From a virus: 64,000 bases of DNA. The DNA lies in IMG/VR virus record IMGVR_UViG_3300022745_000628, positions 96,001 through 160,000 of that record. One strand, 5' to 3'. The notes beneath the pieces were generated by a model. The model was not told where the DNA came from. It saw only the letters and a program-made list of their open reading frames with translations, and did not search any database. Positions 1-64,000 of the stretch are shown here, one piece after another. Both the position numbers and the translations under genes were made by a program. The stretch's first letter is position 1. Each line of letters opens with the position of its first letter.

Positions 1-129
1 TCGCAGCTTACATACGACGCCAATAAACGCGTAAGCCAGCTGGTCACAAAGACTAAAGATAATGCACGTATAATCACAAAAACATTTGTTTACGACGGCA
101 ACCGTATTTCCAAAATCATTACGAGTTAA
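1..129 (+). CDS. 3' end of a gene truncated by the window edge (YD-like beta-hairpin C-terminus)
   Basis: Frame 1 is open from base 1 (SQLTYDANKRVSQLVTKTKDNARIITKTFVYDGNRISKIITS*) to TAA at 127-129, 3 nt before the next ATG. Confidence 0.6.
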   Translation, partial: SQLTYDANKRVSQLVTKTKDNARIITKTFVYDGNRISKIITS

Positions 130-132
130 TTA

Positions 133-1476
133 ATGGGCACACAGATCCTGCAATACCCAATTGCTGAGCCGCTCTCGCCAGATCAGCCGCTAGTGTTAAA
201 AGATGTGCGGCTGTCCGCCAGGCCGATCACTACTGACAACAGCGCGACGTGCACTATTACAGCTGTGCTTGACGGTACTGCTAAGGTAGCAACGCTAGAA
301 CTTCCAGACGAGTACGCGCAATGGCTGTTAACCGGCCGCGGTATTGTCAATATATCGCCAGACGGCACAGTGGTAACATTGCCATACGCCACTGCCGTTA
401 ATATCAACAATGTCAGCAACGCACCTAGGAAATATGCGTTTGGCAGACAAACAATACAAATATATTTACAGTCTGTAACCCCGCTAACGGTTACGCAGCT
501 TTTCACAGTACAGGGGCCCGCGCTCGAGACACAGTTCACCGGTTCCTCGGTGTTCAGCGCTGACACGATTAACGCTGACACGCTAGCTTCCGGAAGCGGT
601 ATAGGAAACCTGACGGTTTTGGCCACGGCGGTAGAGCTGTCAAAAGAGTATTCGACGTCTGCAACCAGTATCACTCTGGTTGGCGCCACGATTGGGTTTG
701 ACAATTCCGGCACTAACTTACAACCGCAGCTAAACCAGGCGTTTGCCGGGCTGACCTGGGTGTTTAAAAATTGCGTATTTACCAGCAAAACACTGTGGAT
801 AGCTTTGAAACCAGGCGGCTCGGTCCGATTTTACAATTGCAATCTTGGAGACGTCCGAATTTGCGGCGGAGACGAGACCAGCTCAGTTTATTTTGATAAC
901 GACTGCTTCGTTACAACAATTGTCGGGGACGGCGAATTTGCAGGCTTGTTGCCGGCCGTGCTAAAAGGAAAGTACGCTATTACCGAGGATCACACGGTAA
1001 CGGATTTTCGCGAAGCTGTCCGAGATATTGTTGGCCTAGCTATTCCGGAAATTAGCAAGGCTATATTGAAAGACTTAGCACGCGGTACAAATTCTGGCGA
1101 TCTGGCAATAGCGCAGGTAGCCGATGCCGTTGACAGTAAAGTACGGCTGGCTTTGCAAACGTTTGAGCCTGGTATGCCAGGCCAGATATTCGGCCCTATC
1201 AATCTTTCTGACGAGATTAATGCAAATCTTCAGACCGCGTTGCGCGGCGTGCTTAACTCTTTGCCGGAAGCGCTAAACCTCAAAGACATGATTTTCAATG
1301 AGATATTGACTGGAAAATACAACCTGCCGAATTCATTGGGTTGGTATTTACAGCAAATTTACGAGGTTTTGGGAACGCAGCCTGACGCTCTTAAAACATT
1401 GCTTGAAGACAGCAGCACTGATATCGCCAAACAATCGCATTTAACGGCAATGTTGGCGTTAATGCATAGGCGGTAA
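133..1476 (+). CDS. hypothetical protein, probably virion-associated
   Basis: 447-aa ORF directly upstream of the tail fibre. It has a beta-rich N-half, a beta-helix-like stretch (FKNCVF...FYNCNLG...FDNDCFV) and a helical C-half. No family recognised. Confidence 0.7.
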   Translation: MGTQILQYPIAEPLSPDQPLVLKDVRLSARPITTDNSATCTITAVLDGTAKVATLELPDEYAQWLLTGRGIVNISPDGTVVTLPYATAVNINNVSNAPRKYAFGRQTIQIYLQSVTPLTVTQLFTVQGPALETQFTGSSVFSADTINADTLASGSGIGNLTVLATAVELSKEYSTSATSITLVGATIGFDNSGTNLQPQLNQAFAGLTWVFKNCVFTSKTLWIALKPGGSVRFYNCNLGDVRICGGDETSSVYFDNDCFVTTIVGDGEFAGLLPAVLKGKYAITEDHTVTDFREAVRDIVGLAIPEISKAILKDLARGTNSGDLAIAQVADAVDSKVRLALQTFEPGMPGQIFGPINLSDEINANLQTALRGVLNSLPEALNLKDMIFNEILTGKYNLPNSLGWYLQQIYEVLGTQPDALKTLLEDSSTDIAKQSHLTAMLALMHRR

Positions 1477-1492
1477 TTACATGCACGACTGT

Positions 1493-1530
1493 AGCCTAAA
1501 ATAGAGGTAAGCACCCCTATTTTTGAGGCT
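1493..1530 (+). promoter_or_regulatory. stem-loop covering the ribosome-binding site of the tail fibre gene
   Basis: AGCCT-AAAATAG-AGGT-aagc-ACCC-CTATTTT-tg-AGGCT. The putative SD (GAGG, 1525-1528) lies largely in the 3' arm, just before ATG 1533. Confidence 0.55.
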
Positions 1531-1532
1531 TT

Positions 1533-4500
1533 ATGTCGTCACAAGCATTTTTTCAGAGCAATGCGGATCCTACCAAACGTCTTAATCTAGATGTGGACGG
1601 CATTGCCCATTCGGCTATAAGAACTATCACGGTTCCGGATCGTAGCTTATCTATTGGTGTAGCTGCGGACGTCTATATTACCGCGATATCCGGCATGACG
1701 TCTGGAAACGTCCAAGCTGCGCTGAACGAGCTCTACACTGCAATTTCCAGCATAAATCCAGATGTGCAGTGGGACGATATTCTAAACAAACCGACTACAT
1801 TTCCACCGTCTGCGCACAGCCACGCTACAGACGGATGGTTTACCACGATATTATCTGCGAAAGCCGATTTGATAACCGGCGTAGTTCCAGCAGCACAATC
1901 CCAGCCAAGCTCCATCTCGTTTAATACCGATACTGGCGAATTAACGCTGACAGACGCTACCGGCGCGGATACTGTCGTGGATCTAAGCATCGGCACCAGT
2001 GATACTACGTCATTCGCAATTGTTCAAACCAATGAAGTAGACATATTTGACCCTACTGCCAATCAGTATGTTCCGATTACGGTAGATAACGGGGAACTGC
2101 TGTTAAACGGCGACCCTATGGTAAACACGGCGACCTCTTACAGCGATCCTAGCTGGTTGACCGCGCTGTCGTACACCAAGCTGACAGATTCAGATACGTG
2201 GACGTTATCGTACGACGCGAGCACTGATACGCTGTCTTTAACCGACCCTAACAGCCTTTCGTATACAACCAGTCTAGGTCTTGGACACAGTTCTATAGCT
2301 AGGTTCGAAAGCCTGGATTTATACGACGATGTTCGGGGAGCTTATGGCAATCTGTACATCGAAGACGGAGTCATTCGGCTTCACTACACTTTAGATAGTT
2401 TTGTATTTATAGATCAGGTGTCTATACACTCCCAGTACGTATCGTATAACGATTCGCAAACAATCCCGACGCTAAATCAAACGTTAGCTCGGGCGAATAT
2501 TAATGCAGAAGCGGCTATTACTGCTGGTACGACCTCGCAGTATTGGCGCGGAGATAAGTCTTGGCAAACGCTCGATACAAGTGTAGTCCCTGAAAACGGG
2601 AACCTATATGCCACGAATGCGAGATCAATTGCAGCGACGCTCACCGGCTACACGAGCGGGGCTGGAACTGTTGCGTCCACCGATTCGATCTTACAGGCGA
2701 TTCAAAAACTCAACGGCAATGATGCGTTGAAGGAACCGTCGATAACAGCTGGGACTACTGCCCAATACTGGCGAGGTGACAAATCCTGGCAAACGCTAAA
2801 TCAAGCTGCGGTCGCAGGGCTGACTACCGCGGATAGTCCGACGTTTGCGGGCTTGACGATCAGCGGAACGACTCCAACGATCAATCTCGGGGCAAGTAAT
2901 TACCTTAAAGTCCAGAGCAATAGTCTGTACTTTAATAATGGGAACGGCGATCAAGGGGTTGTCCTAGATGGGCCACTGTCGCAAGGGACTTATTCGATCT
3001 CTCCTTACGCGATGCTCTTACCGTCGCAGAGATGGGCACCATTCGGCGCATCAGCACGCGAGATTCGAATGGTGGGCGATGCGGTCTACGCCACTGGCAA
3101 CAGTTTAGCGGTAAACGAGCTGATCAACTCAGGTGGCTCGTATGCAAATCCATCTTGGGTGACTTCGCTTGCATGGTCAAAGATCACAAGCACTCCAACA
3201 ACTGTCGCAGGATACGGCATCACTGATGTCATCAATTCAACGCTGACAGGTTATACGAGCGGGGCTGGGACAGTCGCGTCAACGGATTCGATTCTGCAAG
3301 CGATCCAGAAGCTCAATGGCAATGATGCGTTGAAGGTAACGCTTAATGGTGCACTTGGTACACCGACATCAGGCACACTGACGAACTGTACTGGCTTGCC
3401 AATATCGACCGGTGTTAGCGGGCTAGGAACCGGCGTAGCAACAGCACTAGGTGTCAATGTTGGTAGCGCTGGAGCATTTGTTACATTCAATGGAGCACTC
3501 GGCACGCCTTCAAGCGGCACTGTCACGAATTTAACCGGCACAGCATCGATCAACATTAACGGCACTGTTGGCGCGACGACGGCGAATACTGGGGCGTTCA
3601 CGACTCTATCGGCAACGGATGCGGTCACGAATGCAGTTGGTACGATAACCACGTCGAAACCGTTTACGATTTCTCAAACGTGGAATGCAAGCGGTACTAC
3701 GTTCGCAGGGCTACTTATCGATGTAACTAAGACAGCTGCTGCCGCCGGGTCGTACCCATTTAATCTTAAATACAACAGCACGAATTACGTTTATTTCGAT
3801 CCGGCGACTACCTATTTGAACTGCATGGGTGGATTGCAAACGGGCAGCGGGACTACAAGTAACGTGATTGTGCTCGGGAGTCAAATACTCATTGGATCGT
3901 CATCCACACTGACATTTTACAACGCTAGCGGAACATTCACGCTAGCGAGGGATGCCGCTGATAACATACTAGCGCAGAAAAACGGCACAACCGCCCAAAC
4001 ATCTCGACTATACGGCACCTATACGGATGCTAGTAACTACGTTCGATCGTCACTAGCCACAACATCAACGACGATTACATGGGCTGCGGAATCGGCTGGA
4101 ACCGGGGCGGCTAATATCGATTTAGCGATAACGCCGAAAGGAACAGGCAAGGTTACCACACCCGGAATAATTAGTGCTTTATCATTTCAAGACACTGGTA
4201 CTGGAACAGGGGACCATATCTTATGTGCTATTCGGCGCGATTCTTCCTACAACTATTTTTTGCTGAATTCTACTGGATTGCGACTTGGAAGTAATGCTTT
4301 AATCAACTTCTATTCTGGGATTAGTACAATCGGGACTACCGATTTAGGTCTATATCGTAATGCTGCTGGGGTGCTCGAAATTAACACCGGCACCTCAGGA
4401 ACGTACCGTGATTTAATTCTACGCAAGATTAATCATTCTGGCGATATTTCTGCGACAGCATGGACTACATCTGGCTTAAGTATTATTCAGACTGCTTCAA

Positions 4501-6269
4501 CGTTTACTGATAGTTCAAGCTCTGGCACCGTAGCACTAGCTTATAGTAACAAGTTCGGTGGAAACACTATAGCCGCAAGTAGTGCCACGACATATACAAA
4601 GTACATAGGGTCATATTTTGTAAATGAAACCGCCGGAACTAATGTTACTTTCACGGATCGTTATTCATTAGGAACGGATAGTTTTTGGGTTAACTCTGGA
4701 ACTATTACTACCTCACAGCCAGTATTACTTAATCAAACATGGAATGCCGGCGCTGTTACCTTTTCTGCGGCAACTATTAACGTTACCGATACTGCTAGCG
4801 CATCAGCATCATTGCTCCAAGATTGGCAGGTTGCCAGCACGTCGAAAGCATCGTTACGCAAGTCGGGCGATTTGTTTGTTGCTGGTATCGACGTGTCGGC
4901 GAACAATGGCAATGTTGCCAACGGTTGGACTAAATCGGGTTCGTTGTTGATAGGACTCGCAGCGAGTGCCGCGTGTATTCATCTCGACGGCAGCAACGGC
5001 GGCATCATCATTCCCAACGCTGCTTATCCAATCAGTCACGGAAACGGAAACGTAAAGGTGTGGGCTCCCAGTTCAGGTGTGTGGGAGCAACGCAATTTAA
5101 CAACCGCCCAAACGTCGCGGCTATACGGCACATATACCGACGCGAGCAACTATCGCCGGTTATCGATTGCATCTACGACAGCCGGGGCATTCACCATTAC
5201 TCCAGAAGGTGCTGGGACCGGGGCTAGCGGGAACACACTTAGTTTTCCTGACACAGTCTATCTGTCAAAAACAAGTGGTAATCTGCTGGCTGCATATGAC
5301 ACAGATGGAACCACTGTACGTACAACTATCAACAGTCAAGGGATATTTACGCGTGGTTTTAAGTGCGGTAACACCTCGTCTACAACACCGGTTTACGATG
5401 CCGCTACTTTTGGAACTAATCTGCAAATTGATGCGGGAACTTTAGGTAGTTATGTTCGTGGCGCGTCCAACACCCTTTTTGGATGGAACTCGACAGCTAA
5501 TAATGCTAATGGGACTGGACTTGATACTGCATTAGCTAGAAATGCTGCCGGCGTTGTTGAAATCAATACGGGAACTGCCGGTACTTACCGCGACCTAATC
5601 TTACGGAAGATTAATCATTCTGGCGCTATCTCGTCAGCAGCTTGGACTACATCTGGCTTAAGCATTATTCAGACTGCCTCCACGTTTACTGATAGTTCAA
5701 GCTCCGGCACGGTTGCAACGGCCTACAGTAATAAGTTCGGCGGAAACACGATTGCAGCCAGCAGCTCGACTACCTTTACAAATTATGTTGGCTCGTATTT
5801 TTCAGTCGAAAGCGCTGGCACAAACGTAACGCTTACAAATAGCTGGGCGTTAGGCGCCGATTCTTTACGAGTCGGCACTAGCAACCAGATGACCGTCACG
5901 GCAGCTGGGGTACTTAGCTGTCTATCGGTATCAGTTACCGGCAAAATAGCGGTTGCGCTTACATCGTTAACAGATGCCGCAACTATTGCAGTAGATGCTA
6001 CAAGCGCTAACAAGTTTACCGTTACGCTAGGCGGCAACCGCACACTAGGCAATCCGACGGGCACATTTGCGGACGGCCAGATCATTACATTCAGAATTAA
6101 ACAAGACGGTACCGGCAGTCGCACACTGGCTTTCGATACCAAGTATTATTTCGGCGCAGATATCCCGTCTGCTACGCTATCTACGGCAGCTAGTACAGTT
6201 GATCGTATATCGTTCGAATATGATTCGAACAGAGACAAGTGGGACTGCATTTCGTTCTTGAAAGGTTAA
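1533..6269 (+). CDS. long tail fibre / receptor-binding protein with internal repeats
   Basis: 1578 aa, very Thr/Gly/Ser/Ala-rich, with several duplicated blocks. The C-terminal domain (ANKFTVTLGGNRTLGNPTG...IKQDGTGSRTLAF) is of a type common at phage fibre ends. Confidence 0.85.
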   Translation: MSSQAFFQSNADPTKRLNLDVDGIAHSAIRTITVPDRSLSIGVAADVYITAISGMTSGNVQAALNELYTAISSINPDVQWDDILNKPTTFPPSAHSHATDGWFTTILSAKADLITGVVPAAQSQPSSISFNTDTGELTLTDATGADTVVDLSIGTSDTTSFAIVQTNEVDIFDPTANQYVPITVDNGELLLNGDPMVNTATSYSDPSWLTALSYTKLTDSDTWTLSYDASTDTLSLTDPNSLSYTTSLGLGHSSIARFESLDLYDDVRGAYGNLYIEDGVIRLHYTLDSFVFIDQVSIHSQYVSYNDSQTIPTLNQTLARANINAEAAITAGTTSQYWRGDKSWQTLDTSVVPENGNLYATNARSIAATLTGYTSGAGTVASTDSILQAIQKLNGNDALKEPSITAGTTAQYWRGDKSWQTLNQAAVAGLTTADSPTFAGLTISGTTPTINLGASNYLKVQSNSLYFNNGNGDQGVVLDGPLSQGTYSISPYAMLLPSQRWAPFGASAREIRMVGDAVYATGNSLAVNELINSGGSYANPSWVTSLAWSKITSTPTTVAGYGITDVINSTLTGYTSGAGTVASTDSILQAIQKLNGNDALKVTLNGALGTPTSGTLTNCTGLPISTGVSGLGTGVATALGVNVGSAGAFVTFNGALGTPSSGTVTNLTGTASININGTVGATTANTGAFTTLSATDAVTNAVGTITTSKPFTISQTWNASGTTFAGLLIDVTKTAAAAGSYPFNLKYNSTNYVYFDPATTYLNCMGGLQTGSGTTSNVIVLGSQILIGSSSTLTFYNASGTFTLARDAADNILAQKNGTTAQTSRLYGTYTDASNYVRSSLATTSTTITWAAESAGTGAANIDLAITPKGTGKVTTPGIISALSFQDTGTGTGDHILCAIRRDSSYNYFLLNSTGLRLGSNALINFYSGISTIGTTDLGLYRNAAGVLEINTGTSGTYRDLILRKINHSGDISATAWTTSGLSIIQTASTFTDSSSSGTVALAYSNKFGGNTIAASSATTYTKYIGSYFVNETAGTNVTFTDRYSLGTDSFWVNSGTITTSQPVLLNQTWNAGAVTFSAATINVTDTASASASLLQDWQVASTSKASLRKSGDLFVAGIDVSANNGNVANGWTKSGSLLIGLAASAACIHLDGSNGGIIIPNAAYPISHGNGNVKVWAPSSGVWEQRNLTTAQTSRLYGTYTDASNYRRLSIASTTAGAFTITPEGAGTGASGNTLSFPDTVYLSKTSGNLLAAYDTDGTTVRTTINSQGIFTRGFKCGNTSSTTPVYDAATFGTNLQIDAGTLGSYVRGASNTLFGWNSTANNANGTGLDTALARNAAGVVEINTGTAGTYRDLILRKINHSGAISSAAWTTSGLSIIQTASTFTDSSSSGTVATAYSNKFGGNTIAASSSTTFTNYVGSYFSVESAGTNVTLTNSWALGADSLRVGTSNQMTVTAAGVLSCLSVSVTGKIAVALTSLTDAATIAVDATSANKFTVTLGGNRTLGNPTGTFADGQIITFRIKQDGTGSRTLAFDTKYYFGADIPSATLSTAASTVDRISFEYDSNRDKWDCISFLKG
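2517..2798 (+). repeat. intragenic repeat ITAGTT(S/A)QYWRGDKSWQTL, copies at 2517-2573 and 2742-2798
   Basis: 18 of 19 residues are identical between the copies. Confidence 0.95.
2637..3335 (+). repeat. intragenic repeat TLTGYTSGAGTVASTDSILQAIQKLNGNDALK, copies at 2637-2732 and 3240-3335
   Basis: 32 of 32 residues are identical; 16 of the 32 codons differ, all synonymously. Confidence 0.95.
3639..5879 (+). repeat. tandem two-unit super-repeat in the distal tail fibre (unit 1 about 3639-4697, unit 2 about 4698-5879)
   Basis: Both units carry GTITTS..QTWNA, TTAQTSRLYGTYTDASNY and RNAAGV.EINTGT.GTYRDLILRKINHSG...SNKFGGNTIAASS in the same order, separated by unrelated segments. Confidence 0.9.
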
Positions 6270-6272
6270 TAA

Positions 6273-6710
6273 ATGGCTAGCCCGATTACCAACACACGCG
6301 GCACGATACAGACGTTGCTTACAACCGAGCTCAATAGCTTGGCTAACAACACTAATGCTATATCTGGATCTGCCATTACGTTTACAAATGCAGGACATTT
6401 ACAAGCTGAAATCGAGTTGGTCGTTACATTCGGTACGGCTCCTACGGCTAACACCTGTTTAACGCTGTGGTTGCTTCGCGAAGTAGACGGCACTAACTAC
6501 GAAGACGGCGGATCATCCGTAACTCCTGGCAGAGCACCGGACGCCTTTTTTCCTTTACGGGCTGTTACCACTGCGCAGCGTATTATTATGCCGATTACCA
6601 ATATGCCGCCCGGCACAGCTTATGTGTTAGTGCGTAACGACGGTACCGGGCAAACTACGGCGGCTAGCGCCAACACAGTCAAAATCCGAACGTTTACCCA
6701 GCAATTCTAA
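6273..6710 (+). CDS. hypothetical beta-rich virion/fibre-associated protein
   Basis: 145-aa ORF between the fibre and the LamG-like gene; its stop overlaps the next start (TAATG). Confidence 0.75.
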   Translation: MASPITNTRGTIQTLLTTELNSLANNTNAISGSAITFTNAGHLQAEIELVVTFGTAPTANTCLTLWLLREVDGTNYEDGGSSVTPGRAPDAFFPLRAVTTAQRIIMPITNMPPGTAYVLVRNDGTGQTTAASANTVKIRTFTQQF

Positions 6711-7462
6711 TGATTTACAACTCGTCGCTGTGGCGAAACTGCATATTGGCTTTTTATGCCAGCGCCTTTGGACCTACCGGCACAAAGGCTTGGGATAACA
6801 GCTACAAACAGCAGCACGGTACTTTTAACGGCTTAGCGCCAGACGTAGCATGGGGTGTGTATCTCGGACGGCAGATGCTCGCCACTCCCGCAGCATCCGC
6901 CCAATTTTGTGACTTCGGCAGTTTTACATTGCCAGCCAGTTTCAGCATCATGGCTTGGTTAAATCCTGTTACTGCGGCGTCGAGCTCTAAAATATACATC
7001 TCTAACGAGAACTCCGCTGGTTCCGCCGGATTTTCTATAGGTATTAACTCGAGCAATAACCTCTATGGCAGAATCGGCACCGGGCTTATGACCGCCAACT
7101 CGGCTGCATCTGCCGGCACGACTTATTGTGTGATTCTTACCGGCGATACCTCTTCCGGAACACCTAGTTTGTACATAAACAACGTTACGCAAAGCGGTAC
7201 ATCCGCGACAGTATCAAGCTACAACGCCGGCGGAAATCTATATTTAGGTAAGCGCCCGACTGGGTTGTCCACACAGCCTGGCGACTCTCGCATATACGAA
7301 TTTCGTATTTACGATCGAATACTTACCGCGCAAGAGATAACCGTATTATCTTCTAACATAGGTATTTCCTACGTAACTCCTCGCCGAGTACAGCCTGGTA
7401 CTGTGGCTGTTGCAGCATCCCGCAAAAATTTCATGAATTTGGGATTCCCTGTTACTTGCTAA
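6710..7462 (+). CDS. LamG / concanavalin A-like lectin domain protein
   Basis: Motifs SFSIMAWLN, FSIGINSSNNLYG, LYINNV, LYLGKR and IYEFRIYDRILTAQEI match the Laminin_G_3 pattern. Confidence 0.8.
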   Translation: MIYNSSLWRNCILAFYASAFGPTGTKAWDNSYKQQHGTFNGLAPDVAWGVYLGRQMLATPAASAQFCDFGSFTLPASFSIMAWLNPVTAASSSKIYISNENSAGSAGFSIGINSSNNLYGRIGTGLMTANSAASAGTTYCVILTGDTSSGTPSLYINNVTQSGTSATVSSYNAGGNLYLGKRPTGLSTQPGDSRIYEFRIYDRILTAQEITVLSSNIGISYVTPRRVQPGTVAVAASRKNFMNLGFPVTC

Positions 7463-7551
7463 AATATAGGGAGTAACTTGCTATATACTGGATGCACGTG
7501 TGTTACCAATGGTAATACTGGTAATTTCAGGACACTGCAGGAGACTTATTT

Positions 7552-7725
7552 ATGTCACAGCAACGTATGACGTCAGAACAAGCGATCAACCTTCTTAATC
7601 AAGCAGTTATGCAAATCAAGGCGACGCGAGAAGAACACATGGTCCTCTCGATCGCGCTTGAAACCTTGAAAGAAGCAGCATCGCCAAAGACGCCAACTGC
7701 GCCGGAATCTGAAGTAAAGAATTAA
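7552..7725 (+). CDS. small helical protein (57 aa), possible fibre assembly chaperone
   Basis: Not in the ORF track. MSQQRMTSEQAINLLNQAVMQIKATREEHMVLSIALETLKEAASPKTPTAPESEVKN*, preceded by an AGGAG SD; it fills the gap before 7732. Confidence 0.7.
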   Translation: MSQQRMTSEQAINLLNQAVMQIKATREEHMVLSIALETLKEAASPKTPTAPESEVKN

Positions 7726-7731
7726 CTGCAT

Positions 7732-8718
7732 ATGCCAGTTGTAGCCACGCCGATAACCGTAACTGCGCCAACAGCTGAGTGCGCAACAAATGCTGCAACT
7801 CCTCCGGGGTGTGCAGTTACGACCGGAACTAGCGCGTGCCGTAGTCAAGGTATCGTACTAACTACGACACCGGTAGACAGCGGCACCGGTAGTTTAGTAC
7901 CGGGGCGTATTCGGTGTGCTTACTTTAATGGCGGAGCGGATAAGACATTTCGTTGGAAAATGCTGGATATGTCCGGCAATTTGTTGGATATGTCTGACTG
8001 CGTTTGTGTAGGCGATTCCAACGAACCGTGCCCTTTCTCGTTCAAGCTTCTGCTTACGGAGTATTTTGGCGGCGATCCTGTAATTGAATTGACTGGGACG
8101 ATAACTGACACAGACACTGGCGAGATCAGTGTAGTGTTCCCAAAAGCCAAATCGCAGCTGGCCGGGATGTTTTTTGCGCAGATGGTCATGTATGAGACAG
8201 TAGACGGCGATCCAAACCCGGTATTAACTAACCATTTCTATTTGGTTATTAACCGAGATTTGCTGCAGAACAACGATTTCGGAATGTTATCGGGACCGCC
8301 GACTATTGCTGAAGTACGGTTATTTTTGCGAGATTCGGGTAACGCTGAATCTTATTTGTTGGACAATTTCAAATTCGACGATGCAGAAATTGCCTTAGCT
8401 ATAATGCTTCCGGTGCAATATTGGAACGAAATTCCACCGCCGGTAAATCGTTTTAACACGATGAATTTTCCATTTCGTTATCACTGGCTGCACGCCATCA
8501 GTGGGCATTTAATGAATATGGTGGCGGAACACCAACGCGCCAACCATCTCGAGTATTCAGCTGGCGGGGTTAGCGTTAATGACAAAAACAAAGAGTTGAA
8601 CTACTCACAAATTGCCCACCTTCGTTTGGAAGAGTACAAGCAATTTGTGCGCGCCAAGAAAATCGAGATCAACATTCGCAGCGGATACGGATCTTTCGGC
8701 TACACCTATAGGCGCTAA
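7732..8718 (+). CDS. putative head-tail connector/neck protein
   Basis: 328 aa with an N-terminal Ig-like/beta domain and a helical C-domain (IAEVRLFLRD...YSAGGVSVND). The call rests on position upstream of the sheath; no definitive motif. Confidence 0.45.
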   Translation: MPVVATPITVTAPTAECATNAATPPGCAVTTGTSACRSQGIVLTTTPVDSGTGSLVPGRIRCAYFNGGADKTFRWKMLDMSGNLLDMSDCVCVGDSNEPCPFSFKLLLTEYFGGDPVIELTGTITDTDTGEISVVFPKAKSQLAGMFFAQMVMYETVDGDPNPVLTNHFYLVINRDLLQNNDFGMLSGPPTIAEVRLFLRDSGNAESYLLDNFKFDDAEIALAIMLPVQYWNEIPPPVNRFNTMNFPFRYHWLHAISGHLMNMVAEHQRANHLEYSAGGVSVNDKNKELNYSQIAHLRLEEYKQFVRAKKIEINIRSGYGSFGYTYRR

Positions 8719-8723
8719 ACCGA

Positions 8724-10190
8724 ATGGCCACAGAATTAGTTTATTTTCCGTATGCCGGAAATGCGTCGTTAACCGCCACTATTACGTTGCGCGGTTCTGG
8801 CGACATTATAGAAACGGCTACGGCAGTCGCGCCAACAACTTTTAATCTAGGTGGCACGACTACGTGGCAAGCAGCCACCTTTTCAGGTGCCAATTTCGGA
8901 CCGTTTGCGTTACATGTATTTGACGGCGCAACCGAAATAGCCACATATGATATTGGAATGCTAGGCCCGCGAGCGCTAGCAACACCTATTCAAAATACTG
9001 GCAATATCAATGCTTTTGAACAAGTTCTGGTAGACCATCTGTTTTTTGGCGAGACTCGTGTCTGGTGGCGATTGGCCAGTGATTTTCACGACGCCGGTCC
9101 GTACGTTTATAAGCTACAGGCTAGTTACGGAGCCCATCAGAACGCAATAGATTGGGTGGATGTTTCTGTTCCGCACAGCGAAATCAACTTTATCCCGTAC
9201 GTAAATATGCGAGAGCGTACAGGTAAAAATATGCTTACGCATTATCGCGTAATGCTTTATACGCCCACCGGTACATATTTGTCGAATCCTACGCCGGTTT
9301 GGGGAAACCTAAACAGCATAGATTTCAAATATGCCCAAGAATTAACTAGAAAAGAGCGGATCCGGCTGCGATCTGTATCTGTCCCTGGTTATTTACTGCG
9401 GCGCTTACGTTATGGCACTATTAGCACCGTGGGCACGGATCTTTTAACAAGAGAAGTTGTACGTACCGATATATCCACAACCTGGGGTACTCCATTTGAT
9501 ATTGGGTATCATCCGCCGATCCCTATGGATATAGACCCGACATACGGACCTAATACTGAAAATAGAGGTGGCGGAGATATCCAGACAAATAATACGCTTA
9601 TTCGGCAAATGAATGCCAGGGTATTAGCACAGCCAGATGTGGCGTTTGAAGACGTGTGGGTAAATGCTCAAACTGACGAACGCTGGCTGATTCAGGTAGT
9701 TAAGCCAGTGGCGGCGGTGCGCGGTATTCCGATTGTGCGCGAATTAGCTATGAATTTGATACCGCGTACGCACGTTATTTACAAAATACCGGTCGACGGT
9801 TTTTCGTTAAATACCCGTACAACTGACGAAGAATCCACAGCGCAGGTAGGCGACGGATGCAATCCGGTAAATCACGATTTCCCTACAACAGGTGCTATGC
9901 TATATACAGCCGACGATTGCTGCGGTATTTCAGGAGCCACTGTGACTATTTACACTCAAACCGATTATTCTGCCGAAAACACTGGCGCCGACTTTGTAGT
10001 GGCTTCTACAACCACTACTACCGGCGGGCAATGGACAGAAACAGTAAATTTGTCGGAAGGGGAGTACGTCGTAGTATTTGAAAAGCCTGGGTTTTTTGGC
10101 CCAGATACTCAAACAATTACAGTCACAGACCCGCCGGATCCGGATGCCGGCGAAACTATAGGCGAATTCACCAGTACTTTTGAGTTTTAA
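8724..10190 (+). CDS. putative head-closure/neck protein with a C-terminal prealbumin-like (carboxypeptidase regulatory-like) domain
   Basis: 488 aa. C-terminal ISGATVTIY...TTTTTGGQW...LSEGEYVVVFEKPGF pattern; located between the connector-like and terminator-like genes. Confidence 0.45.
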   Translation: MATELVYFPYAGNASLTATITLRGSGDIIETATAVAPTTFNLGGTTTWQAATFSGANFGPFALHVFDGATEIATYDIGMLGPRALATPIQNTGNINAFEQVLVDHLFFGETRVWWRLASDFHDAGPYVYKLQASYGAHQNAIDWVDVSVPHSEINFIPYVNMRERTGKNMLTHYRVMLYTPTGTYLSNPTPVWGNLNSIDFKYAQELTRKERIRLRSVSVPGYLLRRLRYGTISTVGTDLLTREVVRTDISTTWGTPFDIGYHPPIPMDIDPTYGPNTENRGGGDIQTNNTLIRQMNARVLAQPDVAFEDVWVNAQTDERWLIQVVKPVAAVRGIPIVRELAMNLIPRTHVIYKIPVDGFSLNTRTTDEESTAQVGDGCNPVNHDFPTTGAMLYTADDCCGISGATVTIYTQTDYSAENTGADFVVASTTTTTGGQWTETVNLSEGEYVVVFEKPGFFGPDTQTITVTDPPDPDAGETIGEFTSTFEF

Positions 10191-10191
10191 T

Positions 10192-10404
10192 ATGTCCGCT
10201 AAACCAACAGAATCCAAAGAGTACCCTACTAAACCCCCGCACGGCATTACAATGTCTATGTATGGGTATGTACCAGACAACGCCCAAATGATTAACGTAG
10301 CTAAAGGACTGGCGCAACTACCAAATGTCATCCAACAGCAGCCGGCCGGCATGCAACCTCAACCTCAATTCTCCGGAAACAGAAGCGCTTTTTCCGGACA
10401 ATAG
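10192..10404 (+). CDS. small Pro/Gln-rich hypothetical protein
   Basis: The ATG lies 1 nt after the upstream TAA and fills the gap to 10325, but the ORF overlaps the next one by 80 nt. Confidence 0.45.
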   Translation: MSAKPTESKEYPTKPPHGITMSMYGYVPDNAQMINVAKGLAQLPNVIQQQPAGMQPQPQFSGNRSAFSGQ

Positions 10405-11062
10405 TAATTTACAGAATCGCTTACCGACTATCGATTCTATATGTCAGTTCGGGTTAACACCGTTATTGATGTCTGGGATAATTCGCGATACGCTGATTAA
10501 TCATTTTTCTAGTCATCTTAATATGATTAGTCCGGTTTTGCGGAAATATTTTACAAACAATACTTACGCATTATCCAGGGATAATGGCGGCGATCAAGAG
10601 AACCCAATATTCATTGATACATTAGATCGTTGGACCCCTACATTATCAGAAGCTAGGCCTGCTTTTGTTATAAAAGATGCGGATTGGACATTCACGCAAT
10701 TAGGTATAAATAACCGTGTACACACAGAACTTAGAACAGGCGAAGAGGCCTTTTTAGGGCTATGGTCTGGCGCACATACGGTATTTGCCTTAGCTTCTGA
10801 ATCAGGGTTAGCCAAAATATTAGCTACAGAAGCCGCTAAACTATTGCTATGGCAGTCATTAGAAATCCAGCGGACTACGCAATTAATTGACTTTAAGGTT
10901 ATGAAGCTGGGCTGTGCTAATCGCTGTGCTGAATCAACAACAAATTACGTGGTACCGGTAGATGTGGGATATGTAGCGCAAGAATCTTGGACTCTTATAG
11001 AAGATGCTCCTAGACTCAAACAGATTAAATTTAGCGCAACTAACCTACTCCGGGACTACTAA
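10325..11062 (+). CDS. putative tail completion/terminator protein
   Basis: 245-aa alpha/beta ORF immediately before the sheath, the usual position of tail terminator genes. Confidence 0.5.
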   Translation: MSSNSSRPACNLNLNSPETEALFPDNSNLQNRLPTIDSICQFGLTPLLMSGIIRDTLINHFSSHLNMISPVLRKYFTNNTYALSRDNGGDQENPIFIDTLDRWTPTLSEARPAFVIKDADWTFTQLGINNRVHTELRTGEEAFLGLWSGAHTVFALASESGLAKILATEAAKLLLWQSLEIQRTTQLIDFKVMKLGCANRCAESTTNYVVPVDVGYVAQESWTLIEDAPRLKQIKFSATNLLRDY

Positions 11063-11099
11063 ATTTTGTTCTAATTTAAGTAGACCACCAAAACCTCAT

Positions 11100-11117
11100 T
11101 TCGCCACGGAGGGCGAG
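11100..11117 (+). promoter_or_regulatory. CsrA/RsmA-type binding hairpin in the sheath gene leader
   Basis: TCGCC-ACGGAG-GGCGA: a 5-bp stem with an ANGGAN hexaloop, 8 nt before ATG 11125, overlapping both possible SD sequences. Confidence 0.55.
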
Positions 11118-11124
11118 GCTTCAA

Positions 11125-13962
11125 ATGGCTTATATCAAACCGCAAGTTCGGGTTTTTCAGGAATTCACGACCTCGCCTAGTATTGGCGACAATATTCGGC
11201 GGGCGCACATTTCAGGCCCGAATGCATTGCTGCACCGATTCTCCAAAGCTGCTGAGAAGCCGCTAATTGGATTGGGCAGCTATGTCAACGACACTGATAC
11301 CGCTTATTTCTGGCCTGCTAAGCAAGGCGGATCGCTTGTAGATCTCGACAGTGTTAAGCTTTTCGTCGAAAACGGATTGCTTAAATACTTCGAAGATTTG
11401 ATCGGCGAAACGTCTGGTGACCTGGGTACGATTACTCCAGTCTCTGGGCGCGCTAACTACATCACGCACGATACGGTTAACTGGCGTACAGCCAACAGCT
11501 ATTCCCGTAGCTCCTTGCTATTGGACCGAGACGTCAAGATCGGCGACGTGGCATATATTCGTGGTATCGAAGATCCAGAAGGGGATTGCATCGAGCACAC
11601 GCTTTGGACCACGGTGGCGGGGTTTTCAGCTAATACGGTCGCAGCTGTAGTAGGCAGTGCTTACTCTGATGCCGCTAACGCCGAAGATTCAAGCTATGAC
11701 ATTGATTCGACTTTTACAGCTGGTCAAGCGAACTGCGTACTTGTTGCTAATATCGACGGGGAATCTTACGATGGATTGCCAAGCGGTAACATCAGTGAAA
11801 CATACACGATTGAAGTAATCAAGTCTGCCGTCGCTGGATGTCAAGCTGCTCGGTTCCGCGTCACCTCTGCAAGCGGTAACGACGATGTATCGGAAGTAAC
11901 ACCAGCGGATTTCGGCGACGCTACTACCATCGGCACACGCGGACTGACCGTGACTTTCGACCTTAGCGAAGGCGGCGGTTGCGGCGATGACGCTATAGCC
12001 GCTGGTCTGCCAGCAGATCAGTTCATTGTCGGACAGACATGGGAAGTTTCTATTACGCAGCAAGGCTATGCAGCCTGCGCAACTGCAAACAACACTTATA
12101 CCGGATCTTTCGACGACACCTACATTATCACCGTTGTTAAAGGTGGTAAGTGGGCAGACGGGCCTAAGATCTCGGTTCGAACCGCTCGTGGACTAGATAG
12201 CTCTGGTCCTACCAGTGTGACCGGCAATGCTGTATCTGTACCAGTTGGCTCGTACGGCCTCACAGCATCGTTTGCTAAGTGCTCGGGCGGTGGCGGATCT
12301 TTGAGCGGTCTACGTTATGGCGATATTTTCTACATCGACGTGGTATCTAGCTCGTCCGGACCAGTTCGAACACTGATCTTGCGAGACAACTTGCCATCCG
12401 GTTTGCTTGCCGCTGACGACCTCGATTTGAAGTTGTACATTCAAAAAACCTTTGAAATCAACCCACATCGTACCGAAAGCGCTCCGCTAACCAACTACGA
12501 CACGTCCGCTAGCACGATCACCGTCAACAGCGGTATTACTGCTTATGATTCGACTTGGACGTTGAACGGCGAAGAACAAGTGCTCACGCTGGAATCTGGT
12601 TGCACATTGGCAAACAGCCGGCTATGCGGACAATTGTTTGCAGAGTATCGAGAATTCGTTGACGACCTAACCAACGACATTCGAATTGCTGTTACGGCAG
12701 CCGATTTGGATGACATTCCTGGTCCGCTCGAGCCAAGCAATCCATTGAAGTGGGGCGTATACAAGGCGTTGATCAATACCAGCTCGTCTGGCGTTGCTTA
12801 CACGGCTGTCGCTGACCCTTCGGATCCTGATTCTTGGCAAACTGTTTTGGACGCCGCTGAAGGCCGTCCGGACATTTACAACTTTGTACCGCTTACCTTC
12901 GATACCACGGTTCAAAACCTTTTCGTAGCACAGGCTGTTAACGAATCGGCACCGGAAGTTGGAAACTGGAAGGGCGTCATCCTTTCCGGACAGTACAAGG
13001 AAACCGCAAAGGTTGTAGGTGGCGACGATGTTTTGGCGACGATTGCCGAAAACATTGGAACAACCGAAACCGACTACACCCTTATGACTATCTCCAACGC
13101 TACGTTGCTAACTGACGACGTACGATCTGGGGACAGTGTTCGGTTCTTGTACGACACAGACGGTTACGGTGGAGAAATCTACACGACATATGTTGTACAA
13201 AGCGTTTTGTCAGAAACCAGCCTTATTCTCGTAGCCGGTCCAGACGTAGCCGTCTCCGTGCCACAAAAGGTAGAAATCTGGCACACACTTACCAAGAGCG
13301 AGATCGCTACCGACCTAGTCGAGCAAGCACAATCTTTCGCAAATCGTCGGGTGGTTTTCACTGCTCCGGACATTGTCTACGAAGCTGGCCTGCCAACCCC
13401 AGGCTACTTTGTATGCTGCGCCGTCGGCGGATTGATCTCGTCTGTCCAACCTCATCAAGGTTTGACGCACGTACAGCTATCCGGTTTGGGCGGAATTGTG
13501 CAACGCACGCGTGACTACTTCAAGGCTAGCTTGCTAGACCAACTGTCAGCTGGTGGCGTATGGACTGTCACAGCCGATCGCGCTGGTACAATTTTCACCC
13601 GCCACGCTGTAACAACCGACACTACGGATCTAAAAAATCGCGAAGAAATGATTCGCCGAAACGCGGATTCGATTTCCTACGATTTTGTCGAGTTGCTAAA
13701 GCCGTATATCGGTCGAACCAACGCGACGCCGACTGTGCTTACCAAGCTTGATTACGAAATCAACAAGAAGCTGGACAGCTACACTTCGGTTATCGTCAGC
13801 CAAGACTTGGGCCCACAACTTATTTCCGGAGCTATCGCTGTCGACAGCACCGGCGCCAAGTTGCTCCGAATCCATCCGCTCGCAGCAGATAGAATCGAAA
13901 TTGTCCTTAACGTGTCGCTACCGGCACCGGGCAACAATATCGATCTTCACATTGTTGCTTAA
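11125..13962 (+). CDS. contractile tail sheath protein (945 aa, with inserted domains)
   Basis: N-terminal YIKPQVRVFQEF; C-terminal sheath-like segment (LSAGGVWTV...TRHAVTTD...REEMIRRNADSISY...IEIVLNVSLPAPGNNIDLHIV); followed by a tube-sized gene. Confidence 0.9.
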   Translation: MAYIKPQVRVFQEFTTSPSIGDNIRRAHISGPNALLHRFSKAAEKPLIGLGSYVNDTDTAYFWPAKQGGSLVDLDSVKLFVENGLLKYFEDLIGETSGDLGTITPVSGRANYITHDTVNWRTANSYSRSSLLLDRDVKIGDVAYIRGIEDPEGDCIEHTLWTTVAGFSANTVAAVVGSAYSDAANAEDSSYDIDSTFTAGQANCVLVANIDGESYDGLPSGNISETYTIEVIKSAVAGCQAARFRVTSASGNDDVSEVTPADFGDATTIGTRGLTVTFDLSEGGGCGDDAIAAGLPADQFIVGQTWEVSITQQGYAACATANNTYTGSFDDTYIITVVKGGKWADGPKISVRTARGLDSSGPTSVTGNAVSVPVGSYGLTASFAKCSGGGGSLSGLRYGDIFYIDVVSSSSGPVRTLILRDNLPSGLLAADDLDLKLYIQKTFEINPHRTESAPLTNYDTSASTITVNSGITAYDSTWTLNGEEQVLTLESGCTLANSRLCGQLFAEYREFVDDLTNDIRIAVTAADLDDIPGPLEPSNPLKWGVYKALINTSSSGVAYTAVADPSDPDSWQTVLDAAEGRPDIYNFVPLTFDTTVQNLFVAQAVNESAPEVGNWKGVILSGQYKETAKVVGGDDVLATIAENIGTTETDYTLMTISNATLLTDDVRSGDSVRFLYDTDGYGGEIYTTYVVQSVLSETSLILVAGPDVAVSVPQKVEIWHTLTKSEIATDLVEQAQSFANRRVVFTAPDIVYEAGLPTPGYFVCCAVGGLISSVQPHQGLTHVQLSGLGGIVQRTRDYFKASLLDQLSAGGVWTVTADRAGTIFTRHAVTTDTTDLKNREEMIRRNADSISYDFVELLKPYIGRTNATPTVLTKLDYEINKKLDSYTSVIVSQDLGPQLISGAIAVDSTGAKLLRIHPLAADRIEIVLNVSLPAPGNNIDLHIVA

Positions 13963-13964
13963 TT

Positions 13965-13984
13965 TCAATCACAAGGACGTTTGA
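13965..13984 (+). promoter_or_regulatory. CsrA consensus site on the tail tube RBS
   Basis: ACAAGGACGT (13971-13980) is a 10/10 match to ACANGGANGU, within TCAA-tc-AC-[AAGGAC]-GT-TTGA. The GGA is the SD core of ATG 13988. Confidence 0.55.
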
Positions 13985-13987
13985 CAC

Positions 13988-14548
13988 ATGGCCGATACTT
14001 CAGTTTTTAATGCTAACCAGGTATATCGCGGTGCGTTTAACATCGCGAATAGCGTGGTAACGTTCGCCGGACAAGCGGCAGATCACCTTGTCCAAAACAT
14101 TCAATACAACTTTACGCAGCAAATCTCCATGATTTACGAATTGGGCTCGCCCAATGTGTATTTCAATGGCGGACGCGCTAGCGGTAATGCTGCATTGAAT
14201 CGTATCTTGGTGGCGCTAACCAAAGACAAACTTTTTGAGAGCTTCAACGATGTGTGTAGTCCAAACGATATTCATATTACACAGGCGTCCGGGTGTACCA
14301 CAAAGCCGTCGGGTACCGGCGGCACGGTTAGTCCTACAAACACGGTCAATCCTTTTATAAATACCCGCAGCGAGTTGGTTTTGAAATCTGCTGTGTTGTC
14401 AAACATCGGCGGATCGCAAGACAACCAATCAGCTGTGTTTACTGAGCAGATGAGTTTCTTGTTTTTGAACATGACGCGTTCAGTAGGAGCGGGCACTGGT
14501 CAGACCACTACACCTGCCGCTACTACTCCAACTACGGTTGTCGCTTAA
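13988..14548 (+). CDS. tail tube protein
   Basis: 186 aa directly after the sheath; tube-like motif LVQNIQYNFTQQISMIYELGS..VYF..GR..G...LNRI; Thr/Pro-rich C-terminal extension. Confidence 0.8.
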   Translation: MADTSVFNANQVYRGAFNIANSVVTFAGQAADHLVQNIQYNFTQQISMIYELGSPNVYFNGGRASGNAALNRILVALTKDKLFESFNDVCSPNDIHITQASGCTTKPSGTGGTVSPTNTVNPFINTRSELVLKSAVLSNIGGSQDNQSAVFTEQMSFLFLNMTRSVGAGTGQTTTPAATTPTTVVA

Positions 14549-14578
14549 TCCGCTGCAACTTCAAAAGTACGGTAAATT

Positions 14579-14608
14579 AAAAGCCGCGGGATCCTCCGCG
14601 GCTTTTTT
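14579..14608 (+). terminator. intrinsic terminator after the tail tube gene
   Basis: AAAAGCCGCGG-gatcct-CCGCGGCTTTTTT: perfect stem plus T-run; the flanking A-tract could make it bidirectional. Confidence 0.9.
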
Positions 14609-14622
14609 CATAAAGGTATGGT

Positions 14623-17328
14623 ATGAGTCACAGTTTTAATAAAACTAGCATAGATTTTACTTCTCGGCTAATCAAAGAAAGCCTACAGAAGCTTCAGAAT
14701 CAAGAGGCTATCGGCGCTAGCGGATCGCAACTACAAGCGCCGCAAGACCCGCAAAATCAAGGGTTTGGGCGTAGCAGGGCTCTAGACACCACGGCCAGAA
14801 TACTTACTGGCACTATTGTCGATACTGTAGCGGTTGCAAATATCTACCGAGTTAGCTTAGAGCGTAATAAACCTATCGCGATAGGTATTATGTGCACCGA
14901 TACGTCTCTCGGAGTATACGGCGCAAAATCGCTAACAACGTTATTACCAGGCACTCAGGTCGAGTGTATCGTGCATAATGATACGTCCATAGTTCATATC
15001 ATAGGCGTGGTCCCGCCGAAAAATACGAGTCGTATATACGCACAGCAGGCCATATTGCACGGAGCAACTCGTAGCCGTGTTGATGACGCCCACAAAAAAG
15101 CCTTCAAATTAGACGCCAACCTGGCTTCGGCCACGGCCGGTCGATTATTCGATTCAGCAGGTGGCGGCGAAAGCGGGTGGGTCACAGAAACAGGCATGCG
15201 GATGTTTATAGATCCGTTTATGGCTATGTTTGGCCTGGATGAGATGTCCAGCCTATCGTTCTTCTATCAAGATATGATGACCAAGTTCGCAGCCTACAAT
15301 TTGCAGCATTGGACGTCGGTTAGCGAAGCTGAATATCTCAACGATCAAGACGAGTCGCTACATTGGCACGGCTACGCCACATATCCGTGGGAAAACTTAG
15401 GTTTAGCCGCCAGAGCAGACATATCTAAGATTCAGTCGAAATCTGAATGGCAAGTAGAGTCGCCATACTTAGGCAAGATGGACTTGATCAGTCCGACAGC
15501 AATGCCATTCCACCGACTACGAGACTTTTATGGCTATCTAGGGCAAGGTGGAAAGCGGTTGCTTGTAAGTATACCGGTCAACTTCTCAGACTCAGGCGAC
15601 CTCGGTTCCGACGGTACGTTAGATATGAACGCTGGCACGCGTACCCAGTTTTCCAAATTCGGGGAAGGTGTCATACAACCCGGCTTAGCGGATCAATCTA
15701 TCACGCTCGATGGGCACATTCACATGCAAACTGTGAAAGGTGTTTCTATATCTAAGCGAGGGCTTATCACCGCGCCAACGCGCGTTGCTAAACCAGAAGA
15801 TCCGGCCGGAGACAACGAAAGCAATTACAAAGCCTCTGGAGTTATAGGAAACGGGGCGGCGCACAAAATAACTGGTAAACTTCGGACTAGCGATATTAGC
15901 CCTTCCAGGCAAAAAATAGCTGGTATGCCCGACTGGCACTCCTATATTTACAACTATGCCAGTTTGCAACCATTTCTCAATCATAAGCGTGATTACAAGG
16001 TACCGGAAGAATCAGCCGCTACGTATGCCAATGGCATATCTGAGCAAATACCTAACATTTCTGAGCTAACTAACAAACAAGATATAGACGTTGAACAATA
16101 TAAGCGTAAGCAAAAGATTGATCACCGCTACGGGGAGCAAGATATCTATTCGTTAGGCGGCAGCATCGATATTACCGATGATGGTAATGTCGTCATAACT
16201 AACGGGTGTGGCGCCGAAATTCGCTTAGTAAATGGCAACATCGAGATATCTTGTCCCGGTGATATCATTTTCAACTCGGGCCGCGGGACACATATTAACG
16301 CTGGCAGAGCTTTTACAGCTCGAGCTAAGTCTGATATAGAGCTAAGCACATCAGAACGGGATATCCGTATTAAAGCCGAGCAGAGCGCCTATATTTGCAG
16401 CGGAAACAGCGGTACCGGCGGAATACTACTAGAAAGTAAAGGTGGCGGAAATGACTATGACTTTACTAAATCCGGTAACGACGTTTCGTTTAGCGGGGTA
16501 GCTATCAAGTCAGATACAGGTAATTTCACTGCGGTAGCTAATGCGCAATATCTGCGCACAACAGCTGGTCCAATCGTATTAGACGCCGCAAAAGGGCAGG
16601 CGGACTTGGTTACATATTCCACAGCCATATCCAATTTCACAGCTAATGGCGAGAACTGGTACTTTAACACCGCCGGAGATACAGTATCTGGCCCAGCGGC
16701 CGTATTACAGTCTCAGCAAATGATGCTGCCAGGCGATATGTTTCTGGGCGGGAATATCGACGTGGATGGCTCTTATCGCGGTAATGGGGACTTATCTATT
16801 ACTGGAACAGGAGCGCATTCCGGTGGGCCATTCTGGGGCGATATCGGTAGCGGAGCAGATAGTCTTCGCACGGAGCTGGATCAAATTAAAAATCAGCTTA
16901 TATCCACAATACCTACCGAGTCCGGACAAGGTACTTATGATGGCAAATTGAAAGATCTGTGGTACGCCGATATGCGTGCCGGTAACGATGAAGTTATTTC
17001 TAAGATGACGTTCACATTTTGCACAGATGCTCAATATAAAACAGAAAACTACAAAACATATGAACCACGATGGCAACAGTTAGCTAGAATAACTGGGGCT
17101 AACTTAATAAGTTGGGAAGAAAAGGCTGTAAACGATACGTATCCGTATCCTGGCACAGCTGCCTTTACAACTGATACGTTAGTTATCCAAGATTTCACGA
17201 TATTCGATGCTAACAATAGTCGAGCTCGAGATCGCGGAATGACTGGCGATAGCGTAGCGGATATCTACGGAAATCCTAGCTACGCGGAGCTAACAAACAC
17301 ATCGTTACAAAACTTCAAGGTTATCTAG
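14623..17328 (+). CDS. baseplate central spike (gp5/VgrG-like), 901 aa
   Basis: N-terminal OB-fold-like segment (ILTGTIVDTVAVANIYRVSL) and a beta-helix repeat stretch (GGSIDITDDGNVVITNGCGAEIRLVNGNIEISCPGDIIFNSGR...). No lysozyme motif recognised. Confidence 0.65.
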   Translation: MSHSFNKTSIDFTSRLIKESLQKLQNQEAIGASGSQLQAPQDPQNQGFGRSRALDTTARILTGTIVDTVAVANIYRVSLERNKPIAIGIMCTDTSLGVYGAKSLTTLLPGTQVECIVHNDTSIVHIIGVVPPKNTSRIYAQQAILHGATRSRVDDAHKKAFKLDANLASATAGRLFDSAGGGESGWVTETGMRMFIDPFMAMFGLDEMSSLSFFYQDMMTKFAAYNLQHWTSVSEAEYLNDQDESLHWHGYATYPWENLGLAARADISKIQSKSEWQVESPYLGKMDLISPTAMPFHRLRDFYGYLGQGGKRLLVSIPVNFSDSGDLGSDGTLDMNAGTRTQFSKFGEGVIQPGLADQSITLDGHIHMQTVKGVSISKRGLITAPTRVAKPEDPAGDNESNYKASGVIGNGAAHKITGKLRTSDISPSRQKIAGMPDWHSYIYNYASLQPFLNHKRDYKVPEESAATYANGISEQIPNISELTNKQDIDVEQYKRKQKIDHRYGEQDIYSLGGSIDITDDGNVVITNGCGAEIRLVNGNIEISCPGDIIFNSGRGTHINAGRAFTARAKSDIELSTSERDIRIKAEQSAYICSGNSGTGGILLESKGGGNDYDFTKSGNDVSFSGVAIKSDTGNFTAVANAQYLRTTAGPIVLDAAKGQADLVTYSTAISNFTANGENWYFNTAGDTVSGPAAVLQSQQMMLPGDMFLGGNIDVDGSYRGNGDLSITGTGAHSGGPFWGDIGSGADSLRTELDQIKNQLISTIPTESGQGTYDGKLKDLWYADMRAGNDEVISKMTFTFCTDAQYKTENYKTYEPRWQQLARITGANLISWEEKAVNDTYPYPGTAAFTTDTLVIQDFTIFDANNSRARDRGMTGDSVADIYGNPSYAELTNTSLQNFKVI

Positions 17329-17329
17329 T

Positions 17330-18382
17330 ATGTCGTTGCCGAATCCAGCTGCACCATCTAATGCTCACGGCTTACTGCGCGAACAGCTTATGTTTGCCGG
17401 TTGGCAAGACGGCGATCCAATCCCTGACAAGATCTACGAAACGCTAACACGGCTAAAGAACGAGGCGCTGGCGGATTTAGACGAAGAACTGACAATATCG
17501 CAGGATATTGCCGTACAGCGCCTGCGGGCTAAGCTGGCCAAAAATAAGTTCGCGACCATTACGGACTTGCCGCCCAAACAGCAGCGCGAAGCGGTGGAGT
17601 TTGTCCAAAGCAGCATAGAAGCTGTGAAAATAGCGCAAGCACAAGCAGCCGAAGAGGCCGCGTTAGATTCTAAGTTGCATCCAACTATTCAAGGTCAGAC
17701 CAGAGAGCATCTCAAAGACTTGGCTCGGCGTAGAGCGCAATCGCAGATGGAGCAAGCGCCGCAAGAAGAGCCGACAGGATCTTATATTGTCGACGATCGA
17801 GAACCAGAAACACCGGAACCGTTACCAGAGGCCCCGAGACACTGCCCATGTTGCAATTGGGACCAATCTAAAACATTTGAAATTGAAGTAACGCAGGAAC
17901 ACAAAGAACGCTTCATGGTTTCTGTGTTAGGCGGTTCTCGATTTACTGACAAAATCAGTATATTCAGCGGAGCTGCTGCTATTACGTTTCGAACGCTGAC
18001 CACCGCGGAAAACGCCTTATTGCGCGAAGAGTTAGCCTATCGATCTAGGGACGGCAAGATTGTTACGGACGCCGCGTACGTGGCAGCGTGGTTGGAAGGC
18101 CGCTTGGTCATGGCCGTTGCGGAAATTAGCGTGGCCGACAAAGCCACACGCGTTTTCCCAGAGTACCATGAGTGGTTAAAAACCATTTCAAAAGACAGCG
18201 CTGCAAACGCCGAGGCTACGCCGCTGGAGCAGTACACAGCGCAGTTCTACGCACAAGTGCAGCAAGAACCACTGCGTAAATTGTTAAACGACAAATTTAA
18301 GGCTTTCGACCGCCTAGTAGAGACGCTGTTGCAACGCATTGAAGACCCAAATTTTTACAAGGGGATCGAATACTCGGCCTAA
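17330..18382 (+). CDS. tail assembly chaperone (gpG-like)
   Basis: 350 aa; first of two genes before the tape measure; contains CPCC and a -1 slippery heptamer near its 3' end. Confidence 0.65.
   Translation: MSLPNPAAPSNAHGLLREQLMFAGWQDGDPIPDKIYETLTRLKNEALADLDEELTISQDIAVQRLRAKLAKNKFATITDLPPKQQREAVEFVQSSIEAVKIAQAQAAEEAALDSKLHPTIQGQTREHLKDLARRRAQSQMEQAPQEEPTGSYIVDDREPETPEPLPEAPRHCPCCNWDQSKTFEIEVTQEHKERFMVSVLGGSRFTDKISIFSGAAAITFRTLTTAENALLREELAYRSRDGKIVTDAAYVAAWLEGRLVMAVAEISVADKATRVFPEYHEWLKTISKDSAANAEATPLEQYTAQFYAQVQQEPLRKLLNDKFKAFDRLVETLLQRIEDPNFYKGIEYSA
18349..18355 (+). other. -1 programmed ribosomal frameshift site A AAT TTT
   Basis: In-frame codons CCA AAT TTT fit X XXY YYZ. The -1 frame (TTA CAA GGG GAT CGA ATA CTC GGC CTA ATG) is stop-free and enters ORF 18382-18762. 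Confidence 0.7.
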
Positions 18383-18762
18383 TGGTGCGGGCAGCCACTA
18401 ACCACGTGGTAGACTTTTCGAAATTTGATCCCCGTAGTTCTTTTGATTGGCACCGCTTACGAATCGTGTTAAACGATCTCGATAGGCAAATGACCGCGGA
18501 TTTGCTGAAATTACGGCACATGGAAGAAGCTTCTTCCATGATTGCCCGTTGGCGTACTTCCGACGGGGCGCGCAGAAGTCAATATATTACAGACTTAGCA
18601 GAAATGCGGAAAGACGTCGTGTCATTGATTAGCCCATGGATATTGCTGGATCCGGAATTAGAAAAAGACGAACAAACTAAGATTTTCGAAGCTATGTACG
18701 CGCAATACAAGGAAATGGCCGCAGCAGGGTTGATTAACGACGGCTCGAAACCCGTAAAATAG
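18382..18762 (+). CDS. tail assembly chaperone, T part (gpGT-like frameshift extension)
   Basis: 126 aa, in the -1 frame relative to 17330-18382, immediately before the tape measure gene. Confidence 0.65.
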   Translation: MVRAATNHVVDFSKFDPRSSFDWHRLRIVLNDLDRQMTADLLKLRHMEEASSMIARWRTSDGARRSQYITDLAEMRKDVVSLISPWILLDPELEKDEQTKIFEAMYAQYKEMAAAGLINDGSKPVK

Positions 18763-18793
18763 AATGAAAAGCCGTTTTCTAACAAGGTAATAA

Positions 18794-21700
18794 ATGACAG
18801 AGCAGCTGTATGCATCGTCGGGCTACAGCCCGCCACCACAAAGCTTTATCGACGCGGCACAGCAGGAATACCTGTTTAATTCCCGTGGCCGTAGAGCTCC
18901 TAGGCCTGTATTCATGCCTGGAGATCTTGGTGGGTTTGAGGGCATCGGTAATCAGGTATTGCCGCATATCACGAGTCTGGGCCCGAACGAGCTAGCTATT
19001 ACGCAGTTTAATGCTACTCGTAATGTGTTTGACCAATTGAACGATTATCAAAATATGGTCGGCACGTCGAAAGCCGCACGGTTTTCCAGAGACTACGACG
19101 CCAACCGTATTTCGCAAATATACGGTGGTGGTATTCGTATGGCCAGCGGTCAGAAAAAACTGACCAAACAGCAGCAAGAGCAAGCACGCGCTGTTGGGCA
19201 AATGACGGCCGACAACATGAGCACAGCTATCGGCATATTTGGCGAAGATGCAGTAGATTCGGCTATGGGTAGCGCAGGGTCCGCCACGGTGATGGCTCGT
19301 CGAATACACAAAGCAATGCAGACTGCGATGGACCCTACTACTGGCGAAATAGGTTACACGGCCAATAGATCGGGCAGGTTATCCGCTGGATTGTACGACC
19401 AGCTGTATGGCGCTGCCGCTGCTCCCGAGGCCATGCGCGGTATACGAGCTGGTCAAACCGGCGAGTTGTTTCAAGAATTGCAATCGCGCGGAAGGCTTGG
19501 ACGTCCGCTCACATCTTTAAGTCTGGCCGAGCAACGCGGGCATCTGCCTAAAGAATTAGATGCTACGTCGCTCCGTCGCATAACAATGCAATCTGGCGAA
19601 GTGCAAGCGGCTATAGAAGCTGGGCAGCCTGTTACACCAGCCATGTTGTCCAGAACTGAAGCAGCTGTGAAGGCTACGCATAAACAACTTACAGATCCCA
19701 ACAAACATTTGACACAAGACGAAGTATCTAAACTAACTGGCGGCGAAGCCATGTTGCAAGATACCGAAGTCACCCGATTGGCCGACAAGATGCGCGGTAT
19801 GGCGAAATCTGTGCGAGCCATGCAAGATCTATTTGGTGATGCCGGTAAGCCGAACGCGCCTATGCGCGAAATAGTGCGAGCTATTGAAAATATGACGCAG
19901 GGCGCCGCCAGCTCCATGAGCGAACCGCAAATCAACGACCTTATTCGTAAAACGCAGGCTATTGCTAATAAGACAGGGCTAGGCGTAGACGCTGTATCCA
20001 TGTTGCAAAGCAATTCGGCGATGATGTCGCGTCAAATAGGCGGACACGGGTTATTAGGCGTACACGCTGCCAACGACTCTTTGCTACATGTTCAAGCAAT
20101 GGGGGATATGGGTGCATTCGACAATGCGACATGGGGTTCGGATACTAAAGAACAAGCGTTACACCGAGAAAGCAGCTTGCGAGTGCGAGCGGCTAATTCA
20201 GCGGCCGCCCAGCAAGCTGCGGTTGTAATGCGAATGCGCGATACATCTAATCTGAACGTTAAAAAGGATAGCGAGCTCGGCGCCTACATGGCTGCCGTAC
20301 AAGCTGGTGACGCCACCTATACGTTTAAAGGTAAGCATCTGTCCGTGGCTAAACGCGACGGAGCTTTCCGAGAAATGTTGAAGCGCGACTCCGATCAGTC
20401 TGCCGAAGATATCTCGGCTATGATGTCTGACAAGATAGGTAACGAAGAGTACGTCAATAAATACAACACAGGTGCTCTAGCCACAAAGGCTCAAGGGCTC
20501 GAGCAGCGGAGAATGGTTGCGCCAAAGCTAGCTCGTTATTTGCGCGGATCACTCGGTAAAGACATTAACGAACAACTACTGTCTTCCGGAGCGGTACAAG
20601 ACAATCAAATAGATAGCTTCTATAAGGGCGTGGCATCGCGTGTAACGCAAGATGCTTTCGATATGGATTCCGGTACGTTCAATGACGAAGCTGCGCGTAC
20701 GGAAGCGCTAGGGGCCTCGCAGGAACGGGCTATTGCAGCTGAGATTGATTCTCGGATGAAAGACAAGCCAGAAAAAGAACGCGAAGCATTAAAGAAGAAG
20801 CTGACAGACACGCTGAAGTCATCCCGTACTCGTCGCGGATCGAGCGCATATGCCGCGCTGAACGCGGCTGCCAACTTAAACAAAGATCCTAATAATCCAG
20901 CCGACCGTACGACACTGGAAGATTTGCGTCGCCACAGTAATAAAAGCGTGCAAGATACTGCAGACAAGATGGGCCGCGATGTTTCTGTAGAAGGTCTCAA
21001 ACGCGATGCCGCGGCTGGTTTCGGCAGCGGCGATTTCTTGTCAAGAATTAGCGACGCGATGACCAACGCAACTGGTGACGAAAGCGCAGATAAGATGCTG
21101 CGCACGTTGCTCGGTACGCCAGATACAGAAGCGCTGAAAATTAACGAAAATGACGGTGTATTTGCGCATATTTATGGCTTGGTAAATGACAGTCGAAAAC
21201 TCGACCCGGTCAATAATAAAGACGATTTTGTCAAGTTTAAGCAAAATTCCGAGATAATCGAAGCGCTGGGTTCAGGCGGCGCGTCAGCTAAAAATGTTCT
21301 GGATAAAGCTAAAGGCAGCGGTACTAAACTACCGGACGCATTACGCAAAGATCTTGAGAAGATTGCGAAAGACCCATCTAAAGCCGGCCGTGCCTTAGCA
21401 AAAGAAAAGGGCTACGCTGTGGATGCCAAAGTAAAGGGCGCTGCAGTAAGCGACCACGCTAAGTTGGCTAAAAAGCTTGGAGAAATATCGAAAGGCAAAA
21501 TAGGCGGGCCAGGCACGCGTGCCGAGCTCGGCGGCTTTTTAGATCGAAATGCAGTACACGGCGAAGCGCTATTGCGTGATGATGTTAGCATGCAGCAGCT
21601 TGGTTCTGGCGGGTTAGCGCTGGTCCAAGAAACGCAGGAAACTAGTGCGAAAATCAAAGAATTGCTCGCGAATGCTAACAAAGATGGCCGCCAAGTTAGT

Positions 21701-22162
21701 TTGTCCGACTATCGAGATCCTAACTCCAAACTGACAGAAAAAGAGCAATGGGACATTGAAGCCGGGCTTAAACGCAATGCGAAAGCCTGGGCGGAAATAG
21801 ACAAGCGTAAAGCAACCGGAATGATTGCCGGATCTAAGGGCAGCGTAGCTAGCAAACGTTGGAACAGCGAGGAAACCAACACAGCTAAAGCCGTGGAAGC
21901 GCTTAACAAAGTTAATACAGACGCTACTGGCGCAGCAGGCATGGCTCCCGGAGATACTCAATCTGCCGCTGCTAACGCGCGCATGTACAACAACGTTACT
22001 AAACCGTCCGCGACGTCCACAGAGCTCAAAAATGCTGAGGGCGCTAAACAAGACGAGCATATTGTTGTATCAGGCGTGCTACAACTTCGCCCAGACGGTA
22101 ACGTTGAAGCGGCGATGGAGGGTCAGCGTACCAGTCAAAAAGCCTTTGCGAGCGGAAGATAA
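18794..22162 (+). CDS. tape measure protein
   Basis: 1122 aa, Ala/Gly/Gln/Lys/Met-rich and predominantly helical; follows the chaperone pair and precedes baseplate genes. Confidence 0.8.
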   Translation: MTEQLYASSGYSPPPQSFIDAAQQEYLFNSRGRRAPRPVFMPGDLGGFEGIGNQVLPHITSLGPNELAITQFNATRNVFDQLNDYQNMVGTSKAARFSRDYDANRISQIYGGGIRMASGQKKLTKQQQEQARAVGQMTADNMSTAIGIFGEDAVDSAMGSAGSATVMARRIHKAMQTAMDPTTGEIGYTANRSGRLSAGLYDQLYGAAAAPEAMRGIRAGQTGELFQELQSRGRLGRPLTSLSLAEQRGHLPKELDATSLRRITMQSGEVQAAIEAGQPVTPAMLSRTEAAVKATHKQLTDPNKHLTQDEVSKLTGGEAMLQDTEVTRLADKMRGMAKSVRAMQDLFGDAGKPNAPMREIVRAIENMTQGAASSMSEPQINDLIRKTQAIANKTGLGVDAVSMLQSNSAMMSRQIGGHGLLGVHAANDSLLHVQAMGDMGAFDNATWGSDTKEQALHRESSLRVRAANSAAAQQAAVVMRMRDTSNLNVKKDSELGAYMAAVQAGDATYTFKGKHLSVAKRDGAFREMLKRDSDQSAEDISAMMSDKIGNEEYVNKYNTGALATKAQGLEQRRMVAPKLARYLRGSLGKDINEQLLSSGAVQDNQIDSFYKGVASRVTQDAFDMDSGTFNDEAARTEALGASQERAIAAEIDSRMKDKPEKEREALKKKLTDTLKSSRTRRGSSAYAALNAAANLNKDPNNPADRTTLEDLRRHSNKSVQDTADKMGRDVSVEGLKRDAAAGFGSGDFLSRISDAMTNATGDESADKMLRTLLGTPDTEALKINENDGVFAHIYGLVNDSRKLDPVNNKDDFVKFKQNSEIIEALGSGGASAKNVLDKAKGSGTKLPDALRKDLEKIAKDPSKAGRALAKEKGYAVDAKVKGAAVSDHAKLAKKLGEISKGKIGGPGTRAELGGFLDRNAVHGEALLRDDVSMQQLGSGGLALVQETQETSAKIKELLANANKDGRQVSLSDYRDPNSKLTEKEQWDIEAGLKRNAKAWAEIDKRKATGMIAGSKGSVASKRWNSEETNTAKAVEALNKVNTDATGAAGMAPGDTQSAAANARMYNNVTKPSATSTELKNAEGAKQDEHIVVSGVLQLRPDGNVEAAMEGQRTSQKAFASGR

Positions 22163-22165
22163 CCA

Positions 22166-22654
22166 ATGCCAGCAGTATTTTCAGATAGAACTGGGCAGGT
22201 ATCGGTAGTCACCGGCAACGGCATTGCACCGGCTGCTTTGACCATTAGTACCGGCACGCTGCAATTAAGTTCTAACCCTGTTATCGTCAATAACACGATC
22301 GTGACCAGCATATCGGTAAACGAGAACGTAAACGCACAATTCGCTTTGTCATTAAACAAAAGCGTACACGCGTACATATTTGGCGATCAAGTCGGACAAA
22401 TGGAAATAGGCGGTATGGCTTTTGGAAGCATGTGTTTCAAAGGTACGGTCCCGCAGCCTAAATCCGGGTTGCTGCGCATACAGGAGATATATCATGCAAA
22501 TAAGATGAGCAGTCGCGCACAGCCACTACTTATCGATATTAGCGGTATTAGTTACAGCTGCTTTTTAACGGGCGGCCGGTTCGGGTTCGTAGATCCGCAA
22601 AACAATGTAGCACAATGGTCATTTTCACTTGCTAGTGTAAAAACACAATCTTAG
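22166..22654 (+). CDS. tube-like baseplate/tube-initiator protein
   Basis: 162 aa after the tape measure; IVTSISVNENVNAQFALSL...HAYIFGDQVGQMEIGG resembles the tube-fold pattern of 13988-14548. Confidence 0.55.
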   Translation: MPAVFSDRTGQVSVVTGNGIAPAALTISTGTLQLSSNPVIVNNTIVTSISVNENVNAQFALSLNKSVHAYIFGDQVGQMEIGGMAFGSMCFKGTVPQPKSGLLRIQEIYHANKMSSRAQPLLIDISGISYSCFLTGGRFGFVDPQNNVAQWSFSLASVKTQS

Positions 22655-22663
22655 GAGATTCCG

Positions 22664-23425
22664 ATGATTAATCACGTTAGAACGTTATTGATCAACCGAA
22701 AGGTTGCGGATCTACCTAGATACGGGTCGGTAGACGAGTTTGTCCCTACAGACTACAAACCGGCGCCAGAAACCGCGGTTATACGCGCACTGCGTAACAA
22801 CATATTCGGTAGTGACCCGGATCTAGATTTTGTGAATTATCGAGCGCATATGTGTATGCGGTTATTACACGGCAGCCCGTGGGCGGCTTACATTACGCAT
22901 CGCGATTCGCGGATTACTTACGACATAAAAAACCAGCAGTTCTTCAACGTATTTAACACCACGGTTACTACAACATCTGATTTAACTGTCGGAGTTACAG
23001 GTAAATTTTGGGCTGACGAAATAACTGGCCGCGTATCTCGTCGCTGGACTATAGCATTTAATGGCACAGATGTTACCGTAGTGGACACGTTTACTAATAC
23101 AACTCAAACACAAGGGCGTACCGACGTTATAAAGCTGGTAAACAGTAATTTGTATTTCGCGTTGCCAAGCACAGCGTCCGAAGGTTTTTACGCAGAGGTA
23201 ATCGCTCGAGCCAAACCTGTGCGATCTATTACGGATATTATCGATCAAATTAGTCCGAATATCGCGCAAGCTGCGGCTAGCGAGATATTTAGCCATGTAG
23301 CTGATTCTGAAATTAGACAATTGTTCGCGTTATGGAACTACGAACCTTTATTACTATGTAAGTACGCAGCATTGTTACTAGGGTTGGCCAGACACACGGA
23401 ATTGTTAAATGAGCAAAACGCTTGA
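22664..23425 (+). CDS. hypothetical baseplate-region protein
   Basis: 253-aa ORF with an AGGAG SD, contiguous with its neighbours. Confidence 0.7.
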   Translation: MINHVRTLLINRKVADLPRYGSVDEFVPTDYKPAPETAVIRALRNNIFGSDPDLDFVNYRAHMCMRLLHGSPWAAYITHRDSRITYDIKNQQFFNVFNTTVTTTSDLTVGVTGKFWADEITGRVSRRWTIAFNGTDVTVVDTFTNTTQTQGRTDVIKLVNSNLYFALPSTASEGFYAEVIARAKPVRSITDIIDQISPNIAQAAASEIFSHVADSEIRQLFALWNYEPLLLCKYAALLLGLARHTELLNEQNA

Positions 23426-25079
23426 TATTCTTACATATCGGCTAACTATCACTGCCGAGATAAACGGCAAGCCTATAACTAATATCAACAATTTCAGTTC
23501 TACGTTTGCAATAAATACAATCCCATCCGCTAGTCTTACACTTGCGACCGGACGGGAAGTGCAAACTCTGGCTACCACTCCGTTTCACGATATCGGACTA
23601 GATAGCGATAAACCATTGCCCGCTAAGGTATGGGTGACTTATTCAGATCTTGCCGGTGCTACATACAAAGTACTTGTGTTTGAAGGTGAAACAGCTGGCG
23701 TTGGCTGGGCCAGAACGGCTAACCGCGCGAGTTTTATTATCCATCTGAAGCATTGGTTGAGTCATTTGAATTACGCCAGCGCTTTATCGTCTGCGATTCA
23801 TCCGGGAAATCCAGGTAATCTGACTTATCCGGCGGTAGAGCAGGTATTTCAAATTAACGCTGATACCGGAGAGGCGGGCTCAGATCGCCAAGGCTGGATT
23901 CACTCGATAACCACCGACGGACTTGATACCGCAATTGAAAAAGATATGTGGGACGAGCTCCTACTGCCTTACCTTAAAGAAGTAGTAGCACAGGATCCGT
24001 TCGATAGTCAATTAGAAGAAGTGCCGGTAAATACCGAAGCCAACGCCAAAATACTGGACGCGCTTAAGCGCATGACCAGATCAGAAATCGTAACCGCGGG
24101 TTACGACGGCGGAGCGCCGCTAGCGTTAAATTTGATCGATGCGCAAACCGAATTGCCAAGAGGCGACACAGACCAATTATTGGGCGGAATAGGTACAGAG
24201 TTATCCGACCGCTCTTCTCAAAGTTTTGCATATACGACTATTTGGGGAAAATTGATCGGTGAATACGGTCCTACGTTTTTATTCGAAATAGTTCCAACCG
24301 TATCCCATGCCTTAGTAGTGCCCATATCTGGCGCGCTGCGCAAAGACCCTTGGATGGTGTTATCTGGTGACGATCAATTACAAATAGAGCTGTCTGGCGA
24401 GATGGAGCAACCTCTTCGCGCTATCGCGATTATGCATCCTCTAGAAGATGTCACCAACATTAACAACGGCGGGCAGGTCACCCCGTTAAGCGTGGGCGGT
24501 AGCTTTGGCATGTACCAAGGCTCAAATACCGGCGCTATCTTGTTTAAAACCGCACCAGGTTGGCTTACGGCCGGCATGAGTGGGTATCGGGGAGATGCCG
24601 AAGGTCAGGGCGTCGGAGAAGGCGCAGATACCGTAGTTACATCAGCAGACGAGCTCGAGCCGCAGGCAAATAATTCAGACAATGTAGAAAAATTTGCCGA
24701 CGGCCGTAAAAAGAATGCGATGCTGGCGCAAGCTTATGCGCAGCAGCTATATATCAGCGAAATACTGAAAAGTCGAATCGGCTCTGTAACAGGCCCGTTT
24801 CGTCAGGATATTGCCCCAGGTTCCACAATCAAAATATTGGCGCCAGAAGATTTACTGCCGGAAATTCGCCAAGACGAGCGCACCGATTTTCTTGCAAAAG
24901 TAATTCAAGTTACTTCGGTAATTGATGCCCAAGATGCCTCAGCGGCCACTACTTTTACGCTTACTCACTGTCGCACTACGGTTGAAAATAAAAGCGATAA
25001 TTACAGTAGCCCGGCCCCGGCCTTATACAAAGCCGGCTGGGTTGGTGGCGAGCTTAGCAAGGCAGAACGAGTTAATTAA
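23409..25079 (+). CDS. putative baseplate hub protein (gp27/GpD-like)
   Basis: 556 aa; YKVLVFEG.....GW in the N-domain and GPFRQDIAPGSTIKI...KVIQVTSVID in the C-terminal beta-barrel; position typical of hub genes. Confidence 0.55.
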   Translation: MSKTLDILTYRLTITAEINGKPITNINNFSSTFAINTIPSASLTLATGREVQTLATTPFHDIGLDSDKPLPAKVWVTYSDLAGATYKVLVFEGETAGVGWARTANRASFIIHLKHWLSHLNYASALSSAIHPGNPGNLTYPAVEQVFQINADTGEAGSDRQGWIHSITTDGLDTAIEKDMWDELLLPYLKEVVAQDPFDSQLEEVPVNTEANAKILDALKRMTRSEIVTAGYDGGAPLALNLIDAQTELPRGDTDQLLGGIGTELSDRSSQSFAYTTIWGKLIGEYGPTFLFEIVPTVSHALVVPISGALRKDPWMVLSGDDQLQIELSGEMEQPLRAIAIMHPLEDVTNINNGGQVTPLSVGGSFGMYQGSNTGAILFKTAPGWLTAGMSGYRGDAEGQGVGEGADTVVTSADELEPQANNSDNVEKFADGRKKNAMLAQAYAQQLYISEILKSRIGSVTGPFRQDIAPGSTIKILAPEDLLPEIRQDERTDFLAKVIQVTSVIDAQDASAATTFTLTHCRTTVENKSDNYSSPAPALYKAGWVGGELSKAERVN

Positions 25080-25855
25080 TGGCAATTCCGGATTACATCG
25101 ATAAAACACTGCCTTTGGCTAGTGGCGGGCGCGCAGCTCAAACCGAGCCGTTTATCAGCGAATACAACGCCTGGAAAGCGGATCGTACACCTACCACCAC
25201 CGGAGCTTTGTTACAGGCCGTTAATCCGTTACTTACCAGTATGGCCGCGCGCTACGACGACAGCCCTAATTTAAAAGGGCAGGCTAAGTTGCTGGCTTTA
25301 AATGCTTTTGATACTTACGATCCTGCAAAAGGCACACTTCGTAACCATCTAATTTCGCATTTATCCGGCTTACAGCGCCAGTCAGCTAAAAATGACCAGA
25401 TTATCTCCATACCCGAGCGGATCGTAATAGATCAGAGTAACTTACGTAACGCCGAAAAAGAACTATCGGACGAGCTCGGTCGGGATCCTACCGATATAGA
25501 GTTAGCTAATCACAGCGGAGTGCCGCTGAAACGCATAGGGTATATTCGCAAAGCACGTCACGCGATTAACAGCAGTCGGTTTGTCGATGAGGCCGGCGAA
25601 CAGTATTCCCCTGCGTCCGCTATTCCTGAAAATAACGCTATGGCGGATGTTTGGCAAAATATCGTGTATCACGATCTGAGCCCGACGGACCAGCTTATTA
25701 TGGAACACAGCTTGGGATTGCGCGGTAAACCTGTTTTAGAAAACCGCGCGTTAGCTTCTAAGCTAGGAATTAGCGCAGGCGCGGTTAGCCAGCGGAAAGC
25801 TAAGATTCAACAGGCCTTGGATGAGCGGTTCCAACACACGGTATTTGGTGAATAA
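25079..25855 (+). CDS. sigma-70 family RNA polymerase sigma factor (regions 2-4, no region 1)
   Basis: Region 2 (LALNAFDTYDPAKGT), region 3 (ISIPER...LSDELGRDPTDIELA) and region 4 HTH (LSPTDQLIM...LASKLGISAGAVSQRKAK). Confidence 0.9.
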   Translation: MAIPDYIDKTLPLASGGRAAQTEPFISEYNAWKADRTPTTTGALLQAVNPLLTSMAARYDDSPNLKGQAKLLALNAFDTYDPAKGTLRNHLISHLSGLQRQSAKNDQIISIPERIVIDQSNLRNAEKELSDELGRDPTDIELANHSGVPLKRIGYIRKARHAINSSRFVDEAGEQYSPASAIPENNAMADVWQNIVYHDLSPTDQLIMEHSLGLRGKPVLENRALASKLGISAGAVSQRKAKIQQALDERFQHTVFGE

Positions 25856-26316
25856 TGGCCAATTCTGGCGGAACAGCGGGAACTCCAAAAAGTGCTATCG
25901 ATACCAACTTCAATCGGTATCTAGAGAAGCTGCGCATCAACGCAGCGGTATTGCAAAATGCATTTCAAGGTAAAACACAGCGGAAATGGCTGGCGGTCGA
26001 CAACGCTGGATTAGATCCGAGCGTTTTACCTGACCGGCTTCTAGAACGCAAAAACTTAAACGCTGCTTACGACGAAATAACCGGATCCGGCACTCCGGGT
26101 ACTCTAGGCGACATAATAGCTACCAAATTGCAGCTGGACTATTTAGCTATGGCAGAACGCGCTGCGCGAGCTCGCGCCGTCAGTTTGCCGAGAGCGGCGG
26201 CGTTAGCACACGGACGCAGATACGGTCAAGCACACGGCGCTATTTTCACAGACGCTCCCGGAGGAATACCGCACGCGATTAGCAATTACATTCGATCGGG
26301 AGGGCTATCCCGATAA
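25855..26316 (+). CDS. hypothetical protein
   Basis: 153-aa ORF coupled to both neighbours by TAATG overlaps. Confidence 0.7.
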   Translation: MANSGGTAGTPKSAIDTNFNRYLEKLRINAAVLQNAFQGKTQRKWLAVDNAGLDPSVLPDRLLERKNLNAAYDEITGSGTPGTLGDIIATKLQLDYLAMAERAARARAVSLPRAAALAHGRRYGQAHGAIFTDAPGGIPHAISNYIRSGGLSR

Positions 26317-26780
26317 TGGCCAATACCTATGACATCATTGCCTTTTCCGGTGCCGGATTTGACACGTTGCGATTAACTACGCAGTCGATTTTCTATTCGG
26401 ACGGGGAAGCGTCGCTTTGCACGGGTATTCAAAAACTCTGCCAGAAGTGGCTTTTGGAATTCCTGACTGCCCGAGGGTCGATGGGATTTCATTTAGCCAA
26501 TCGCGGAACAGATTTTCTAAGAGTATTTCGCGAACGACAATTTAACTCTGAAAGCGATGTACGTAGTCAATTCAATTTTGCTAGTACGCTTGTCTATAAC
26601 AATCTGATTAGCGATTGGACAGCCGCTACGCCGGACGATGAGAAACTCGGGTCTGCCGTACTGAACGGTATAGTCTTGTCCCCCGGTACACTATTGTTAA
26701 CCGTACAAATCACAAGTGTGGCGGGTACAAGCGCTACATTCAAAACACCAATTACAGTACTGCCAGCACTAGCAATATGA
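26316..26780 (+). CDS. baseplate wedge protein, gp25/GPW-like
   Basis: 154 aa; GIQKLCQKWLLEFLTARGS....RGTDFL pattern; directly before the baseplate J-like gene. Confidence 0.6.
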   Translation: MANTYDIIAFSGAGFDTLRLTTQSIFYSDGEASLCTGIQKLCQKWLLEFLTARGSMGFHLANRGTDFLRVFRERQFNSESDVRSQFNFASTLVYNNLISDWTAATPDDEKLGSAVLNGIVLSPGTLLLTVQITSVAGTSATFKTPITVLPALAI

Positions 26781-28405
26781 CTATAAAAGTAAAGTCAGTG
26801 TCTGAACTTAACAGTTTGGATGTACAAAGCAATCAAGCGTTAATGTCGCAAATCATAGGTGCTGCATACCCCGAGCTAGACACAAGTCGCGGTGTAATCC
26901 ACGACGTTATTTGTTTTTTAGCTGGCGGTGTCGTAAACGGTGTGACGCAGACAGAATTGCAACGTGTTTATGACTCGCGCAGCTTACTTGCTGTAAAAGC
27001 AGATCCGACCAAATACGATGCGGATGTACTAGACAACATCCTGTCTAATTTTTTTATCGAGCGTAACGCGGCATCTACGGCGGTTGGCAATATTACAGTC
27101 GTAATATCTGACAATGTTACGACCGTAATACCTAGCGGGGATATTTGGGCGATTGGTGGACTACAGTTCAAGACAATTTACTCTGTAGTAGCTCGTGTAA
27201 CTGGTACCACTATTATTGCTGGTAACGACAGAGCCATCTTTTCGCGAGGAGACGGCACGTACGAGTTTACTATTCCAGTTATCGCAGTCACAGCCGGAAG
27301 CGCTGGTAATATGCGCGCTGGTTTGACTGCTGTGCCGGCGTCCCCTGCCGCTAGATTCGTAAAGGCTTATACATCGGAAGATTTTACTGGCGGTGCCGAT
27401 TCAGAATCAGTGGACAAACTTATCGACAGAGTTATTAAAGGTATTCCTGCGCCGGTAGCCGCCGGCGGCAGTAATTTACAATCGATGCTGCGGCGTTACG
27501 GACCTTACCCTACGGCAGAGTTTTCGATAGTCGGTTTCGGTAACCGAGCGCAGTTGCGAGACAAACGCTCTTTGTTTCCGATCGCAACAGGTGGAAAAGT
27601 AGATGTCTACGCTAGAACTGCCGTCAACACTATAACGATTAACAAGCGCAAACAATGCGTTTTACAAGAAGTCCTCGGACCTAAATCTAGTTTGTGGTCC
27701 GCCCATATCTTAAAAACCGATTTCCCAGGTTTTTACAGAGCTCTGTCGGCTAGCAATTCCACCACTAACGTTGGAAACTCGTTCCCTATCGAAAGCACGC
27801 TGAAATCGATTAATCTGGAAGATTACGATTCTGCGCCGGACATTCAAAACAATACAGAAGGCGCGTTCTCCGCGTTCCAGACAGCTACTCTTACGTTTAT
27901 AGATACGCTGACAGACACTTCAACGCTGACGCCAGGAGACACGGCGTACTACAGCATTGCGTTAAACGGACAGCCGGGTATTGCCGAATTACAGCAAGTC
28001 GTCAGCGATAGTGCTCACCGTATGTGGAGCGGCGATGTATTGATCAAAGCTGCGGTACCTGCCGAGATATTCATAGATATATCGGTGGATAACGGCAGCG
28101 TCAGCCTTTCAGACGCGGATAAACAAATTATTCAAGCTGCGGCAGCTAGCGCAGCCACTCCAGCAGGTTTTCCTGGCAAAGTGTACTTATCCGATATGAT
28201 CCGCGCGGCAGCTACGGCATTGCCAATAGGTACACAGCTTAGACGGCTTAGTGCGTACGCTACTGTGTTGCAGACAGACGGTACTGAGCTTCACATCTCA
28301 AATAGCACAGAGCTGACCATCCCGGATTTGCCAGATCAAGGGGTTACAGCTGCCACAGTAGGTTTCTTCTGTCACCCTTCCAACGTGAGCGTATCCACAA
28401 ATTAA
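26777..28405 (+). CDS. baseplate J-like wedge protein
   Basis: LDTSRGVIHDV...FFIERNAASTAVGNITV, VIAVTAGSAGN and FTGGADSESVDKLIDR...GGKVDVY match the Baseplate_J pattern. Confidence 0.85.
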   Translation: MTIKVKSVSELNSLDVQSNQALMSQIIGAAYPELDTSRGVIHDVICFLAGGVVNGVTQTELQRVYDSRSLLAVKADPTKYDADVLDNILSNFFIERNAASTAVGNITVVISDNVTTVIPSGDIWAIGGLQFKTIYSVVARVTGTTIIAGNDRAIFSRGDGTYEFTIPVIAVTAGSAGNMRAGLTAVPASPAARFVKAYTSEDFTGGADSESVDKLIDRVIKGIPAPVAAGGSNLQSMLRRYGPYPTAEFSIVGFGNRAQLRDKRSLFPIATGGKVDVYARTAVNTITINKRKQCVLQEVLGPKSSLWSAHILKTDFPGFYRALSASNSTTNVGNSFPIESTLKSINLEDYDSAPDIQNNTEGAFSAFQTATLTFIDTLTDTSTLTPGDTAYYSIALNGQPGIAELQQVVSDSAHRMWSGDVLIKAAVPAEIFIDISVDNGSVSLSDADKQIIQAAAASAATPAGFPGKVYLSDMIRAAATALPIGTQLRRLSAYATVLQTDGTELHISNSTELTIPDLPDQGVTAATVGFFCHPSNVSVSTN

Positions 28406-28418
28406 CGAGTTCAATTTT

Positions 28419-29963
28419 TTGCCGTCAGTTTTTGACGACGCTGAACAATTCGCACATCAGCTGGGAAGCTGGTGGTGCGGAGATTATGACGGCGCCGATC
28501 AAATTTATGGCGTAGTACAAGCGATGCTGAGAATTGCTAAATCCAACGACGAAGATGTCGATAGGATTGTGGATAGCTACGCTCGTACTAAAATCGCGCC
28601 GTTACGTACCAAAACATGGATGCGGCTACGCTTGCCGCGAATTCGACTGCAACCCGCCGGAGATCGGTCGTACGATACAGATATTAATTTTGATGACGGC
28701 TGGGAATACGACGTAGACCGTACGCAACCGAGGTTTGTATACGAACTGCCCAAAAATATCGTGGATATAGCCGCGCTTGCAAACTATCCAGCTGCTCCAG
28801 ATGCCGTGCTTACTGGCGGATTGGATTTCATAATTGAAAACAATCGCGTAATCAGTAATTACGATTTACTAGAGTTTCAAAACGTGCTTGAAACAGAAGA
28901 CACCGGGGTAGACAGCTTTGATGCTGATAACGTCGAAATATGGGCCTATGGCGTAAGTATCGATTATTCGGACATGTATCGGCTATTCGGATATATAGCT
29001 CAGATAAAGAAAGCTTCGTCGGAACAATACAATCGAATAGTCAACACATACCTAGACTGTCTGATTAGTGGTGTTACCGAGAACACGCTGTTCAATTTCA
29101 TATTGGCGTGCTTCGACGAACCACAAGTCAAAAATGACGTCGAAATAGTAGAAGCCATATACGCTAATGCTACTGAGCACACGATTATTACGGATCGCGA
29201 AGTATACAAGCACTCGAGTTTCAATACCACTCTCGTAGCAGTCGGCGATGTAGTTCGTAAAGGAAACGTATTGTCCGATGCAATACAGTTGTTCGAAAAC
29301 CTTGCCGATGCAAATCTTGTCACAGCGTTGATAGATTTACCATTTTTGGCGCCATGCCTTAAATTTCCGGTAATCCTGGAAAACAGAGACTTACCGCTAA
29401 TAATTACGAATTTGCACGGATTTACAAAACTCAGTTGGGAACTTCCCGGCGATACAGCACAAGCTGACGAATTTTTTGATTATGTGCACGAGCAAGGTTT
29501 AGCCGCAACCCGGCAAGATATTACGTGTGTGGATCGAAAATATATAGTAACTGTGCCAGATGGCCCTAAAGGTGTAAAAAGTTACCATAAGGGTACACTG
29601 GCTCACTATTTAGATACGCGGGTTAATTTAACAAGTGAGCCAACTAGCGCCACACTGCCCACTACTATCAATCCGTACAAGTTTTTTGCAAAAAACGTGT
29701 TTCAATCTAATCTGGCGGTAATAGTTGTAAAACTACCGCCAAGATTTCAAGGCAAGAATTTGGACGTGTTGCGTAAGGTGTGGGCGCTCCTTCCGCCAAC
29801 GAATAACATATATTTTGTGCTAGAATTGCCTACACAGGTCGAAAGTATTGGTCCTAGTTTTGTAACTACCGGAATTGACGTTTCACACGGCGCTATTATC
29901 CAACCGTTAGAAATTGATGCCTCAGTAGTCGATGTCGCGACGGTAACATTCCGAGAAATCTAG
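28419..29963 (+). CDS. baseplate wedge protein (follows J)
   Basis: 514 aa with a TTG start and no clear SD; next gene starts 1 nt after its stop; position typical of the second wedge subunit. Confidence 0.6.
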   Translation: MPSVFDDAEQFAHQLGSWWCGDYDGADQIYGVVQAMLRIAKSNDEDVDRIVDSYARTKIAPLRTKTWMRLRLPRIRLQPAGDRSYDTDINFDDGWEYDVDRTQPRFVYELPKNIVDIAALANYPAAPDAVLTGGLDFIIENNRVISNYDLLEFQNVLETEDTGVDSFDADNVEIWAYGVSIDYSDMYRLFGYIAQIKKASSEQYNRIVNTYLDCLISGVTENTLFNFILACFDEPQVKNDVEIVEAIYANATEHTIITDREVYKHSSFNTTLVAVGDVVRKGNVLSDAIQLFENLADANLVTALIDLPFLAPCLKFPVILENRDLPLIITNLHGFTKLSWELPGDTAQADEFFDYVHEQGLAATRQDITCVDRKYIVTVPDGPKGVKSYHKGTLAHYLDTRVNLTSEPTSATLPTTINPYKFFAKNVFQSNLAVIVVKLPPRFQGKNLDVLRKVWALLPPTNNIYFVLELPTQVESIGPSFVTTGIDVSHGAIIQPLEIDASVVDVATVTFREI

Positions 29964-29964
29964 T

Positions 29965-30558
29965 ATGCTAACTCCGATTCAGAACAAAATACTTGGGACA
30001 GTAACATTCAAAGACTTAGAGGGTAATTTTATTGCCCAAGTCCAGAATCAGTTGCAACTCGATTGGGCCATAATTGCCTCGAAATGTCTAGGATTTGGCG
30101 ATAGGGCGTACCGCATCAGCGCGATTTACGTTGAATATGAAAATCTCGAGGATGGCGGGGATACCGTAGCGTTGCCGGAGTTTGGTCGAGATTCTGGTGT
30201 GGAATATTACACCGGGCTAGCCGGATCTGCTGTACGAGATTACCTACGTATCTCGCTAGCTGCGCTACCTATGCCCGGCGTAGTAGACGGCACACAAGAT
30301 TATTACGGGGATGATCCTGAAATTGGTAACAAGCTAAGCTTTCTAGCTATTACAAACGGATCCGTCGGAGTTAACGGATTAGCTTTTGCGGACGGTGTCA
30401 ATTCTAAGATCTTTGGTGTTGCTTTAGCGGCTACCCCGAATGTTAACGATCCAACTGCTGACTTGATCTTTGCACGCACATATTTAGAGGGCGCAGATCA
30501 AATCCTGGTGCCAACTAACGCTCGGTACGCAATAACCTGGGAGACGGCATTCCTGTAA
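29965..30558 (+). CDS. baseplate/fibre-attachment protein
   Basis: 197-aa beta-rich ORF contiguous with the wedge genes. Confidence 0.55.
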   Translation: MLTPIQNKILGTVTFKDLEGNFIAQVQNQLQLDWAIIASKCLGFGDRAYRISAIYVEYENLEDGGDTVALPEFGRDSGVEYYTGLAGSAVRDYLRISLAALPMPGVVDGTQDYYGDDPEIGNKLSFLAITNGSVGVNGLAFADGVNSKIFGVALAATPNVNDPTADLIFARTYLEGADQILVPTNARYAITWETAFL

Positions 30559-30559
30559 G

Positions 30560-32404
30560 ATGTACACAAAATTTCCAAATGCCGTCCCGCAAATAACTTA
30601 CGGTGGCAATGTTCGCTCTGACACAATCAATAAGATTGCAAACGAGCTTGCTAGCCGCACGAATTATTTATTGGATCAACTTAACGAAGTAACCGCGGGT
30701 AGCGCGTTAGTTATCACTAACGAACCATGCACATCAGAAGTCACTGCGTTTAACGCCGTGTACTGGAATGCTGACGATCGGCTATTTGAGCCGGCATTAT
30801 CACAAATTGTGACGACCACTGGCGGAGAATACGTAGTAGGTCCGTCGGCACTGGCAATAGGCATAACCACCGTAAAAAATGGCGTAAATCTCTGCGATAT
30901 CACGATTGGCGGGCGTATAGCTATGACCGCTGATCAAGTAGCGATACTTATAAATAACGAAACGCCTGTAAGCGGGCTGCTGTATCTTTCGGCGACTATC
31001 CCAGGTAAATTGACGACATCAAAGCCGTTAGCCGCTATTCCAGTTGGCGTACTGCTCACTCCGTCGAATTCTTGTCGAACTACCTATCAAGTTATTCTCG
31101 GGGCTGGCTGTCTGGCCGGAGACATTAACAAAACGTCAACACACGAGTACCGCTTGTACGCCGTACCGGCTGGCGATCACGTACCGCCGGATGTAGGCAA
31201 CCCGCACACTATTTTGAATCCGGATTCAGCCAGCCACGGATGGCTGCCAGCCGATGACGCAATATTTAACGGGGCAGCGCCAGACGGGGCAGTATTCGGG
31301 TACAACATCTCGCAAGACCCTACTTTGGCAAATATATGGCCACCGAGCGGTAAACAAGTATTGGTAGAGTTTTATTCGTCCAGCGACATCGGAATTGTCG
31401 GACTAAAAGAAGTCCCGACGCATTTTTATATTGTCGACGACACCACTATTTGGTGGACTACGGATTGTTATAGCAAAGTGCCTTGGGATTATCTGCTTAA
31501 CACGGTAGATCCGCCAGATCCGCCAGAAGACTGCGCTATACCAGCGCCAACAGAGATGATCTTACGATTTGATCGCTCGTTTCTGGATAACGCTACACGA
31601 GTAGTTACGAAGTTATCCGGCACTGACGACAAATTGATTACGTTTGTAAACGCCGCAGGACAAGAAGCTAGCCGCGGAGACTTGAAGGCCAAGTTCAATG
31701 CGGATATCGCAATCACAAATTCAGCGGCCACTGGCTCTACCGCAATTAAATCCGTAGGGCCTGGCTTTACGTTTACATCCGGTAAGGTAGTGGAGGGCGT
31801 GCGAAGTTTGTCTAGCACGTTAATAGTTACAGGCACAGAAAGTCGGCTGATCGATCCAGGTCAAGCGGAGTCGGACTCAAACTACCGTATTTACCAGGGT
31901 ATCGTATCTGTTGAAAGCACACCTAGCGCTTTCGGACTGGACATATCGCCTACTCTGGTGCGCCTAGGCGACAGCTTGCAACGTGCATACAACGACATCA
32001 ACTATATCGGCTTTCCTAGCGGCATAGCGTCGTCGGTAACCTGCCGATTTGATATTCCTAACGGCGATCCAGGCTCAAAGAACTTAGTTCCTTATGTTGT
32101 TATGTTTGGACGCGCCGCAGGTCCGTTTTCGGCTATGTCTGCAAAGTATTACGTAATCAAAGCGCCGCCTGCGCCGGGCGGAGCTCAGATTGTGACCGGC
32201 TCTACGACAAGCACAACTTTCAATGTGGTTACACCATCTACGGGATTAGATGCAAATGCCGTTATTAAAGTAACGGCCGGGGCTATCCCTGTTTATGGCG
32301 GTGACACCGTGTTTGTAACATTCAGTCGAGCTGCCGATGCTTCGCCGAGTTTTTCGGCTGACATCGGATTTATTCGAATCGGAGCAGCAGTAAGGGCTAG
32401 ATAA
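30560..32404 (+). CDS. tail/baseplate appendage protein
   Basis: 614 aa; contains LLYLSATIPGKLTTSKP...PVG, a motif seen in phage fibre/appendage proteins. Confidence 0.55.
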   Translation: MYTKFPNAVPQITYGGNVRSDTINKIANELASRTNYLLDQLNEVTAGSALVITNEPCTSEVTAFNAVYWNADDRLFEPALSQIVTTTGGEYVVGPSALAIGITTVKNGVNLCDITIGGRIAMTADQVAILINNETPVSGLLYLSATIPGKLTTSKPLAAIPVGVLLTPSNSCRTTYQVILGAGCLAGDINKTSTHEYRLYAVPAGDHVPPDVGNPHTILNPDSASHGWLPADDAIFNGAAPDGAVFGYNISQDPTLANIWPPSGKQVLVEFYSSSDIGIVGLKEVPTHFYIVDDTTIWWTTDCYSKVPWDYLLNTVDPPDPPEDCAIPAPTEMILRFDRSFLDNATRVVTKLSGTDDKLITFVNAAGQEASRGDLKAKFNADIAITNSAATGSTAIKSVGPGFTFTSGKVVEGVRSLSSTLIVTGTESRLIDPGQAESDSNYRIYQGIVSVESTPSAFGLDISPTLVRLGDSLQRAYNDINYIGFPSGIASSVTCRFDIPNGDPGSKNLVPYVVMFGRAAGPFSAMSAKYYVIKAPPAPGGAQIVTGSTTSTTFNVVTPSTGLDANAVIKVTAGAIPVYGGDTVFVTFSRAADASPSFSADIGFIRIGAAVRAR

Positions 32405-33348
32405 TGGCCGGTGACGGATTATGGAACAGTAATTGGCTAGTAGAGAATACCCAACGAGCTTATCCGTTGCGGTATAGCGCTTCTGCTACGGATTCTACTT
32501 CCGCAGTGCGCATACCGGATAACTTTATCTGCGCTGCGCAGTTGGTAACACGCGGTTACAACCCAGTCAAGTTCTTTATCTCTGGCGTTACCTATATGGG
32601 TAACTTTATTGTTGTAACCATAAGCAACCAGTTCTCAGATTCTACAGTTGTGGATATCGGCACTGTAACCGTGCCTATCGACACACCAGATTTTACGGTT
32701 TTGCAGATAAAACCAAATACTGCGGCGAGTGGCAAAGCTGCCGGGAATATCACAATAGGCTCGCTAGAGACTATTCTCAATTGGCCAACCGGGGTATTTA
32801 CATTCCTATTCGACACCACAGCATTAGAATTCGATGTTTGCCGACCAACACTTGATACCGCTACCAGTATTCAAATATGGGATGGCGACGCGATAAGCGG
32901 AATACTGACCGGCGACGTGATTTTGCGTAGCGGCGCAAATATCCAACTTGGCCAAAAATTCGGTAGTTCCGGCACTGTAGTAACTATTAGTGCGGTGAAC
33001 GATCCGAATTTCAACGACAATTGCGATTGTCAGTCCGCTATTATTGGACCGCCTATTCGCCAAATCAACGGTGTGTCTCCCGACATAAACGGAAATATAG
33101 AGATTGTCGGCAGCGACTGTATCGCGTTCAATACTGGAAACGGCTCGTTATCGGTCGCAAATAGCTGTGCATCGCCATGTTGCGGATGCGATCAGCTAGA
33201 CGCAGTCTTCGTGGAAATAAAGCGGTTTGTAGATGGGGCAGCAGATTTACGCGATTACGCAAATAGATTGCGACAAGCTATTGATAAACTAGACACTATC
33301 GTGTTGGTTTCTGATAGTGTCGGTAACTGCCCACAAGTACCAGGATAA
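32404..33348 (+). CDS. Cys-rich tail appendage paralogue 1
   Basis: N-terminal WLVENTQRAYPL; IRQINGVSPDINGNIEIVGSDC; CCGC followed by a coiled coil. Confidence 0.7.
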   Translation: MAGDGLWNSNWLVENTQRAYPLRYSASATDSTSAVRIPDNFICAAQLVTRGYNPVKFFISGVTYMGNFIVVTISNQFSDSTVVDIGTVTVPIDTPDFTVLQIKPNTAASGKAAGNITIGSLETILNWPTGVFTFLFDTTALEFDVCRPTLDTATSIQIWDGDAISGILTGDVILRSGANIQLGQKFGSSGTVVTISAVNDPNFNDNCDCQSAIIGPPIRQINGVSPDINGNIEIVGSDCIAFNTGNGSLSVANSCASPCCGCDQLDAVFVEIKRFVDGAADLRDYANRLRQAIDKLDTIVLVSDSVGNCPQVPG

Positions 33349-34802
33349 TGGCTGAGAGCAATCTAAACAATCGGCATATCCACGGGCGCTATTGCGTAGG
33401 GCGTAACCAAGGCTTACTTGGCGTACACTACCCGCTCATAGAGCCGTCGGCGGATATCAAATATCTAATCGCAGATATGTGGGTCGTGGTTTCAGACTCG
33501 CCGAAATTGCAAGCTGTGATCGCAGACGGCGGTTTAGCAATTACATGGCTATACGGTTTCGGAGCGAATGCAGTTACACCGCCGGAAAATACGCTGTATC
33601 AGGGTTACAACCTTCGAGATGTGGCCATATTTAACAGCAAGAACAAACTCCTGTTGTCGACGTCCGCTGTTACACCTAGCGGCCGTCCGATATTTAGCGA
33701 GACGGTGATAGACTCTCGACTGTCGTTAGCGCGCTGGACAATACCGCGGTTATATGACGTCGGTATCCTATACCACACTGCTTGGAATTACGAATTAAAA
33801 CCGGCGCCGCAAGAGTACGACGAGCATATTCTTCCGACTAGCGCTAGGTTAGTCGGAGCCGTAGTATCTTTTGAACAGAACCTGCATTTGCTTGCCGAGT
33901 TGCCTAACGGTACTAAAATACCGGTTAACGCATTAGGCAATAAATTTAATACGCAACTTACAATCGATACGAAGATAAAAGCACCTGCGGACGTGTTAAC
34001 TATTACAGCTCGCGCTGGCCTTGGTTTCGGACGCAATACCGATTGTTTTAGCAATAAGTACGTGGCATCCATAAATAAAGCTACGCCAGATCAAGCTGGC
34101 CGCCTAGTTATTTCCGGTGACGATTGCATGGTTATAGATACGCCAGTCACAGAAGATGCCAAGAATATTGTGCGTATCACAGACGATTGTAAAGCTTGCT
34201 GCGATTGCACTGATTTCAGCCAGGCCGGGCGAGCGCTTGATACCGCCGGAACACTGTATAAAAGCATCGGCGACAGTCTTGTTGAAACCAACGGCCTGTA
34301 CTCTGGTAAATTAGACGACTGGGAAGCCCGTGTGGCTTGCACAGACGATGCGCGGCTCGGCCTGGCATTAACAGCGCAGATTTGTCCGTATTTCGATATA
34401 ACAGCGCAATATTGCAATAACGCGGCTGAATGCGTACTCAACATAGAGTTGTTCGCAGATTTTAATATCCCAGACGGATTTAGTATTGATTTAGTTAGCG
34501 CACACTTGCTAAGTGATAAGCGTCAAACTGTAGAAGTAGATTTGTCGAAATATCCGATAATCCGATTTATTATTCCATCGATAGCTAAAAAAAGTCGGGA
34601 TGGCGTAATAGCCAGATTCAAATTCTCAGGGAATGGCGTACAAGAAGACAACACGCCAGTAAGTTTTAGCGTCTGCCTAACCGGCTCTGTCGACAACCAG
34701 CTTATAATTTCAGGGAATGCCCAAATCGTAACTTGCGCAGATTTGACTTTGAAATGTCCTGTAAGCACCGGCGATGTGATTGTCGTTGACGGATCGTGTT
34801 AA
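33348..34802 (+). CDS. Cys-rich tail appendage paralogue 2
   Basis: GVHYPL near the N-terminus; VASINKATPDQAGRLVISGDDC; CCDC followed by a helical segment. Confidence 0.7.
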   Translation: MAESNLNNRHIHGRYCVGRNQGLLGVHYPLIEPSADIKYLIADMWVVVSDSPKLQAVIADGGLAITWLYGFGANAVTPPENTLYQGYNLRDVAIFNSKNKLLLSTSAVTPSGRPIFSETVIDSRLSLARWTIPRLYDVGILYHTAWNYELKPAPQEYDEHILPTSARLVGAVVSFEQNLHLLAELPNGTKIPVNALGNKFNTQLTIDTKIKAPADVLTITARAGLGFGRNTDCFSNKYVASINKATPDQAGRLVISGDDCMVIDTPVTEDAKNIVRITDDCKACCDCTDFSQAGRALDTAGTLYKSIGDSLVETNGLYSGKLDDWEARVACTDDARLGLALTAQICPYFDITAQYCNNAAECVLNIELFADFNIPDGFSIDLVSAHLLSDKRQTVEVDLSKYPIIRFIIPSIAKKSRDGVIARFKFSGNGVQEDNTPVSFSVCLTGSVDNQLIISGNAQIVTCADLTLKCPVSTGDVIVVDGSC

Positions 34803-34805
34803 TAA

Positions 34806-36419
34806 ATGCAAGAAACCATCGATTCCCTTAAATTAGGCTGGTTCTCGCGAAACAGCGGCCGGCGCTATCCTATTGAAGATACCGCTACTGCATTAAGTGA
34901 ATCCGGAGTTTATCTACCGGATTCTTTTTTAGTTGATTTGCGAATAAGCTGGCCGGAAAGCTACGGGCCGTACGCGTTCATCAGCTTTGCGTCCGTTTCG
35001 GCATCTACCGTTGCAATCGGTATAGCCGCATCGCAAGATCCTAATCTGGCTGACACAGTTATACCGCTAGCTAACGCATTAGTAAGTCGTAGAACCGCCA
35101 ATACGCAGGTGCACAAGTTAAATCCTATGGCTGACGGCGTAGCGGGATTTTTAACATTTGGAGATACCGCAGAAGAATTCAACTTGCGCTTTGCAACGCC
35201 AGCACAGACACGATTAGCGCCCACAGTATGCCAAGCTTACAAAGATGCGGGCGTTAGCAGTATGCGTGTGCCCAGCGCACAACCACTCACTGGGGATATT
35301 ACCCTTGTTGCCGGCAATGACGTTACCTTAAGAAATGTGATACTCGAAACTAAGACGGGAATGCATATCTGCAATGCGATTGCGATAGGCCTAGCCGCGG
35401 CTAATTCGCACAACGACCCCTTATCTAAATATGTGGGTGTTTGCAATAAACGACCTGAGAATGGCGATTGCGCCACTGGAAATACCGATACGCCAGCGGT
35501 GCAGACAATCAATGGGTTGATAGCAGCATGCGACGGAACCTTCACCATCCGAGTTGAGAACGGAACCATCCGAGACGGCACTCCGAAAGACTTTGGAACA
35601 AACAGCGTTGTCCTAGGCTACGACGCCACTTTAGAAGCAATTTGCGATACCAAAAATCGTAATCCGAACATTGCAGCCGTGATTAACGCATGCGAGTCTC
35701 CTGCGGACCCGCCAGAGCGTCCGTGCGAGGATTTGCCAGTTATATACCCCATGACGGGAGAACCGCGGGAAGCCGAGTTTTGGAACTTTTACGACAGTTT
35801 GCATACAGCTACAGCCACTGGCTGTAAATTCCTGCAGCGTGTGGCGAACAACGGCCCAACCTTCACAGACGGCTTTGCCACGTATGACAGCTGCGGACAT
35901 ACCGAGACGGTAGACAATACTTTAGAAGTTACTGTAACCGTTGACGTACCGGCCGCTACAGCAAGCACTCCTATTCCGACAAATCGCGGCGGCGGGCTAG
36001 TACTGAACTTTTTACGGGATCTCTGGCTATACAATTCGCTCGAGAATAAGCTGGAAAACACTACAGACAGTCAACTGAGGTTACTGATAGACATTGACGC
36101 TGAAGCGCATCCTGGCCCGCAACAAACGTTCACATATTACTACGTGATTCGTTACATGAAGCGCGGTGTAGTTTATAAGTCCGTGCGGCTAGAAGATCTG
36201 ACATCCCACTCCGTGGCCGCTTTCACGGTCAACGTTGTAATTACTCCTGGTACAACAGATATCGATGCCAACTTAGCTGTAGTTGTTACAAAAGACGGGG
36301 TTAAGCTGGCTGAGTTTAATATCTTAGAACAAGAATATGGGCCGCATTACGGAAAGCACGGGCTGGCTAGTTACGACGAAGTCTACACTCTTGGGAATTT
36401 CAAATTAAAGCATAACTAA
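34806..36419 (+). CDS. Cys-rich tail appendage paralogue 3 with a C-terminal beta-sandwich
   Basis: WFSRNSGRRYPI; PLTGDITLVAGNDV; VQTINGLIAACDGTFTI. Confidence 0.7.
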   Translation: MQETIDSLKLGWFSRNSGRRYPIEDTATALSESGVYLPDSFLVDLRISWPESYGPYAFISFASVSASTVAIGIAASQDPNLADTVIPLANALVSRRTANTQVHKLNPMADGVAGFLTFGDTAEEFNLRFATPAQTRLAPTVCQAYKDAGVSSMRVPSAQPLTGDITLVAGNDVTLRNVILETKTGMHICNAIAIGLAAANSHNDPLSKYVGVCNKRPENGDCATGNTDTPAVQTINGLIAACDGTFTIRVENGTIRDGTPKDFGTNSVVLGYDATLEAICDTKNRNPNIAAVINACESPADPPERPCEDLPVIYPMTGEPREAEFWNFYDSLHTATATGCKFLQRVANNGPTFTDGFATYDSCGHTETVDNTLEVTVTVDVPAATASTPIPTNRGGGLVLNFLRDLWLYNSLENKLENTTDSQLRLLIDIDAEAHPGPQQTFTYYYVIRYMKRGVVYKSVRLEDLTSHSVAAFTVNVVITPGTTDIDANLAVVVTKDGVKLAEFNILEQEYGPHYGKHGLASYDEVYTLGNFKLKHN

Positions 36420-37241
36420 ATGGCTGACAACTTCGAAGGATTTGCCAGTTGGCGCGAACAACAAAAAGAATCTAGATACCCATTTGCAGACTTTAGCTCT
36501 GTCGAAAGTGTCGAAGGGTTAATTATTCCCAATGAAGTACTTATTGATGCCAGCGTCGCATTTGCAAATAGTGATAGTTACGTAGAGCTGATCTCGGTAT
36601 CCAAGACGGATAATCTACTTACATTTACATTTCGCAACCTGATTGAAACGGAAACAGCCGCAGGCGTTTTTGATTTAAGCGCTCCGTCGGACACCATATA
36701 TCTTTACGATACGTTTAATCGTCGGTTGGGGCTCTTGATTGTGGATATAGGCGCGACATTGACATTTGGCATAGGCCTTGCCACAAATCTGACCTTTAAG
36801 TCAGGTGCCGCACGGCTGTGTCCGCGGTGCGTACACACGTATGCAGGTGCCGGTGTAACTAGTTTACGAATACGCGACAGCTCGACGGCTTTATCTGGTA
36901 ACGCGTTACTGATTGGTGAGCAAGGAATATTACTACGGCATATAACTGAAGAAGTTACATCGTACACCGATCCATCCAGTTCCCACCCGATATTGGTAAC
37001 CCATACAGTTAACTACATTCGTGTCGATGTCGTTGGAGATCCATTGGCGGCTGCTGCGAATTGCGCAGACAGTACTAATATCCCAGTTACGTTTCCAACC
37101 TCCATAAATGGAGTAACTCCGAATGAGTACGGGAATATCAATTTAGCAATAGATCGCGGAACGCTTGGGAGTGCGTTACGCATAATTCCAAACGCTAAAA
37201 ACTCTGAGCTGATCATTAAATTAGCGGGGGTAGGTATTTAA
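36420..37241 (+). CDS. tail appendage paralogue 4
   Basis: WREQQKESRYPF; ALSGNALLIGEQGI; PTSINGVTPNEYGNINL. Confidence 0.7.
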   Translation: MADNFEGFASWREQQKESRYPFADFSSVESVEGLIIPNEVLIDASVAFANSDSYVELISVSKTDNLLTFTFRNLIETETAAGVFDLSAPSDTIYLYDTFNRRLGLLIVDIGATLTFGIGLATNLTFKSGAARLCPRCVHTYAGAGVTSLRIRDSSTALSGNALLIGEQGILLRHITEEVTSYTDPSSSHPILVTHTVNYIRVDVVGDPLAAAANCADSTNIPVTFPTSINGVTPNEYGNINLAIDRGTLGSALRIIPNAKNSELIIKLAGVGI

Positions 37242-38155
37242 TGTTTGAGTGGTATAACGAAAATCAATTCAGGTCGTGGCCATTAAAAAGTGGCGCGACG
37301 CTTGGTAATACTGTACTGGTGGACGCCGGCTTTACTTGCGGACTGCCTGCCACAGTCAATATCACTGTCTTAACGTTAATAGCCAGAGATACTGACAAAT
37401 TTAGACTGTTTGTGCGGGTTGGCGGTTATCAAGTAGTATTTGAAATACCAGTCGATACCCCAGAATTCACAACAATTTGGGCTGCTCCGCCAGCGGTATC
37501 TAACGCAACATTCCTAAATAACTGCATGAGCGGTAAAACACTATACGGATTTATAGTCATTGGGAAAATACAAGAACTGCTGACATTATTACCGGACGCC
37601 GATACCAGTCTCGTATTTGCCGACGAATTCGAACCTACCGTGACCGATATCATTAACAGTAAAGCCGTTAGCTCGATATCTTTAGGAAATACTGCGCGTA
37701 CCGTCTCTCCAGGGCTTATCAACTGTACAAATAATCCATACATACGCCCAACACCCTACAAAATCAAAAATGCCGATGGAATTAGCTATTCAGGCGTAAG
37801 CATCGACTACAACTGTATATCCGGCGATATAGTGTGGAAACCAGGGTATTCGTGCCGAATCATCCAATCTGACTCTGTAAAATCGTTCACAATATCGGCG
37901 ACGCAGGATTCTCAAGAAGGCGTAGCCTGTGGCGATGTGCCTATTGACGATGCGGAAGCCGCTTTACTAGTCAGCGGCGGAAATCTTTCTGGCGTACAGA
38001 CGTGCGCGGACGTAATAAGATCTATCAACGGCATTAGCGGGCCAAATATTACAATCAAAGGCGGACCCGGTGTAAAAATTACGAACGAAATACCTGCCAC
38101 AATTGTTGTAGAATTGGGCGCTAACGACGCTAACAACTGTGGATTGCCGCAATGA
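37241..38155 (+). CDS. Cys-rich tail appendage paralogue 5
   Basis: WYNENQFRSWPL; ISGDIVWKPGYSC; IRSINGISGPNITI. Confidence 0.7.
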   Translation: MFEWYNENQFRSWPLKSGATLGNTVLVDAGFTCGLPATVNITVLTLIARDTDKFRLFVRVGGYQVVFEIPVDTPEFTTIWAAPPAVSNATFLNNCMSGKTLYGFIVIGKIQELLTLLPDADTSLVFADEFEPTVTDIINSKAVSSISLGNTARTVSPGLINCTNNPYIRPTPYKIKNADGISYSGVSIDYNCISGDIVWKPGYSCRIIQSDSVKSFTISATQDSQEGVACGDVPIDDAEAALLVSGGNLSGVQTCADVIRSINGISGPNITIKGGPGVKITNEIPATIVVELGANDANNCGLPQ

Positions 38156-39015
38156 GCCAAGAACAAGCATCAAATTGCCAACAAGGTTTTGTAGTTACAA
38201 ATGATTTCGCATTTGTACCTAATTGCGATATACGTATGCCGGATAATAAAACCGTCATAGCCTGTGCGCCTACGGTGCCTCCGTTAGATCCGCCAACGGT
38301 TCTTTTACCGTGCCCTACTTTTGAAATAACTGTATCAGCTACCGTCACAACCGTTACGCCGAATCCTAACTACCCGCAGCTTACCGGCGGCGCAGTCACA
38401 AATACGAATCGAGACTGTATAACGTGCGAAAACAACATTCAGGTGAATTTAGACCTGACGATGCCAAAATTGATGGAGTACGTCAATTTTAGGCTGGACG
38501 AGGCTATGACCCCTGATCATTCGTGTGTACCGGCTACGGTTATTTACGACTACGCTGGCGCACACGCACCCGGCGACACAATAACTGTTTGCGCAGATAG
38601 ATCGTTCCCGACGGATGCGCTGTACATTCCAAGCGGAGCGTACGGTATTGGGTTTAATACAGGTGACAGCGAAAATTTTCAAGTTTCCACGTATGAAAAA
38701 CCAGCGCTGTTGGTGCGTGCGAAATTAGTGAGCGCTTACGGTCTGGGTGTTATGGCTTGTAATGCTAACATCGCATATGTGACAGATTTACATCCTGTAC
38801 ACGTGCGCGATGATAACTATTTCCCATATCCGCCGAGCGCGATAATTCCCGTATCTAACGAAATGCATCTCACCGGCCAGCCTAATTACCGCGTACTGCT
38901 GTGTTTTGATCGAGAATTGCTAAGCCGTTCAGACGTCAAGCCGTATTTCATAGCAATCGTGTACCCTCCATGCGGTTTGGGAGCCGGCCCTACTGCCCCG
39001 CTAGAAGTGCCATAA
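38152..39015 (+). CDS. Cys/Pro-rich hypothetical virion protein
   Basis: 287 aa, ATGA overlap with the upstream gene. Confidence 0.7.
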   Translation: MSQEQASNCQQGFVVTNDFAFVPNCDIRMPDNKTVIACAPTVPPLDPPTVLLPCPTFEITVSATVTTVTPNPNYPQLTGGAVTNTNRDCITCENNIQVNLDLTMPKLMEYVNFRLDEAMTPDHSCVPATVIYDYAGAHAPGDTITVCADRSFPTDALYIPSGAYGIGFNTGDSENFQVSTYEKPALLVRAKLVSAYGLGVMACNANIAYVTDLHPVHVRDDNYFPYPPSAIIPVSNEMHLTGQPNYRVLLCFDRELLSRSDVKPYFIAIVYPPCGLGAGPTAPLEVP

Positions 39016-39016
39016 C

Positions 39017-39715
39017 ATGGTAAAACGCGCTGTTGTTAACGTAATTTATGGAGATCCATCGGATCACGCCATAACTACAGAAAATCATCGCCGATACGCT
39101 GAGAAATTGGGGTGTGATTATCGTGTAGTTAAGACGGTTAAGCCGGTGCGGCCACCAGTACCGGCTATGGATACCACGTACACATTCACACACGAGTGTT
39201 TTTTTAAGTTTGACGTCGCACAAGTTCTTAACGAATACGATCAGACGTTGTATTTAGACGGCGACATCGTCATAAGTCGCGCCTGCCCGAATATTTTCGA
39301 CTTTGTACCCCTCGAGAAGTACGGTTTTATTGACGAGCTCCTGTTGATGCGCCCAGAGCACGTCGAAACCATCAAATATTGGTTTGTAACTACTGGTTGG
39401 AACGATCCTTGGTGGAGTTTGAACGGCGGTGTGCTGGTTTTACCTAAAAACGGCGCTGAGTTCTATTCTTTCCACAAAGAGCTCGATTTTCAGTTCGCCA
39501 GCGACCAAAACATGCTGACATTGTCTATTCATGACAAACCTGACAAGTTTTTGCTGTTAGATCACCGGTTTAACCACTCTTACATGCATCACAAAGAGTT
39601 TTATCCAGGATTGCACGATGCCTGGATCATTCACATGGCTGGCATGGGGGCGTATCAATCGGTAAAAGAGCGCGATTTAGCGCTGACGCGGTGTTTGGAG
39701 ACATACGGACTCTAA
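39017..39715 (+). CDS. GT-A fold glycosyltransferase (GT8-like), copy 1
   Basis: FFKFDV...YDQTLYLDGD (DxD), LNGGVLVL, SDQNML, LLDHRFN, AWIIHMAG. Confidence 0.85.
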   Translation: MVKRAVVNVIYGDPSDHAITTENHRRYAEKLGCDYRVVKTVKPVRPPVPAMDTTYTFTHECFFKFDVAQVLNEYDQTLYLDGDIVISRACPNIFDFVPLEKYGFIDELLLMRPEHVETIKYWFVTTGWNDPWWSLNGGVLVLPKNGAEFYSFHKELDFQFASDQNMLTLSIHDKPDKFLLLDHRFNHSYMHHKEFYPGLHDAWIIHMAGMGAYQSVKERDLALTRCLETYGL

Positions 39716-39716
39716 A

Positions 39717-40394
39717 ATGGTCAAACGAGCTCTAGTTAACATAGCGTATGGCGCATCTGCGATCGCAGAATTAGCACTTACTCGTAAAAATCACCAACTT
39801 TACGCTAAAAATTGCGGCGCGGAGTACATTGAGCTCGTAAAAGACGTGCAATTGGCGTACGGACCAGCCGCTAAGTTCAAAATAGTCGAAATTGCTAAAG
39901 ATTTTGATCAAACGCTGATGATAGACACGGATACCGTGGTCTTTCAGCCAAACATCAATATTTTTGACACTTGTCCGGTCGGATGGTGGGGATTTGTAGA
40001 CGAACTACGGTACATACAGTTTCCGCTAGAAGAATTTGAGCAAACATTGCGGCATATCGCGGATATTTTACTGCAGCCACACGTTGTGCCGAAAATAAAC
40101 GTGAATTCTGGCGTACTTTTGCTGCCAAGAGACGCCAGCATATACTTGCCAGCCGAAAAACCGCTGCCAACGACCTGGTGCATTGAGCAAATTTGGCTGT
40201 CGTACCGTCTTTTAAGCACAAATGCCAATTATGTACGCCTGGATCCTCGTTTTAACTGGTGTAAGTTTTTTAGAGAATTCGAAAGCGGTCGCAAAGATGC
40301 CATTATTTTGCATTGGAATGATCGCACAGACCGAATCAATATGCTGCAGAAGCTCATGTTAGAGCTGCCTAAAAAGCTAGGTGGACTAAAATAA
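39717..40394 (+). CDS. GT-A fold glycosyltransferase (GT8-like), copy 2
   Basis: AKFKI...FDQTLMIDTD (DxD), VNSGVLLL, IEQIWL, RLDPRFNW, AIILHWN; N-terminus MVKRALVN versus MVKRAVVN in copy 1. Confidence 0.85.
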   Translation: MVKRALVNIAYGASAIAELALTRKNHQLYAKNCGAEYIELVKDVQLAYGPAAKFKIVEIAKDFDQTLMIDTDTVVFQPNINIFDTCPVGWWGFVDELRYIQFPLEEFEQTLRHIADILLQPHVVPKINVNSGVLLLPRDASIYLPAEKPLPTTWCIEQIWLSYRLLSTNANYVRLDPRFNWCKFFREFESGRKDAIILHWNDRTDRINMLQKLMLELPKKLGGLK

Positions 40395-40420
40395 AGGTAT
40401 TCACCCTTTACGAGGTCTAA

Positions 40421-40810
40421 ATGGCGCGCTCAATTAAAGTTACCTGGTCTGTAAGTCGTTATCGTGTTAACCGAGATGACGGTATTCGTGTCCGAATAGA
40501 GTTAACCGAAAACGAAGGCGTACCACTTGAATTGTTCGCGTATCGCATCGCGCCAGAAAATGGGGACACTGTAGCCACTTTTAGTCATATTTGCTCTCCG
40601 GCCGATATAGAAGAGTTTCCGGCGAACACAGCGAGCTCTACAGCCGTACCGCCATGGTTTCGGCTGGCATATGTAGATTTACTCCTCAGATCTACCGCAG
40701 AAGTTGATAATATAATAGCGATAGTCCAAGAAGACATTCAGCGGTTACTCGCTACCCTTAAACGAATGGAAACGTTGGTACCGACCGGTGACATCGTATT
40801 AACAGCATGA
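40421..40810 (+). CDS. hypothetical protein
   Basis: 129-aa ORF with a GAGGT SD. Confidence 0.75.
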   Translation: MARSIKVTWSVSRYRVNRDDGIRVRIELTENEGVPLELFAYRIAPENGDTVATFSHICSPADIEEFPANTASSTAVPPWFRLAYVDLLLRSTAEVDNIIAIVQEDIQRLLATLKRMETLVPTGDIVLTA

Positions 40811-41136
40811 CAGACCCCGTGTACAAACATTCTGTGGCTAACCTGGACGACCACGCAATTAAATTGCTAATGGCTAATCCAGAAGGTACTAAATTGTTAC
40901 CATGTCTTAGCCGACCTAAGAATGATTTGGGCACGCTACAGCCGGGAAACGCTAATTGTCAGACGTGCCAAGCGCAAAAGAACAAAATTAGAGCGCGAGC
41001 CATGAATATGGCGAAAGATTGCGTGATTAATGCTGACGCTAGCGCAATTTTAAAGCTAAAAACGCTGTTATCCGCGGCTACCATCAAAATACCGCGCACA
41101 TTGCCAAATGGCATGCAACAAGTGTTCGAAAGATAG
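40807..41136 (+). CDS. hypothetical protein with a CxxC motif
   Basis: 109 aa; PCL...CQTCQ; ATGA overlap with the upstream gene. Confidence 0.7.
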   Translation: MTDPVYKHSVANLDDHAIKLLMANPEGTKLLPCLSRPKNDLGTLQPGNANCQTCQAQKNKIRARAMNMAKDCVINADASAILKLKTLLSAATIKIPRTLPNGMQQVFER

Positions 41137-41161
41137 CTAAATTCAGAGGAAAAATGCGTCA

Positions 41162-41199
41162 TATACTCTGCACATACACTTAGCATTTAATTGTATGTG
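41162..41199. promoter_or_regulatory. TATACT box followed by operator-like palindrome 1 (CACATACA-N13-TGTATGTG)
   Basis: Perfect 8-bp inverted repeat at 41171-41178/41192-41199, 3 nt after TATACT (41162-41167). Confidence 0.55.
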
Positions 41200-41280
41200 A
41201 CCTGCCAAACGACTTCGTAAGAATTCGTTTAATTTACTACATCGCAAGGTGTATACTCTTCTTTAGTGTTTTCTTTCTCG

Positions 41281-41320
41281 GCCCCACACATACAGCTTTC
41301 TTAGTTTGTATGTGTGGGGC
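41281..41320. promoter_or_regulatory. palindrome 2 (GCCCCACACATACA-N12-TGTATGTGTGGGGC); operator and/or terminator
   Basis: Perfect 14-bp inverted repeat sharing the CACATACA/TGTATGTG core with palindrome 1; a second TATACTCT lies at 41252-41259. Confidence 0.65.
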
Positions 41321-41357
41321 TGCTTAGTTTTTAGCTATTGGCGATTAGGAGCTACAC

Positions 41358-41618
41358 ATGCTGACTGTGATTAAAAAAACCCGTAGCGGGCGCGTTGCAA
41401 ACGTAACTATCGAAGGTCTCGATATGGAAGAGCTGGAATCCCAAGCTGCGAAGCAAATGGCGATCGACGAATCCGGCCTGCACAACGCTGGTTTGACGTT
41501 TAATAGCTCTGCTATTTATCCGGTAGACGCGAACGGCGACGACGTTGTCGAATATGCGCCCGGCGCACAAGCGGTAACGCGCTGGCGCAAGGATTTTGAG
41601 GTTATGCAGGGGCTATAA
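41358..41618 (+). CDS. hypothetical protein
   Basis: 86 aa, AGGAG SD, first gene of the accessory module. Confidence 0.8.
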   Translation: MLTVIKKTRSGRVANVTIEGLDMEELESQAAKQMAIDESGLHNAGLTFNSSAIYPVDANGDDVVEYAPGAQAVTRWRKDFEVMQGL

Positions 41619-41656
41619 TCGGACTAACCGTCCGTTTTTTGTTTAAGGGGGTATTT

Positions 41657-42322
41657 GTGCATCCATTTCGTACCGCATTGACCAGTGTCGATTCTTTTGC
41701 AACTACTTTACTTGTAGTTGCAGTGCAAACATACGGCACCGAATGCCTCACTTGGACGCCAGATACCCTGTTAATAGAACTACAAGAAGACTTCAATTGT
41801 GTAGTTCCGCAAGAGAATCTAGATAAATTAATGGCCGCGGTGACTATCGTGACCACCGATCGATTTAGAGCATCTTTGCCAGATTTTATTGACATTTGTA
41901 ATGCTTTATCCGGCACTCCGCTGGATACTGCTGTGTTTGACCCGGCGGACACATACGAAATAGCCTGGGGAATGACAGAAGCAGAATTGTTGTGGCCGCA
42001 GCATGATACGGAGATCAATCCGCAAATAATCGGGTATATCGAAAACGTGCTGGCTGACGACAGCTTTATTAGAGCGCCAAAAATATTGCAACCGTTTATA
42101 CCCGACTTCGACAAGTCGGTTAATTTTGAAAACTTTGGCGATGCAGAAGATGCCGACATATACTCCGGCATGTTTCAAAACCAGCAAGAACGCGTACAAG
42201 ATGTAGACGCTGCAGTCGCTGGTAATATCGAAAAATTGAAATTACAGTTAACTAGCTTAAATCTCGAAAATGGCACTGGAGAAGACATTCTTCAGAAACT
42301 CTTCAAAGAAATGGCTGAATGA
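41657..42322 (+). CDS. acidic hypothetical protein
   Basis: GTG at 41657 follows an AAGGGGG SD (the ORF track starts at TTG 41639); helical and Asp/Glu-rich. Confidence 0.75.
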   Translation: MHPFRTALTSVDSFATTLLVVAVQTYGTECLTWTPDTLLIELQEDFNCVVPQENLDKLMAAVTIVTTDRFRASLPDFIDICNALSGTPLDTAVFDPADTYEIAWGMTEAELLWPQHDTEINPQIIGYIENVLADDSFIRAPKILQPFIPDFDKSVNFENFGDAEDADIYSGMFQNQQERVQDVDAAVAGNIEKLKLQLTSLNLENGTGEDILQKLFKEMAE

Positions 42323-43992
42323 GCGCACTGTTAAGCAAATGGCAGACGGAATTTGATTCATACGTGTTTTCAGGTTATCCCCTCCTGATGATCCCGACCA
42401 GTGAAGAAGGTCGCGTTAGAAACGATATAAATGGGTTTTGTAATGCACGCGGACTGTACCTAATAGAGTGGGACTGTGTCCGAGGTTTTTCTTCTGAAGA
42501 GCCGAATTTGGTTAAATCTATTGGTTTCGAACGCGGAGCCAGCGCGGCAGAAGATTATCGCAATCCACTGTTCGCTTTAGAAAAGATAACTAAAGAAGCT
42601 GGGCGCCCCGCGCATAATATCGTGTACTTGTTTAAAGATCTTGACGATTTCTACATGCAGAATAACCAACTTAGGCGAAAACTGCAAAATATGAGTCACG
42701 ACTTGGAAACCACGCACACGGTGCAAACGTTAGACGCCGAACAACGGTATTTTCAACCCGTGGTACTGCTGTCCAGTTCTGGCACGCTGCACGCCAAGCT
42801 GGCTAACTGTGTCGCGACACTGGAGTACAACCTACCAGTTGAAGAAGACTTCCTAGCAATGATCGAAAATTTAGCGCTGCAGCAGAAACTGAATGTGGCC
42901 GCCGAATTGAAAGAGCGCTTAGCTAAAAGCTTGGCCGGCTTAACATACATAGAAGGCGAAAACTGTACATATCGTGGAACACGTTTGTGCGACGGTATAA
43001 CGCCTGAGCTGCTTAAAGTCGTTAAAAACGAAAAGGCGCAGATTCTTAAACGCGGTGAGATACTGACCTATATCCCGGAAGACTCGCTAGGTACCGCGGA
43101 AGATGTCGGCGGATTTGATAACTTTAAAGCCTGGATAGAAAACCGTCGAAATTGCTACTCGCGGGAAGCTGCGGCAGCCGGCATTGAATATCCTAAAGGT
43201 GTTGGCTTGCTGGGTCCGCCGGGGACATGCAAATCGGTAGCTGCTAAGCTGATTTGTAAGACTCTTGGACTACCGGGTTACATATTCAACATCGGTGCGC
43301 TATTCGGCAAATATGTCGGCGAGAGCGAGCAGCGCGTACGCGACGCGATTAAACAAATCGAAGCACAACGCGGATGTGTGGTCGTAATGGACGAAGTGGA
43401 TAAGGCACTCGGCGGCACACACAATAGCGAAGGTGATAGCGGCGTGTCTAAGCGCGTGCTGGGCAGTATTCTTACGTGGTTAGCTGAAAAGACTTCGCCT
43501 ACGTTTGTAGTTATGACTATGAACCGTGTATCGGTGTTACCGCCAGAGTTTTTGCGTAGCGGCCGATTTGACGCTATATTCGCGACTGATTTACCAGATC
43601 GCGATGCTTGTAAAGAGATTGTCACAATTCATTTACGTAAACGCGGACGATTAAAAACATTGGCCGAGTTAGACAGCAGCGAATTAAAGTGGTCTAAAGT
43701 TCTTGGCGGTGTAGCTGATTTCTCTGGCGCCGAAATAGAAGCTGCTGTGGTGGAAGCACAGACAGTAGCCTTTACCCAGCGCGGAGTCCCGGATCCGACA
43801 GTTGACGAATTGTTAGATGCTATAAGTGTGACTGTCCCGTTAAGTCGTTCGCAAATGGATGAGATAAAATCCATGCGTGCTTATGTCACAGCTGGAAAAG
43901 CTAGACCTGTAAAATTACCGAGTGCTGCAGCCGTGACAGCTGCGCCACACAATAAAGTATCGAAGTCTCGAAACGTGGCTATTGGAGAGTGA
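42319..43992 (+). CDS. Ycf46-like AAA+ ATPase
   Basis: N-terminal YPLLMIPTSEEGR...WDCVRG degenerate domain; DVGGFDNFKAW; Walker A variant GPPGTCKS; LFGKYVGESEQRVR; Walker B VVMDEVDK; SRH PEFLRSGRFD; FSGAEIE. Confidence 0.9.
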   Translation: MSALLSKWQTEFDSYVFSGYPLLMIPTSEEGRVRNDINGFCNARGLYLIEWDCVRGFSSEEPNLVKSIGFERGASAAEDYRNPLFALEKITKEAGRPAHNIVYLFKDLDDFYMQNNQLRRKLQNMSHDLETTHTVQTLDAEQRYFQPVVLLSSSGTLHAKLANCVATLEYNLPVEEDFLAMIENLALQQKLNVAAELKERLAKSLAGLTYIEGENCTYRGTRLCDGITPELLKVVKNEKAQILKRGEILTYIPEDSLGTAEDVGGFDNFKAWIENRRNCYSREAAAAGIEYPKGVGLLGPPGTCKSVAAKLICKTLGLPGYIFNIGALFGKYVGESEQRVRDAIKQIEAQRGCVVVMDEVDKALGGTHNSEGDSGVSKRVLGSILTWLAEKTSPTFVVMTMNRVSVLPPEFLRSGRFDAIFATDLPDRDACKEIVTIHLRKRGRLKTLAELDSSELKWSKVLGGVADFSGAEIEAAVVEAQTVAFTQRGVPDPTVDELLDAISVTVPLSRSQMDEIKSMRAYVTAGKARPVKLPSAAAVTAAPHNKVSKSRNVAIGE

Positions 43993-43997
43993 GCGGA

Positions 43998-44366
43998 ATG
44001 AGTCATACAATTCAATGTAAGGTTAAATGCGACAATGGAGATGCGTTGCACAGTGCCTGCAAAATATTGGGCATTGCTAAACCTGTACGCGGTCGCCACC
44101 GCCTATTTGACGGCAATGTTGTCAACGGATTGGCGTTTAGATTAAAAGATTGGCTGTATGATGTAGTGGTAGACAGCTCCGGTACGCTGCACTACGACAA
44201 CTACAACGAGCGCTGGGGTAAGACTGAGGAGCTCGATACTTTTCTACAACGCTATGCTCTTGAAGCGGCTAAAGCTGCCGCTACAAGCAACGGTTACGAG
44301 TACGACGAGTACACGCAACCGGACGGATCCATCGAATTGGTTTGTAAAGAGGTGTTCAATGGCTGA
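43998..44366 (+). CDS. DUF1257 (Ycf35-like) protein
   Basis: MSH..Q..V....L..A...LG; YDNYNERWG; FLQRYA..AAK..A...GY pattern; directly downstream of the Ycf46-like ATPase. Confidence 0.75.
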   Translation: MSHTIQCKVKCDNGDALHSACKILGIAKPVRGRHRLFDGNVVNGLAFRLKDWLYDVVVDSSGTLHYDNYNERWGKTEELDTFLQRYALEAAKAAATSNGYEYDEYTQPDGSIELVCKEVFNG

Positions 44367-44571
44367 TATTCGAATCATCGTGCCAAAAACCGGGTTGGCT
44401 ACTGGCAAAACACACGTAAAAGTAGATGCCGTCGGCTTTAAAGGCCAAGGCTGCACTACGGCTACTAAAATCTTCAGTGACGCCATAGGTAAATCTGAAG
44501 TCGAAGAACTCAAACCTGAGTTTTACGAATCGCCGGACGAGCAGTTAAATCCAGAGCTCGAGTTTGAGTAA
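44359..44571 (+). CDS. DUF2997 family protein
   Basis: 70 aa from ATG 44359: VDAVGFKGQGCTTAT..FSDAIG....ELKPEFY, matching the G..G..C...T...LG...EFY signature. Confidence 0.8.
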   Translation: MADIRIIVPKTGLATGKTHVKVDAVGFKGQGCTTATKIFSDAIGKSEVEELKPEFYESPDEQLNPELEFE

Positions 44572-44848
44572 TATTCCGGCTGCAAAGTCTACACGACGCA
44601 GCAAAGCTCTGGCTCCGATAATGTTGGCACGCACCTCTGGCGGTCAATGCACTTTACGCCAGCGCGACGCGCAGAATTTACTGATAAATGACGCGTGGCG
44701 TACGTGGCTTGGCACTAAAAATGTCGCCGCCGATTTAAGATGCTTTAAAACTGTAAGTCATGCCGCAGATGCGGAGATATACAGCTTATTTGAAAAGTTC
44801 GTATACGAGCCTGTAACGTGGGGTGTAAGCTATGGCACAGAAACTTAG
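44564..44848 (+). CDS. hypothetical protein
   Basis: 94-aa ORF overlapping both neighbours in operon fashion. Confidence 0.6.
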   Translation: MSNIPAAKSTRRSKALAPIMLARTSGGQCTLRQRDAQNLLINDAWRTWLGTKNVAADLRCFKTVSHAADAEIYSLFEKFVYEPVTWGVSYGTET

Positions 44849-45152
44849 TATTAGAAAAGGCGGTGCCGTATACGCTATTTGTTCTGAAGAGTCCGTTAAA
44901 TTGCTAGAGACGTTAGGCAACATCAGCATTAAACGGGCGTCTCATGTAGAACCAGGTTCTGGACTTACATCCGACGCAAAAAGCTATCTGCATCGTATGC
45001 ATATCGATGCAAACAATTTTCAGAATAAATGGTTCGCTAATTTGTTACCAATAGCGGGGCCTGTGCTTGGCCCGTTTAATACTCGTACCGAAGCTGTAAC
45101 AGCAGAACTAAATTACATAGACAAAAACCTTGGGACAATAATACATGATTGA
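44832..45152 (+). CDS. hypothetical protein
   Basis: 106 aa; IKRASHVEP ... GPVLGPFNTRTEAVTAE motif of a type seen in small phage proteins. Confidence 0.75.
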   Translation: MAQKLSIRKGGAVYAICSEESVKLLETLGNISIKRASHVEPGSGLTSDAKSYLHRMHIDANNFQNKWFANLLPIAGPVLGPFNTRTEAVTAELNYIDKNLGTIIHD

Positions 45153-46248
45153 CTCCACAACACAATTTTTAGACGATAACGTAGTGCTGCTGTGCCCTAC
45201 GTTCAGTTATTGGCGCGGACAATACCAGTTATCGCTTGACGGAATTAAAACTACCGTTGGTGAAATCGAAGTCGATTTTGCGCAAGTGACCGCACCACGC
45301 GCTAAGCTGTTAACCGATGCGTATCCGTTAGACAAAGAGGGTACGCCGTGGAAAAAGCGCTTTAACCAGATTGAGTCTGCGCTAACGAAACTAAAGCAAA
45401 GATATTCCGTGCCGTTTCCGATTAATGGCGTGCGAATTATTCCAAAAGCCAAGGTAACAAGCTTTCTGGACGCTATATACGGCAATACGGTTGCCAGCTT
45501 GAAGTATCGATTCGAAAATACACCGGACTCCGATCCGTTCTATGTATCTACCAAAGATGCGTATGAGCGTGTCAAGCATTTACCGGATATGACTCCTTTG
45601 CCTGACAACAGCAAAGAAGAACAGTCGTTAGCGTATCAACTGTGGACTACTGCGCAAGATTTCGTAGCAAATCTTGATGATGTGTGGGACCAGCTGTCTA
45701 AAAAGAGCGTGGTGTGGGAAAGCGTCAAAAGCCGTGTTCCTAGAAGCGGCGCTGATATGTTGAGCCGCTTTCGTATTGACGTTGTCCCGATTGAATTGGC
45801 GACCCGTACTATAACAGCCGGCTCTACCGCGGATCTACTAAAACATAAAGATGTGGTACAAGAGACTTGTCGCCGCCGTGTTGCGGACGCTATTGAGGCT
45901 ATGGTGTCGGAACCGAGACAACAACTCGGCGAAGCGCTAGCAAACCTGTCGGATTTAATAGCTCGTGACGGGAAGTTAACCAGTCGTAGTTTTCAACCTG
46001 TTCGCGAAGCAATAGCAAAGATCAGGTTGTTTGATTGCGTCGCGGACGAAGACTTGATGCTTCAGATTGACGCTATGGAAAAGCGTTTAAATGTTACTAC
46101 GCCAAAATTGTTGAATACTGCGAATGCAGCGTCTAGTGGCTTCTCCGCGGCAATTAACAGTTTGTATACTGAGATCGATAGTGCAGACGCGAAAGCGAAT
46201 GCATTGAATAAGGCAATGGGTCGAGTACGCGCTATAAAGTTGGACTAG
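45145..46248 (+). CDS. DUF3150-like protein
   Basis: VVLLCPTFSYWRGQYQL, PRAKLL...FNQIES...YSVPFPINGVRIIP and a helical C-half resemble DUF3150. Confidence 0.55.
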   Translation: MIDSTTQFLDDNVVLLCPTFSYWRGQYQLSLDGIKTTVGEIEVDFAQVTAPRAKLLTDAYPLDKEGTPWKKRFNQIESALTKLKQRYSVPFPINGVRIIPKAKVTSFLDAIYGNTVASLKYRFENTPDSDPFYVSTKDAYERVKHLPDMTPLPDNSKEEQSLAYQLWTTAQDFVANLDDVWDQLSKKSVVWESVKSRVPRSGADMLSRFRIDVVPIELATRTITAGSTADLLKHKDVVQETCRRRVADAIEAMVSEPRQQLGEALANLSDLIARDGKLTSRSFQPVREAIAKIRLFDCVADEDLMLQIDAMEKRLNVTTPKLLNTANAASSGFSAAINSLYTEIDSADAKANALNKAMGRVRAIKLD

Positions 46249-46249
46249 T

Positions 46250-47092
46250 ATGTTTGGTTTTGGAAAAACAAAGCAAGACATATTAGAAACTAATGCCACA
46301 GGCGTACAAATTAATACGTCGATCCGTAACATGTTAGAACCGCTGCTAGCGCCTGACCAAGTGCATTACACTGATATGCAGCTGTTAAGAACTGCAGCTG
46401 TTGCCAGATTAAATTACATGCAGCAGGAATTGGCGATACGCAGTAGTTTAGCTAAGGCGCGTATTCAAGAACAGCGTGGGAAGCTTGGCCGTAATATGCT
46501 CACGAATGAGTACGGAAAAGAGTACGCTAAGACGGTTGTAAAACCATTAGCAAATCAACCGTCTGCGGCTACTCGACAAACTAACCCTGTGCTCACTTTT
46601 TTGTGGACCAGTGTTAGTCATTGGAGATGTAGCGACGCTACCGGGCAAATAGTTGACTTTGAAATAACAAAGATGACGGATGAACATCTTTGGACCACTA
46701 TAAATTGGTTAGTCTCAAATACTGTGTATTTGGCTGCATGTGCTAAGACGGCGCAAACCGGCAAATCTACACCTATCAGTAATTTAGAAGCTGCTACATG
46801 GTTGGCTGCGCAACCCGTCGTGATCGCGATGGTCTTCGAAGCGTTAAAGCGCCAGCTTACATTCTCGGATGCAACTGCTTTGTTCATAAGGATCCATATA
46901 AAAACGGACCGACAAGTGAATACAGCACCGCCGTGGAAACAGCCGTTCAGTAAGAACGCATTACCGGACTTAAAGGATAAGTTGGAAAAAACGGTACATG
47001 CGGAAAAAATTCGACAAAAACTCGGGACAAGAAACCGAGCGATCGCACTGGAAGATACAAGTGGTTCCGGGGAACACGAAACTCGGCCCTAA
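46250..47092 (+). CDS. hypothetical protein
   Basis: 280-aa ORF starting 1 nt after the upstream stop. Confidence 0.7.
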   Translation: MFGFGKTKQDILETNATGVQINTSIRNMLEPLLAPDQVHYTDMQLLRTAAVARLNYMQQELAIRSSLAKARIQEQRGKLGRNMLTNEYGKEYAKTVVKPLANQPSAATRQTNPVLTFLWTSVSHWRCSDATGQIVDFEITKMTDEHLWTTINWLVSNTVYLAACAKTAQTGKSTPISNLEAATWLAAQPVVIAMVFEALKRQLTFSDATALFIRIHIKTDRQVNTAPPWKQPFSKNALPDLKDKLEKTVHAEKIRQKLGTRNRAIALEDTSGSGEHETRP

Positions 47093-47747
47093 GATATTTT
47101 CATGGTCAGTAACCCCTGGTGCAAAACATAGTTGCCCAAAAGAAACTGAGACCTGCCGAGCATTATGTTACGCTAAGCACGGCTTCTTCCTCATGCGGAG
47201 TACCGCTGAGGCACATAAACGTAATCTCACGATGAGCAAACGCGCTACATTTGCTCCAAAGATGATCGCGTATTTGAAAACCAGCCGGGTGACTTGTGTG
47301 CGTATACACGCCGCAGGCGATTTTTACGACGTACACTACATACGAAAATGGCACCAAATAATGAGTGCCTTGCCAAATATCCAATTTTACGCGTATACCC
47401 GATCTTGGCAGGATGCTGTGATGTTGCGGAGTTTGGTGCGCTTAACACAGCTGCCAAACTTTAAACTGTGGTATTCATGTGATAGGAGTTCCGGCCGTCC
47501 GCCGGTAACCTATCGCGTCAATTGGGCATATCTTGCGGTGGACGATCTGGATAAGCCGGATTACGCCTGCGACTTAATATTTCGAGCCCGTAGAAATACA
47601 GTGCATAAGCGAATAAATGGTGTGTTAGTCTGTCCGGTTGAAAACGGGGTAGCCGCCAAATCAAAAATTACATGTACCACATGCGGAGTATGCTGGGACA
47701 ATAAAAAATTGCATGCCCTTGAACGAAAAATGAGTTTCGAGTGTTAG
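46998..47747 (+). CDS. Gp88-like protein (radical-SAM-related Cys cluster)
   Basis: GNTKLG...WSVTPG..SCP.....C...CYA; VRIHAAGDFYD..YIRKW; NIQFYAYTRSW. The true start may be GTG 47061. Confidence 0.8.
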   Translation: MRKKFDKNSGQETERSHWKIQVVPGNTKLGPKIFSWSVTPGAKHSCPKETETCRALCYAKHGFFLMRSTAEAHKRNLTMSKRATFAPKMIAYLKTSRVTCVRIHAAGDFYDVHYIRKWHQIMSALPNIQFYAYTRSWQDAVMLRSLVRLTQLPNFKLWYSCDRSSGRPPVTYRVNWAYLAVDDLDKPDYACDLIFRARRNTVHKRINGVLVCPVENGVAAKSKITCTTCGVCWDNKKLHALERKMSFEC

Positions 47748-47986
47748 TGCTTAATCGCAAACAGAACGAGTCGGTTTGTATATGGTTATCGCGTCAACAT
47801 TTGTTGGCGCTATTAGCCGATCCGGCGAACGAATTTTTGATTACCGTTAAGGTAACTAAAATTGCGCCAACTTCAGTGAAGTTAGGATTCACGTCCCCAC
47901 AAGAAGTAGTGATTCTACGAGAAGAGGTCAGCCAGCGACAGCAAGCTGATCGAATTAATTCGTTACAGACGAATACTACCGCTTAG
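47741..47986 (+). CDS. csrA: carbon storage regulator CsrA/RsmA homologue with a 16-aa insertion
   Basis: MLVLNRKQNESVCI ... ITVKVTKI...VKLGFTSPQEVVILREEV aligns with E. coli CsrA MLILTRRVGETLMI...VTVTVLGV...VRIGVNAPKEVSVHREEI; the RNA-binding Arg of (H/L)REE is retained. Confidence 0.9.
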   Translation: MLVLNRKQNESVCIWLSRQHLLALLADPANEFLITVKVTKIAPTSVKLGFTSPQEVVILREEVSQRQQADRINSLQTNTTA

Positions 47987-49142
47987 CGCTTAAATACGCG
48001 GCGGCTAATTCTTCTCGAGAGCCTGGGCTAAATACGCTAAAGGCTTTCTTTATCTGACCTTCCGTCCGGATGTTATGCGCGTTCATCATATTTTTAAACG
48101 CCATAGCATCCGGACGTGGAAGTGTCGGCGCTAGCTCAGCTAGCTTTTCCACGTCCACGTCATCCCCAATTATATTTGTGACTTCGTCTGCAAACGAATT
48201 TCCCATCCAAGTCGAAATGTCAGAAGGCGTAAGCGCTGCAAACGCTTCTTTATTGAAAATGTCGCCGGTGACAAGTTCCACCGCTTTGCTGCGAATATCT
48301 GCGGCTTGTTTGTAAGTGATGGCAAACATGACGTCTTCCGGAGCTTCAAGCTCTGCGCCGTACATATTTGTGAACGAATTATGCTTATCCATCGTGTCTA
48401 GCAGCTCGGCTAACTTCATGCGTGCTCCGACGTCTCGAGCGTCAATACTGGACGATACAACCGCGTCGGCTACCGCACACGCTTGTTTAGCCAACTCTGG
48501 CGCCTTGTGCTTCAAAAGAAGCGCGCGGTTACGCAGTGCGTCTGCAATTGTGTCTGCTGCGGTATACCCGTATCCGGCGCATTTCGCTAAGTGCTCGCTA
48601 TTCGGCAATTCAGTTGGATAAACCTGCGCCTGGTCGAGAATTCGCTTGGCCATGGCAGATTTAACTGCAAAATCTAATTGTTTGTGATATTTGGCGAATA
48701 CTTCAGCCGCGGCTGCTACTTCCCTAGAGTTGCGCATTGGGTAGGCCTTCTTAGTTCGGCCGTCCTCAGTGTATTCCAGTGCGTGGCAAACCGTGACAGT
48801 TGGCGCGTTCGCAGCTTCTTTGGACTGAAACATATTTTCTACGATATCGCCGATAGTCCAGTTATGCGCCGCGCGCTTAACGTTATTCTTGATATGTTCC
48901 AGCGTCGCATTTGGTTTATCCTGCATGTTATACGTAACAAACGCAGCTGATAGCCATGTGGCGGCTTTAGTGTGAATCGGAAAAGTGTTGTTAGGCCCAG
49001 CATAGGCCGAATCGGAGAGATACGTTGGTTCCCCGCACTTGCTCTCGTGCGAAGCGTTTTTCACAAAGTCAGGAGCTTTGTATAAACGTGCTAATTCCCA
49101 CTGGATCGCCCCACTTGTATCCCTAGATTGGTCAATTAACAT
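47976..49142 (-). CDS. hypothetical protein (Ala-rich, helical)
   Basis: Long open frame on the - strand; probable start ATG at 49142 (MLIDQSRD...); the ORF track extends it to GTG 49181. Contains FPIHTKAATWLSAAF. Confidence 0.8.
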   Translation of the reverse strand: MLIDQSRDTSGAIQWELARLYKAPDFVKNASHESKCGEPTYLSDSAYAGPNNTFPIHTKAATWLSAAFVTYNMQDKPNATLEHIKNNVKRAAHNWTIGDIVENMFQSKEAANAPTVTVCHALEYTEDGRTKKAYPMRNSREVAAAAEVFAKYHKQLDFAVKSAMAKRILDQAQVYPTELPNSEHLAKCAGYGYTAADTIADALRNRALLLKHKAPELAKQACAVADAVVSSSIDARDVGARMKLAELLDTMDKHNSFTNMYGAELEAPEDVMFAITYKQAADIRSKAVELVTGDIFNKEAFAALTPSDISTWMGNSFADEVTNIIGDDVDVEKLAELAPTLPRPDAMAFKNMMNAHNIRTEGQIKKAFSVFSPGSREELAAAYLSAKR

Positions 49143-50217
49143 GTCAGAAGCATTCCCGTTTCTTAATACGAACACAAACACAATTATCCTGCAAAATTGC
49201 GGACAAGGTCACTTACAAAAGTCCAGCTTACACAAAAACCGATTCGAACAAATTGATTGTTGTAGTTGCCTTGCTAAAGCGAAAACGATGATTTTCCCTA
49301 AGATGGGGCAAATACCTACTTGGTTTTATTGTACCGTATGCGGTTTTGGTGGGGATATTCTAGATTATTTTAGCACCTACCATAGAATTCCCCCGGAAAA
49401 ACAAGAAGCGGTATTCAAAAGCCGATTTAGCTGGTATCAGCCAGAAGATAAGTACTTTAAACGGTACATGCTGCGCAAAAAAGTACGGCTACATTGTGAA
49501 AAATTGTGGAAATCGCTTCAGGTAGAAGCTGTCAAAATAAATCACAAAAAGAAGGGGCGTATTCCGCATCCTAGTTGTGTGCGCGTTACGAGCTCTAAAT
49601 GGGTCAATATACTTAACCGATTCGAGTGGCCGTCTGAATTTATAAGCGACGAATCTATTCGCGGCGGATACGTGAAAGAACACGTGTTATACCGCGCTAA
49701 CCGTAAAAATATCAAAACGCAGGTTATTATGCGGGCGTCCAATCGCCCGGGCGAGCTCTCTGGCTTTATTTTTATCGATATGGACGACACGCAATCTTGG
49801 ATGCTGCGGCCAATCACCCGTTTTCAATACGGCGGGATTGGAATGTTAGACCAATTATTTGAAGAAAAGAGTCCTGGCCAAATCGCTACGCAAGTAATCT
49901 CATTCAACCCGATTCGCAGTTATTACCTGAGCTCTAAATTCCTGCAAGAATTCGGGTATTTACCGGCTGTCGGTGCATTTCCCATGCGGGCTGCGCACAA
50001 TCGAGCCATGATAAAGAAAAATACATTCACTAGTACGCTGAAACGCATGGATTTGCCAATCCTGTGGGAGCCTAACGATCCGCTCGCGCTAAGCTTTGCT
50101 CGAAAATATCGAGTAGCTTATTCAGATTACGACCCTGAATTTGCGATAGATCCTAGAGTTATTCCGTCCGCCAATCGATTAATGCGGTCTATCGAGAATA
50201 ACTGGCTATTGGTTTAG
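49141..50217 (+). CDS. zinc-finger protein (CHC2/primase Zn-ribbon-like N-terminus)
   Basis: CCSC...WFYCTVCGFGGDILDYF resembles the DnaG Zn-binding motif (F.CFGCG.GGD..DF). No TOPRIM motif recognised. Start uncertain. Confidence 0.6.
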   Translation: MSEAFPFLNTNTNTIILQNCGQGHLQKSSLHKNRFEQIDCCSCLAKAKTMIFPKMGQIPTWFYCTVCGFGGDILDYFSTYHRIPPEKQEAVFKSRFSWYQPEDKYFKRYMLRKKVRLHCEKLWKSLQVEAVKINHKKKGRIPHPSCVRVTSSKWVNILNRFEWPSEFISDESIRGGYVKEHVLYRANRKNIKTQVIMRASNRPGELSGFIFIDMDDTQSWMLRPITRFQYGGIGMLDQLFEEKSPGQIATQVISFNPIRSYYLSSKFLQEFGYLPAVGAFPMRAAHNRAMIKKNTFTSTLKRMDLPILWEPNDPLALSFARKYRVAYSDYDPEFAIDPRVIPSANRLMRSIENNWLLV

Positions 50218-50258
50218 TTCCAATAGCTTGTTTTTGCCAGTTGAGGCGGTTAGACAAT

Positions 50259-52142
50259 TTAAGTCGACGCTGCTTGCAGCTCATCCGTCCAAACAGTGTC
50301 GTAATCGCCCATTTCTTCGTATTGAATGTCGTTTAAACGCATATGCTGGATAGCGTCTGAAAAATCAGGCCATGCGCGGTTCATGTGCCAGAGCGCGGCA
50401 CATCCGATATTGACAGCTTGCGCAAAGTCGTCCGTAAGCATCGGGTTGCGCGTAATCGTGTAAATGTCGCTACCGCTTCGCGACTCGAGCTTGTTTTCAA
50501 TAAGCGCCAAGAAATCGCGAATTAAGCCGGCATTTTCAGTGTTTACATAGTCATATTTGAAAAATTTGACTTTTTTGTACCTAATCGCGTTACACAGATT
50601 CAATAAAGACCGTGTTTTATCCAAGCGATATCGATCGCGAGCGTGTACTGTGCTGGCTGGTACGTGGCGGATAATGTTGCCTGCCGCCGATCCCACATAT
50701 TCAATAGGAATAATGTGCTGCAGCTTTAAACCAGTACTTACCATGACCGTTTCACGGATAGTTCCAGCCCCAGTGTAATCGTGCGCAATATGCGAACAAT
50801 TAAACGCCTGGTACCAGTGCTGCAACTCTTTAGCTTCTAACACGTGATTTTGCGATTGCACCATCCGCTTTGCCCAGATCACGTGTATTTCGCCGGAAGG
50901 TAAATAGCCTAGCACGGCGATAACTGTAAACGACGTTTGAGACTCTCCGCCTCCGCCCCAATCCACAGCCATAATTTTCATATGGTAATCGCGCAGGTTA
51001 TTTACCATTTTCAAATCCGGCCTTCGCGAGTTATCGAACGGAAGTATGGCCGCACTTCTCAATTCTGTCTCGGTAACTAGCTTTTGTCCGGCGTCGATAG
51101 ACTCGCCTAACACTTCGTTGCAGAATTTTGCGCGCGTCATGTTCCCAGCGCCATTACGCTTAGCCAGCAACAAACTCCATTTGTCCGGATTAGCGTAGTG
51201 CAGCGGCAAGATAACTTGCGGTATGTGGTACCCTGCAAACTCCCAGCGTCGCTCGGGAAAGCGGTGGACCCATCTACCAGTACGAGAGTACAGAAAGTAC
51301 TTGCAACGCGCGCAGCGCAAGCCAGGGCGCTCTTCTGAGATAAATTCGGAGTATTCTCCAAACATGTTATCTAAATCAAATTCAAGCGACGGAATGTTCC
51401 ATTTGTGGCAGCGCGTACATTTGATGACCCATTCGGCTTGAGAACTGTCTCGCCATTTAGCTTCGATAGGATTATCGAGTGTCTTGGGTGTACCGCCGTA
51501 TCCAACCGTTGGAATCGGATCTTGAGCTGCCGACATTGTTTCCATGATGATCGGAAGCAGGTCGATATCAAGATCCTGCAGCTCGTCCAGCAAACAGCGG
51601 TATACGGATAGCCCGCGGATACGATCCGCGTTATTAGATGCGAAACTAAAGAACATCGTAGAGCCGTTGCGAAAGCTACGCTGCAACACGGAGTTCTCTG
51701 TGGATGTGTTGTACCATATCGCTTTAACCGGCGAATTATCGATCAGTGGTCGCACGTAATTGCTAGAAAATCGCCGTATTTGCTCATAAAGCGGCGTAAC
51801 GTGAAGCGTTTTGTAATGAGGTATTGCCGCGGACATCATAACACTGGTAGCCGCCATAGACTGTGATTTAGACAACTGGCGCCCAGCTTTGAGTAACCAA
51901 CTTTTTGGTTGCGCCAGTCGAAAGATAGGCGTGAACGGAAAGTAGTTTTTAAGGCTGTACGGCTTCCCGTTGAGGCTCAAGCACAGTGGCAACAAAACTT
52001 CAAAACTAGGGAGCGCCTTTAATGTGGCGAGCTCCTGAATTTGTTGAAGTCTATCTGTCAATCGCTGACTCTTGGCCGAGTCAGGTTTAGCCCATTCGGA
52101 AACAATGCTATTGATGCGTGATTCTCTTGTAGCAATTTGCAT
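50259..52142 (-). CDS. terL: terminase large subunit (GpA-like)
   Basis: KPYSL..YFPF; Walker A-like KAGRQLSKS; Walker B RGLSVYRCLLDELQD; GYGGTPKT; C-x2-C Zn motifs; nuclease-domain MAVDWGGGG; terminal DDFAQAVN. Confidence 0.9.
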   Translation of the reverse strand: MQIATRESRINSIVSEWAKPDSAKSQRLTDRLQQIQELATLKALPSFEVLLPLCLSLNGKPYSLKNYFPFTPIFRLAQPKSWLLKAGRQLSKSQSMAATSVMMSAAIPHYKTLHVTPLYEQIRRFSSNYVRPLIDNSPVKAIWYNTSTENSVLQRSFRNGSTMFFSFASNNADRIRGLSVYRCLLDELQDLDIDLLPIIMETMSAAQDPIPTVGYGGTPKTLDNPIEAKWRDSSQAEWVIKCTRCHKWNIPSLEFDLDNMFGEYSEFISEERPGLRCARCKYFLYSRTGRWVHRFPERRWEFAGYHIPQVILPLHYANPDKWSLLLAKRNGAGNMTRAKFCNEVLGESIDAGQKLVTETELRSAAILPFDNSRRPDLKMVNNLRDYHMKIMAVDWGGGGESQTSFTVIAVLGYLPSGEIHVIWAKRMVQSQNHVLEAKELQHWYQAFNCSHIAHDYTGAGTIRETVMVSTGLKLQHIIPIEYVGSAAGNIIRHVPASTVHARDRYRLDKTRSLLNLCNAIRYKKVKFFKYDYVNTENAGLIRDFLALIENKLESRSGSDIYTITRNPMLTDDFAQAVNIGCAALWHMNRAWPDFSDAIQHMRLNDIQYEEMGDYDTVWTDELQAAST

Positions 52143-52537
52143 TTTCAGACTTTTTGCATGTTAAAGCAGCTATTTCCAATGTTTTTCACAATTTTTGATT
52201 ATACGCAGTATGCAGTAACGCAATTTGCGAAGTTTTACACGATTTATACAGCGTATCGACTTGTTTGCCTCACTACGAGGTGAAGAAATGGCGTGGTAAA
52301 ATACAACTATCATGCGCATTTCTCGATCACCAAAGCTGTATCAACAACGTAAGCTCCCGATGGATCGGGAGACTCTGCAGCGCACCGGTCCTAGGTTCGC
52401 TCCAGAGTTGAGTCGTGTTCACAAATTACCCATTGAACCTCCGTACCCGTCACCGGATGCGATACGTGAACTGTCGTCCACACAGCCGGATGCTGGTGGT
52501 ACCGTAGTGATTACGGATGTTTAGTCAGCACATTTGA

Positions 52538-52723
52538 ATGATCCAACCTAATCGAAAAAAGTATTGTCGCGATAACATAAATCCAGATGCGGCAATTTTG
52601 CAGTGGCGTGTAGTTGCAACAGGCGCTCTTAGCGGAATGCTGTTGTCGCTTGTTACGCAATCCATATGGCCGCTGGCTATAGCCGTCGGCACTTACTTGC
52701 TGATGCAGCAACTAACTACTTAA
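52538..52723 (+). CDS. small membrane protein
   Basis: 61 aa with two short hydrophobic segments (VVATGALSGMLLSLV; IWPLAIAVGTYLLM); followed by a terminator. Confidence 0.5.
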   Translation: MIQPNRKKYCRDNINPDAAILQWRVVATGALSGMLLSLVTQSIWPLAIAVGTYLLMQQLTT

Positions 52724-52749
52724 AAAGTAACCTAACTACTGATTCCATC

Positions 52750-52786
52750 AAGCAAGGCGGTGCAAAAGTACCGCCTTGCTTCTTTT
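52750..52786 (+). terminator. intrinsic terminator-like hairpin
   Basis: AAGCAAGGCGGT-gc-aaaa-gt-ACCGCCTTGCTT-CTTTT: perfect 12-bp stem plus a short T-run. Confidence 0.75.
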
Positions 52787-52797
52787 GAGGACCAAAT

Positions 52798-53238
52798 ATG
52801 CCGTTTGAGCTTGTATTGTTGTACGCACTATATGCCTTAGCCGTTAAGGCAATAGTCCACATCTGGTTATACTCCTCGCTGTTCGAGCCTTTGCAAACAG
52901 CCATGTCAGCGGTATTAGACGCTAGATATGCCGATGCAAAGGAAAGTGCGATTGCAGCTACGCCTAGCGAAGATACTGCGCCGGCTACTGCGTATATCCA
53001 AAATACGGTGACCTGGCCAAATTACATTGCTGGGCGCTTGCACACTTGGATGCTAGAGTTACTCACGTGCCAGCTTTGTTTGTCCGTGCACGTGGCATTC
53101 TGGTATGGCTTGTTAATTATCGTTCCTACCTTAACGTGCTGGTTTAACGGGTCTTGGCTGTTATGGCTGTTCTTGACCCCGACAACCGTATTTTCAATCG
53201 TGACGCTGGTTAATTCACCGAGAATATGGATCACATGA
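52798..53238 (+). CDS. DUF1360-like membrane protein
   Basis: N-terminal TM segment, then ELLTCQLCLSVHVAFW (C-x2-C-x-S-V pattern) and two further TM segments; GAGGA SD. Confidence 0.65.
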   Translation: MPFELVLLYALYALAVKAIVHIWLYSSLFEPLQTAMSAVLDARYADAKESAIAATPSEDTAPATAYIQNTVTWPNYIAGRLHTWMLELLTCQLCLSVHVAFWYGLLIIVPTLTCWFNGSWLLWLFLTPTTVFSIVTLVNSPRIWIT

Positions 53239-53780
53239 AAATTAAAATTCCAAGTGAGGAGCGAATTAGAAATATCGACGTAAATAGCGTGCTGCGCGAG
53301 CTCAACATTGAAAATTGGGATGTGTTGATAATCGGCGATGGTTCTGGAAGTACTTGGCAAAACTACTGCGGTTGGGCAGCGTTAATTATCGATCGAGAAA
53401 CACAAGGAAGGCGCTTAATTGGCGGAAACGCCAATATGGGCAGCATCACTTTTGCGGAAGCAATGCCGTACGTGCAAGCCTTGTCTTGGTTCGATCACAC
53501 CTACGGCTCACGCCGTCTAAAATCCGTGGACAAACTCTCGGTACACATCGTTACCGATTCAACTGCAATCGCTACGATCGGCAGTCAGATCTCAAGTAAA
53601 TCCAAGGATAGTCTGCGAAAACACGCGTACTTAGCTGCTTTTTGTCAACAAATGGCTAAATTCCGTTATGACATTCAATGGCATTGGCTACGCAGGGAAA
53701 TTGCGGATGGAAATCGACTTGTCGATGGTGTTTCTAAAGCGTTGAGGTTGTTTGGAGCAGGCGCGTTGGAATCTCAATGA
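53226..53780 (+). CDS. ribonuclease HI-like protein
   Basis: Catalytic pattern IIGDGSG (Asp), GWAALII, FAEAMP (Glu), VHIVTDS (Asp), QWHWLRR....NRLVD (Asp). Confidence 0.85.
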   Translation: MDHMKIKIPSEERIRNIDVNSVLRELNIENWDVLIIGDGSGSTWQNYCGWAALIIDRETQGRRLIGGNANMGSITFAEAMPYVQALSWFDHTYGSRRLKSVDKLSVHIVTDSTAIATIGSQISSKSKDSLRKHAYLAAFCQQMAKFRYDIQWHWLRREIADGNRLVDGVSKALRLFGAGALESQ

Positions 53781-53811
53781 GATCGATCTGAGTGTTTGAT
53801 ATTAAAGTTTG

Positions 53812-53870
53812 TAAATGTTAAATGTAATGTGAATGTTAGATAATTTAAAATGTTAGATAAATGTAAATGT
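53812..53870. repeat. AT-rich tract with seven AATGT copies (DUE/iteron-like)
   Basis: TAAATGTTAAATGTAATGTGAATGTTAGATAATTTAAAATGTTAGATAAATGTAAATGT; TGTTAGATAA occurs twice. Confidence 0.85.
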
Positions 53871-54026
53871 GTGCGATGATGTAAGTAAACGCGTGGAATG
53901 ATAATGCCAAGTTGGCGCGGGTTGTTTTGATTTGGTTTAGGAAAGCCCTTGAGGGTTGAAGACATGATAGCAAGGAATTTGAATTGGCAACGTACTATTT
54001 TTCAAAATTGCCAAAATAGTTTGCTC

Positions 54027-54160
54027 AACCACAGAAGTAAGACCACTAGGGCTGGTGGAGCCGCCCATAGGCGAGACCACCCGAACCTGACGCTAGGAAG
54101 GTTGTGGTTTTACTTTCTGTGTGTTCTAGCGAACCCACTATGAAATAGGGGGTTTGCTAG
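54027..54160 (+). ncRNA. candidate structured RNA (or ssDNA) element: three-way junction plus hairpin
   Basis: P1 54031-54046/54104-54120; P2 GGTGG/CCACC with inner CGCC-cata-GGCG; P3 AACCT/AGGTT; then hairpin 54126-54160. The non-canonical pairs are G-U on the + strand. Confidence 0.45.
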
Positions 54161-54345
54161 TAGACCGTCCAGAGTCCTCGTTTTGCCTTTTAAAATCGAC
54201 GTACGTCCGGGCTAGAGTCCTCGTTTTTGGTCATGTGTCCTCGTTTTTTACGATTTTCGCCAAAAAACGAGGACTCTGGACGGTCTATAGAAGGGTCGCG
54301 AGGACTCTAGCCCGGACGTAGAATCAAAAACGAGGACACATGACC
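54161..54345. repeat. three perfect inverted repeat pairs in crossed order A-B-C-A'-B'-C' sharing the core GTCCTCG(TTTT)
   Basis: A 54161-54184 / A' 54264-54287 (24 bp); B 54202-54223 / B' 54299-54320 (22 bp); C 54229-54248 / C' 54326-54345 (20 bp). Each pair was checked base by base. Confidence 0.95.
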
Positions 54346-54705
54346 GAGATTGACAGTTAATAAACTAATGTTAACGATTTAAAATTAGTATTTGTGATTG
54401 AAGCTACCACGGTAAAATTTACCGATGCCGCGTTGTCCGACCGTTTTTGTCGCGCACACCCAGGACGTATTTTTGACTTCCAGGCTTCCTTAATTTGACC
54501 TAGGGCGAGTCGAAAATTTTTCAAAAAAAAACTTGCTGCTTAGCCAATATCAGGCTAGTCTGCGGTGGTTTAAGTGCTTTCGCACACTCCGGTTCGCAAA
54601 ATTCGGCAGCGCGCTGGCATCAAAATCCAACGTAAAGCGTATGTACTTAAATTGTGTTATGTAATAACTTTTGTTAGATGCGTTTGTAAGAAAGAAGTGT
54701 GATAT

Positions 54706-55089
54706 ATGGGCACGATGCATTACAGTAATCGCACTATGCGCGGTGTGATTCGGGAATCGTTAGAAGATACGCATAGAGGAAGATTACGCGCGGTGCGTTG
54801 CGTAGAGGCTTGTTGGCGTGGAAATAAATTTAGTGGGATCTTGTGGTCTCGCTGGCAGAATCCAAGTTTTCCAGTAGAGAGCCTTATCATGGCTGACAGG
54901 ATTACGTGTAAAGGTAATGCTATCTGGCATTCCACGTACACGGAGCAGGATGGTCCGTACGCGTACAGTTGTCCGCTAAAGTATTTAGAGGCGCCTACTG
55001 TTTACATGAATCCTTCTTGGCGTGACAGTGTTATCGAATACCACGCTAGAAGGGCGGCTAAGCGTAATGGCAGCTTCGCGACCAAATAA
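54706..55089 (+). CDS. DUF6927-like hypothetical protein
   Basis: 127 aa; TEQDGPYAYSCPLKYLE....NPSWRDSV pattern (E..GP....CP..YL...WR). Confidence 0.55.
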   Translation: MGTMHYSNRTMRGVIRESLEDTHRGRLRAVRCVEACWRGNKFSGILWSRWQNPSFPVESLIMADRITCKGNAIWHSTYTEQDGPYAYSCPLKYLEAPTVYMNPSWRDSVIEYHARRAAKRNGSFATK

Positions 55090-56125
55090 ACGGAGGTTCT
55101 GGCGGCGAAAGCCTGCAGCAGCCCCCGCTCCGGAAACGGCTACACCTGCCGCGACACCAGCAGTAGTTCGTAAATTACTGGACGCGTCTGCGCCAGATAA
55201 TATCAAACGGCTTAAGTTTTTACTCAAACGCCGCTTGATTTTAAGATCGTTGTATCCAAAAGCTAGTATGCGCTACATCGTGTTGCGACAACAGCAAGAA
55301 ACGGTCGATACCTGGTTACGCGTCAAGTTGGACGAGTTACAGACGTTCGGGCGTGCCAGCCGATTTGCGCAGCCTTACATATCTACCGGGCTGGTTAATC
55401 GTATGTCCAATTGCTACAAATTGTACGGACATAAAAACGATTCCACCGGGTACAGAGCGTGTGGCAATCTGTTGCTTTGTCCGTATTGTTATGGGCGGGC
55501 TATGACTAATCGGGCACTAGATTGCTTAACTCGAGTGCATGCGCATCGTGGACAATTACACAACGCACGTTTGGTGGTTATGCGTCGCCGAAGTAAGTCG
55601 CTAATTCTGACGGACAATCACAATGTGTTGGCGCGTGACGCGATAGCTGAAAGCGCCAGGTTGTACAAAGAGCTGCAACTATTTAGACGAGGCTTGCATA
55701 AAAACGATACGGCTCGTGGCGTGTTAGGGTGTCTGGGCAAAGTCGCAATGGATCCGGTGTTTTCCAGACAAGCGCCGATTAATCCGGACGAACTGATCGT
55801 GGCGCCGCCAACACTTTACGAGATAAACACGCAGATTCCGGATATGCAGCAGGTTTATTACAACACTGTCGATATTCTCGTTGTGACCAAAGACGCCAAC
55901 CTTAAGTATTACGGGAATACCGGGTTTACAAAGGCTGTCGATAGGCCACTACAAGATGTCACGCAAGTTGAATTTACAATGGAGTTCGCAAAGATTTTTT
56001 GCTATCCTCGGTATTTATTTCACAACACGGCGTTAGCGCAGCACATGGTGTACTCCGCATACAGCCAGCATAAACATCGACATATTCATTTATCAGGTAT
56101 TTTCAAAAATTTGGACAGGAACTGA
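55067..56125 (+). CDS. protein resembling a degenerate rolling-circle Rep (Zn-finger plus HUH-like fold)
   Basis: RMSNC...RACGNLLLCPYCYGR resembles the Rep_1 N-terminal C..R.CP.C motif; canonical HUH and YxxK motifs are not evident. Likely start ATG 55067 (the track starts at GTG 55022). Confidence 0.45.
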   Translation: MAASRPNKRRFWRRKPAAAPAPETATPAATPAVVRKLLDASAPDNIKRLKFLLKRRLILRSLYPKASMRYIVLRQQQETVDTWLRVKLDELQTFGRASRFAQPYISTGLVNRMSNCYKLYGHKNDSTGYRACGNLLLCPYCYGRAMTNRALDCLTRVHAHRGQLHNARLVVMRRRSKSLILTDNHNVLARDAIAESARLYKELQLFRRGLHKNDTARGVLGCLGKVAMDPVFSRQAPINPDELIVAPPTLYEINTQIPDMQQVYYNTVDILVVTKDANLKYYGNTGFTKAVDRPLQDVTQVEFTMEFAKIFCYPRYLFHNTALAQHMVYSAYSQHKHRHIHLSGIFKNLDRN

Positions 56126-56126
56126 A

Positions 56127-57185
56127 GTGGAAACTAACGAGCAATCTATAGCGGATGCGTTACAGTTGTTTGCAGCCAGGCCGGGGTGTCAGTCGTACGC
56201 TAGCGTGAAAAAGCAGGTAGCTTTGCTAACTGACTATTTATGGCTAAGAAACTTATCACCTACGCTGACATTCGAAGTATTTCTCGATTGTTATGCCAAA
56301 GTAGCCGACTTTGACGAGGCCAACTTAAAGCATCCAAAAGATGCAGTTAAAGTATTGTTGCCAAGTAAAAGCGAGGCAGGCGAGACGTACAACCAGCAAG
56401 ATGTAGTTACTTTGCTAAGTACGTACGTCGATATGGTGCGCAGTGCGGAATTGGCAAATACGCCGGTGCCTGTGACTTTAGCGCAGTTCCTGCAAACGCC
56501 TGCAATACTCCAGGCGTTTAGGAACGGAGATTTTGACACTGTAAAGCAGCCAGTAAACAAGAAAAGTAAAAAACCGGCGCCAGCCGTTAACAACATACCT
56601 ACGTCGGAAGGCGAGCGGTGCATTTTTACCGCCGAAGAAGCGCGAGAACACCGCGGGACACTTTTGTATGCGGACATTAGCTCAAACAGTGCGGTCGTAC
56701 AGGCTGATTCTGGAGAAGTGCACTCTAACGTCATGCTGACAGCGCTTCGGAAGTGTAATGATCCGGTGCGAAAAGGATATACCGACGATCACGGCGTCCC
56801 ACTGCCAATAGGCGGAAAAGGGCGTAAGTTTATACCTAAACCAGAATACGAACGCATTCTGCAGCTGCAGGCACTTAAGATTGCTGTAGGCGTCACTCCG
56901 ATAGGCAGTCCGTTGTATTCGTACGAAATACTGTTTCCAGAGAAAGAAGCAAAAGCGCTAATTGAGGTAATCAACGACGCGCCGCTTTATGTGGACGCCA
57001 GGTTGACGTCGATACATAACAATGATGAAGTGTATTTTGAAGTAGAACCGCGGCAGAATTTACTAGGCGACTATGAATTTGTGCACATGTCGGAAGTCTA
57101 CTCGGTACGCTTGCTAAGTCCGGCGGCCGATGACCCAGAACAGTTACCGACTACGCCTGTGCAGTTCTCAGTTCCGACAGCTTAA
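56127..57185 (+). CDS. hypothetical protein
   Basis: 352 aa, GTG start 1 nt after the upstream stop. Confidence 0.75.
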   Translation: METNEQSIADALQLFAARPGCQSYASVKKQVALLTDYLWLRNLSPTLTFEVFLDCYAKVADFDEANLKHPKDAVKVLLPSKSEAGETYNQQDVVTLLSTYVDMVRSAELANTPVPVTLAQFLQTPAILQAFRNGDFDTVKQPVNKKSKKPAPAVNNIPTSEGERCIFTAEEAREHRGTLLYADISSNSAVVQADSGEVHSNVMLTALRKCNDPVRKGYTDDHGVPLPIGGKGRKFIPKPEYERILQLQALKIAVGVTPIGSPLYSYEILFPEKEAKALIEVINDAPLYVDARLTSIHNNDEVYFEVEPRQNLLGDYEFVHMSEVYSVRLLSPAADDPEQLPTTPVQFSVPTA

Positions 57186-57204
57186 AAAATAACGTTAATA
57201 TGCC

Positions 57205-57232
57205 TTGACGCTATAGAAGCAAGTAGTATTCT
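57205..57232 (+). promoter_or_regulatory. sigma-70-like promoter
   Basis: TTGACG-N16-TATTCT in an AT-rich intergenic stretch. Confidence 0.55.
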
Positions 57233-57267
57233 GACAGTACTAGGCTCTCTGTGGCAAGAGACTATCG

Positions 57268-57301
57268 GCTAGCGCGGTGCCCCACTGCGCTAGCTTTTTT
57301 T
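57268..57301 (+). terminator. intrinsic terminator upstream of the SbcD-like gene
   Basis: GCTAGCGCGGT-gcccc-ACTGCGCTAGC-TTTTTTT: 11-bp stem with one G-U, followed by 7 T. Confidence 0.85.
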
Positions 57302-57311
57302 ATGGAGAGTT

Positions 57312-58433
57312 ATGAAGAAAATTGCATATGTAGCCGCAGATTTGCATTTGCGGCCGACGGTTTGGGCTCATCATCCGACAATGCGCGGAGATACATACGA
57401 TAGTTTCAAGCAAGTTATTCAGATCGTGCTGAACGATCCGGATAAGTTACCGCTTGTGCTGTTAGGCGACATATTCGATAAAAGTCGTCCAGATTCGGAA
57501 TCCGTACAGGTTTATTTAAGTGGTGCGGAACAGCTACACGCTGCAAACATACCGCTGTACTATATTCAAGGTAATCACGATTTAGCCGATCCTGCCTGGC
57601 CTGCGTTAGCGTCAAACGCTATTTCTTTGCATAACAATTGTGTAACGATTAATGGCAAACGATTTGTCGGGCTGGACTATCAACGCGCTGATCAACTCGA
57701 GACGGCTGTTCAAAACCTAGACCAGTTCAGGCCGTTTGACTATGTATGTGTGCATCAAGCCTGGCAAGAATTGCAAGGCGTTGGCAGCACACACGGTGCC
57801 GTAACAATGTTTAAGTCTGGTGATACGGTGCTCAGTGGCGATTTACATATTCGCATGACGCGTGCAATTAACAATGTGGTTGCGCATTCTCCCGGTTCTA
57901 CGAGTATGCAGTCGATTACCGAAGCGCGAGATAAGTTCGTAACGCTGCTGTGTGATTCGACGGATCCAGATATCCAATTTAGCAGCGTGCCATTAAAAAC
58001 AAGAGGCTTGCTGCAACAGACAATACTTACGGTTAGCGGGTTAGCCACGACTATTCAGCAAATCAAAGCGTTTGCTAAATCGGCCGGGCCAAATAAACCG
58101 CTGGTACACGTGAAATATTCTCCGAACGTCACGGATGCGTTTTCAAAGCTAACCGGAGAGTGTGGCGAGCTCGCCTACTTGTTTTTAAATCAATTAGCAG
58201 ATATCGACGGCAATAAAATTGTAAACATAGATCCGACATCCGCGGACTTGACTGTAAATTTGCGAACAGCCGTGACACTGCTGGCGCAAAACCATTCTGA
58301 ATTTGAAGCCGTTATAGCAGCTAGTCTGTTAGACGCCACTAACGTAGTCACTACCATTGAAAAATTGAAAGAGGATTTTCATGCACTTGCGAAAGCTGGC
58401 TCTGCAAAACTACTGCAACCACAAAAAACGTGA
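57312..58433 (+). CDS. SbcD/Mre11-like (T4 gp47-like) metallophosphoesterase nuclease
   Basis: ADLHL, LLGDIFD, IQGNHD, CVHQ, SGDLHI, SPGS motifs. Confidence 0.92.
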   Translation: MKKIAYVAADLHLRPTVWAHHPTMRGDTYDSFKQVIQIVLNDPDKLPLVLLGDIFDKSRPDSESVQVYLSGAEQLHAANIPLYYIQGNHDLADPAWPALASNAISLHNNCVTINGKRFVGLDYQRADQLETAVQNLDQFRPFDYVCVHQAWQELQGVGSTHGAVTMFKSGDTVLSGDLHIRMTRAINNVVAHSPGSTSMQSITEARDKFVTLLCDSTDPDIQFSSVPLKTRGLLQQTILTVSGLATTIQQIKAFAKSAGPNKPLVHVKYSPNVTDAFSKLTGECGELAYLFLNQLADIDGNKIVNIDPTSADLTVNLRTAVTLLAQNHSEFEAVIAASLLDATNVVTTIEKLKEDFHALAKAGSAKLLQPQKT

Positions 58434-60501
58434 AATCACGTTTGAACGCGGACTAACCGCGATTACAGGGCGTAACGGGTCTGGTAAGTCCAATGTGATG
58501 GACGGTGTGAGATTGGCGCTTACCGGTAAAAGCGCTAACTATGGTAAAAAGTCCGACAACATATGTTGCCTGGCTGGTAAAAAAGAACAAGCGTACGTCG
58601 AACTAGAATTTGAGCACGCTGGCACGAATGCGGTAGTCCGACGCTGGCTTCGCCCAGCACAGCCAGCAACGTTGCAACTAGCTGACGGGTCTTCGTATGT
58701 CGGAGATAACGAGGTGAGTAGAATTCTCGCCGAGTTCGTAGGCGTCGATGATGCAACTATGAATACTGTAGTTTTAGTGGCTCAGCGAGACTTGTTTGGT
58801 TTTATAGATCAGACACCTGCGGTGCGTGCTAAACATTTTCAAGATCTGTTCAAGACAGAGCAGGCCGAGCGTATTTATACAGCGGTAAATAAATACATCA
58901 ACGGTTTTAAAGTTACAGATTGGCAAAGTCTATTTGATTCAGCGTTCGCGCAGTGCTTAGCGGCGCAGCAAACGGCAGCTGAAATTAAGAGACTGAATCC
59001 GACTGTTGCTGTAGAAGCTAATCCGTTTGGCGAAATGCTAGAACAACAGCGTAACCTGTTACATATAGTTCAGCAGAAAAACAACTTGTCGCGTACGATA
59101 CAGGATAAGTCTGTTAGTTTAGGCGAGCAGACGGCATTGCTGGTTACGTTAACTGAACAGCGTGCGAAGTTGCTAGCCGAGTATCAGGTGTTAAATAAAT
59201 CGGTTACGGATTTAAGTACACAGCGTGACGAAGCGTTACAACTTGTCGCTGTTGCAGAAGCTACTAAAAAAGCAAACGCGCAGTATCTTGCGCAAGAAGC
59301 TAAGGTACAAGCTTGTTTAGCGCTTCTGCAAGATAAAATGCCTGTGGCTATGCTTGAAGAACAGGTGGAAAGTCGAGAAATTGTAATTGGAGTGCGAGAT
59401 AGGGAATTAGCAGATCTTATATCTCGTCACGGCACATTGCAGCAATTTCTGCAGAACAGTGTATGCCCGACATGTGGCACTGTTAAAGACAGTACGCCAG
59501 AGCAGTTGGCTGCGAAGCAACAAGAAGCTGGGCGGTTAGCTACTGAAATAGCTGAGTTGCAGCGCATACATACCGAAGATAAGGCGGTATTAGCCAAGAC
59601 AAAGTTGGAGCGCAACTGGTTAAAAGAATACACCGCTAACTATCAGAATACTCGAGCCGTATTAGAGGGTATGGCGCCTCCGCAGCCGGTGGCGGATACC
59701 GCAGCAGCGGAAGCTGTGGCAAATGCTTATGCTGCTGACAAAGCTAAGTTAGCTGCAGTAGTAGCAGCGGGTACAAGTGTAGGAGCCAGTATTGCCGCTA
59801 CAAACGCCACTATCAAAGGTCTAAATGAGAGCGTTGCAGAAGCACAGGCAGCGACGCAGCAGCTTCCAGAGGTGGCATTTACGGCCACAGAGCTCGAGGC
59901 TAAGATAGCAGAGCTTCGCCAGCAATCGGAACAATGGACAACGTTTCGGGCGAATTACGTATACGCACTTCGCCAAATGGAGCAAAAGCAGGCTGAAGTG
60001 GCCGAGTATCAAAAGAAAATAGCCGATAGCAAACTGGACACTAAATGGCTGGAGAGCCTAACGACCGTTAGCGATATTTTTCATCGAGATGCGGCACCTA
60101 AATACGTCGCATTGCAAAACATGCAAATCGTGGAACGCGAGATTAACAAGTTTTTGGAATTGTTCGACACGGAGTATCGTGTGGCTGCGGACGAAAACCT
60201 ATCCTTCGTCGCTAGATTTTTAGACGGGCGAGAGCAGTTAGTAGAGCGGTTATCAGGCGGGCAAGCTGCCATAGTAGCGCTAGCTTTTCGATTATCGGTA
60301 AACACATTGTTTGCTGGATCGTTGGGCTGTTTATTTTTGGACGAGCCCACGGCGTATCAAGACGAACACCACATCCGAGGGTTTGGACCAGTAATTTCCA
60401 AGTTGAAGGAATATTCTGCCAACAGAGGTTTACAATGTATTATCGTTACGCATGAGAAAGACCTTGCACCGCTGTTTGATCAGACGGTAGATCTTGGATA
60501 G
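58381..60501 (+). CDS. SbcC/Rad50-like (T4 gp46-like) SMC ATPase
   Basis: Walker A ITGRNGSGKSN, coiled coils, Zn-hook CPTCG, signature LSGGQ, Walker B FLDEP, H-loop VTHE. Confidence 0.93.
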   Translation: MHLRKLALQNYCNHKKREITFERGLTAITGRNGSGKSNVMDGVRLALTGKSANYGKKSDNICCLAGKKEQAYVELEFEHAGTNAVVRRWLRPAQPATLQLADGSSYVGDNEVSRILAEFVGVDDATMNTVVLVAQRDLFGFIDQTPAVRAKHFQDLFKTEQAERIYTAVNKYINGFKVTDWQSLFDSAFAQCLAAQQTAAEIKRLNPTVAVEANPFGEMLEQQRNLLHIVQQKNNLSRTIQDKSVSLGEQTALLVTLTEQRAKLLAEYQVLNKSVTDLSTQRDEALQLVAVAEATKKANAQYLAQEAKVQACLALLQDKMPVAMLEEQVESREIVIGVRDRELADLISRHGTLQQFLQNSVCPTCGTVKDSTPEQLAAKQQEAGRLATEIAELQRIHTEDKAVLAKTKLERNWLKEYTANYQNTRAVLEGMAPPQPVADTAAAEAVANAYAADKAKLAAVVAAGTSVGASIAATNATIKGLNESVAEAQAATQQLPEVAFTATELEAKIAELRQQSEQWTTFRANYVYALRQMEQKQAEVAEYQKKIADSKLDTKWLESLTTVSDIFHRDAAPKYVALQNMQIVEREINKFLELFDTEYRVAADENLSFVARFLDGREQLVERLSGGQAAIVALAFRLSVNTLFAGSLGCLFLDEPTAYQDEHHIRGFGPVISKLKEYSANRGLQCIIVTHEKDLAPLFDQTVDLG

Positions 60502-60506
60502 GTAGA

Positions 60507-61457
60507 ATGGCGATCAACGAATGCGCAATGTTTTTGGGCAGCATCAAGCCGCGGCATTACGACATTGTGTTTACAAACAAAACAGGTGAAATGGCGCAAA
60601 AAGCAATAGCGTGCGCCAAACTACACCAGTTTTTGGATGATCTGGCTCCTAAGCGCATACGCATGGCGGTGCGAGGAGAGGGAGCTGTTTTCGCATGTAG
60701 TGTCTACGATTGGGCAAGCAAAGCGGAATCGTCGGATTTAGACGGGCCAGCGCGTTGCGAAGTATTTTCGCTTGAGCCTCAGATGTTGGTCTGGTCTGAG
60801 GACGCTAAACACCCGAGTCACTATCGCACATGGACAGCATTAAATAAATGTAGTGCGCCCGGGTCTTTAGGCGGGCCGCATAAGATGACTTATCGAGATT
60901 ACTTGAATATGCAGGTGTTCTCTGGCGATGTTAGCGCTATTAAGTCAGGTTCGTACGACAATTTGTTAGCCAAAGCACATTTTTTATCGCCAAGATTAAA
61001 TTTCAAAGTTTTAACAATAGTTATGCACATTCTCGGAAGTCCGCGCTGGTGGGCAATGATGGACAACGTGACTGGCGGGTACAAAGCAAATATGGTGCTT
61101 GGTATTACGGAAGAAGCTTGGCCCACAATGCCGAAGAATACTGCAATGCGATATAAACATGCACGCGAAGCGTTTAACCAAGCTTTGCGAGAAGGTGTAT
61201 CTGAGGACAACAGCCAGGCTGCCGACGTTTTAGAATCGTTTGGCTGGGCGCGCGGTGCAAAAGTACCGCCTCCGCAAGCCTTAGAGTTGTTTGTAAATTA
61301 CTTTATGGCTGCCTGGCTCGAATGGTCAGAAGCGTCGCTAACTTCCGATAAAATAGACAGGCAATTTTTAATACCAGAGCACTACATGCCAAAGCAGTAC
61401 GTTGCAGCTTACAAAGAGAGATTCAGTGGCTACCGTAATAATAAAACGCCTGAATAA
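60507..61457 (+). CDS. hypothetical protein in the recombination module
   Basis: 316-aa ORF between the SbcC-like and helicase genes. Confidence 0.75.
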   Translation: MAINECAMFLGSIKPRHYDIVFTNKTGEMAQKAIACAKLHQFLDDLAPKRIRMAVRGEGAVFACSVYDWASKAESSDLDGPARCEVFSLEPQMLVWSEDAKHPSHYRTWTALNKCSAPGSLGGPHKMTYRDYLNMQVFSGDVSAIKSGSYDNLLAKAHFLSPRLNFKVLTIVMHILGSPRWWAMMDNVTGGYKANMVLGITEEAWPTMPKNTAMRYKHAREAFNQALREGVSEDNSQAADVLESFGWARGAKVPPPQALELFVNYFMAAWLEWSEASLTSDKIDRQFLIPEHYMPKQYVAAYKERFSGYRNNKTPE

Positions 61458-62964
61458 TTTGATTCAGTTGAGCATCGAGGGAGATTTGCCGCTGCCAGAA
61501 AACTTGGTGGCGTTGCTACATCCGCATCTTTCGTATGAAAAGAAAGAATTCCTACGCGGACAGGACACGCAGTTGCTGCCGAATATGGAATTTCCAATTG
61601 TGCGCAGAAATACGCGAGGACGCATGCGGTTTACACCGGTGTCTATGTATGAGCTGCGAAGCGGCGCACTTATTACAGGCTACGGAATGCTAACAAAGAT
61701 AGTTAGTGTTCTTGATAAAGCCGGAATCGGATCCAGATACGTAGACCTTACGCCGCCACACGAGGATCCAACGATATTCGAACCGGATTGGGCTAATCTT
61801 GCTAAGAAAGTACCAACGTTACGCCCTAAACAGCTCGAGTGTTTACAACGCTTGGCCGGAACAGACTGCGGGATAATTGCAGCTGCGCCTGGGTTTGGTA
61901 AAAGTTTTATGGTTGAAGCCATATGCCATTTGTATCCCAGAGCCCGGATACATTATGTCGTGCCTCAGAAAGACGTTGCTCAAAAAGTAGCGGCTGTTTT
62001 AACCGGCAAGTTTCCAAATGTTGGCGTGTACGGCGGAGGCAGCCATAAACCAGGAGAGCGTATCACGGTGTTTACGTCTGGAAGTGTGCATCATTCCGAC
62101 GGAGCCGCCGATATCTTGCTGTGTGACGAAGTCCACGACATGATGACCGATAAAATGATTGAGAAAATCACGGCTACATGGCGAACAACTCGCAATTACG
62201 GGTTTACGGCCACACCTAAAGGAAGAATGGACGGAGCGGACGCGCAATTAGAATTGTATTTCGGACCGCAGATCTTTTATTTGTCTTATCAAGAGGCGTG
62301 CGAGTTAGGTTTAGTAGTGCCTATCGTAGTACGTTGGTTGCCGATAAACATGGATATCAATCCGTGCGCTGGTAAAGAAGACGTGCGCAAAATGCGGTTA
62401 GGAATTTGGCGAAATGAGGCACGTAATCGGGCTATAGCCCAGGATATACGCAATAACTACCCCGATCCGGATACGCAGGTGCTGGTGTTATGTGCGACAG
62501 TAGAGCACGCTATTCATCTGTGGCAGTTTCTACCAGAGTTTAAGATGTGTTTTTCAGATCAAGACATGGGAAACATAGAGTGGTATCAAAAAACGCACAT
62601 GTTGCCGCACAACTTTGAAATTGTGACTGGCAAAATACGGGAGCGAATGCGTACGGAGTTCGCAGCTGGCACATTAAAGCGTGTGATAGCTACAGACGTA
62701 TGGACAACTGGTGTGGACTTTTCAAGTCTTCAAGTGTTGTATCGAGTAGACGCGCGCAGCTCTCAAATTAAAGATGTGCAAGCGCCAGGTCGGGTTAGTC
62801 GTATCAGTCCGGACACTGGTAAGCAGTTTGGAGAAGTGATCGACTGCTGGGACCGGTTCGATCCCACCTTCCTGCGCAAATCGGAAGGTAGACGCCGTAC
62901 TTACAAGAGTTTAGGCTGGAAACAAACGACCATATCGCCCGACGGCCAACTCACGTTGTTTTAA
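61402..62964 (+). CDS. superfamily 2 DNA helicase (UvsW/Rad25-like)
   Basis: Q-motif LRPKQ, Walker A AAPGFGKS, LCDEVH, motif III FTATP, motif V TTGVDFSSL, motif VI QAPGRVSR. Confidence 0.9.
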   Translation: MQLTKRDSVATVIIKRLNNLIQLSIEGDLPLPENLVALLHPHLSYEKKEFLRGQDTQLLPNMEFPIVRRNTRGRMRFTPVSMYELRSGALITGYGMLTKIVSVLDKAGIGSRYVDLTPPHEDPTIFEPDWANLAKKVPTLRPKQLECLQRLAGTDCGIIAAAPGFGKSFMVEAICHLYPRARIHYVVPQKDVAQKVAAVLTGKFPNVGVYGGGSHKPGERITVFTSGSVHHSDGAADILLCDEVHDMMTDKMIEKITATWRTTRNYGFTATPKGRMDGADAQLELYFGPQIFYLSYQEACELGLVVPIVVRWLPINMDINPCAGKEDVRKMRLGIWRNEARNRAIAQDIRNNYPDPDTQVLVLCATVEHAIHLWQFLPEFKMCFSDQDMGNIEWYQKTHMLPHNFEIVTGKIRERMRTEFAAGTLKRVIATDVWTTGVDFSSLQVLYRVDARSSQIKDVQAPGRVSRISPDTGKQFGEVIDCWDRFDPTFLRKSEGRRRTYKSLGWKQTTISPDGQLTLF

Positions 62965-63023
62965 TCTGCGTACCAAGTACAATAATAGTCTGCTTTGCAT
63001 CCCATATTTCACGGTAACCCATC

Positions 63024-63743
63024 ATGCGCGATAGGCATCTACGTTTAAATGACGATACGCCGTGTATGCCAATACAGCCGGTTATCCCTGATAAGCTGAG
63101 CGAATCAGTTGAACTAGTGCAAGCTGGTCAAAATATCCGGGCAATTTATTTCGGACTGTACCGGATGTATTCTGGCAATCAGAACATGGGCTCTACGCAC
63201 ATACCTAGTCTAGACGGCGGGTATAGCGCGCGCAGCTCTAGAAACTATTCGAAAGCCATTTGGCCTAGCATAGCGCAGAAGTTGCTGGAAGTCGGCTGCA
63301 ATCCGTTTGCGTTTATTAAAGTGCAATTTGATAAAGCCACTCCTGGTAGGTGGCCTTACGCAACTTATTTAAAGTCCGCAGCCGCAATGGCTAATTGGCG
63401 GCAATACTCAGAGCAGCATTTCGCGGAATTGCGAATGAAACTCGTATCTGAGTTTAATGTGTTAAAAAGCGACTATTTGCTTATTGGTGCGGCGTCTAAC
63501 TTGAATACAGAGCAGGCGGTGCATTACGCGTTAAATGCTGCGGCAACTAAAGTAACGCCGCTAGTCAAATACATTTTTGTCAGCGAGCGCGGGCTTGATC
63601 CAAAGGCATTTGGACTTACGCGCGACGCAGCGCAACAGTACGCTTTTGAATCTAAAAAGTACGACGAGCTACTTAATGGCCGTATTCCTGCTACATTACG
63701 GTCGGAAGCCACAGCGTTAAAGAATTTGATTAAGGGGGCGTAG
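63024..63743 (+). CDS. hypothetical protein
   Basis: 239-aa ORF between the SF2 helicase and the next gene. Confidence 0.75.
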   Translation: MRDRHLRLNDDTPCMPIQPVIPDKLSESVELVQAGQNIRAIYFGLYRMYSGNQNMGSTHIPSLDGGYSARSSRNYSKAIWPSIAQKLLEVGCNPFAFIKVQFDKATPGRWPYATYLKSAAAMANWRQYSEQHFAELRMKLVSEFNVLKSDYLLIGAASNLNTEQAVHYALNAAATKVTPLVKYIFVSERGLDPKAFGLTRDAAQQYAFESKKYDELLNGRIPATLRSEATALKNLIKGA

Positions 63744-63752
63744 TACACACAC

Positions 63753-64000
63753 ATGTTTAAAAATGGGGCACGGCCAGCCACGGCCGGCACTTCTAGACCT
63801 GAAGTGTCTCCGTCGGCAATTGAATTGATTTTGATACTGTGCGCGACTAACGAAGCATTGTTTAACGATGTAGCCAGGCTTATCGAGCCTGATGATCTAT
63901 ATAAAGAAGAAGAAACAGCGCTAAAAGCTGTGTGGGCTGGAATGTTGCAGTCTAAAGAGCTAGTGAGCGGCCTCAGTTTTGAATCGGTGTGTTACTACAC
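63753..64000 (+). CDS. 5' part of a probable DnaB-like replicative helicase (truncated by the window edge)
   Basis: MFKNGARP...SAIELILILCATNEALFNDVARLIEPDDLYKEEE resembles the DnaB N-domain (E..IL..L.......V...L.P.DFY); open to the window end; GGGGG SD-like run upstream. Confidence 0.45.
   Translation, partial: MFKNGARPATAGTSRPEVSPSAIELILILCATNEALFNDVARLIEPDDLYKEEETALKAVWAGMLQSKELVSGLSFESVCYY

Follow-up and report, generated by a model that had tools for sequence, protein, structure and literature searches.

In an uncultured phage genome of about 194 kb (IMG/VR record IMGVR_UViG_3300022745_000628), the Shine-Dalgarno (SD) sequences of the tail sheath gene, the major capsid gene and a neighbouring gene for a 187-aa protein lie in the loops of small leader hairpins, which are a real, conserved RNA element. 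Conserved hairpins that resemble CsrA target sites are found on the ribosome-binding sites (RBSs) of all three genes, and control of virion-protein synthesis at translation through them is therefore probable. A CsrA-type operator is the most likely reading of the element, one that we hold with moderate confidence from the sequences compared here. The window is the whole stretch of 64,000 nucleotides analysed, at positions 96,001 to 160,000 of the record; its features are listed below in window coordinates.

11099..11118, + strand: sheath-leader hairpin, core TCGCC (11101-11105), hexaloop ACGGAG (11106-11111) and GGCGA (11112-11116)
11125..13962, + strand: tail sheath gene, 945 aa, PHROG phrog_279 (tail sheath, E 7.3e-11)
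13971..13980, + strand: ACAAGGACGT on the SD of the presumed tube gene, matching the CsrA consensus in linear sequence without forming a hairpin
13988..14548, + strand: presumed tail tube gene, 186 aa, so called because it follows the sheath gene
14579..14606, + strand: terminator-like hairpin, 11-bp G+C-rich stem with loop GATCCT, then a T run
22647..22660, + strand: hexaloop hairpin holding an SD, AATC-TTAGGA-GATT (loop off the consensus), upstream of the gene at 22664
47741..47986, + strand: csrA homologue, 81 aa, GTG start, Pfam CsrA (PF02599) at 47.6 bits
58366..58381, + strand: hexaloop hairpin holding an SD, TGAAA-GAGGAT-TTTCA (loop off the consensus, A-U closing pair), at the gene at 58381

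Hairpins on the leaders of virion genes

The first-pass annotation had described TCGCC-ACGGAG-GGCGA (11101-11116) upstream of the sheath ATG at 11125 as a hairpin of the CsrA consensus type, and both the sequence and the fold are as claimed. The core ends 9 nt upstream of the ATG, the MFE structure of the leader is the ACGGAG hexaloop hairpin (-8.7 kcal/mol), and the match is beyond chance. The sheath SD, GGAGG, is made up of loop positions 3-6 and the closing G, and lies 12 nt upstream of the ATG. Of 30 related phage records, 29 have a homologue of the sheath; CGCC-ACGGAG-GGCG is invariant on the sheath leaders of the two closest relatives, the flanks of which have diverged, and more distant relatives have similar A(C/U)GGAG hairpins on GGC/GCC stems. 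No second structured GGA site was seen in the sheath leader. A reading of the hairpin as a terminator was rejected, since a T run is absent on its 3' side.

The ACGGAG hexaloop closed by C-G is also found upstream of the major capsid gene (phrog_2522) and of the preceding 187-aa gene, which are located about 10 kb upstream of the window. The capsid leader had been named beforehand as the key test of the idea, and the hairpin is present there. Each of the three hexaloops has a stem of its own sequence and lies 17-20 nt upstream of the start of its gene (sheath, capsid or 187-aa). All three leaders fold as an ANGGAX hexaloop directly on the stem, with a C-G closing pair in 3/3, and loop plus closing G give GGAGG 10-13 nt upstream of the ATG. 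This is the form of the high-affinity Csr/Rsm target, that is, an ANGGAX hexaloop directly on a C-G-closed stem (Duss et al., 2014; PMC4005645). In addition, the capsid leader has a second GGA hairpin, with the pentaloop AGGAC, 21 nt upstream.

Among the 36 hexaloop hairpins in the leaders of this genome, ACGGAG is the only loop that recurs (three times). ANGGAN-hexaloop hairpins located 8-25 nt before starts are also enriched over shuffled controls, with 4 observed and 0.57 expected from flank shuffles (p 0.003). A fifth near-start CANGGANG (genome position 192313, AGGC-ACGGAA-GCCT, then a T run) looks like a terminator and was rejected as an operator. The original proposal of a tail assembly switch is too narrow, as the hairpin set includes head genes (the capsid gene and its neighbour) in addition to the sheath gene. 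It is also true, as had been stated, that other GGA-containing SDs are off the consensus; yet those of the genes at 22664 and 58381 likewise lie in hexaloop hairpins, with off-consensus loops.

The proposed site on the tube gene fared differently. The 186-aa presumed tube gene lies directly 3' of the sheath gene, a position conserved in relatives, and its product has no Pfam or PHROG match. ACAAGGACGT is indeed present on its SD (13971-13980), upstream of the ATG at 13988, but it was rejected as a member of the operator set: the leader does not fold stably (-0.8 kcal/mol, a value matched or bettered by 142 of 200 shuffles), the site reads TAAGGAACGT and ACAAGGTAAA in the nearest relatives, where the GGA is lost (GGA to GGT in a close relative), and the match is within chance, with about 2.4 leader matches to CANGGANG expected by rough arithmetic from 43 leader ANGGAN motifs. 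The tube site is judged to be an ordinary AAGGA Shine-Dalgarno. The terminator-like hairpin at 14579..14606 closes the sheath-tube unit, and unrelated stem-loops with T runs are found at the same place in two relatives (L250 and L252).

Conservation of the hairpins and of csrA in the phage family

The present genome is an outlying, long-branch member of its family, with a capsid at most 57% identical to those of the IMG/VR set; no close DNA relatives were found in INPHARED, and no exact peptide of the sheath or of CsrA was matched in IMG/VR. The capsid-leader hairpin occurs in 55 of 80 IMG/VR loci, and the stems under its A(C/U)GGAG hexaloop vary widely; the closing pair is C-G in 51 of 61 capsid leaders and in 36 of 58 leader hairpins of CsrA-bearing genomes, and tandem GGA hairpins are seen on the capsid leaders of L010 and L031/L032. 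Covariation in relatives, proposed at the outset as a check, is found in the capsid-leader helix (0.448 versus 0.156 in shuffles, 0/500), and 5/5 pairs change on both sides. Since the stems covary while the loop stays constant, a DNA-level motif such as a promoter was rejected. A relative with 74% capsid identity has neither the capsid hairpin nor the neighbour-gene hairpin. The hairpins are confined to the RBSs of mainly structural genes: 24 of the 27 hairpin-bearing genes in relatives belong to the structural block, compared with 322/527 overall (p 0.001). The csrA genes of some relatives have an AAGGAG hexaloop hairpin on their own SD.

That the phage encodes a CsrA homologue is borne out by the Pfam score of the ORF, which exceeds the cut-off of 27 and covers profile positions 1-52 of 53; a six-frame search was also above the cut-off (39.5 bits), and the ORF matches the CsrA-like regulator phrog_9500 as well. 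The first 7 nt of the gene are shared with the end of a GP88-family gene (PF17338) upstream of it. CsrA proteins are normally compact chains of about 55-75 aa that form a homodimer with interleaved beta-sheets, and residues L2, L4, R6 and R44 are known from mutagenesis work to be important for RNA contact. In the phage protein, MLVLNRK and VVILREEV are the counterparts of MLILTRR and VSVHREEI, respectively, in the alignment to E. coli CsrA (1Y00/2BTI). It keeps L2, L4 and R6 of beta-1 and the arginine of V-x-V-h-R-E-E (R44, E. coli numbering), has Asn for Thr5 and K for R7, and carries about 19 extra residues between strand beta-1 and the equivalent of beta-2. In RsmE, Thr5 contacts the closing G of the target (PMC4005645). 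The phage CsrA is very divergent, and because of this divergence, the insertion and the Asn for Thr5, its RNA specificity may differ from the canonical one. A word-based homologue search with it found only itself, and an exhaustive HMMER search gave 10 weak hits (E<=1e-3) among 1.8 billion representatives.

Since searches with this CsrA gave only weak hits, the csrA genes of the family were found with the Pfam model. PF02599 was detected in 24 of 28 relatives that are at least 90% complete, some with two or three copies, and csrA is near-core in this phage family. Leader hairpins were then counted in the family genomes fetched whole, on gene calls from a custom-written caller. Observed/expected numbers in CsrA-bearing genomes are 10/0.79 (G025), 13/1.02 (G034), 9/1.13 (G014), 9/1.76 (G015) and the above 4/0.57 (the present genome, G000), and no enrichment was found in G013, which also bears CsrA. 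Among CsrA-less genomes, the values are 0/1.0 (G030) and 0/0.78 (G042), and the complete genome G038 has 5 leader hairpins, that of the capsid included, with 0.77 expected. A family-specific CsrA HMM with filters off revealed no hidden divergent CsrA in G038, G030 or G042, although for the final 8-11 kb of G030 and G042 the search was with the Pfam model only; in G027 the family-specific HMM gave only a 15-bit match. CsrA is also absent from both cultured outgroups (Vibrio phage D181 and Salmonella phage Arash), which use plain SDs. The hairpin geometry tracks the presence of phage csrA in 9 of 11 genomes and the two outgroups. This co-occurrence has no phylogenetic power, as there are only two csrA losses on the capsid tree and a tree-aware test had only two independent pairs. 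Several CsrA-bearing lineages have no capsid hairpin, with eight hairpin changes on that tree.

Possible readers of the hairpins

If CsrA reads these hairpins, those of the sheath, major capsid and 187-aa head-module genes would be translational operators on the most abundant virion mRNAs. The SD would be presented as an ACGGAG hexaloop on a short C-G-closed stem, the target shape of high affinity for CsrA/RsmE, and a dimer of the phage CsrA homologue, possibly with host CsrA as well, would bind the loop and compete with the 30S subunit. Translation of the three genes could in this way be delayed or kept in balance for as long as the regulator is not outnumbered by late mRNA; in the capsid leader, one dimer could bridge the hexaloop and the AGGAC hairpin. 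It is from sequence that we infer CsrA binding, the phage protein as the binder, repression, and a purpose in timing or stoichiometry. More tentatively, this uncultured family of about 190-235-kb phages may run an autonomous Csr circuit, with ANGGAN operators on virion RBSs and sometimes on csrA, and with late mRNA as the sponge that sets a timer or threshold. A search for a Csr/Rsm sponge sRNA gave no Rfam match at the gathering threshold in 102 kb of the ~194-kb genome (the window and the pieces L001-L003), and a partial search found no FliW-like antagonist.

The main rival is a hairpin independent of CsrA, which we regard as rather unlikely. It would display the SD in its loop, or protect the mRNA as a stabilising 5'-proximal stem-loop, and thereby give the most abundant virion mRNAs efficient initiation and keep them out of long-range structure; csrA would serve to reprogramme the host. 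The loop does hold a near-perfect SD, GGAGG, the hairpins are on the most highly expressed genes, and the window has SD-in-loop hairpins with the non-CsrA loops TTAGGA and GAGGAT. The csrA-less G038, which keeps its hairpins, and the CsrA-bearing lineages that repeatedly lost the capsid hairpin also favour it. However, such a hairpin should allow many loop sizes and registers, and the sole geometry enriched in leaders is a hexaloop whose positions 3-5 are GGA (2 nt-GGA-1 nt). This enrichment is seen in CsrA-bearing genomes, where there are 58 cases of it versus about 15 for other geometries; in CsrA-less genomes, leader hairpins of no geometry are enriched. Loop position 1 is A in 50 of the 58 (86%), compared with 440 of 1086 leader GGAs outside hairpins (41%; p 3e-12). 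An A there is not demanded by SD pairing and is read by RsmE. At loop position 2, C or U is frequent, although A is favoured there by the SD consensus. CsrA-less relatives and outgroups use plain SDs for the same genes.

It should be noted that some of these observations are points against the operator reading too. GGAGG with the closing G is also a strong SD, and part of the consensus match therefore comes free; G038 keeps hairpins without csrA, and there are CsrA-bearing lineages without the capsid hairpin. The missing enrichment in G013, the relative with 74% capsid identity that has neither hairpin, the divergence of the phage CsrA and the lack of a sponge match in 102 kb also count against it.

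It is improbable, in our view, that host CsrA alone binds the hairpins, with the late mRNAs being controlled or stabilised by it or serving as its sponge, and the phage CsrA having another task, either as a competitor or with targets in the host. In favour, G038 has hairpins but no phage csrA, the hairpins of the present genome are canonical and its CsrA is very divergent, and the CsrA homologues of mobile elements are proposed to act on host regulons (RsmQ, PMC9928087; PMC11879866). Against this, the G+C content of the family ranges from 43 to 63%, which suggests many hosts, the geometry tracks phage csrA as described above, and the AAGGAG hairpins on the SDs of some phage csrA genes are as would be expected of an autoregulated, phage-owned circuit. 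Least probable is another phage RNA-binding protein or nuclease, such as a T4 RegB-like GGAG endoribonuclease or a RegA-like repressor, to which the CsrA likeness would be a coincidence: a conserved loop on variable stems does argue for a sequence-specific reader and the majority of the phage genes are of no known function, but the analysis turned up no candidate for such a protein. The hairpins agree with the CsrA target in every respect (loop size, register, A1 and closing pair), a CsrA gene is present, and the mRNAs on which RegB acts are early rather than late.

Relation to known regulatory systems

The candidate targets of the phage CsrA are now concrete, that is, hairpins of 14-20 nt on the sheath, capsid and neighbour-gene leaders that can be synthesised, and natural controls are available in the CsrA-less relatives with plain SDs and in the off-consensus tube site. 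The role of phage CsrA is therefore directly testable in vitro. This bears on the many phages with annotated CsrA genes, a CsrA-family gene being found in 83 INPHARED phage records. If the CsrA-type reading is true, this would be the first virus with a global bacterial translational regulator together with its operators on its own structural genes, and an extra post-transcriptional layer would be added to late-gene control in large phages. We found no published description of a system of phage csrA and virion-gene hairpins.

The presence of a CsrA-family gene on a mobile element is shared with plasmid RsmQ, the 'carbon storage regulator' of F116-like Pseudomonas phages and PTXU04 gp28. [quoted passage not shown] Unlike the candidate own-gene targets of the present phage, those proposed for these proteins are host regulons, and the papers found describe no cognate sites for them on structural genes of the element itself.

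Phage proteins acting on an RBS-overlapping RNA element of a phage mRNA, as proposed here, are known from T4 RegA and the MS2/Qbeta coat proteins, and the MS2 coat target is also a small hairpin carrying the initiation region, although the proteins and RNA motifs are unrelated to those of CsrA. T4 RegA and the MS2/Qbeta coat proteins repress early or replicase genes, not major virion proteins.

A likeness in parts is also seen to RsmE-hcnA and CsrA-glgC (RsmE-RNA structures 2JPP and 2MF0 series; PMC4005645), where a PF02599 protein is likewise paired with an ANGGAX hexaloop closed by C-G and overlapping the SD. The phage capsid leader, with two GGA hairpins 21 nt apart that one dimer could bridge, may be Csr/Rsm-like as well. 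Unlike in the bacterial systems, the phage CsrA is highly divergent, with its ~19-aa insertion, and the regulator and its candidate targets are both located on a lytic-type phage of about 194 kb, the targets being virion structural genes.

Hairpins on structural-gene leaders

The window covers bases 96001-160000 of a single IMG/VR virus record, 193,796 bp long (CheckV completeness 93%). Across the entire genome (G000), genes were called by a simple dicodon and SD caller, which placed nearly all of them on the + strand, and hairpins were then scanned. ANGGAN hexaloops with stems of at least four Watson-Crick pairs occur only 13 times in the 194 kb, and three of them, 17-20 nt 5' of start codons, have the identical loop ACGGAG, C-G closed, on differing stems; this is the only loop recurring among the 36 leader hexaloop hairpins of the genome.

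Hairpins and genes of G000 (window positions unless marked as genome)
Neighbour-gene leader: GAGC/GCTC stem, ACGGAG loop, before the 187-aa ORF (genome 85516) preceding the capsid gene
Capsid leader: CTTC/GAAG stem, ACGGAG loop, before the 308-aa ORF (genome 86197), which matches the PHROG major head protein
Sheath leader: TCGCC/GGCGA stem, ACGGAG loop, before the tail sheath gene
11125-13962, +: tail sheath, 945-aa ORF, PHROG tail sheath match (E 7e-11)
After the sheath: tube, 186-aa ORF, named from position only; no family match in Pfam and PHROG searches
47741-47986: csrA ORF, Pfam PF02599 (47.6 bits, cut-off 27), phrog_9500

The first-pass annotation had proposed that a phage CsrA, or the host CsrA it competes with, acts on consensus hairpins of the sheath and tube leaders, and its three sequence statements all proved correct on checking. 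The sheath hairpin stands: its stem is lengthened to 7 bp in the fold (-8.7 kcal/mol), and the probability that it is due to chance is a few per cent. The capsid leader, outside the window, had been named as the key test, and the ACGGAG hexaloop hairpin found there makes that test positive. Leader hairpins of this type also exceed a 5'-flank shuffle, at four against 0.57 expected (p 0.003). A second GGA hairpin, with an 8-bp stem and the pentaloop AGGAC, precedes the SD hexaloop hairpin of the capsid leader by 21 nt; it lies at genome 86152-86166 (L001:10152-10166 in a fetched stretch of G000), 9.8 kb ahead of the window. Tandem GGA hairpins are likewise present in the capsid leaders of relatives' loci L010 and L031/L032.

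The tube site was rejected as a member of this set: its leader has no stable fold (-0.8 kcal/mol, 142 of 200 shuffles being equally good), and the site is not kept in the two closest available relatives, which have TAAGGAACGT and, without GGA, ACAAGGTAAA. A tube-leader hairpin is present only in occasional distant relatives, and the site in G000 is likely a chance match. The first-pass observation is confirmed for the sheath and not for the tube, and the overall interpretation of that annotation is partly supported. A likely intrinsic terminator separates the tube gene from a 901-aa gene: a G+C-rich stem of 11 bp and then a T run (14579-14606). It would set sheath and tube apart as a unit of their own with high expression. 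Relatives have stem-loops with T runs in the corresponding position, unrelated to this one.

Some other GGA hairpins and repeats were also observed. TGAT-ACGGAG-ATCA (42004-42017, in gene 41657-42322) and CAGCC-ACGGAT-GGCTG (31231-31246, in gene 30560-32404) are intragenic with no start codon nearby, and may be chance or internal sites. CCGCA-AAGGAT-TGCGG (L002:3384-3399, in a second fetched stretch of G000; genome 53384-53399) overlaps the SD of a 190-aa gene with no assigned function, where RNAfold favours a 6-bp stem with the tetraloop AGGA. The hairpin GAGGC-AGGGAT-GCCTC occurs twice in tandem, 57 nt apart, inside the 417-aa gene that immediately precedes the head genes (L001 ~8820-8900, genome 84820-84900), and the capsid leader of L010 has a similar AGGGAT hairpin. 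Repeated small genes at genome 37296, 38007 and 38721, outside the window, start with ATGTGG and have the near-identical leaders AATAAACAAGCTC.

Conservation and covariation in relatives

Metagenomic data contain over 200 relatives of the capsid protein. Among 80 IMG/VR loci sampled, 55 capsid leaders have a C-G-closed A(C/U)GGAG hexaloop, on widely varying stems (GGAAC/GTTCC, GCAC/GTGC, GATC/GATC, CACAC/GTGTG, GAAGAC/GTCTTT and others). We aligned 61 distinct leaders, including those without hairpins, by the SD GGAG alone. In this alignment 73% of the cells of the 5-bp helix are paired, where shuffles give 53%, and the covariation that had been proposed as a check was found (0.448 against 0.156 in shuffles, reached in 0 of 500), with changes on both sides in all five helix pairs and far lower scores for slid registers. 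The family consensus ACAYGGAGGT fully matches the CsrA consensus quoted in the first-pass annotation.

Hairpins with GGC/GCC stems and A(C/U)GGAG loops are located on the sheath leaders of many relatives. The two closest available, whose tube proteins are 54% and 50% identical, conserve all 14 nt of CGCC-ACGGAG-GGCG within an otherwise unalignable leader. When the hairpin-bearing genes of relatives were mapped to G000, 24 of 27 fell in the structural block, compared with 322 of 527 overall (p 0.001). The hairpins change readily in evolution: both the capsid and the neighbour-gene hairpin are missing from a relative whose capsid is 74% identical, and the neighbour gene of an 84% relative has GCGGAG, with G at loop position 1. 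The capsid leaders of one large clade (L040-L083) also conserve a CTAACTAA / TTAAC-like element 5-20 nt before the hairpin. It is possibly a late promoter used by the phage-encoded RNA polymerase, in which case the mRNA would begin almost directly with the capsid hairpin.

csrA and the hairpins across genomes

The csrA of G000 overlaps by 7 nt the end of a GP88-family gene (46998-47747, PF17338, 116 bits) and lacks its own GGA site. The terminase large-subunit ATPase gene (PF05876, 50259-52142), among the few on the - strand, lies 2.3 kb downstream. This csrA copy is an outlier in the family: no word-level homologues were found, only 10 matches at E<=1e-3 exist among 1.8 billion representatives, and about 19 aa are inserted after beta-1. 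It retains MLVLNRK and VVILREEV, which align to E. coli CsrA at MLILTRR and VSVHREEI.

With the Pfam CsrA model, the gene was identified in 4 of 5, then in 29 of 39 related records, and in 24 of the 28 at least 90% complete. Two or three copies are present in some relatives (L086/L089 of G004, G013, G014, G023 and G024), and G004 has a single 184-aa frame with two tandem CsrA-domain matches. The csrA genes at loci L086, L090, L095 and L114 place their own SD in the loop, AAGGAG or AGGAG, of hairpins whose A-U-closed stems differ (ATCGA/TCGAT, TCGA/TCGA, TGGA/TCCA), which hints at autoregulation in several relatives.

Ten relatives, six CsrA-bearing and four CsrA-less, were fetched whole for the same gene calling and scan.

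Leader hairpins, observed / expected
G034, csrA: 13 / 1.02
G025, csrA: 10 / 0.79
G014, csrA: 9 / 1.13
G015, csrA: 9 / 1.76
G000, csrA: 4 / 0.57
G009, csrA: 3 / 0.76
G013, csrA: 2 / 0.99 (no enrichment)
G030, no csrA: 0 / 1.00
G042, no csrA: 0 / 0.78
G027, no csrA: 2 / 0.51
G038, no csrA: 5 / 0.77

The difference between the two groups is nominally significant (Mann-Whitney p 0.03, uncorrected for phylogeny); csrA status changes only twice on the capsid tree, and therefore an independent-contrast test has no power. All loop sizes and registers of GGA-containing leader hairpins were also tabulated, with no motif presupposed. In CsrA-bearing genomes the register of two nt, GGA and one nt occurs 58 times, compared with about 15 for each of the others; the AGGAG pentaloop ranks next. 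No register is prominent in CsrA-less genomes. Of the 58, 50 have A as the first loop base, against 41% beside unstructured leader GGAs (p 3e-12), and C/U is commoner at position 2 than in plain SDs. The capsid and sheath also occur in two distantly related cultured phages, Vibrio phage D181 and Salmonella phage Arash, which lack CsrA and whose SDs are plain.

Loss of hairpins in csrA-bearing relatives had been taken to count against the proposal: the capsid hairpin is indeed gone in several such lineages, some of which (G015, G014) bear hairpins on different genes. The link to CsrA is further weakened by G038, which keeps hairpins without csrA, and by the absence of enrichment in G013; a family-specific HMM with filters off found no CsrA in G038, G030 or G042. 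Hairpins acting independently of CsrA, by SD display or mRNA stabilisation, are a possible if rather unlikely explanation. GGAGG with the closing G is a strong SD anyway, which weakens the CsrA link; against this rival, a register is preferred only in the CsrA-bearing genomes. Action of host CsrA only seems improbable, and a different phage RNA-binding protein is very improbable beside a register and loop adenine of this kind.

Candidate CsrA operators and known systems

Repression by CsrA, to which we give about even credence, would make the hairpins candidate operators. In this model the SD hexaloop, and in the capsid leader the upstream pentaloop as well, would be bound by a dimer of CsrA, most likely that of the phage, with host CsrA possibly also taking part. 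Bound CsrA would keep the 30S subunit off the leader, and the highest-copy virion proteins would be translated later or in balance until there is more late mRNA than regulator. Two further points weaken the link: any reason for a phage to hold back its main structural proteins is conjectural, and a search of 102 kb gave no sponge RNA.

Annotated phage csrA genes occur in 83 INPHARED records, chiefly F116-like Pseudomonas phages and Vibrio phages. Knockdown of one phage csrA gave smaller plaques, and its authors stated that a CsrA role in the phage life cycle was previously untested (PMC11879866). Our literature search found no paper using phage-encoded or viral CsrA wording, and, among the papers listed, no description of CsrA operators on phage structural genes.

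The high-affinity RsmE target is an ANGGAX hexaloop directly on a C-G-closed stem, its first adenine being read by the protein backbone, and A(N)GGAX pentaloops are further targets (Duss et al. 2014, PMC4005645). The register enriched in CsrA-bearing genomes has the exact shape of the RsmE target (PMC4005645). The functional model for the phage hairpins is provided by bacterial CsrA/RsmE operators (hcnA, glgC), whose testable sequence-level features are all present in the sheath, capsid and neighbour-gene hairpins and not all at the tube site.

Follow-up and report, generated by a model that had tools for sequence, protein, structure and literature searches.

A gap of 925 nt without open reading frames follows an RNase HI-type gene in the window, the whole 64,000-nt stretch of DNA analysed here. 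It is the largest in the 193.8-kb genome of an uncultured tailed phage (~194 kb), the next measuring 392 nt. The interpretation we prefer, at a probability of roughly 45%, is that this gap serves as an iteron-type replication origin, or as the place where the replisome assembles, and that a Rep derivative without catalytic activity reads it. It is plausible, moreover, that the gap constitutes a unique cis element of the protein-binding type at the head of a block of replication and recombination genes. The analysis showed how the gap is built and that the genome has no second one like it, that its repeats are helically phased, that synteny is conserved and the repeats differ by lineage, and that the HUH motif has been lost.

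Where and how replication starts in large phages with their own RNA polymerase is largely unknown, and the locus provides a concrete candidate pair, a 185-bp array and a 352-aa protein. If confirmed, the pair would show that tailed phages, like small eukaryotic DNA viruses, have turned a nicking initiator into an origin binder without catalytic activity. The succession of a large gap, zinc-ribbon gene, partner, Mre11 and Rad50 would then also serve as a marker for finding origins across this uncultured phage group.

The repeat array and the surrounding genes

Six GTCCTCG cores lie in the gap, on the plus strand at 54174, 54217 and 54237, and on the minus strand at 54268, 54299 and 54331. The motif occurs 14 times in the genome (chance expectation ~20), with the eight copies outside the gap scattered. 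A reading as general promoter or terminator motifs was rejected, since the cores are clustered here alone and elsewhere occur as chance-level copies. Each repeat unit consists of a private flank, the core in the form (A/T)G(A/T)GTCCTCG and a T-run, and T5-6 or A5-6 runs stand beside five of the six cores. The units form three pairs of 24, 22 and 20 nt, 100% complementary and arranged from left to right in the crossing order A B C A' B' C', and the 193.8 kb contain no other spaced inverted repeats that are perfect over 16 nt or more. Core centres are separated by 43, 20, 31, 31 and 32 bp, which gives a resultant of 0.96 at 10.4 bp per turn (p ~0.002 vs random placement); all six cores face the same side of the helix. 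The repeat block is flanked by AT-rich tracts, the left one ~280 nt away and the right one abutting, so that clustered repeats, helical phasing and AT-rich flanks, the marks of an iteron origin, are found together. The left tract contains a 17-nt tandem, AATGTTAGATAA, and is a candidate element for unwinding or bending.

Every element that the sequence-only reading had listed for this locus (RNase HI-like gene, AATGT tract, stem-loops, cores, A/T tracts, small gene and Rep-like gene) was found in its place (Table 1).

Table 1. Features of the gap and of the genes around it (positions in the window)
Feature	Position	Strand	Basis or remark
Large terminase gene, gpA family	50259-52142		
RNase HI-type gene, 184 aa (P0004)	53226-53780	+	homologue profiles, conserved residues, structure model
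AT-rich tract, 78-82% AT, seven AATGT copies (53814-53870)	53795-53880	.	composition, repeat search
Stem-loop 1, Y-shaped long helix	54027-54125	+	folding
Stem-loop 2, hairpin of 11 bp, inner stem 4 bp, adjoins repeat A	54126-54160	+	folding
Repeats A (54161-54184), B (54202-54223), C (54229-54248)	54161-54248	+	repeat search
15-nt centre separating the converging repeat sets	54249-54263	.	loop and stem top of inner C:A' hairpin
Repeats A' (54264-54287), B' (54299-54320), C' (54326-54345)	54264-54345	-	perfect reverse complements of A, B, C
Second AT-rich tract, 80% AT at 54355-54400	54350-54400	+	composition, promoter scan
Small gene, 127 aa	54706-55089	+	Pfam/PHROGs: no family match
Rep_1-like Cys4 zinc-ribbon protein, 352 aa (P0001)	55067-56125	+	profile alignment, structure model, conservation
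Partner gene, 352 aa, conserved	56127-57185	+	directly 3' of Rep-like gene, likewise in L006 and the L008 clade
Mre11/SbcD-like gene	57312-58433	+	family scan
Rad50/SbcC-like gene	58381-60501	+	family scan
SF2 DNA helicase (ResIII + Helicase_C)	61402-62964	+	family scan

The partner protein had no direct match in Pfam or PHROGs scans, and tblastn detected no counterpart of the 127-aa gene in any of the relatives compared. Genes for a primase and a UDG-exonuclease-PolA fusion lie further downstream, and a tRNA scan was negative. By blastn and tblastn the locus has no relatives among cultured phages, and viral-contig scans likewise found none. The nearest cultured-phage terminases, those of Salmonella phage Arash and of Vibrio phages, are 28% identical, and the layout in Arash is different.

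The RNase HI-type gene was assigned through its homologues. P0004 itself matched no Pfam or PHROGs family directly, and five of 15 homologues (35-52% identity) match PF00075, with a best E of 4.5e-8. In the family D38, E78 and D111 never vary, and D167 and H153 hardly ever do; we take D38, E78, D111 and D167 to correspond to D10, E48, D70 and D134 of E. coli RNase HI. The Atlas model reaches a TM of 0.79 against RNase_H clusters. By catalytic residues and family, the latter via the homologues, P0004 is of the RNase HI type.

The Rep-like protein and its relatives

Two kinds of resemblance connect P0001 with the Rep_1 proteins of plasmids. First, its zinc ribbon (C116, C132-x5-C138-P139-x-C141-x2-R144) is invariant in 21 family sequences, and the same motif, Cys...Cys-x4/5-Cys-Pro-x-Cys-x2-Arg, is found in pUB110, pC194 and seven further plasmid Rep proteins; the Rep_1 signature for this ribbon reads Cys...Cys-x4-Cys-Pro-x-Cys-x-Trp-Arg-Arg. 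Secondly, hhalign against these nine Rep_1 proteins gave a weak match (E 6.3e-4, probability 28%) that is colinear over 226 columns via a G(W/F)xR strand, a K-Y helix and a C-terminal Gly; eight controls gave E 0.34-0.96, and without the zinc ribbon the E value weakened to 0.078. The Atlas comparison with Rep_1 returned a feature score of 0.95-0.96 and a TM of 0.53-0.56 (~0.55) for a predicted fold whose model pLDDT is 0.57.

Direct searches returned no family. Neither P0001, even at E 10, nor any of the 21 family members matched Rep_1 (PF01446) in Pfam, and P0001 had no direct match in PHROGs. PDB sequence searches with single proteins and profiles gave no match, and HMMER against 1.84 billion representatives recovered only P0001 itself and two repetitive false matches. 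AlphaFold models reached a pLDDT of 34 from the single sequence and 41 from a 21-row alignment, and Foldseek with the latter produced only noise.

The 21 sequences share no histidine anywhere, those of Motif II (His-hydrophobic-His) included; the columns opposite hPHfHvL hold no His, and outside the zinc ribbon neither an acidic residue nor a Tyr has been kept throughout the family. The HUH-like strings HAH (157-159) and HIH (338-340) of P0001 were rejected, as relatives do not conserve them. Y312 aligns, within a weak alignment, with the catalytic Tyr of the Rep_1 K-Y motif; it is kept in the L008 clade and L011, and is Leu in L006. With the motif absent, an active HUH nuclease was rejected. 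The earlier proposal of a domesticated Rep is plausible insofar as a Rep_1-like zinc ribbon occurs without the HUH motif, but the likeness is weak and lacks a Pfam match.

In the relatives compared (L006, L008, L014-L016 and, in part, L011; protein identity 27-54%) the order of terminase, RNase H, large gap, Rep-like gene, 350-400-aa partner, Mre11 and Rad50 is kept. The Rep-like gene is thus syntenic and vertically inherited, and a mobile Rep element was rejected on the same grounds. The gaps measure 390-1160 nt, and their repeats are those of each lineage: ACATCTTAGCGGTATGT in four copies plus one inverted copy, TGCGGTGAATGACAC in three, and the palindromic CTTATTTnnnnAAATAAG in four. Conservation in relatives had been named as a check on the linkage between the gap and the Rep-like gene, and this linkage is upheld, with repeats private to each lineage. 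Arithmetic on positions shows, however, that the repeats of L006 and L008 are not spaced by whole helical turns, which speaks against the interpretation we prefer. The Rep-like relatives are only 15-21% identical to P0001, and such fast divergence around an invariant zinc ribbon is the pattern to be expected, judged from the sequences, of a protein that co-evolves with its own sites.

A candidate origin and its known counterparts

According to our hypothesis the 925-nt gap would act as a double-stranded, protein-bound cis element, and P0001, derived from a Rep_1-type rolling-circle initiator, would be its sequence-specific binder. The protein would have retained its Cys4 zinc ribbon near the N terminus and, it appears, the general fold, the metal-binding HUH histidines having been lost; it follows from this loss that P0001 should bind DNA, not nick it. 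The six cores on one helix face may wrap or stack several P0001 copies, and the flanking AT-rich tracts may be the place of duplex opening for the phage helicase, primase and family A polymerase. We infer, in short, that the repeats are the target of the Rep-like protein and the gap the starting point of replication. Against this, the curve of cumulative GC skew, a check that the sequence-only reading had proposed, makes no turn at the site and tracks gene orientation.

Iteron-type origins with an adjacent initiator gene are known from lambda (ori and the O protein) and from plasmids (iterons of the P1/pSC101 type). O-iteron complexes of lambdoid phages have been described (PMC7466680). The phage locus resembles such origins in its repeated short site in a gene-free or initiator-linked stretch, its AT-rich flanks, the adjacent gene for a specific DNA-binding protein, its position at the head of the replication genes, and the joint divergence of sites and protein among relatives. 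It differs in the layout of its sites, which converge as three pairs in crossing order, each with private flanks that match perfectly, and P0001 is unrelated to O or to winged-helix initiators of the RepA type; no DnaA boxes were seen at the locus. Simple iteron binding explains neither the crossing order nor the perfect match between private flanks. A more elaborate version, which we hold to be doubtful, has a clade of ~190-kb freshwater phages start replication through a dead descendant of a plasmid Rep_1 protein, which in the phage analysed here would read a crossed array able to change from a long nested hairpin to other perfect pairings and back.

Unlike the Rep_1 proteins of pC194 and pUB110, the P0001 family has no HUH histidines, no universal Tyr and no Pfam match, and its gene stands in the fixed synteny of a 194-kb tailed phage, not on a small plasmid. 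In polyomavirus large T antigen and papillomavirus E1 it is an inactivated HUH domain that binds the origin (PMC6668415). The concept would be the same here, that of a rolling-circle nuclease domain without its signature motifs serving as origin binder of a double-stranded DNA virus, and P0001, if our interpretation is true, would be the bacterial-virus parallel. Those proteins, however, come from eukaryotic viruses and from another HUH branch, in which viral Rep is joined to an SF3 helicase, whereas P0001 has no helicase fused to it.

Alternative readings

The strongest competitor, in our view an unlikely one, is transcription control, in which the gap would end an upstream operon of small genes and carry an operator array around the promoter of the replication/recombination operon, the zinc-ribbon protein being an autoregulator or switch and not an initiator. 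The comparative pattern that we read as an origin would also be expected from operators of an autoregulated gene, and lineage-specific sites beside a fast-evolving binder fit repressor and operators equally well. Moreover, a sigma-70-like TTAATA-17-TAAAAT (54357-54385) adjoins C' and faces the downstream genes, palindromes in L011 are found where the Rep-like gene begins (the last one overlapping its start codon), and the L006 gap holds a hairpin followed by a T-run, which we read as terminator-like. However, 925 nt with six phased sites far exceeds a normal operator, and the next start codon lies 360 nt downstream of the repeats. The recurrent promoter-like motif of this phage, AGCTAAAT-N16-CGTCATATAT, has no copy in the gap, and promoter-like matches in the region are no commoner than in shuffles.

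An element acting through RNA appears improbable. It would consist of one or more structured non-coding RNAs over 54024-54350, including a folded transcript that forms an R-loop from which RNase H makes a primer. ColE1 is primed by RNA II and RNase H, and T4 uses R-loop origins at oriF and oriG; what the locus shares with them is that an RNase H gene and non-coding DNA with a strong fold lie near replication genes. The plus strand folds nearly throughout 54020-54356 into three stem-loops (z -10.7), and the gaps of the L008 clade contain a conserved, foldable block of ~230 nt. Yet the opposite strand folds almost as well over 53870-54165 (z -3.7 vs -4.0), folding as single-stranded DNA is also strong (z -6.8), and helical phasing of the cores favors duplex DNA. 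No promoter was found upstream of the structures, nor any transcript or antisense RNA, no MotA-type promoter is known at the locus, and the sole Rfam match was a spurious one to a miRNA hairpin. A functional tie of the RNase H to the gap, as the sequence-only reading had it, is not supported, since in relatives 1-6 other genes separate the two and large phages commonly use RNase H1 to remove primers (PMC7824862). The downstream helicase had been called UvsW-like; as its sequence matches neither T4 UvsW nor any other solved structure, that label is unconfirmed and the enzyme is a generic SF2 helicase. Given the missing promoter and Rfam family, the RNase H set apart in relatives, the generic helicase and the absent skew turn, the ColE1- or T4-like R-loop part of the earlier proposal is speculation.

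A packaging site (cos or pac) is very improbable. Converging repeats would here flank a 12-15-nt centre cut by a gpA-type terminase, as in lambda cosN/cosB or P1 pac. Three sites do converge from each side on a short centre, the terminase gene lies ~2 kb from the repeat block, a proximity kept in relatives, and one public contig of 1.9 kb begins exactly at 54184. Contigs of 197.5 kb and 5.7 kb from two samples, however, cross the site unbroken and with the same sequence, its linkage is to the Rep-like and replication genes and not to a small-terminase gene, and the relatives' repeats are direct arrays or palindromes with no common cut-site layout.

Least probable of all is a rolling-circle module, whether active or decayed, with hairpins as single-strand origins, a double-strand origin and a Rep that nicks, or else a DNA switch that inverts or shuffles through the crossed repeats: the Rep_1 likeness of P0001 with its aligned Tyr, single-strand folds resembling single-strand origins, TTGATATTAA at 53796, presumably akin to the nick-site core of phiX174/pC194, and crossed inverted repeats that could recombine are set against the lost catalytic residues and vertical inheritance described above, no recombinase gene nearby, and a single arrangement in all public copies of the repeat region. 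The other public contigs that carry P0001 are 100% identical.

The intergenic gap and its repeats

The gap at 53781-54705, between the RNase H-like ORF and the gene for a 127-aa protein (54706-55089), is the longest ORF-free stretch in the phage genome; the runner-up is 392 nt. The genome (C1) is a single contig of 193,796 bp with 47% G+C, in which we looked for a terminal repeat and found none; the window covers its bases 96001-160000. Rough gene calling placed approximately 233 of 266 genes on the + strand. The gap and the Rep-like gene are located immediately to the right of the point where the leftward terminase gene and a + strand operon diverge. Since an 819-aa protein, a DnaG-like primase and a polymerase fusion follow downstream, the gap stands at the head of the replication/recombination block. 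The fusion protein (UDG-exonuclease-PolA) combines a domain of the uracil-DNA-glycosylase superfamily with a 3'-5' exonuclease and a family A polymerase, and the LAGLIDADG insert of the 819-aa protein is possibly an intein.

Features of the locus and of the surrounding genome (window positions unless marked C1, the whole genome, or L026, a contig stretch downstream)
Feature	Position	Strand or direction	Remarks
gpA-family large terminase gene	50259-52142	leftwards	
Operon start	52312	+	
RNase H-like ORF	53226-53780		
AT tract	left part of gap		78-82% AT; seven AATGT copies
Two stem-loops	54027-54125 and 54126-54160		abutting; right of AATGT tract
Repeats A, B, C, then A', B', C'	54161-54345	A, B, C on top strand	A', B', C' are perfect reverse complements in identical left-to-right order
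Second AT-rich tract	gap, right of repeats		
P0001 (Rep-like protein)	55067-56125		gene call, 352 aa
Promoter-like motif copies	41112-41170; C1 13800, 14891, 25839, 45069, 48445, 49007, 49703, 176431	same strand	
LAGLIDADG-insert 819-aa protein, DnaG-like primase, 1116-aa fusion	L026 1753-8602 = C1 159753-166602		downstream of window

Every element listed in the sequence-only reading (RNase HI-like gene, AATGT tract, stem-loops, six repeat cores, A/T tracts and Rep-like protein) is present. Apart from the pairs A/A', B/B' and C/C' (24, 22 and 20 nt, 100% complementarity), the whole genome contains no spaced perfect inverted repeat of at least 16 nt. Of the 14 genomic copies of their core, GTCCTCG, six fall within the gap and the others are no more than chance would give, so that the core is a signal of this single locus; a role as general promoter or terminator was rejected on the same count. 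The core centres are spaced by 43, 20, 31, 31 and 32 bp, near whole helical turns; for a turn of 10.4 bp the phasing resultant is 0.96 (p ~0.002 against random placement).

A public contig of 1,941 bp (L003, Logan SRR7106578) has its first base at 54184, the final base of repeat A, which may reflect either a break in the assembly at the repeats or a physical end of the DNA. Immediately 3' of the RNase H stop codon, at 53796-53805, lies TTGATATTAA (two genome copies, 0.6 expected), which we take to resemble the nick-site core of phiX174 and pC194.

A Rep-like protein beside lineage-specific repeats

When 5.8 billion proteins were searched through a word index, P0001 matched only itself; 1.84 billion representatives scanned in full with HMMER yielded just two further matches, both repetitive and evidently spurious. 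Its Atlas neighbours are clusters that partly carry Rep_1 (feature score 0.95-0.96), and the Atlas model, with a pLDDT of 0.57, aligns with the Rep_1-carrying clusters at TM 0.53-0.56 over ~240 residues. Two AlphaFold models (pLDDT 34 and 41) were too low for use, and Foldseek with the second gave no match. In the relatives' loci, tblastn found the CPxC-region motif at the equivalent genomic position, which made an alignment of 21 sequences possible. The relatives' Rep-like proteins are 15-21% identical to P0001, and the sole invariant residues are C116, C132, C138, P139, C141 and R144. Compared by hhalign with nine plasmid Rep_1 genes (pC194, pUB110 and seven others), the family matched at E 6.3e-4 (probability 28%) over 226 colinear columns that take in the zinc ribbon, a strand following the long helix (GWFR versus GF/YxR), the K-Y helix with Y312 and the Gly at the C-terminus. 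Control alignments (reversed, column-shuffled or unrelated) gave E 0.34-0.96, and removal of the zinc ribbon weakened the match to E 0.078. The 21 sequences have no conserved His, nor is there any in the columns facing the HUH motif. P0001 is thus probably a distant Rep_1 derivative that has lost its nuclease function; membership of the Rep_1 family cannot be claimed.

The relatives share the order terminase (leftwards), small genes, RNase H, more small genes, large gap, Rep-like gene, partner gene (350-400 aa), Mre11 and Rad50. This synteny was found in L006 (proteins ~30-54% identical, gap 1.16 kb), in L008 and L014-L016 (gaps 630-720 nt) and in part in L011 (387 nt). L006 has an additional gene, for a GHKL-ATPase, between gap and Rep-like gene, where our phage has the 127-aa gene. 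The repeats themselves are unrelated: in the L006 gap ACATCTTAGCGGTATGT occurs four times in direct and once in inverted orientation, immediately after hairpins; that of L008 carries three copies of TGCGGTGAATGACAC, and that of L011 four copies of the palindromic CTTATTTnnnnAAATAAG, the last overlapping the Rep-like start codon. A conserved place, unrelated repeats and a fast-diverging adjoining protein are how a site and its cognate binder would appear.

The most likely reading, to which we give a probability of roughly 45%, is that the repeats would form an origin of the iteron type, or a site of replisome assembly, to which a dead Rep_1 derivative would bind. The origin-binding domains of polyoma- and papillomaviruses are a precedent for a domesticated Rep at an origin, as proposed for P0001 (PMC6668415). 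Of the plasmid-like origin suggested from the sequence, that part is plausible, whereas RNA priming is unsupported. Literature searches for a comparable pairing of protein and site in large phages returned no description. That the gap is instead the operator region of the replication operon we consider unlikely.

RNA priming and the remaining alternatives

As a single strand, 54020-54356 folds nearly completely into two stem-loops and a long three-segment hairpin, with A:C', B:B' and C:A' paired through the common core (z -10.7 as RNA; -6.8 as DNA for 54150-54356). An RNA-based element, R-loop priming included, is nevertheless rather improbable: a search upstream of the structures found no promoter-like site, an Rfam scan matched no family, the opposite strand of 53870-54165 folds nearly equally (z -3.7 versus -4.0), and the cores are helically phased. 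Nor does the nested fold account for the exclusive matching of A's 13-nt flank to A' and of C's 8-nt flank to C'. Of the nine same-strand genome copies of AGCTAAAT-N16-CGTCATATAT, a promoter-like motif that recurs in the phage, none lies in the gap, which together with the phasing, the opposite-strand folding and the missing promoter and Rfam matches favours a duplex protein-binding array. In its fuller form the motif reads AGCTAAAT-N15/16-CGTCATATAT(A/T)GTG, its upstream box being ACCTAAA in two of the nine copies; a hairpin and a TTTTTTAGCTAT box often precede it, and it probably represents a class of promoters specific to the phage.

The RNase H-like ORF matched nothing when Pfam, PHROGs and PDB were searched directly. 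Two lines of evidence identify its product as an RNase HI-type enzyme, predicted to be probably active. First, among its 15 homologues (35-52% identity) D38, E78 and D111 are invariant, D167 and H153 nearly so, and five of the 15 aligned members match PF00075 (best E 4.5e-8). Secondly, its ESM Atlas model (pTM 0.82) superimposes on RNase_H clusters at TM 0.79. The gene adjoins the gap in this phage only; in the relatives one to six genes intervene. The ColE1/T4 R-loop mechanism finds no support, because cumulative GC skew rises almost monotonically, dipping only at leftward genes and without the predicted turn at the site, the supposed UvsW-like helicase (61402-62964) belongs to SF2 and does not match UvsW in sequence, and RNase H1 is described as a usual enzyme for primer removal in large phages with multisubunit RNA polymerases (PMC7824862). 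In a phage, the absent skew turn itself carries little weight for or against. A packaging site in the repeat block is very improbable, and an active rolling-circle module or inversion switch still more so.

Further observations in relatives

The gaps of the L008 clade share a well-conserved foldable block of ~230 nt (L008 5968-6200, L014 3375-3610, L015 3358-3592, L016 3376-3610) and a 50-nt box, invariant among them, that contains CGTGTAGAT twice; covariation among four similar sequences is too thin to call the block an RNA. In L004 (2015-3384), from a distant relative (188 kb), an ORF that by eye has HNH/Endonuclease VII-like motifs directly follows the terminase divergence point, and the ~780-nt gene-free stretch after it holds three copies of GTTTTGGACCCT. 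The near-identical relatives L009 (10573-12810) and L010 (7451-10768) differ in an intein-/HNH-bearing gene (745 versus 1105 aa) adjoining one with a faint ribonucleotide reductase alpha match, which suggests that a gene was split or that the two differ by an insertion. At a contig end of a bacterial metagenome-assembled genome (L007 4161-8492) there is an RNase H homologue (47% identical), with a tyrosine integrase gene 2.6 kb away and clpP genes near; it may belong to a related prophage and so hint at the host.

What the first reader, a model, noticed from the sequence alone, without database searches (positions are those of the whole stretch)
54161..54345. Three perfect inverted repeats in crossed (non-nested) order A-B-C-A'-B'-C'
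Seen: A = TAGACCGTCCAGAGTCCTCGTTTT, B = TACGTCCGGGCTAGAGTCCTCG and C = GGTCATGTGTCCTCGTTTTT each have an exact reverse-complement partner, but the partners follow in the same order rather than mirrored. One inverted duplication would give A-B-C-C'-B'-A'. All six share GTCCTCG, so extra registers exist (for example C with A', 13 bp around a 12-nt loop). In duplex DNA the three cruciforms, centred near 54224, 54261 and 54287, exclude one another. In a single strand they give either a triple pseudoknot or a folding relay. Inference: a multi-state structural switch, paired initiator or terminase sites, or the trace of repeated template switching.
Basis: seen in the sequence. Interest (0 to 1): 0.85.

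Follow-up and report, generated by a model that had tools for sequence, protein, structure and literature searches.

The report
Crossed repeat array beside Rep-like gene
In a 194-kb uncultured phage, six evenly spaced copies of one short DNA motif form three perfect inverted-repeat pairs in an unusual crossed order; they sit ahead of a fast-evolving initiator-like gene, so this is most likely a protein-binding replication or control site, not a DNA or RNA knot.

Summary
Three perfect inverted-repeat pairs (24, 22 and 20 nt) lie in the order A-B-C-A'-B'-C' at 54161-54345. They are the only perfect local inverted repeats of 16 nt or more in the 193.8-kb genome, and three assemblies give the identical sequence.

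All six arms carry the core GTCCTCG. The cores sit on one face of the helix, on a 31.4-bp lattice. As a single strand the region folds best as an ordinary nested rod, and the crossed long helices cost 14-19 kcal/mol more. A triple knot or three cruciforms are therefore unlikely.

The array lies in a 926-bp gap after an RNase HI gene. It is 0.7 kb upstream of P0001, a protein with remote Rep_1-like features. Two distant relatives keep the same gene order. Each has its own upstream repeats and a very diverged P0001 counterpart that shares the motif ACG-x4-CP(F/Y)CY-x-R.

Best reading, at about 45%: an origin or control array bound by that protein, with the DNA wrapped so that each site lies beside its partner one turn away. 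The partner flanks would have been made identical by local copying. No binding, nicking or read-level data could be obtained. I rate it a new variant of a known kind, of moderate interest.

The parts
53226..53780 (+). RNase HI-like gene (P0002, 184 aa) directly upstream of the non-coding gap
   Evidence: A profile of 30 homologues matches E. coli RNase HI chains over their full length (E 1.5e-5), and D38, E78 and D111 are invariant. No Pfam hit.
53810..53870 (.). AT-rich 17-bp tandem repeat, 3.5 copies, inside a 32% G+C tract (53781-53930); a possible unwinding element
   Evidence: Tandem Repeats Finder; G+C content. The function is inferred.
53930..54160 (+). Run of stable hairpins that abuts arm A, somewhat more stable on the + strand
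   Evidence: RNA fold of the + strand gives -83 kcal/mol, z -4.9. The - strand gives -70.6 kcal/mol, z -4.3. The hairpin at 54126-54160 gives -11.5 kcal/mol as DNA. No Rfam family.
54161..54184 (+). Arm A: unique 13-nt flank, core GTCCTCG (54174-54180), then TTTT
54202..54223 (+). Arm B: unique 15-nt flank, then core (54217-54223)
54229..54248 (+). Arm C: unique 8-nt flank, core (54237-54243), then T-run
54237..54274 (.). Central hairpin-capable palindrome: 13-bp stem made of the C and A' cores plus the T/A runs, with the 12-nt loop ACGATTTTCGCC. The dyad of the outer and inner core pairs is at 54255.5. Candidate melting or nicking point.
   Evidence: DNA fold gives -14.9 kcal/mol, z -7.1, and the hairpin is part of the minimum-energy fold. 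Its role is inferred.
54264..54287 (-). Arm A', the exact reverse complement of A
54299..54320 (-). Arm B', the exact reverse complement of B; no A-run beside the core
54326..54345 (-). Arm C', the exact reverse complement of C
54357..54385 (+). Weak sigma-70-like promoter match just after C'. A perfect TTGACA stands at 54350-54355. It could drive the downstream genes.
   Evidence: 9 of 12 positions, not above the shuffled expectation; the hexamer was read. Weak.
54706..55089 (+). P0003, 127 aa, unknown function; has a 35% identical homologue elsewhere in relative L123
   Evidence: no family or atlas lead
55067..56125 (+). P0001, 352 aa: a Rep_1-like Zn-ribbon protein and the candidate binder of the array
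   Evidence: ESM atlas: features 0.95-0.96 and structure TM 0.55-0.56 to Rep_1 clusters. BLASTP against a Rep_1 plasmid protein, 2e-6. hhalign E 0.0017. Profile score above all 2000 shuffles. Positional counterparts in L360 and L348 share ACG-x4-CP(F/Y)CY-x-R.

Best explanation
The six arms are protein-binding sites (iteron-like, about 18-24 bp, core GTCCTCG). They form the origin or control region at the head of the phage's replication-recombination module. The most likely binder is the Rep_1-like Zn-ribbon protein P0001, encoded 0.7 kb downstream. The sites lie on one face of the helix at about 31.4-bp steps, three in one orientation followed by three in the other. This is what DNA would show if it were wound in two turns of about 94 bp round a dyad-symmetric oligomer: site i then lies beside site i+3 and is read upside down. 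That geometry would explain the crossed order and the near-constant partner offsets of 94, 82 and 94 bp. The pair-specific perfect flanks would come from local copying between juxtaposed partners (template switching or gene conversion), or from selection for partner pairing once the complex is melted. The central 13-bp/12-nt hairpin is the likely melting or nicking point. What is shown: the repeats, their uniqueness, their phasing and lattice, the nested ground-state fold, the gene order, and the conserved position of diverged P0001-like genes behind lineage-specific repeats. What is inferred: binding by P0001, the wrapping, origin function, and how the flanks became identical.
For: The repeats are perfect, unique in the genome and identical in three assemblies. 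The core centres lie at 0, 4.1, 6.0, 9.0, 11.9 and 15.0 helical turns, with R 0.96 and Monte Carlo p 7.5e-4. They fit a 31.4-bp lattice with residuals of 0.6 bp or less, except B, which is off by one turn; a post-hoc test gave 3 of 200000 random arrays. The context resembles an origin: an RNase HI gene, an AT-rich 17-bp tandem repeat, hairpins, the array, then P0003, P0001, a conserved 352-aa gene, SbcD, SbcC and a helicase. In relatives L360 and L348 the order is the same: RNase H, repeat-rich non-coding DNA, a 354- or 417-aa gene with the P0001 Zn-ribbon motif, the homologue of the 352-aa gene, then SbcD. Their repeats are entirely different (13 hairpin units plus an 11-bp tandem of 8 copies; a 9-bp tandem of 4 copies). 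A protein and its upstream repeats diverging together is typical of initiator-iteron pairs. Known rolling-circle origins combine a nick hairpin with helically phased repeats tens of bp away, bound by an oligomeric Rep (PMC1851628, PMC9943647).
Against: There is no experimental or read-level evidence of binding, nicking or initiation. The Rep_1 link is remote: no Pfam, NCBIfam or PHROG hit, hhalign probability only 12-15%, and no detectable similarity in the C-terminal half. The family's HUH motif aligns with non-His residues in P0001 and both counterparts. The Rep_1 nick consensus CTTGATA (PMC10378824) is absent from the array. Cumulative GC skew shows no inflection at the locus. The closest relatives (terminase 61-69% identical) and L123 have no such gap or gene after RNase H, so the element is not essential to the family. 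Protein binding alone does not require partner flanks to be identical. A simple fold-back copying model would favour the nearest partner, not the one 94 bp away. The lattice test was devised after the spacing had been seen.
Confidence: 0.45

Rival explanations
1. Transcriptional operator: the six phased sites bind a phage repressor or activator (possibly P0003, P0001 acting only as a DNA binder, or an unlinked protein). This would set expression of the downstream replication-recombination genes and would have no role in initiation.
For: The core layout is dyad-like and the phasing is on one face of the helix. A TTGACA hexamer and a weak promoter match lie directly after C'. All neighbouring genes run rightward. 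The catalytic HUH motif is not recognisable in P0001, which suits a protein that only binds DNA.
Against: The promoter match is no better than in shuffled sequence. The reading does not explain the pair-specific perfect flanks. The gene order RNase H, AT-rich repeats, repeats, Rep-like gene is more typical of origins. An earlier unchecked scan note says the phage has its own RNA polymerase, so sigma-70 motifs may be irrelevant.
Confidence: 0.2
2. By-product without a function of its own. The cores are, or once were, binding sites, but the long perfect crossed arms are only the trace of three template-switch or gene-conversion events. Alternatively the whole cluster is a decaying hairpin-type selfish repeat.
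For: Template switching between short inverted repeats is known to homogenise the arms (PMC8604942, PMC7202029). The flanks look like diverged copies of one ancestral site (uA and uB share TA..CGTCC..AGA). No relative keeps the element. The extra complementarity is not used in the minimum-energy fold.
Against: Three independent events would each have had to pick a different partner in order-preserving fashion (1 in 27 if partners are chosen at random), and each the distant rather than the nearest core. The arms are perfect with no decay. The lattice and phasing argue for constraint. It is a single-copy element with no other copies in the genome or the collections searched.
Confidence: 0.13
3. 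Single-strand structural switch. The region acts as RNA, or as displaced single-stranded DNA, that toggles between the nested rod and the alternative long helices A:A' or C:C'. This would be comparable to the mutually exclusive hairpins of the pMV158 transfer origin, for example to time priming or nicking.
For: Folding is very strong on either strand (DNA z -7.9 and -7.6, RNA z -8.1). The neighbouring hairpin block is more stable on the + strand. A protein-driven hairpin switch at a nicking origin has been described (PMC5863519). An RNase HI gene lies just upstream.
Against: The crossed helices are 14-19 kcal/mol above the nested state. All three cannot form together without threading (inference). 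There is no Rfam family. Covariation data are impossible because there are no relatives. There is no evidence of transcription or of a single-stranded replication stage.
Confidence: 0.08
4. Packaging recognition site (pac or cos region) bound by the small terminase and wrapped round its ring.
For: The gpA-type large terminase gene lies 2 kb away. Relative L121 has a different crossed pair of perfect repeats 70-160 bp upstream of its terminase start. Small terminases are known to wrap phased sites (general knowledge).
Against: Four genes separate the array from the terminase gene, and the array faces the replication module. Eighty relatives show no comparable repeats within 10 kb of the terminase. 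Neither long assembly ends at this locus. No small terminase has been identified.
Confidence: 0.07
5. Assembly artefact or a mixture of inversion isoforms collapsed into one sequence.
For: Inverted repeats can mislead assemblers. One short Logan contig starts at 54184, at the inner edge of arm A.
Against: Two MEGAHIT contigs from different samples (197.5 kb and 5.7 kb) and the IMG/VR record span the locus with 100% identity. The arms (24 nt or less) are shorter than the assembly k-mers. A break at 54184 is not where a k=31 graph would branch for an A/A' inversion (inference).
Confidence: 0.02

Closest known systems
Double-strand origin of rolling-circle plasmid pMV158 (nic hairpin IR-I, proximal repeats, and three 11-bp distal repeats bound by hexameric RepB)
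   Same: A hairpin-capable palindrome sits next to short repeats that are in phase with the helix and lie tens of bp (84 bp) away. The repeats are bound by an oligomeric HUH-family initiator encoded nearby, and the DNA is distorted on binding (PMC1851628, PMC9943647).
   Different: The repeats there are all direct and tandem, and no partner-specific flanks exist. The nick sequence is known there and unknown here. The initiator belongs to another Rep family, and here its catalytic motifs cannot be recognised.
Rep_1 (pC194/pUB110) plasmid origins
   Same: The adjacent protein P0001 resembles Rep_1 in its Zn-ribbon and motif I and in predicted fold. The candidate origin lies upstream of the rep-like gene, as in those plasmids.
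   Different: The conserved nick site CTTGATA (PMC10378824) is not in the array. The HUH motif is not kept. The host replicon is a 194-kb phage rather than a 2-5-kb plasmid.
Transfer origin of pMV158 with three partly overlapping inverted repeats (MobM hairpin switch)
   Same: Three inverted repeats cannot all be extruded at once, at a site handled by a nicking enzyme. Binding of the protein selects one hairpin (PMC5863519).
   Different: There the stems are 7-12 bp with 4-nt loops inside 43 nt, and they exclude each other because they share arms. Here the arms are 20-24 nt, separate and 75-79 nt apart, and they exclude each other by crossing.
Iteron-type origins of theta plasmids and phages (direct 17-22-bp repeats plus inverted copies used for autoregulation)
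   Same: Several copies of a roughly 20-bp site are spaced in helical phase next to an AT-rich tract and the initiator gene, and the sites evolve quickly together with the initiator.
   Different: There are no DnaA boxes and no Rep_3-type initiator. The copies are split three and three by orientation, and each variant occurs exactly once per orientation.
Origins with inverted site arrays that assemble two opposed oligomers (SV40/polyoma GAGGC pentamers, papillomavirus E1 sites, Ff gene II protein repeats); recalled from general knowledge
   Same: Short sites in both orientations around a central melting point, bound by origin-binding domains of the HUH-related fold.
   Different: Those arrays are mirror-symmetric and compact (under 70 bp). 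None has order-preserving partner identity across about 94 bp.
Quasipalindrome correction by template switching
   Same: It gives a known route by which imperfect inverted repeats become perfect and grow into their flanks (PMC7202029, PMC8604942).
   Different: It normally acts on one nearby pair. It does not by itself predict three order-preserving distant partners.

Membership tests
Rolling-circle double-strand origin of the Rep_1 (pC194) family | Adjacent initiator with the HUH metal-binding motif and a catalytic Tyr | tested here: not met
   Only the Zn-ribbon and motif I align. The family's WHPHFHF faces INPDELIV in P0001 and non-His residues in both counterparts. The C-terminal half shows no significant match. 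At 19-23% identity the alignment is unreliable, so loss of activity is not proven.
Rolling-circle double-strand origin of the Rep_1 (pC194) family | Conserved nick sequence CTTGATA in the origin | tested here: not met
   It is absent from 53781-54705. Only TTTGATATT occurs, near 53795, at chance level (consensus from PMC10378824).
Rolling-circle double-strand origin of the Rep_1 (pC194) family | Repeated initiator-binding sites and a hairpin close to the rep gene | tested here: inconclusive
   Six phased sites and a 13-bp/12-nt hairpin lie 0.7 kb upstream of P0001. Binding itself cannot be tested here.
Iteron-type theta origin | Tandem direct iterons, an AT-rich unwinding element, DnaA boxes and a Rep_3-type initiator | tested here: not met
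   An AT-rich 17-bp tandem repeat is present. However, there are no DnaA boxes in the gap, the sites are split by orientation, and the neighbouring protein is not Rep_3-like.
Pseudoknotted RNA or single-stranded DNA element (triple pseudoknot) | Crossed helices form together and are the favoured state | tested here: not met
   The nested fold is favoured by 14-19 kcal/mol over states with A:A' or C:C'. Two-turn helices joined by 5-nt linkers would need threading (inference). The folding programs used do not score pseudoknots, so this is not a full test.
Pseudoknotted RNA or single-stranded DNA element (triple pseudoknot) | Compensatory changes in relatives | not testable with these tools
   No relative carries the element.
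Invertible DNA switch (inverton or shufflon) | Both orientations present in reads, and a site-specific recombinase nearby | not testable with these tools
No recombinase family was seen among the neighbouring genes scanned. The three assemblies agree.
Nested self-insertion of a hairpin repeat (the explanation given for interleaved repeats elsewhere in this scan) | One unit sitting inverted inside another copy reproduces the block order | tested here: not met
   Enumerating the possible insertions (own reasoning) shows that a single inverted self-insertion gives pairings such as (1,4)(2,6)(3,5) but never (1,4)(2,5)(3,6). The element is single-copy.
Phage packaging site (pac/cos) | Lies at or next to the terminase genes and marks the genome ends | tested here: inconclusive
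   It is 2 kb from the large terminase gene with four genes between. The contig ends lie elsewhere. Virion ends are unknown.

The most novel reading that the evidence does not exclude
The crossed perfect flanks are functional. DNA is wound in two roughly 94-bp turns round a dyad-symmetric initiator oligomer. Melting then lets each site pair within its own strand with the partner lying beside it on the next turn. This would zip the two gyres together and lock the origin open. The order-preserving inverted repeats with a constant offset would be the sequence signature of that mechanism, which would be a new way of opening an origin.
Probability: 0.07. Interest if true: 0.85.

Novelty: new variant of a known kind. 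Interest (0 to 1): 0.55.

Why it matters
Replication origins and initiators of uncultured jumbo phages are essentially unmapped. This work points to a conserved slot: an RNase HI gene, repeat-rich DNA, then a fast-evolving Rep_1-like Zn-ribbon protein ahead of SbcCD. That slot can now be tested as the origin-initiator pair of a large metagenomic phage family.

The fully crossed, lattice-spaced repeat trio is a layout I could not find described. If the wrapping model holds, such order-preserving inverted repeats could be used to read the geometry of nucleoprotein complexes directly from sequence. If it does not hold, the locus is still a clean natural example of partner-specific repeat homogenisation.

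Tried and rejected
- **DNA similarity.** The gap and its surroundings gave no match against phage and plasmid collections.
- **Close-relative searches in IMG/VR.** Queries with the RNase H and terminase proteins found nothing.
- **Pattern scans.** The 14-mer gave only single chance hits. The convergent-core pattern found one unrelated contig family, a hairpin with a promoter-like loop. The direct-core pattern in metagenomes and species genomes gave 109 and 54 loci, nearly all coding or minisatellite repeats or chromosomal terminator-like repeats.
- **Family scans of P0001 and P0003.** Pfam, PHROGs, NCBIfam, PADLOC and a PDB sequence search found nothing. Rep_1 and G2P models searched against the whole genome found nothing.
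- **Structure prediction.** AlphaFold from the single sequence gave an unusable model, pLDDT 34.
- **Sequencing runs and records.** The records behind L117 and L121 are not held for whole-record search.
- **GC skew.** There is no inflection at the locus.
- **DnaA boxes.** None in the gap.
- **Recurrent motifs.** No recurrent promoter-like motif links the gap to the rest of the genome.
- **Foreign composition.** Not seen: P0001 has the phage's G+C content and codon usage.
- **Rearrangement scenarios.** Nested self-insertion, whole-block inverted duplication and single inversions cannot produce the (1,4)(2,5)(3,6) order (own enumeration).
- **The Logan contig start at 54184.** Judged a coverage break, not a terminus.

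Full report
**Observation**

The window is bases 96001-160000 of a single 193,796-bp virus contig. At 54161-54345 there are three perfect inverted-repeat pairs:

| Pair | Left arm | Right arm | Length |
|---|---|---|---|
| A/A' | 54161-54184 | 54264-54287 | 24 nt |
| B/B' | 54202-54223 | 54299-54320 | 22 nt |
| C/C' | 54229-54248 | 54326-54345 | 20 nt |

The order is A-B-C-A'-B'-C'. Each arm is a unique flank of 13, 15 or 8 nt followed by the core GTCCTCG. Five of the six arms also have a run of T after the core. The core cluster is unique in the genome.

These three pairs are the only perfect local inverted repeats of 16 nt or more in the whole genome. Shuffled genomes reach only 11-14 nt. 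No other crossed pair exists in the genome. Three independent assemblies carry the locus at 100% identity. Read-level confirmation was not possible.

**Folding**

As single-stranded DNA or RNA the region folds very strongly, with z about -8 on either strand. The best fold is an ordinary nested rod:
- the A core pairs with the C' core (11 bp);
- B pairs with B' (22 bp);
- the C core pairs with the A' core (13-bp stem, 12-nt loop).

Forcing the long A:A' or C:C' helices costs 14-19 kcal/mol as DNA and 16-18 kcal/mol as RNA. The three long helices are about two turns each and are joined by linkers as short as 5 nt. Forming them all together would require threading a free end through closed loops (my inference). 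In duplex DNA, spacers of 75-79 bp are far too long for cruciform extrusion. Only the central palindrome, 54237-54274, is a realistic hairpin (-14.9 kcal/mol). The knot and triple-cruciform readings are therefore unlikely. The unusual feature is narrower than it first looks: at the level of the cores the array is a normal dyad, and only the flanks of A' and C' are exchanged relative to a mirror arrangement.

**Spacing**

The core centres are at 54177, 54220, 54240, 54271, 54302 and 54334. That is 0, 4.1, 6.0, 9.0, 11.9 and 15.0 helical turns (R 0.96, Monte Carlo p 7.5e-4). They fit a 31.4-bp lattice with residuals of 0.6 bp or less, except B, which is displaced by one full turn. A post-hoc test found 3 of 200000 random arrays that fit as well. 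The A/T tracts are roughly in phase too. This is what arrays of protein-binding sites look like.

Three direct sites followed by three inverted sites, with partner offsets of 94, 82 and 94 bp, is also what two DNA gyres of about 94 bp on a dyad-symmetric oligomer would give. Each site would lie next to its partner on the neighbouring gyre. This is a geometric inference and has not been shown.

**Context**

The array sits in a 926-bp gap with no credible gene. The elements lie in this order:
- an RNase HI gene, identified by a profile match to solved RNase HI at E 1.5e-5 with D38, E78 and D111 invariant;
- an AT-rich tract with a 17-bp tandem repeat;
- a block of hairpins, slightly more stable on the + strand;
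- the array;
- P0003, P0001, a conserved 352-aa gene, SbcD, SbcC and a helicase.

The gpA-type large terminase gene lies 2 kb to the left on the other strand.

**P0001**

P0001 had no homologue in 5.8 billion proteins and no family hit. Evidence linking it to Rep_1:
- The ESM atlas places it among Rep_1 (pC194-type rolling-circle initiator) clusters, by features (0.95-0.96) and by predicted structure (TM 0.55-0.56 over about 240 residues).
- The best plasmid tblastn hit is the Rep_1 protein of a 2.8-kb Comamonas plasmid. Pairwise BLASTP gives 2e-6 over the Zn-ribbon (CG-x4-CP-x-C) and motif I.
- hhalign against a Rep_1 alignment gives E 0.0017 but only 15% probability.
- A Rep_1 profile scores the real sequence above all 2000 shuffles.

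Against the link, the C-terminal half shows nothing significant, and the family's HUH motif is not kept. P0001 is therefore probably a Rep_1 derivative, and its catalytic competence is doubtful.

**Relatives**

Terminase homologues define a large family of roughly 200-kb metagenomic phages.
- The closest relatives (61-69% identity) and L123 lack the gap and lack P0001.
- Eighty further relatives (1.14 Mb) have no crossed or nested long repeats and no core array.
- In the two loci that keep the RNase H to SbcD arrangement (L360, L348), the order is the same as here: RNase H, repeat-rich non-coding DNA, a 354- or 417-aa gene, the homologue of the 352-aa gene, then SbcD.
- Those genes share the motif ACG-x4-CP(F/Y)CY-x-R with P0001 (BLASTP 2e-5 and 8e-5).
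- Their upstream repeats are completely different. L360 has 13 hairpin units plus an 11-bp tandem repeat of 8 copies. L348 has a 9-bp tandem repeat of 4 copies plus hairpins.

A protein and its upstream repeats that diverge together at a fixed genomic slot is the classic signature of an initiator with its iterons, or of a regulator with its operator. This is the strongest support for the binding-site reading. It also shows that P0001 is not a stray acquisition, and its composition is phage-like.

**What remains unexplained**

Protein binding does not require partner flanks to be identical. The flanks look like diverged copies of one ancestral site of about 24 nt, yet each variant occurs once per orientation, in the same order. 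Block duplication, inversion, or nested self-insertion (the explanation found for interleaved repeats elsewhere in this scan) cannot give the (1,4)(2,5)(3,6) pairing. Only site-by-site copying or selection can.

Template switching is known to homogenise inverted-repeat arms (PMC8604942, PMC7202029). However, it would normally use the nearest partner. The constant offset suggests that partner choice was set by juxtaposition in a wrapped complex. I cannot test this.

**Comparison with known systems**

- The pMV158 origin combines a nick hairpin with helically phased repeats 84 bp away, bound by hexameric RepB (PMC1851628, PMC9943647).
- The pMV158 transfer origin has three mutually exclusive hairpins that the relaxase switches between (PMC5863519).
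- Rep_1 plasmids use a CTTGATA nick site (PMC10378824), which is absent from the array.

The present array works most like the first of these. It is not a demonstrable member of any of these families: the HUH motif and the nick consensus are not met, and there are no DnaA boxes.

**Verdict**

Best explanation: an initiator or regulator binding array of an origin-like region (0.45). Rivals: pure operator (0.20), functionless copying trace (0.13), single-strand switch (0.08), packaging site (0.07), artefact (0.02). I class it as a new variant of a known kind, with interest 0.55.

Noticed in passing
L121:7838-7932 (identical in L122:381-475): A relative with 61% terminase identity has two perfect inverted-repeat pairs (15 and 13 nt), also in crossed order A-B-A'-B'. 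They have no shared core and lie 70-160 bp upstream of its terminase start codon. Only 1 nt separates A and B, so both helices cannot form in full.
   Followed up: partly
L360:6771-8189 and L348:7620-8079: The non-coding DNA between the RNase H gene and the P0001-like gene is packed with lineage-specific repeats. L360 has 13 copies of a roughly 42-nt hairpin unit every 58-67 bp, plus TGTTACGTGCG in 8 tandem copies. L348 has ACGCGGAAT in 4 tandem copies plus serial hairpins. Both are candidate origins for those phages.
   Followed up: partly
L242:361-686 (metagenome contig JAAUXV010201824.1, 1.3 kb): An unrelated short contig carries at least seven copies of GGTCCTCGTTTT in both orientations, with several perfect 13-19-nt inverted repeats that also cross one another. 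Beyond the core it has no similarity to the phage and no gene. Whether it is a coincidence or a related binding-site array is unknown.
   Followed up: partly
window 53930-54160: A block of abutting hairpins, including a long stem at about 54027-54124 and a 15-bp hairpin at 54126-54160, folds with z -4.9 on the + strand and is 12 kcal/mol less stable on the - strand. It could be a structured RNA or a single-strand initiation signal. No Rfam family matches.
   Followed up: partly
window 55067-56125 (P0001), L360:5707-6771, L348:6367-7620: These form a fast-evolving family of roughly 350-420-aa proteins sharing ACG-x4-CP(F/Y)CY-x-R. They are remotely Rep_1-like, but the HUH histidines are replaced in all three. 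They may be a non-nicking derivative of a rolling-circle initiator recruited by jumbo phages.
   Followed up: partly
window 50259-52142: The gpA-type large terminase gene is on the minus strand in a genome whose other large genes, and whose monotonic GC skew, run on the plus strand.
   Followed up: no
window 53795-53805: TTGATATTAA, resembling (from memory) the phiX174/pC194-type nick core, stands 15 nt after the RNase H stop codon beside a small palindrome. By count it is at chance level.
   Followed up: partly
L331:13324-13535: A 105-nt perfect inverted repeat with a 2-nt loop sits at the very end of an IMG/VR contig. It is most likely a fold-back assembly artefact.
   Followed up: no
L119 (Logan contig of SRR7106578): This 1.9-kb contig begins at window position 54184, the last base of arm A. 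I judged it a coverage break, but it would be worth checking against reads.
   Followed up: no
L123:4558-4704: In the syntenic slot of another relative, a GGGGGT-type motif occurs three times direct and once or twice inverted within a nested imperfect hairpin. It lies ahead of a GHKL-ATPase gene that replaces the P0001-like gene.
   Followed up: no
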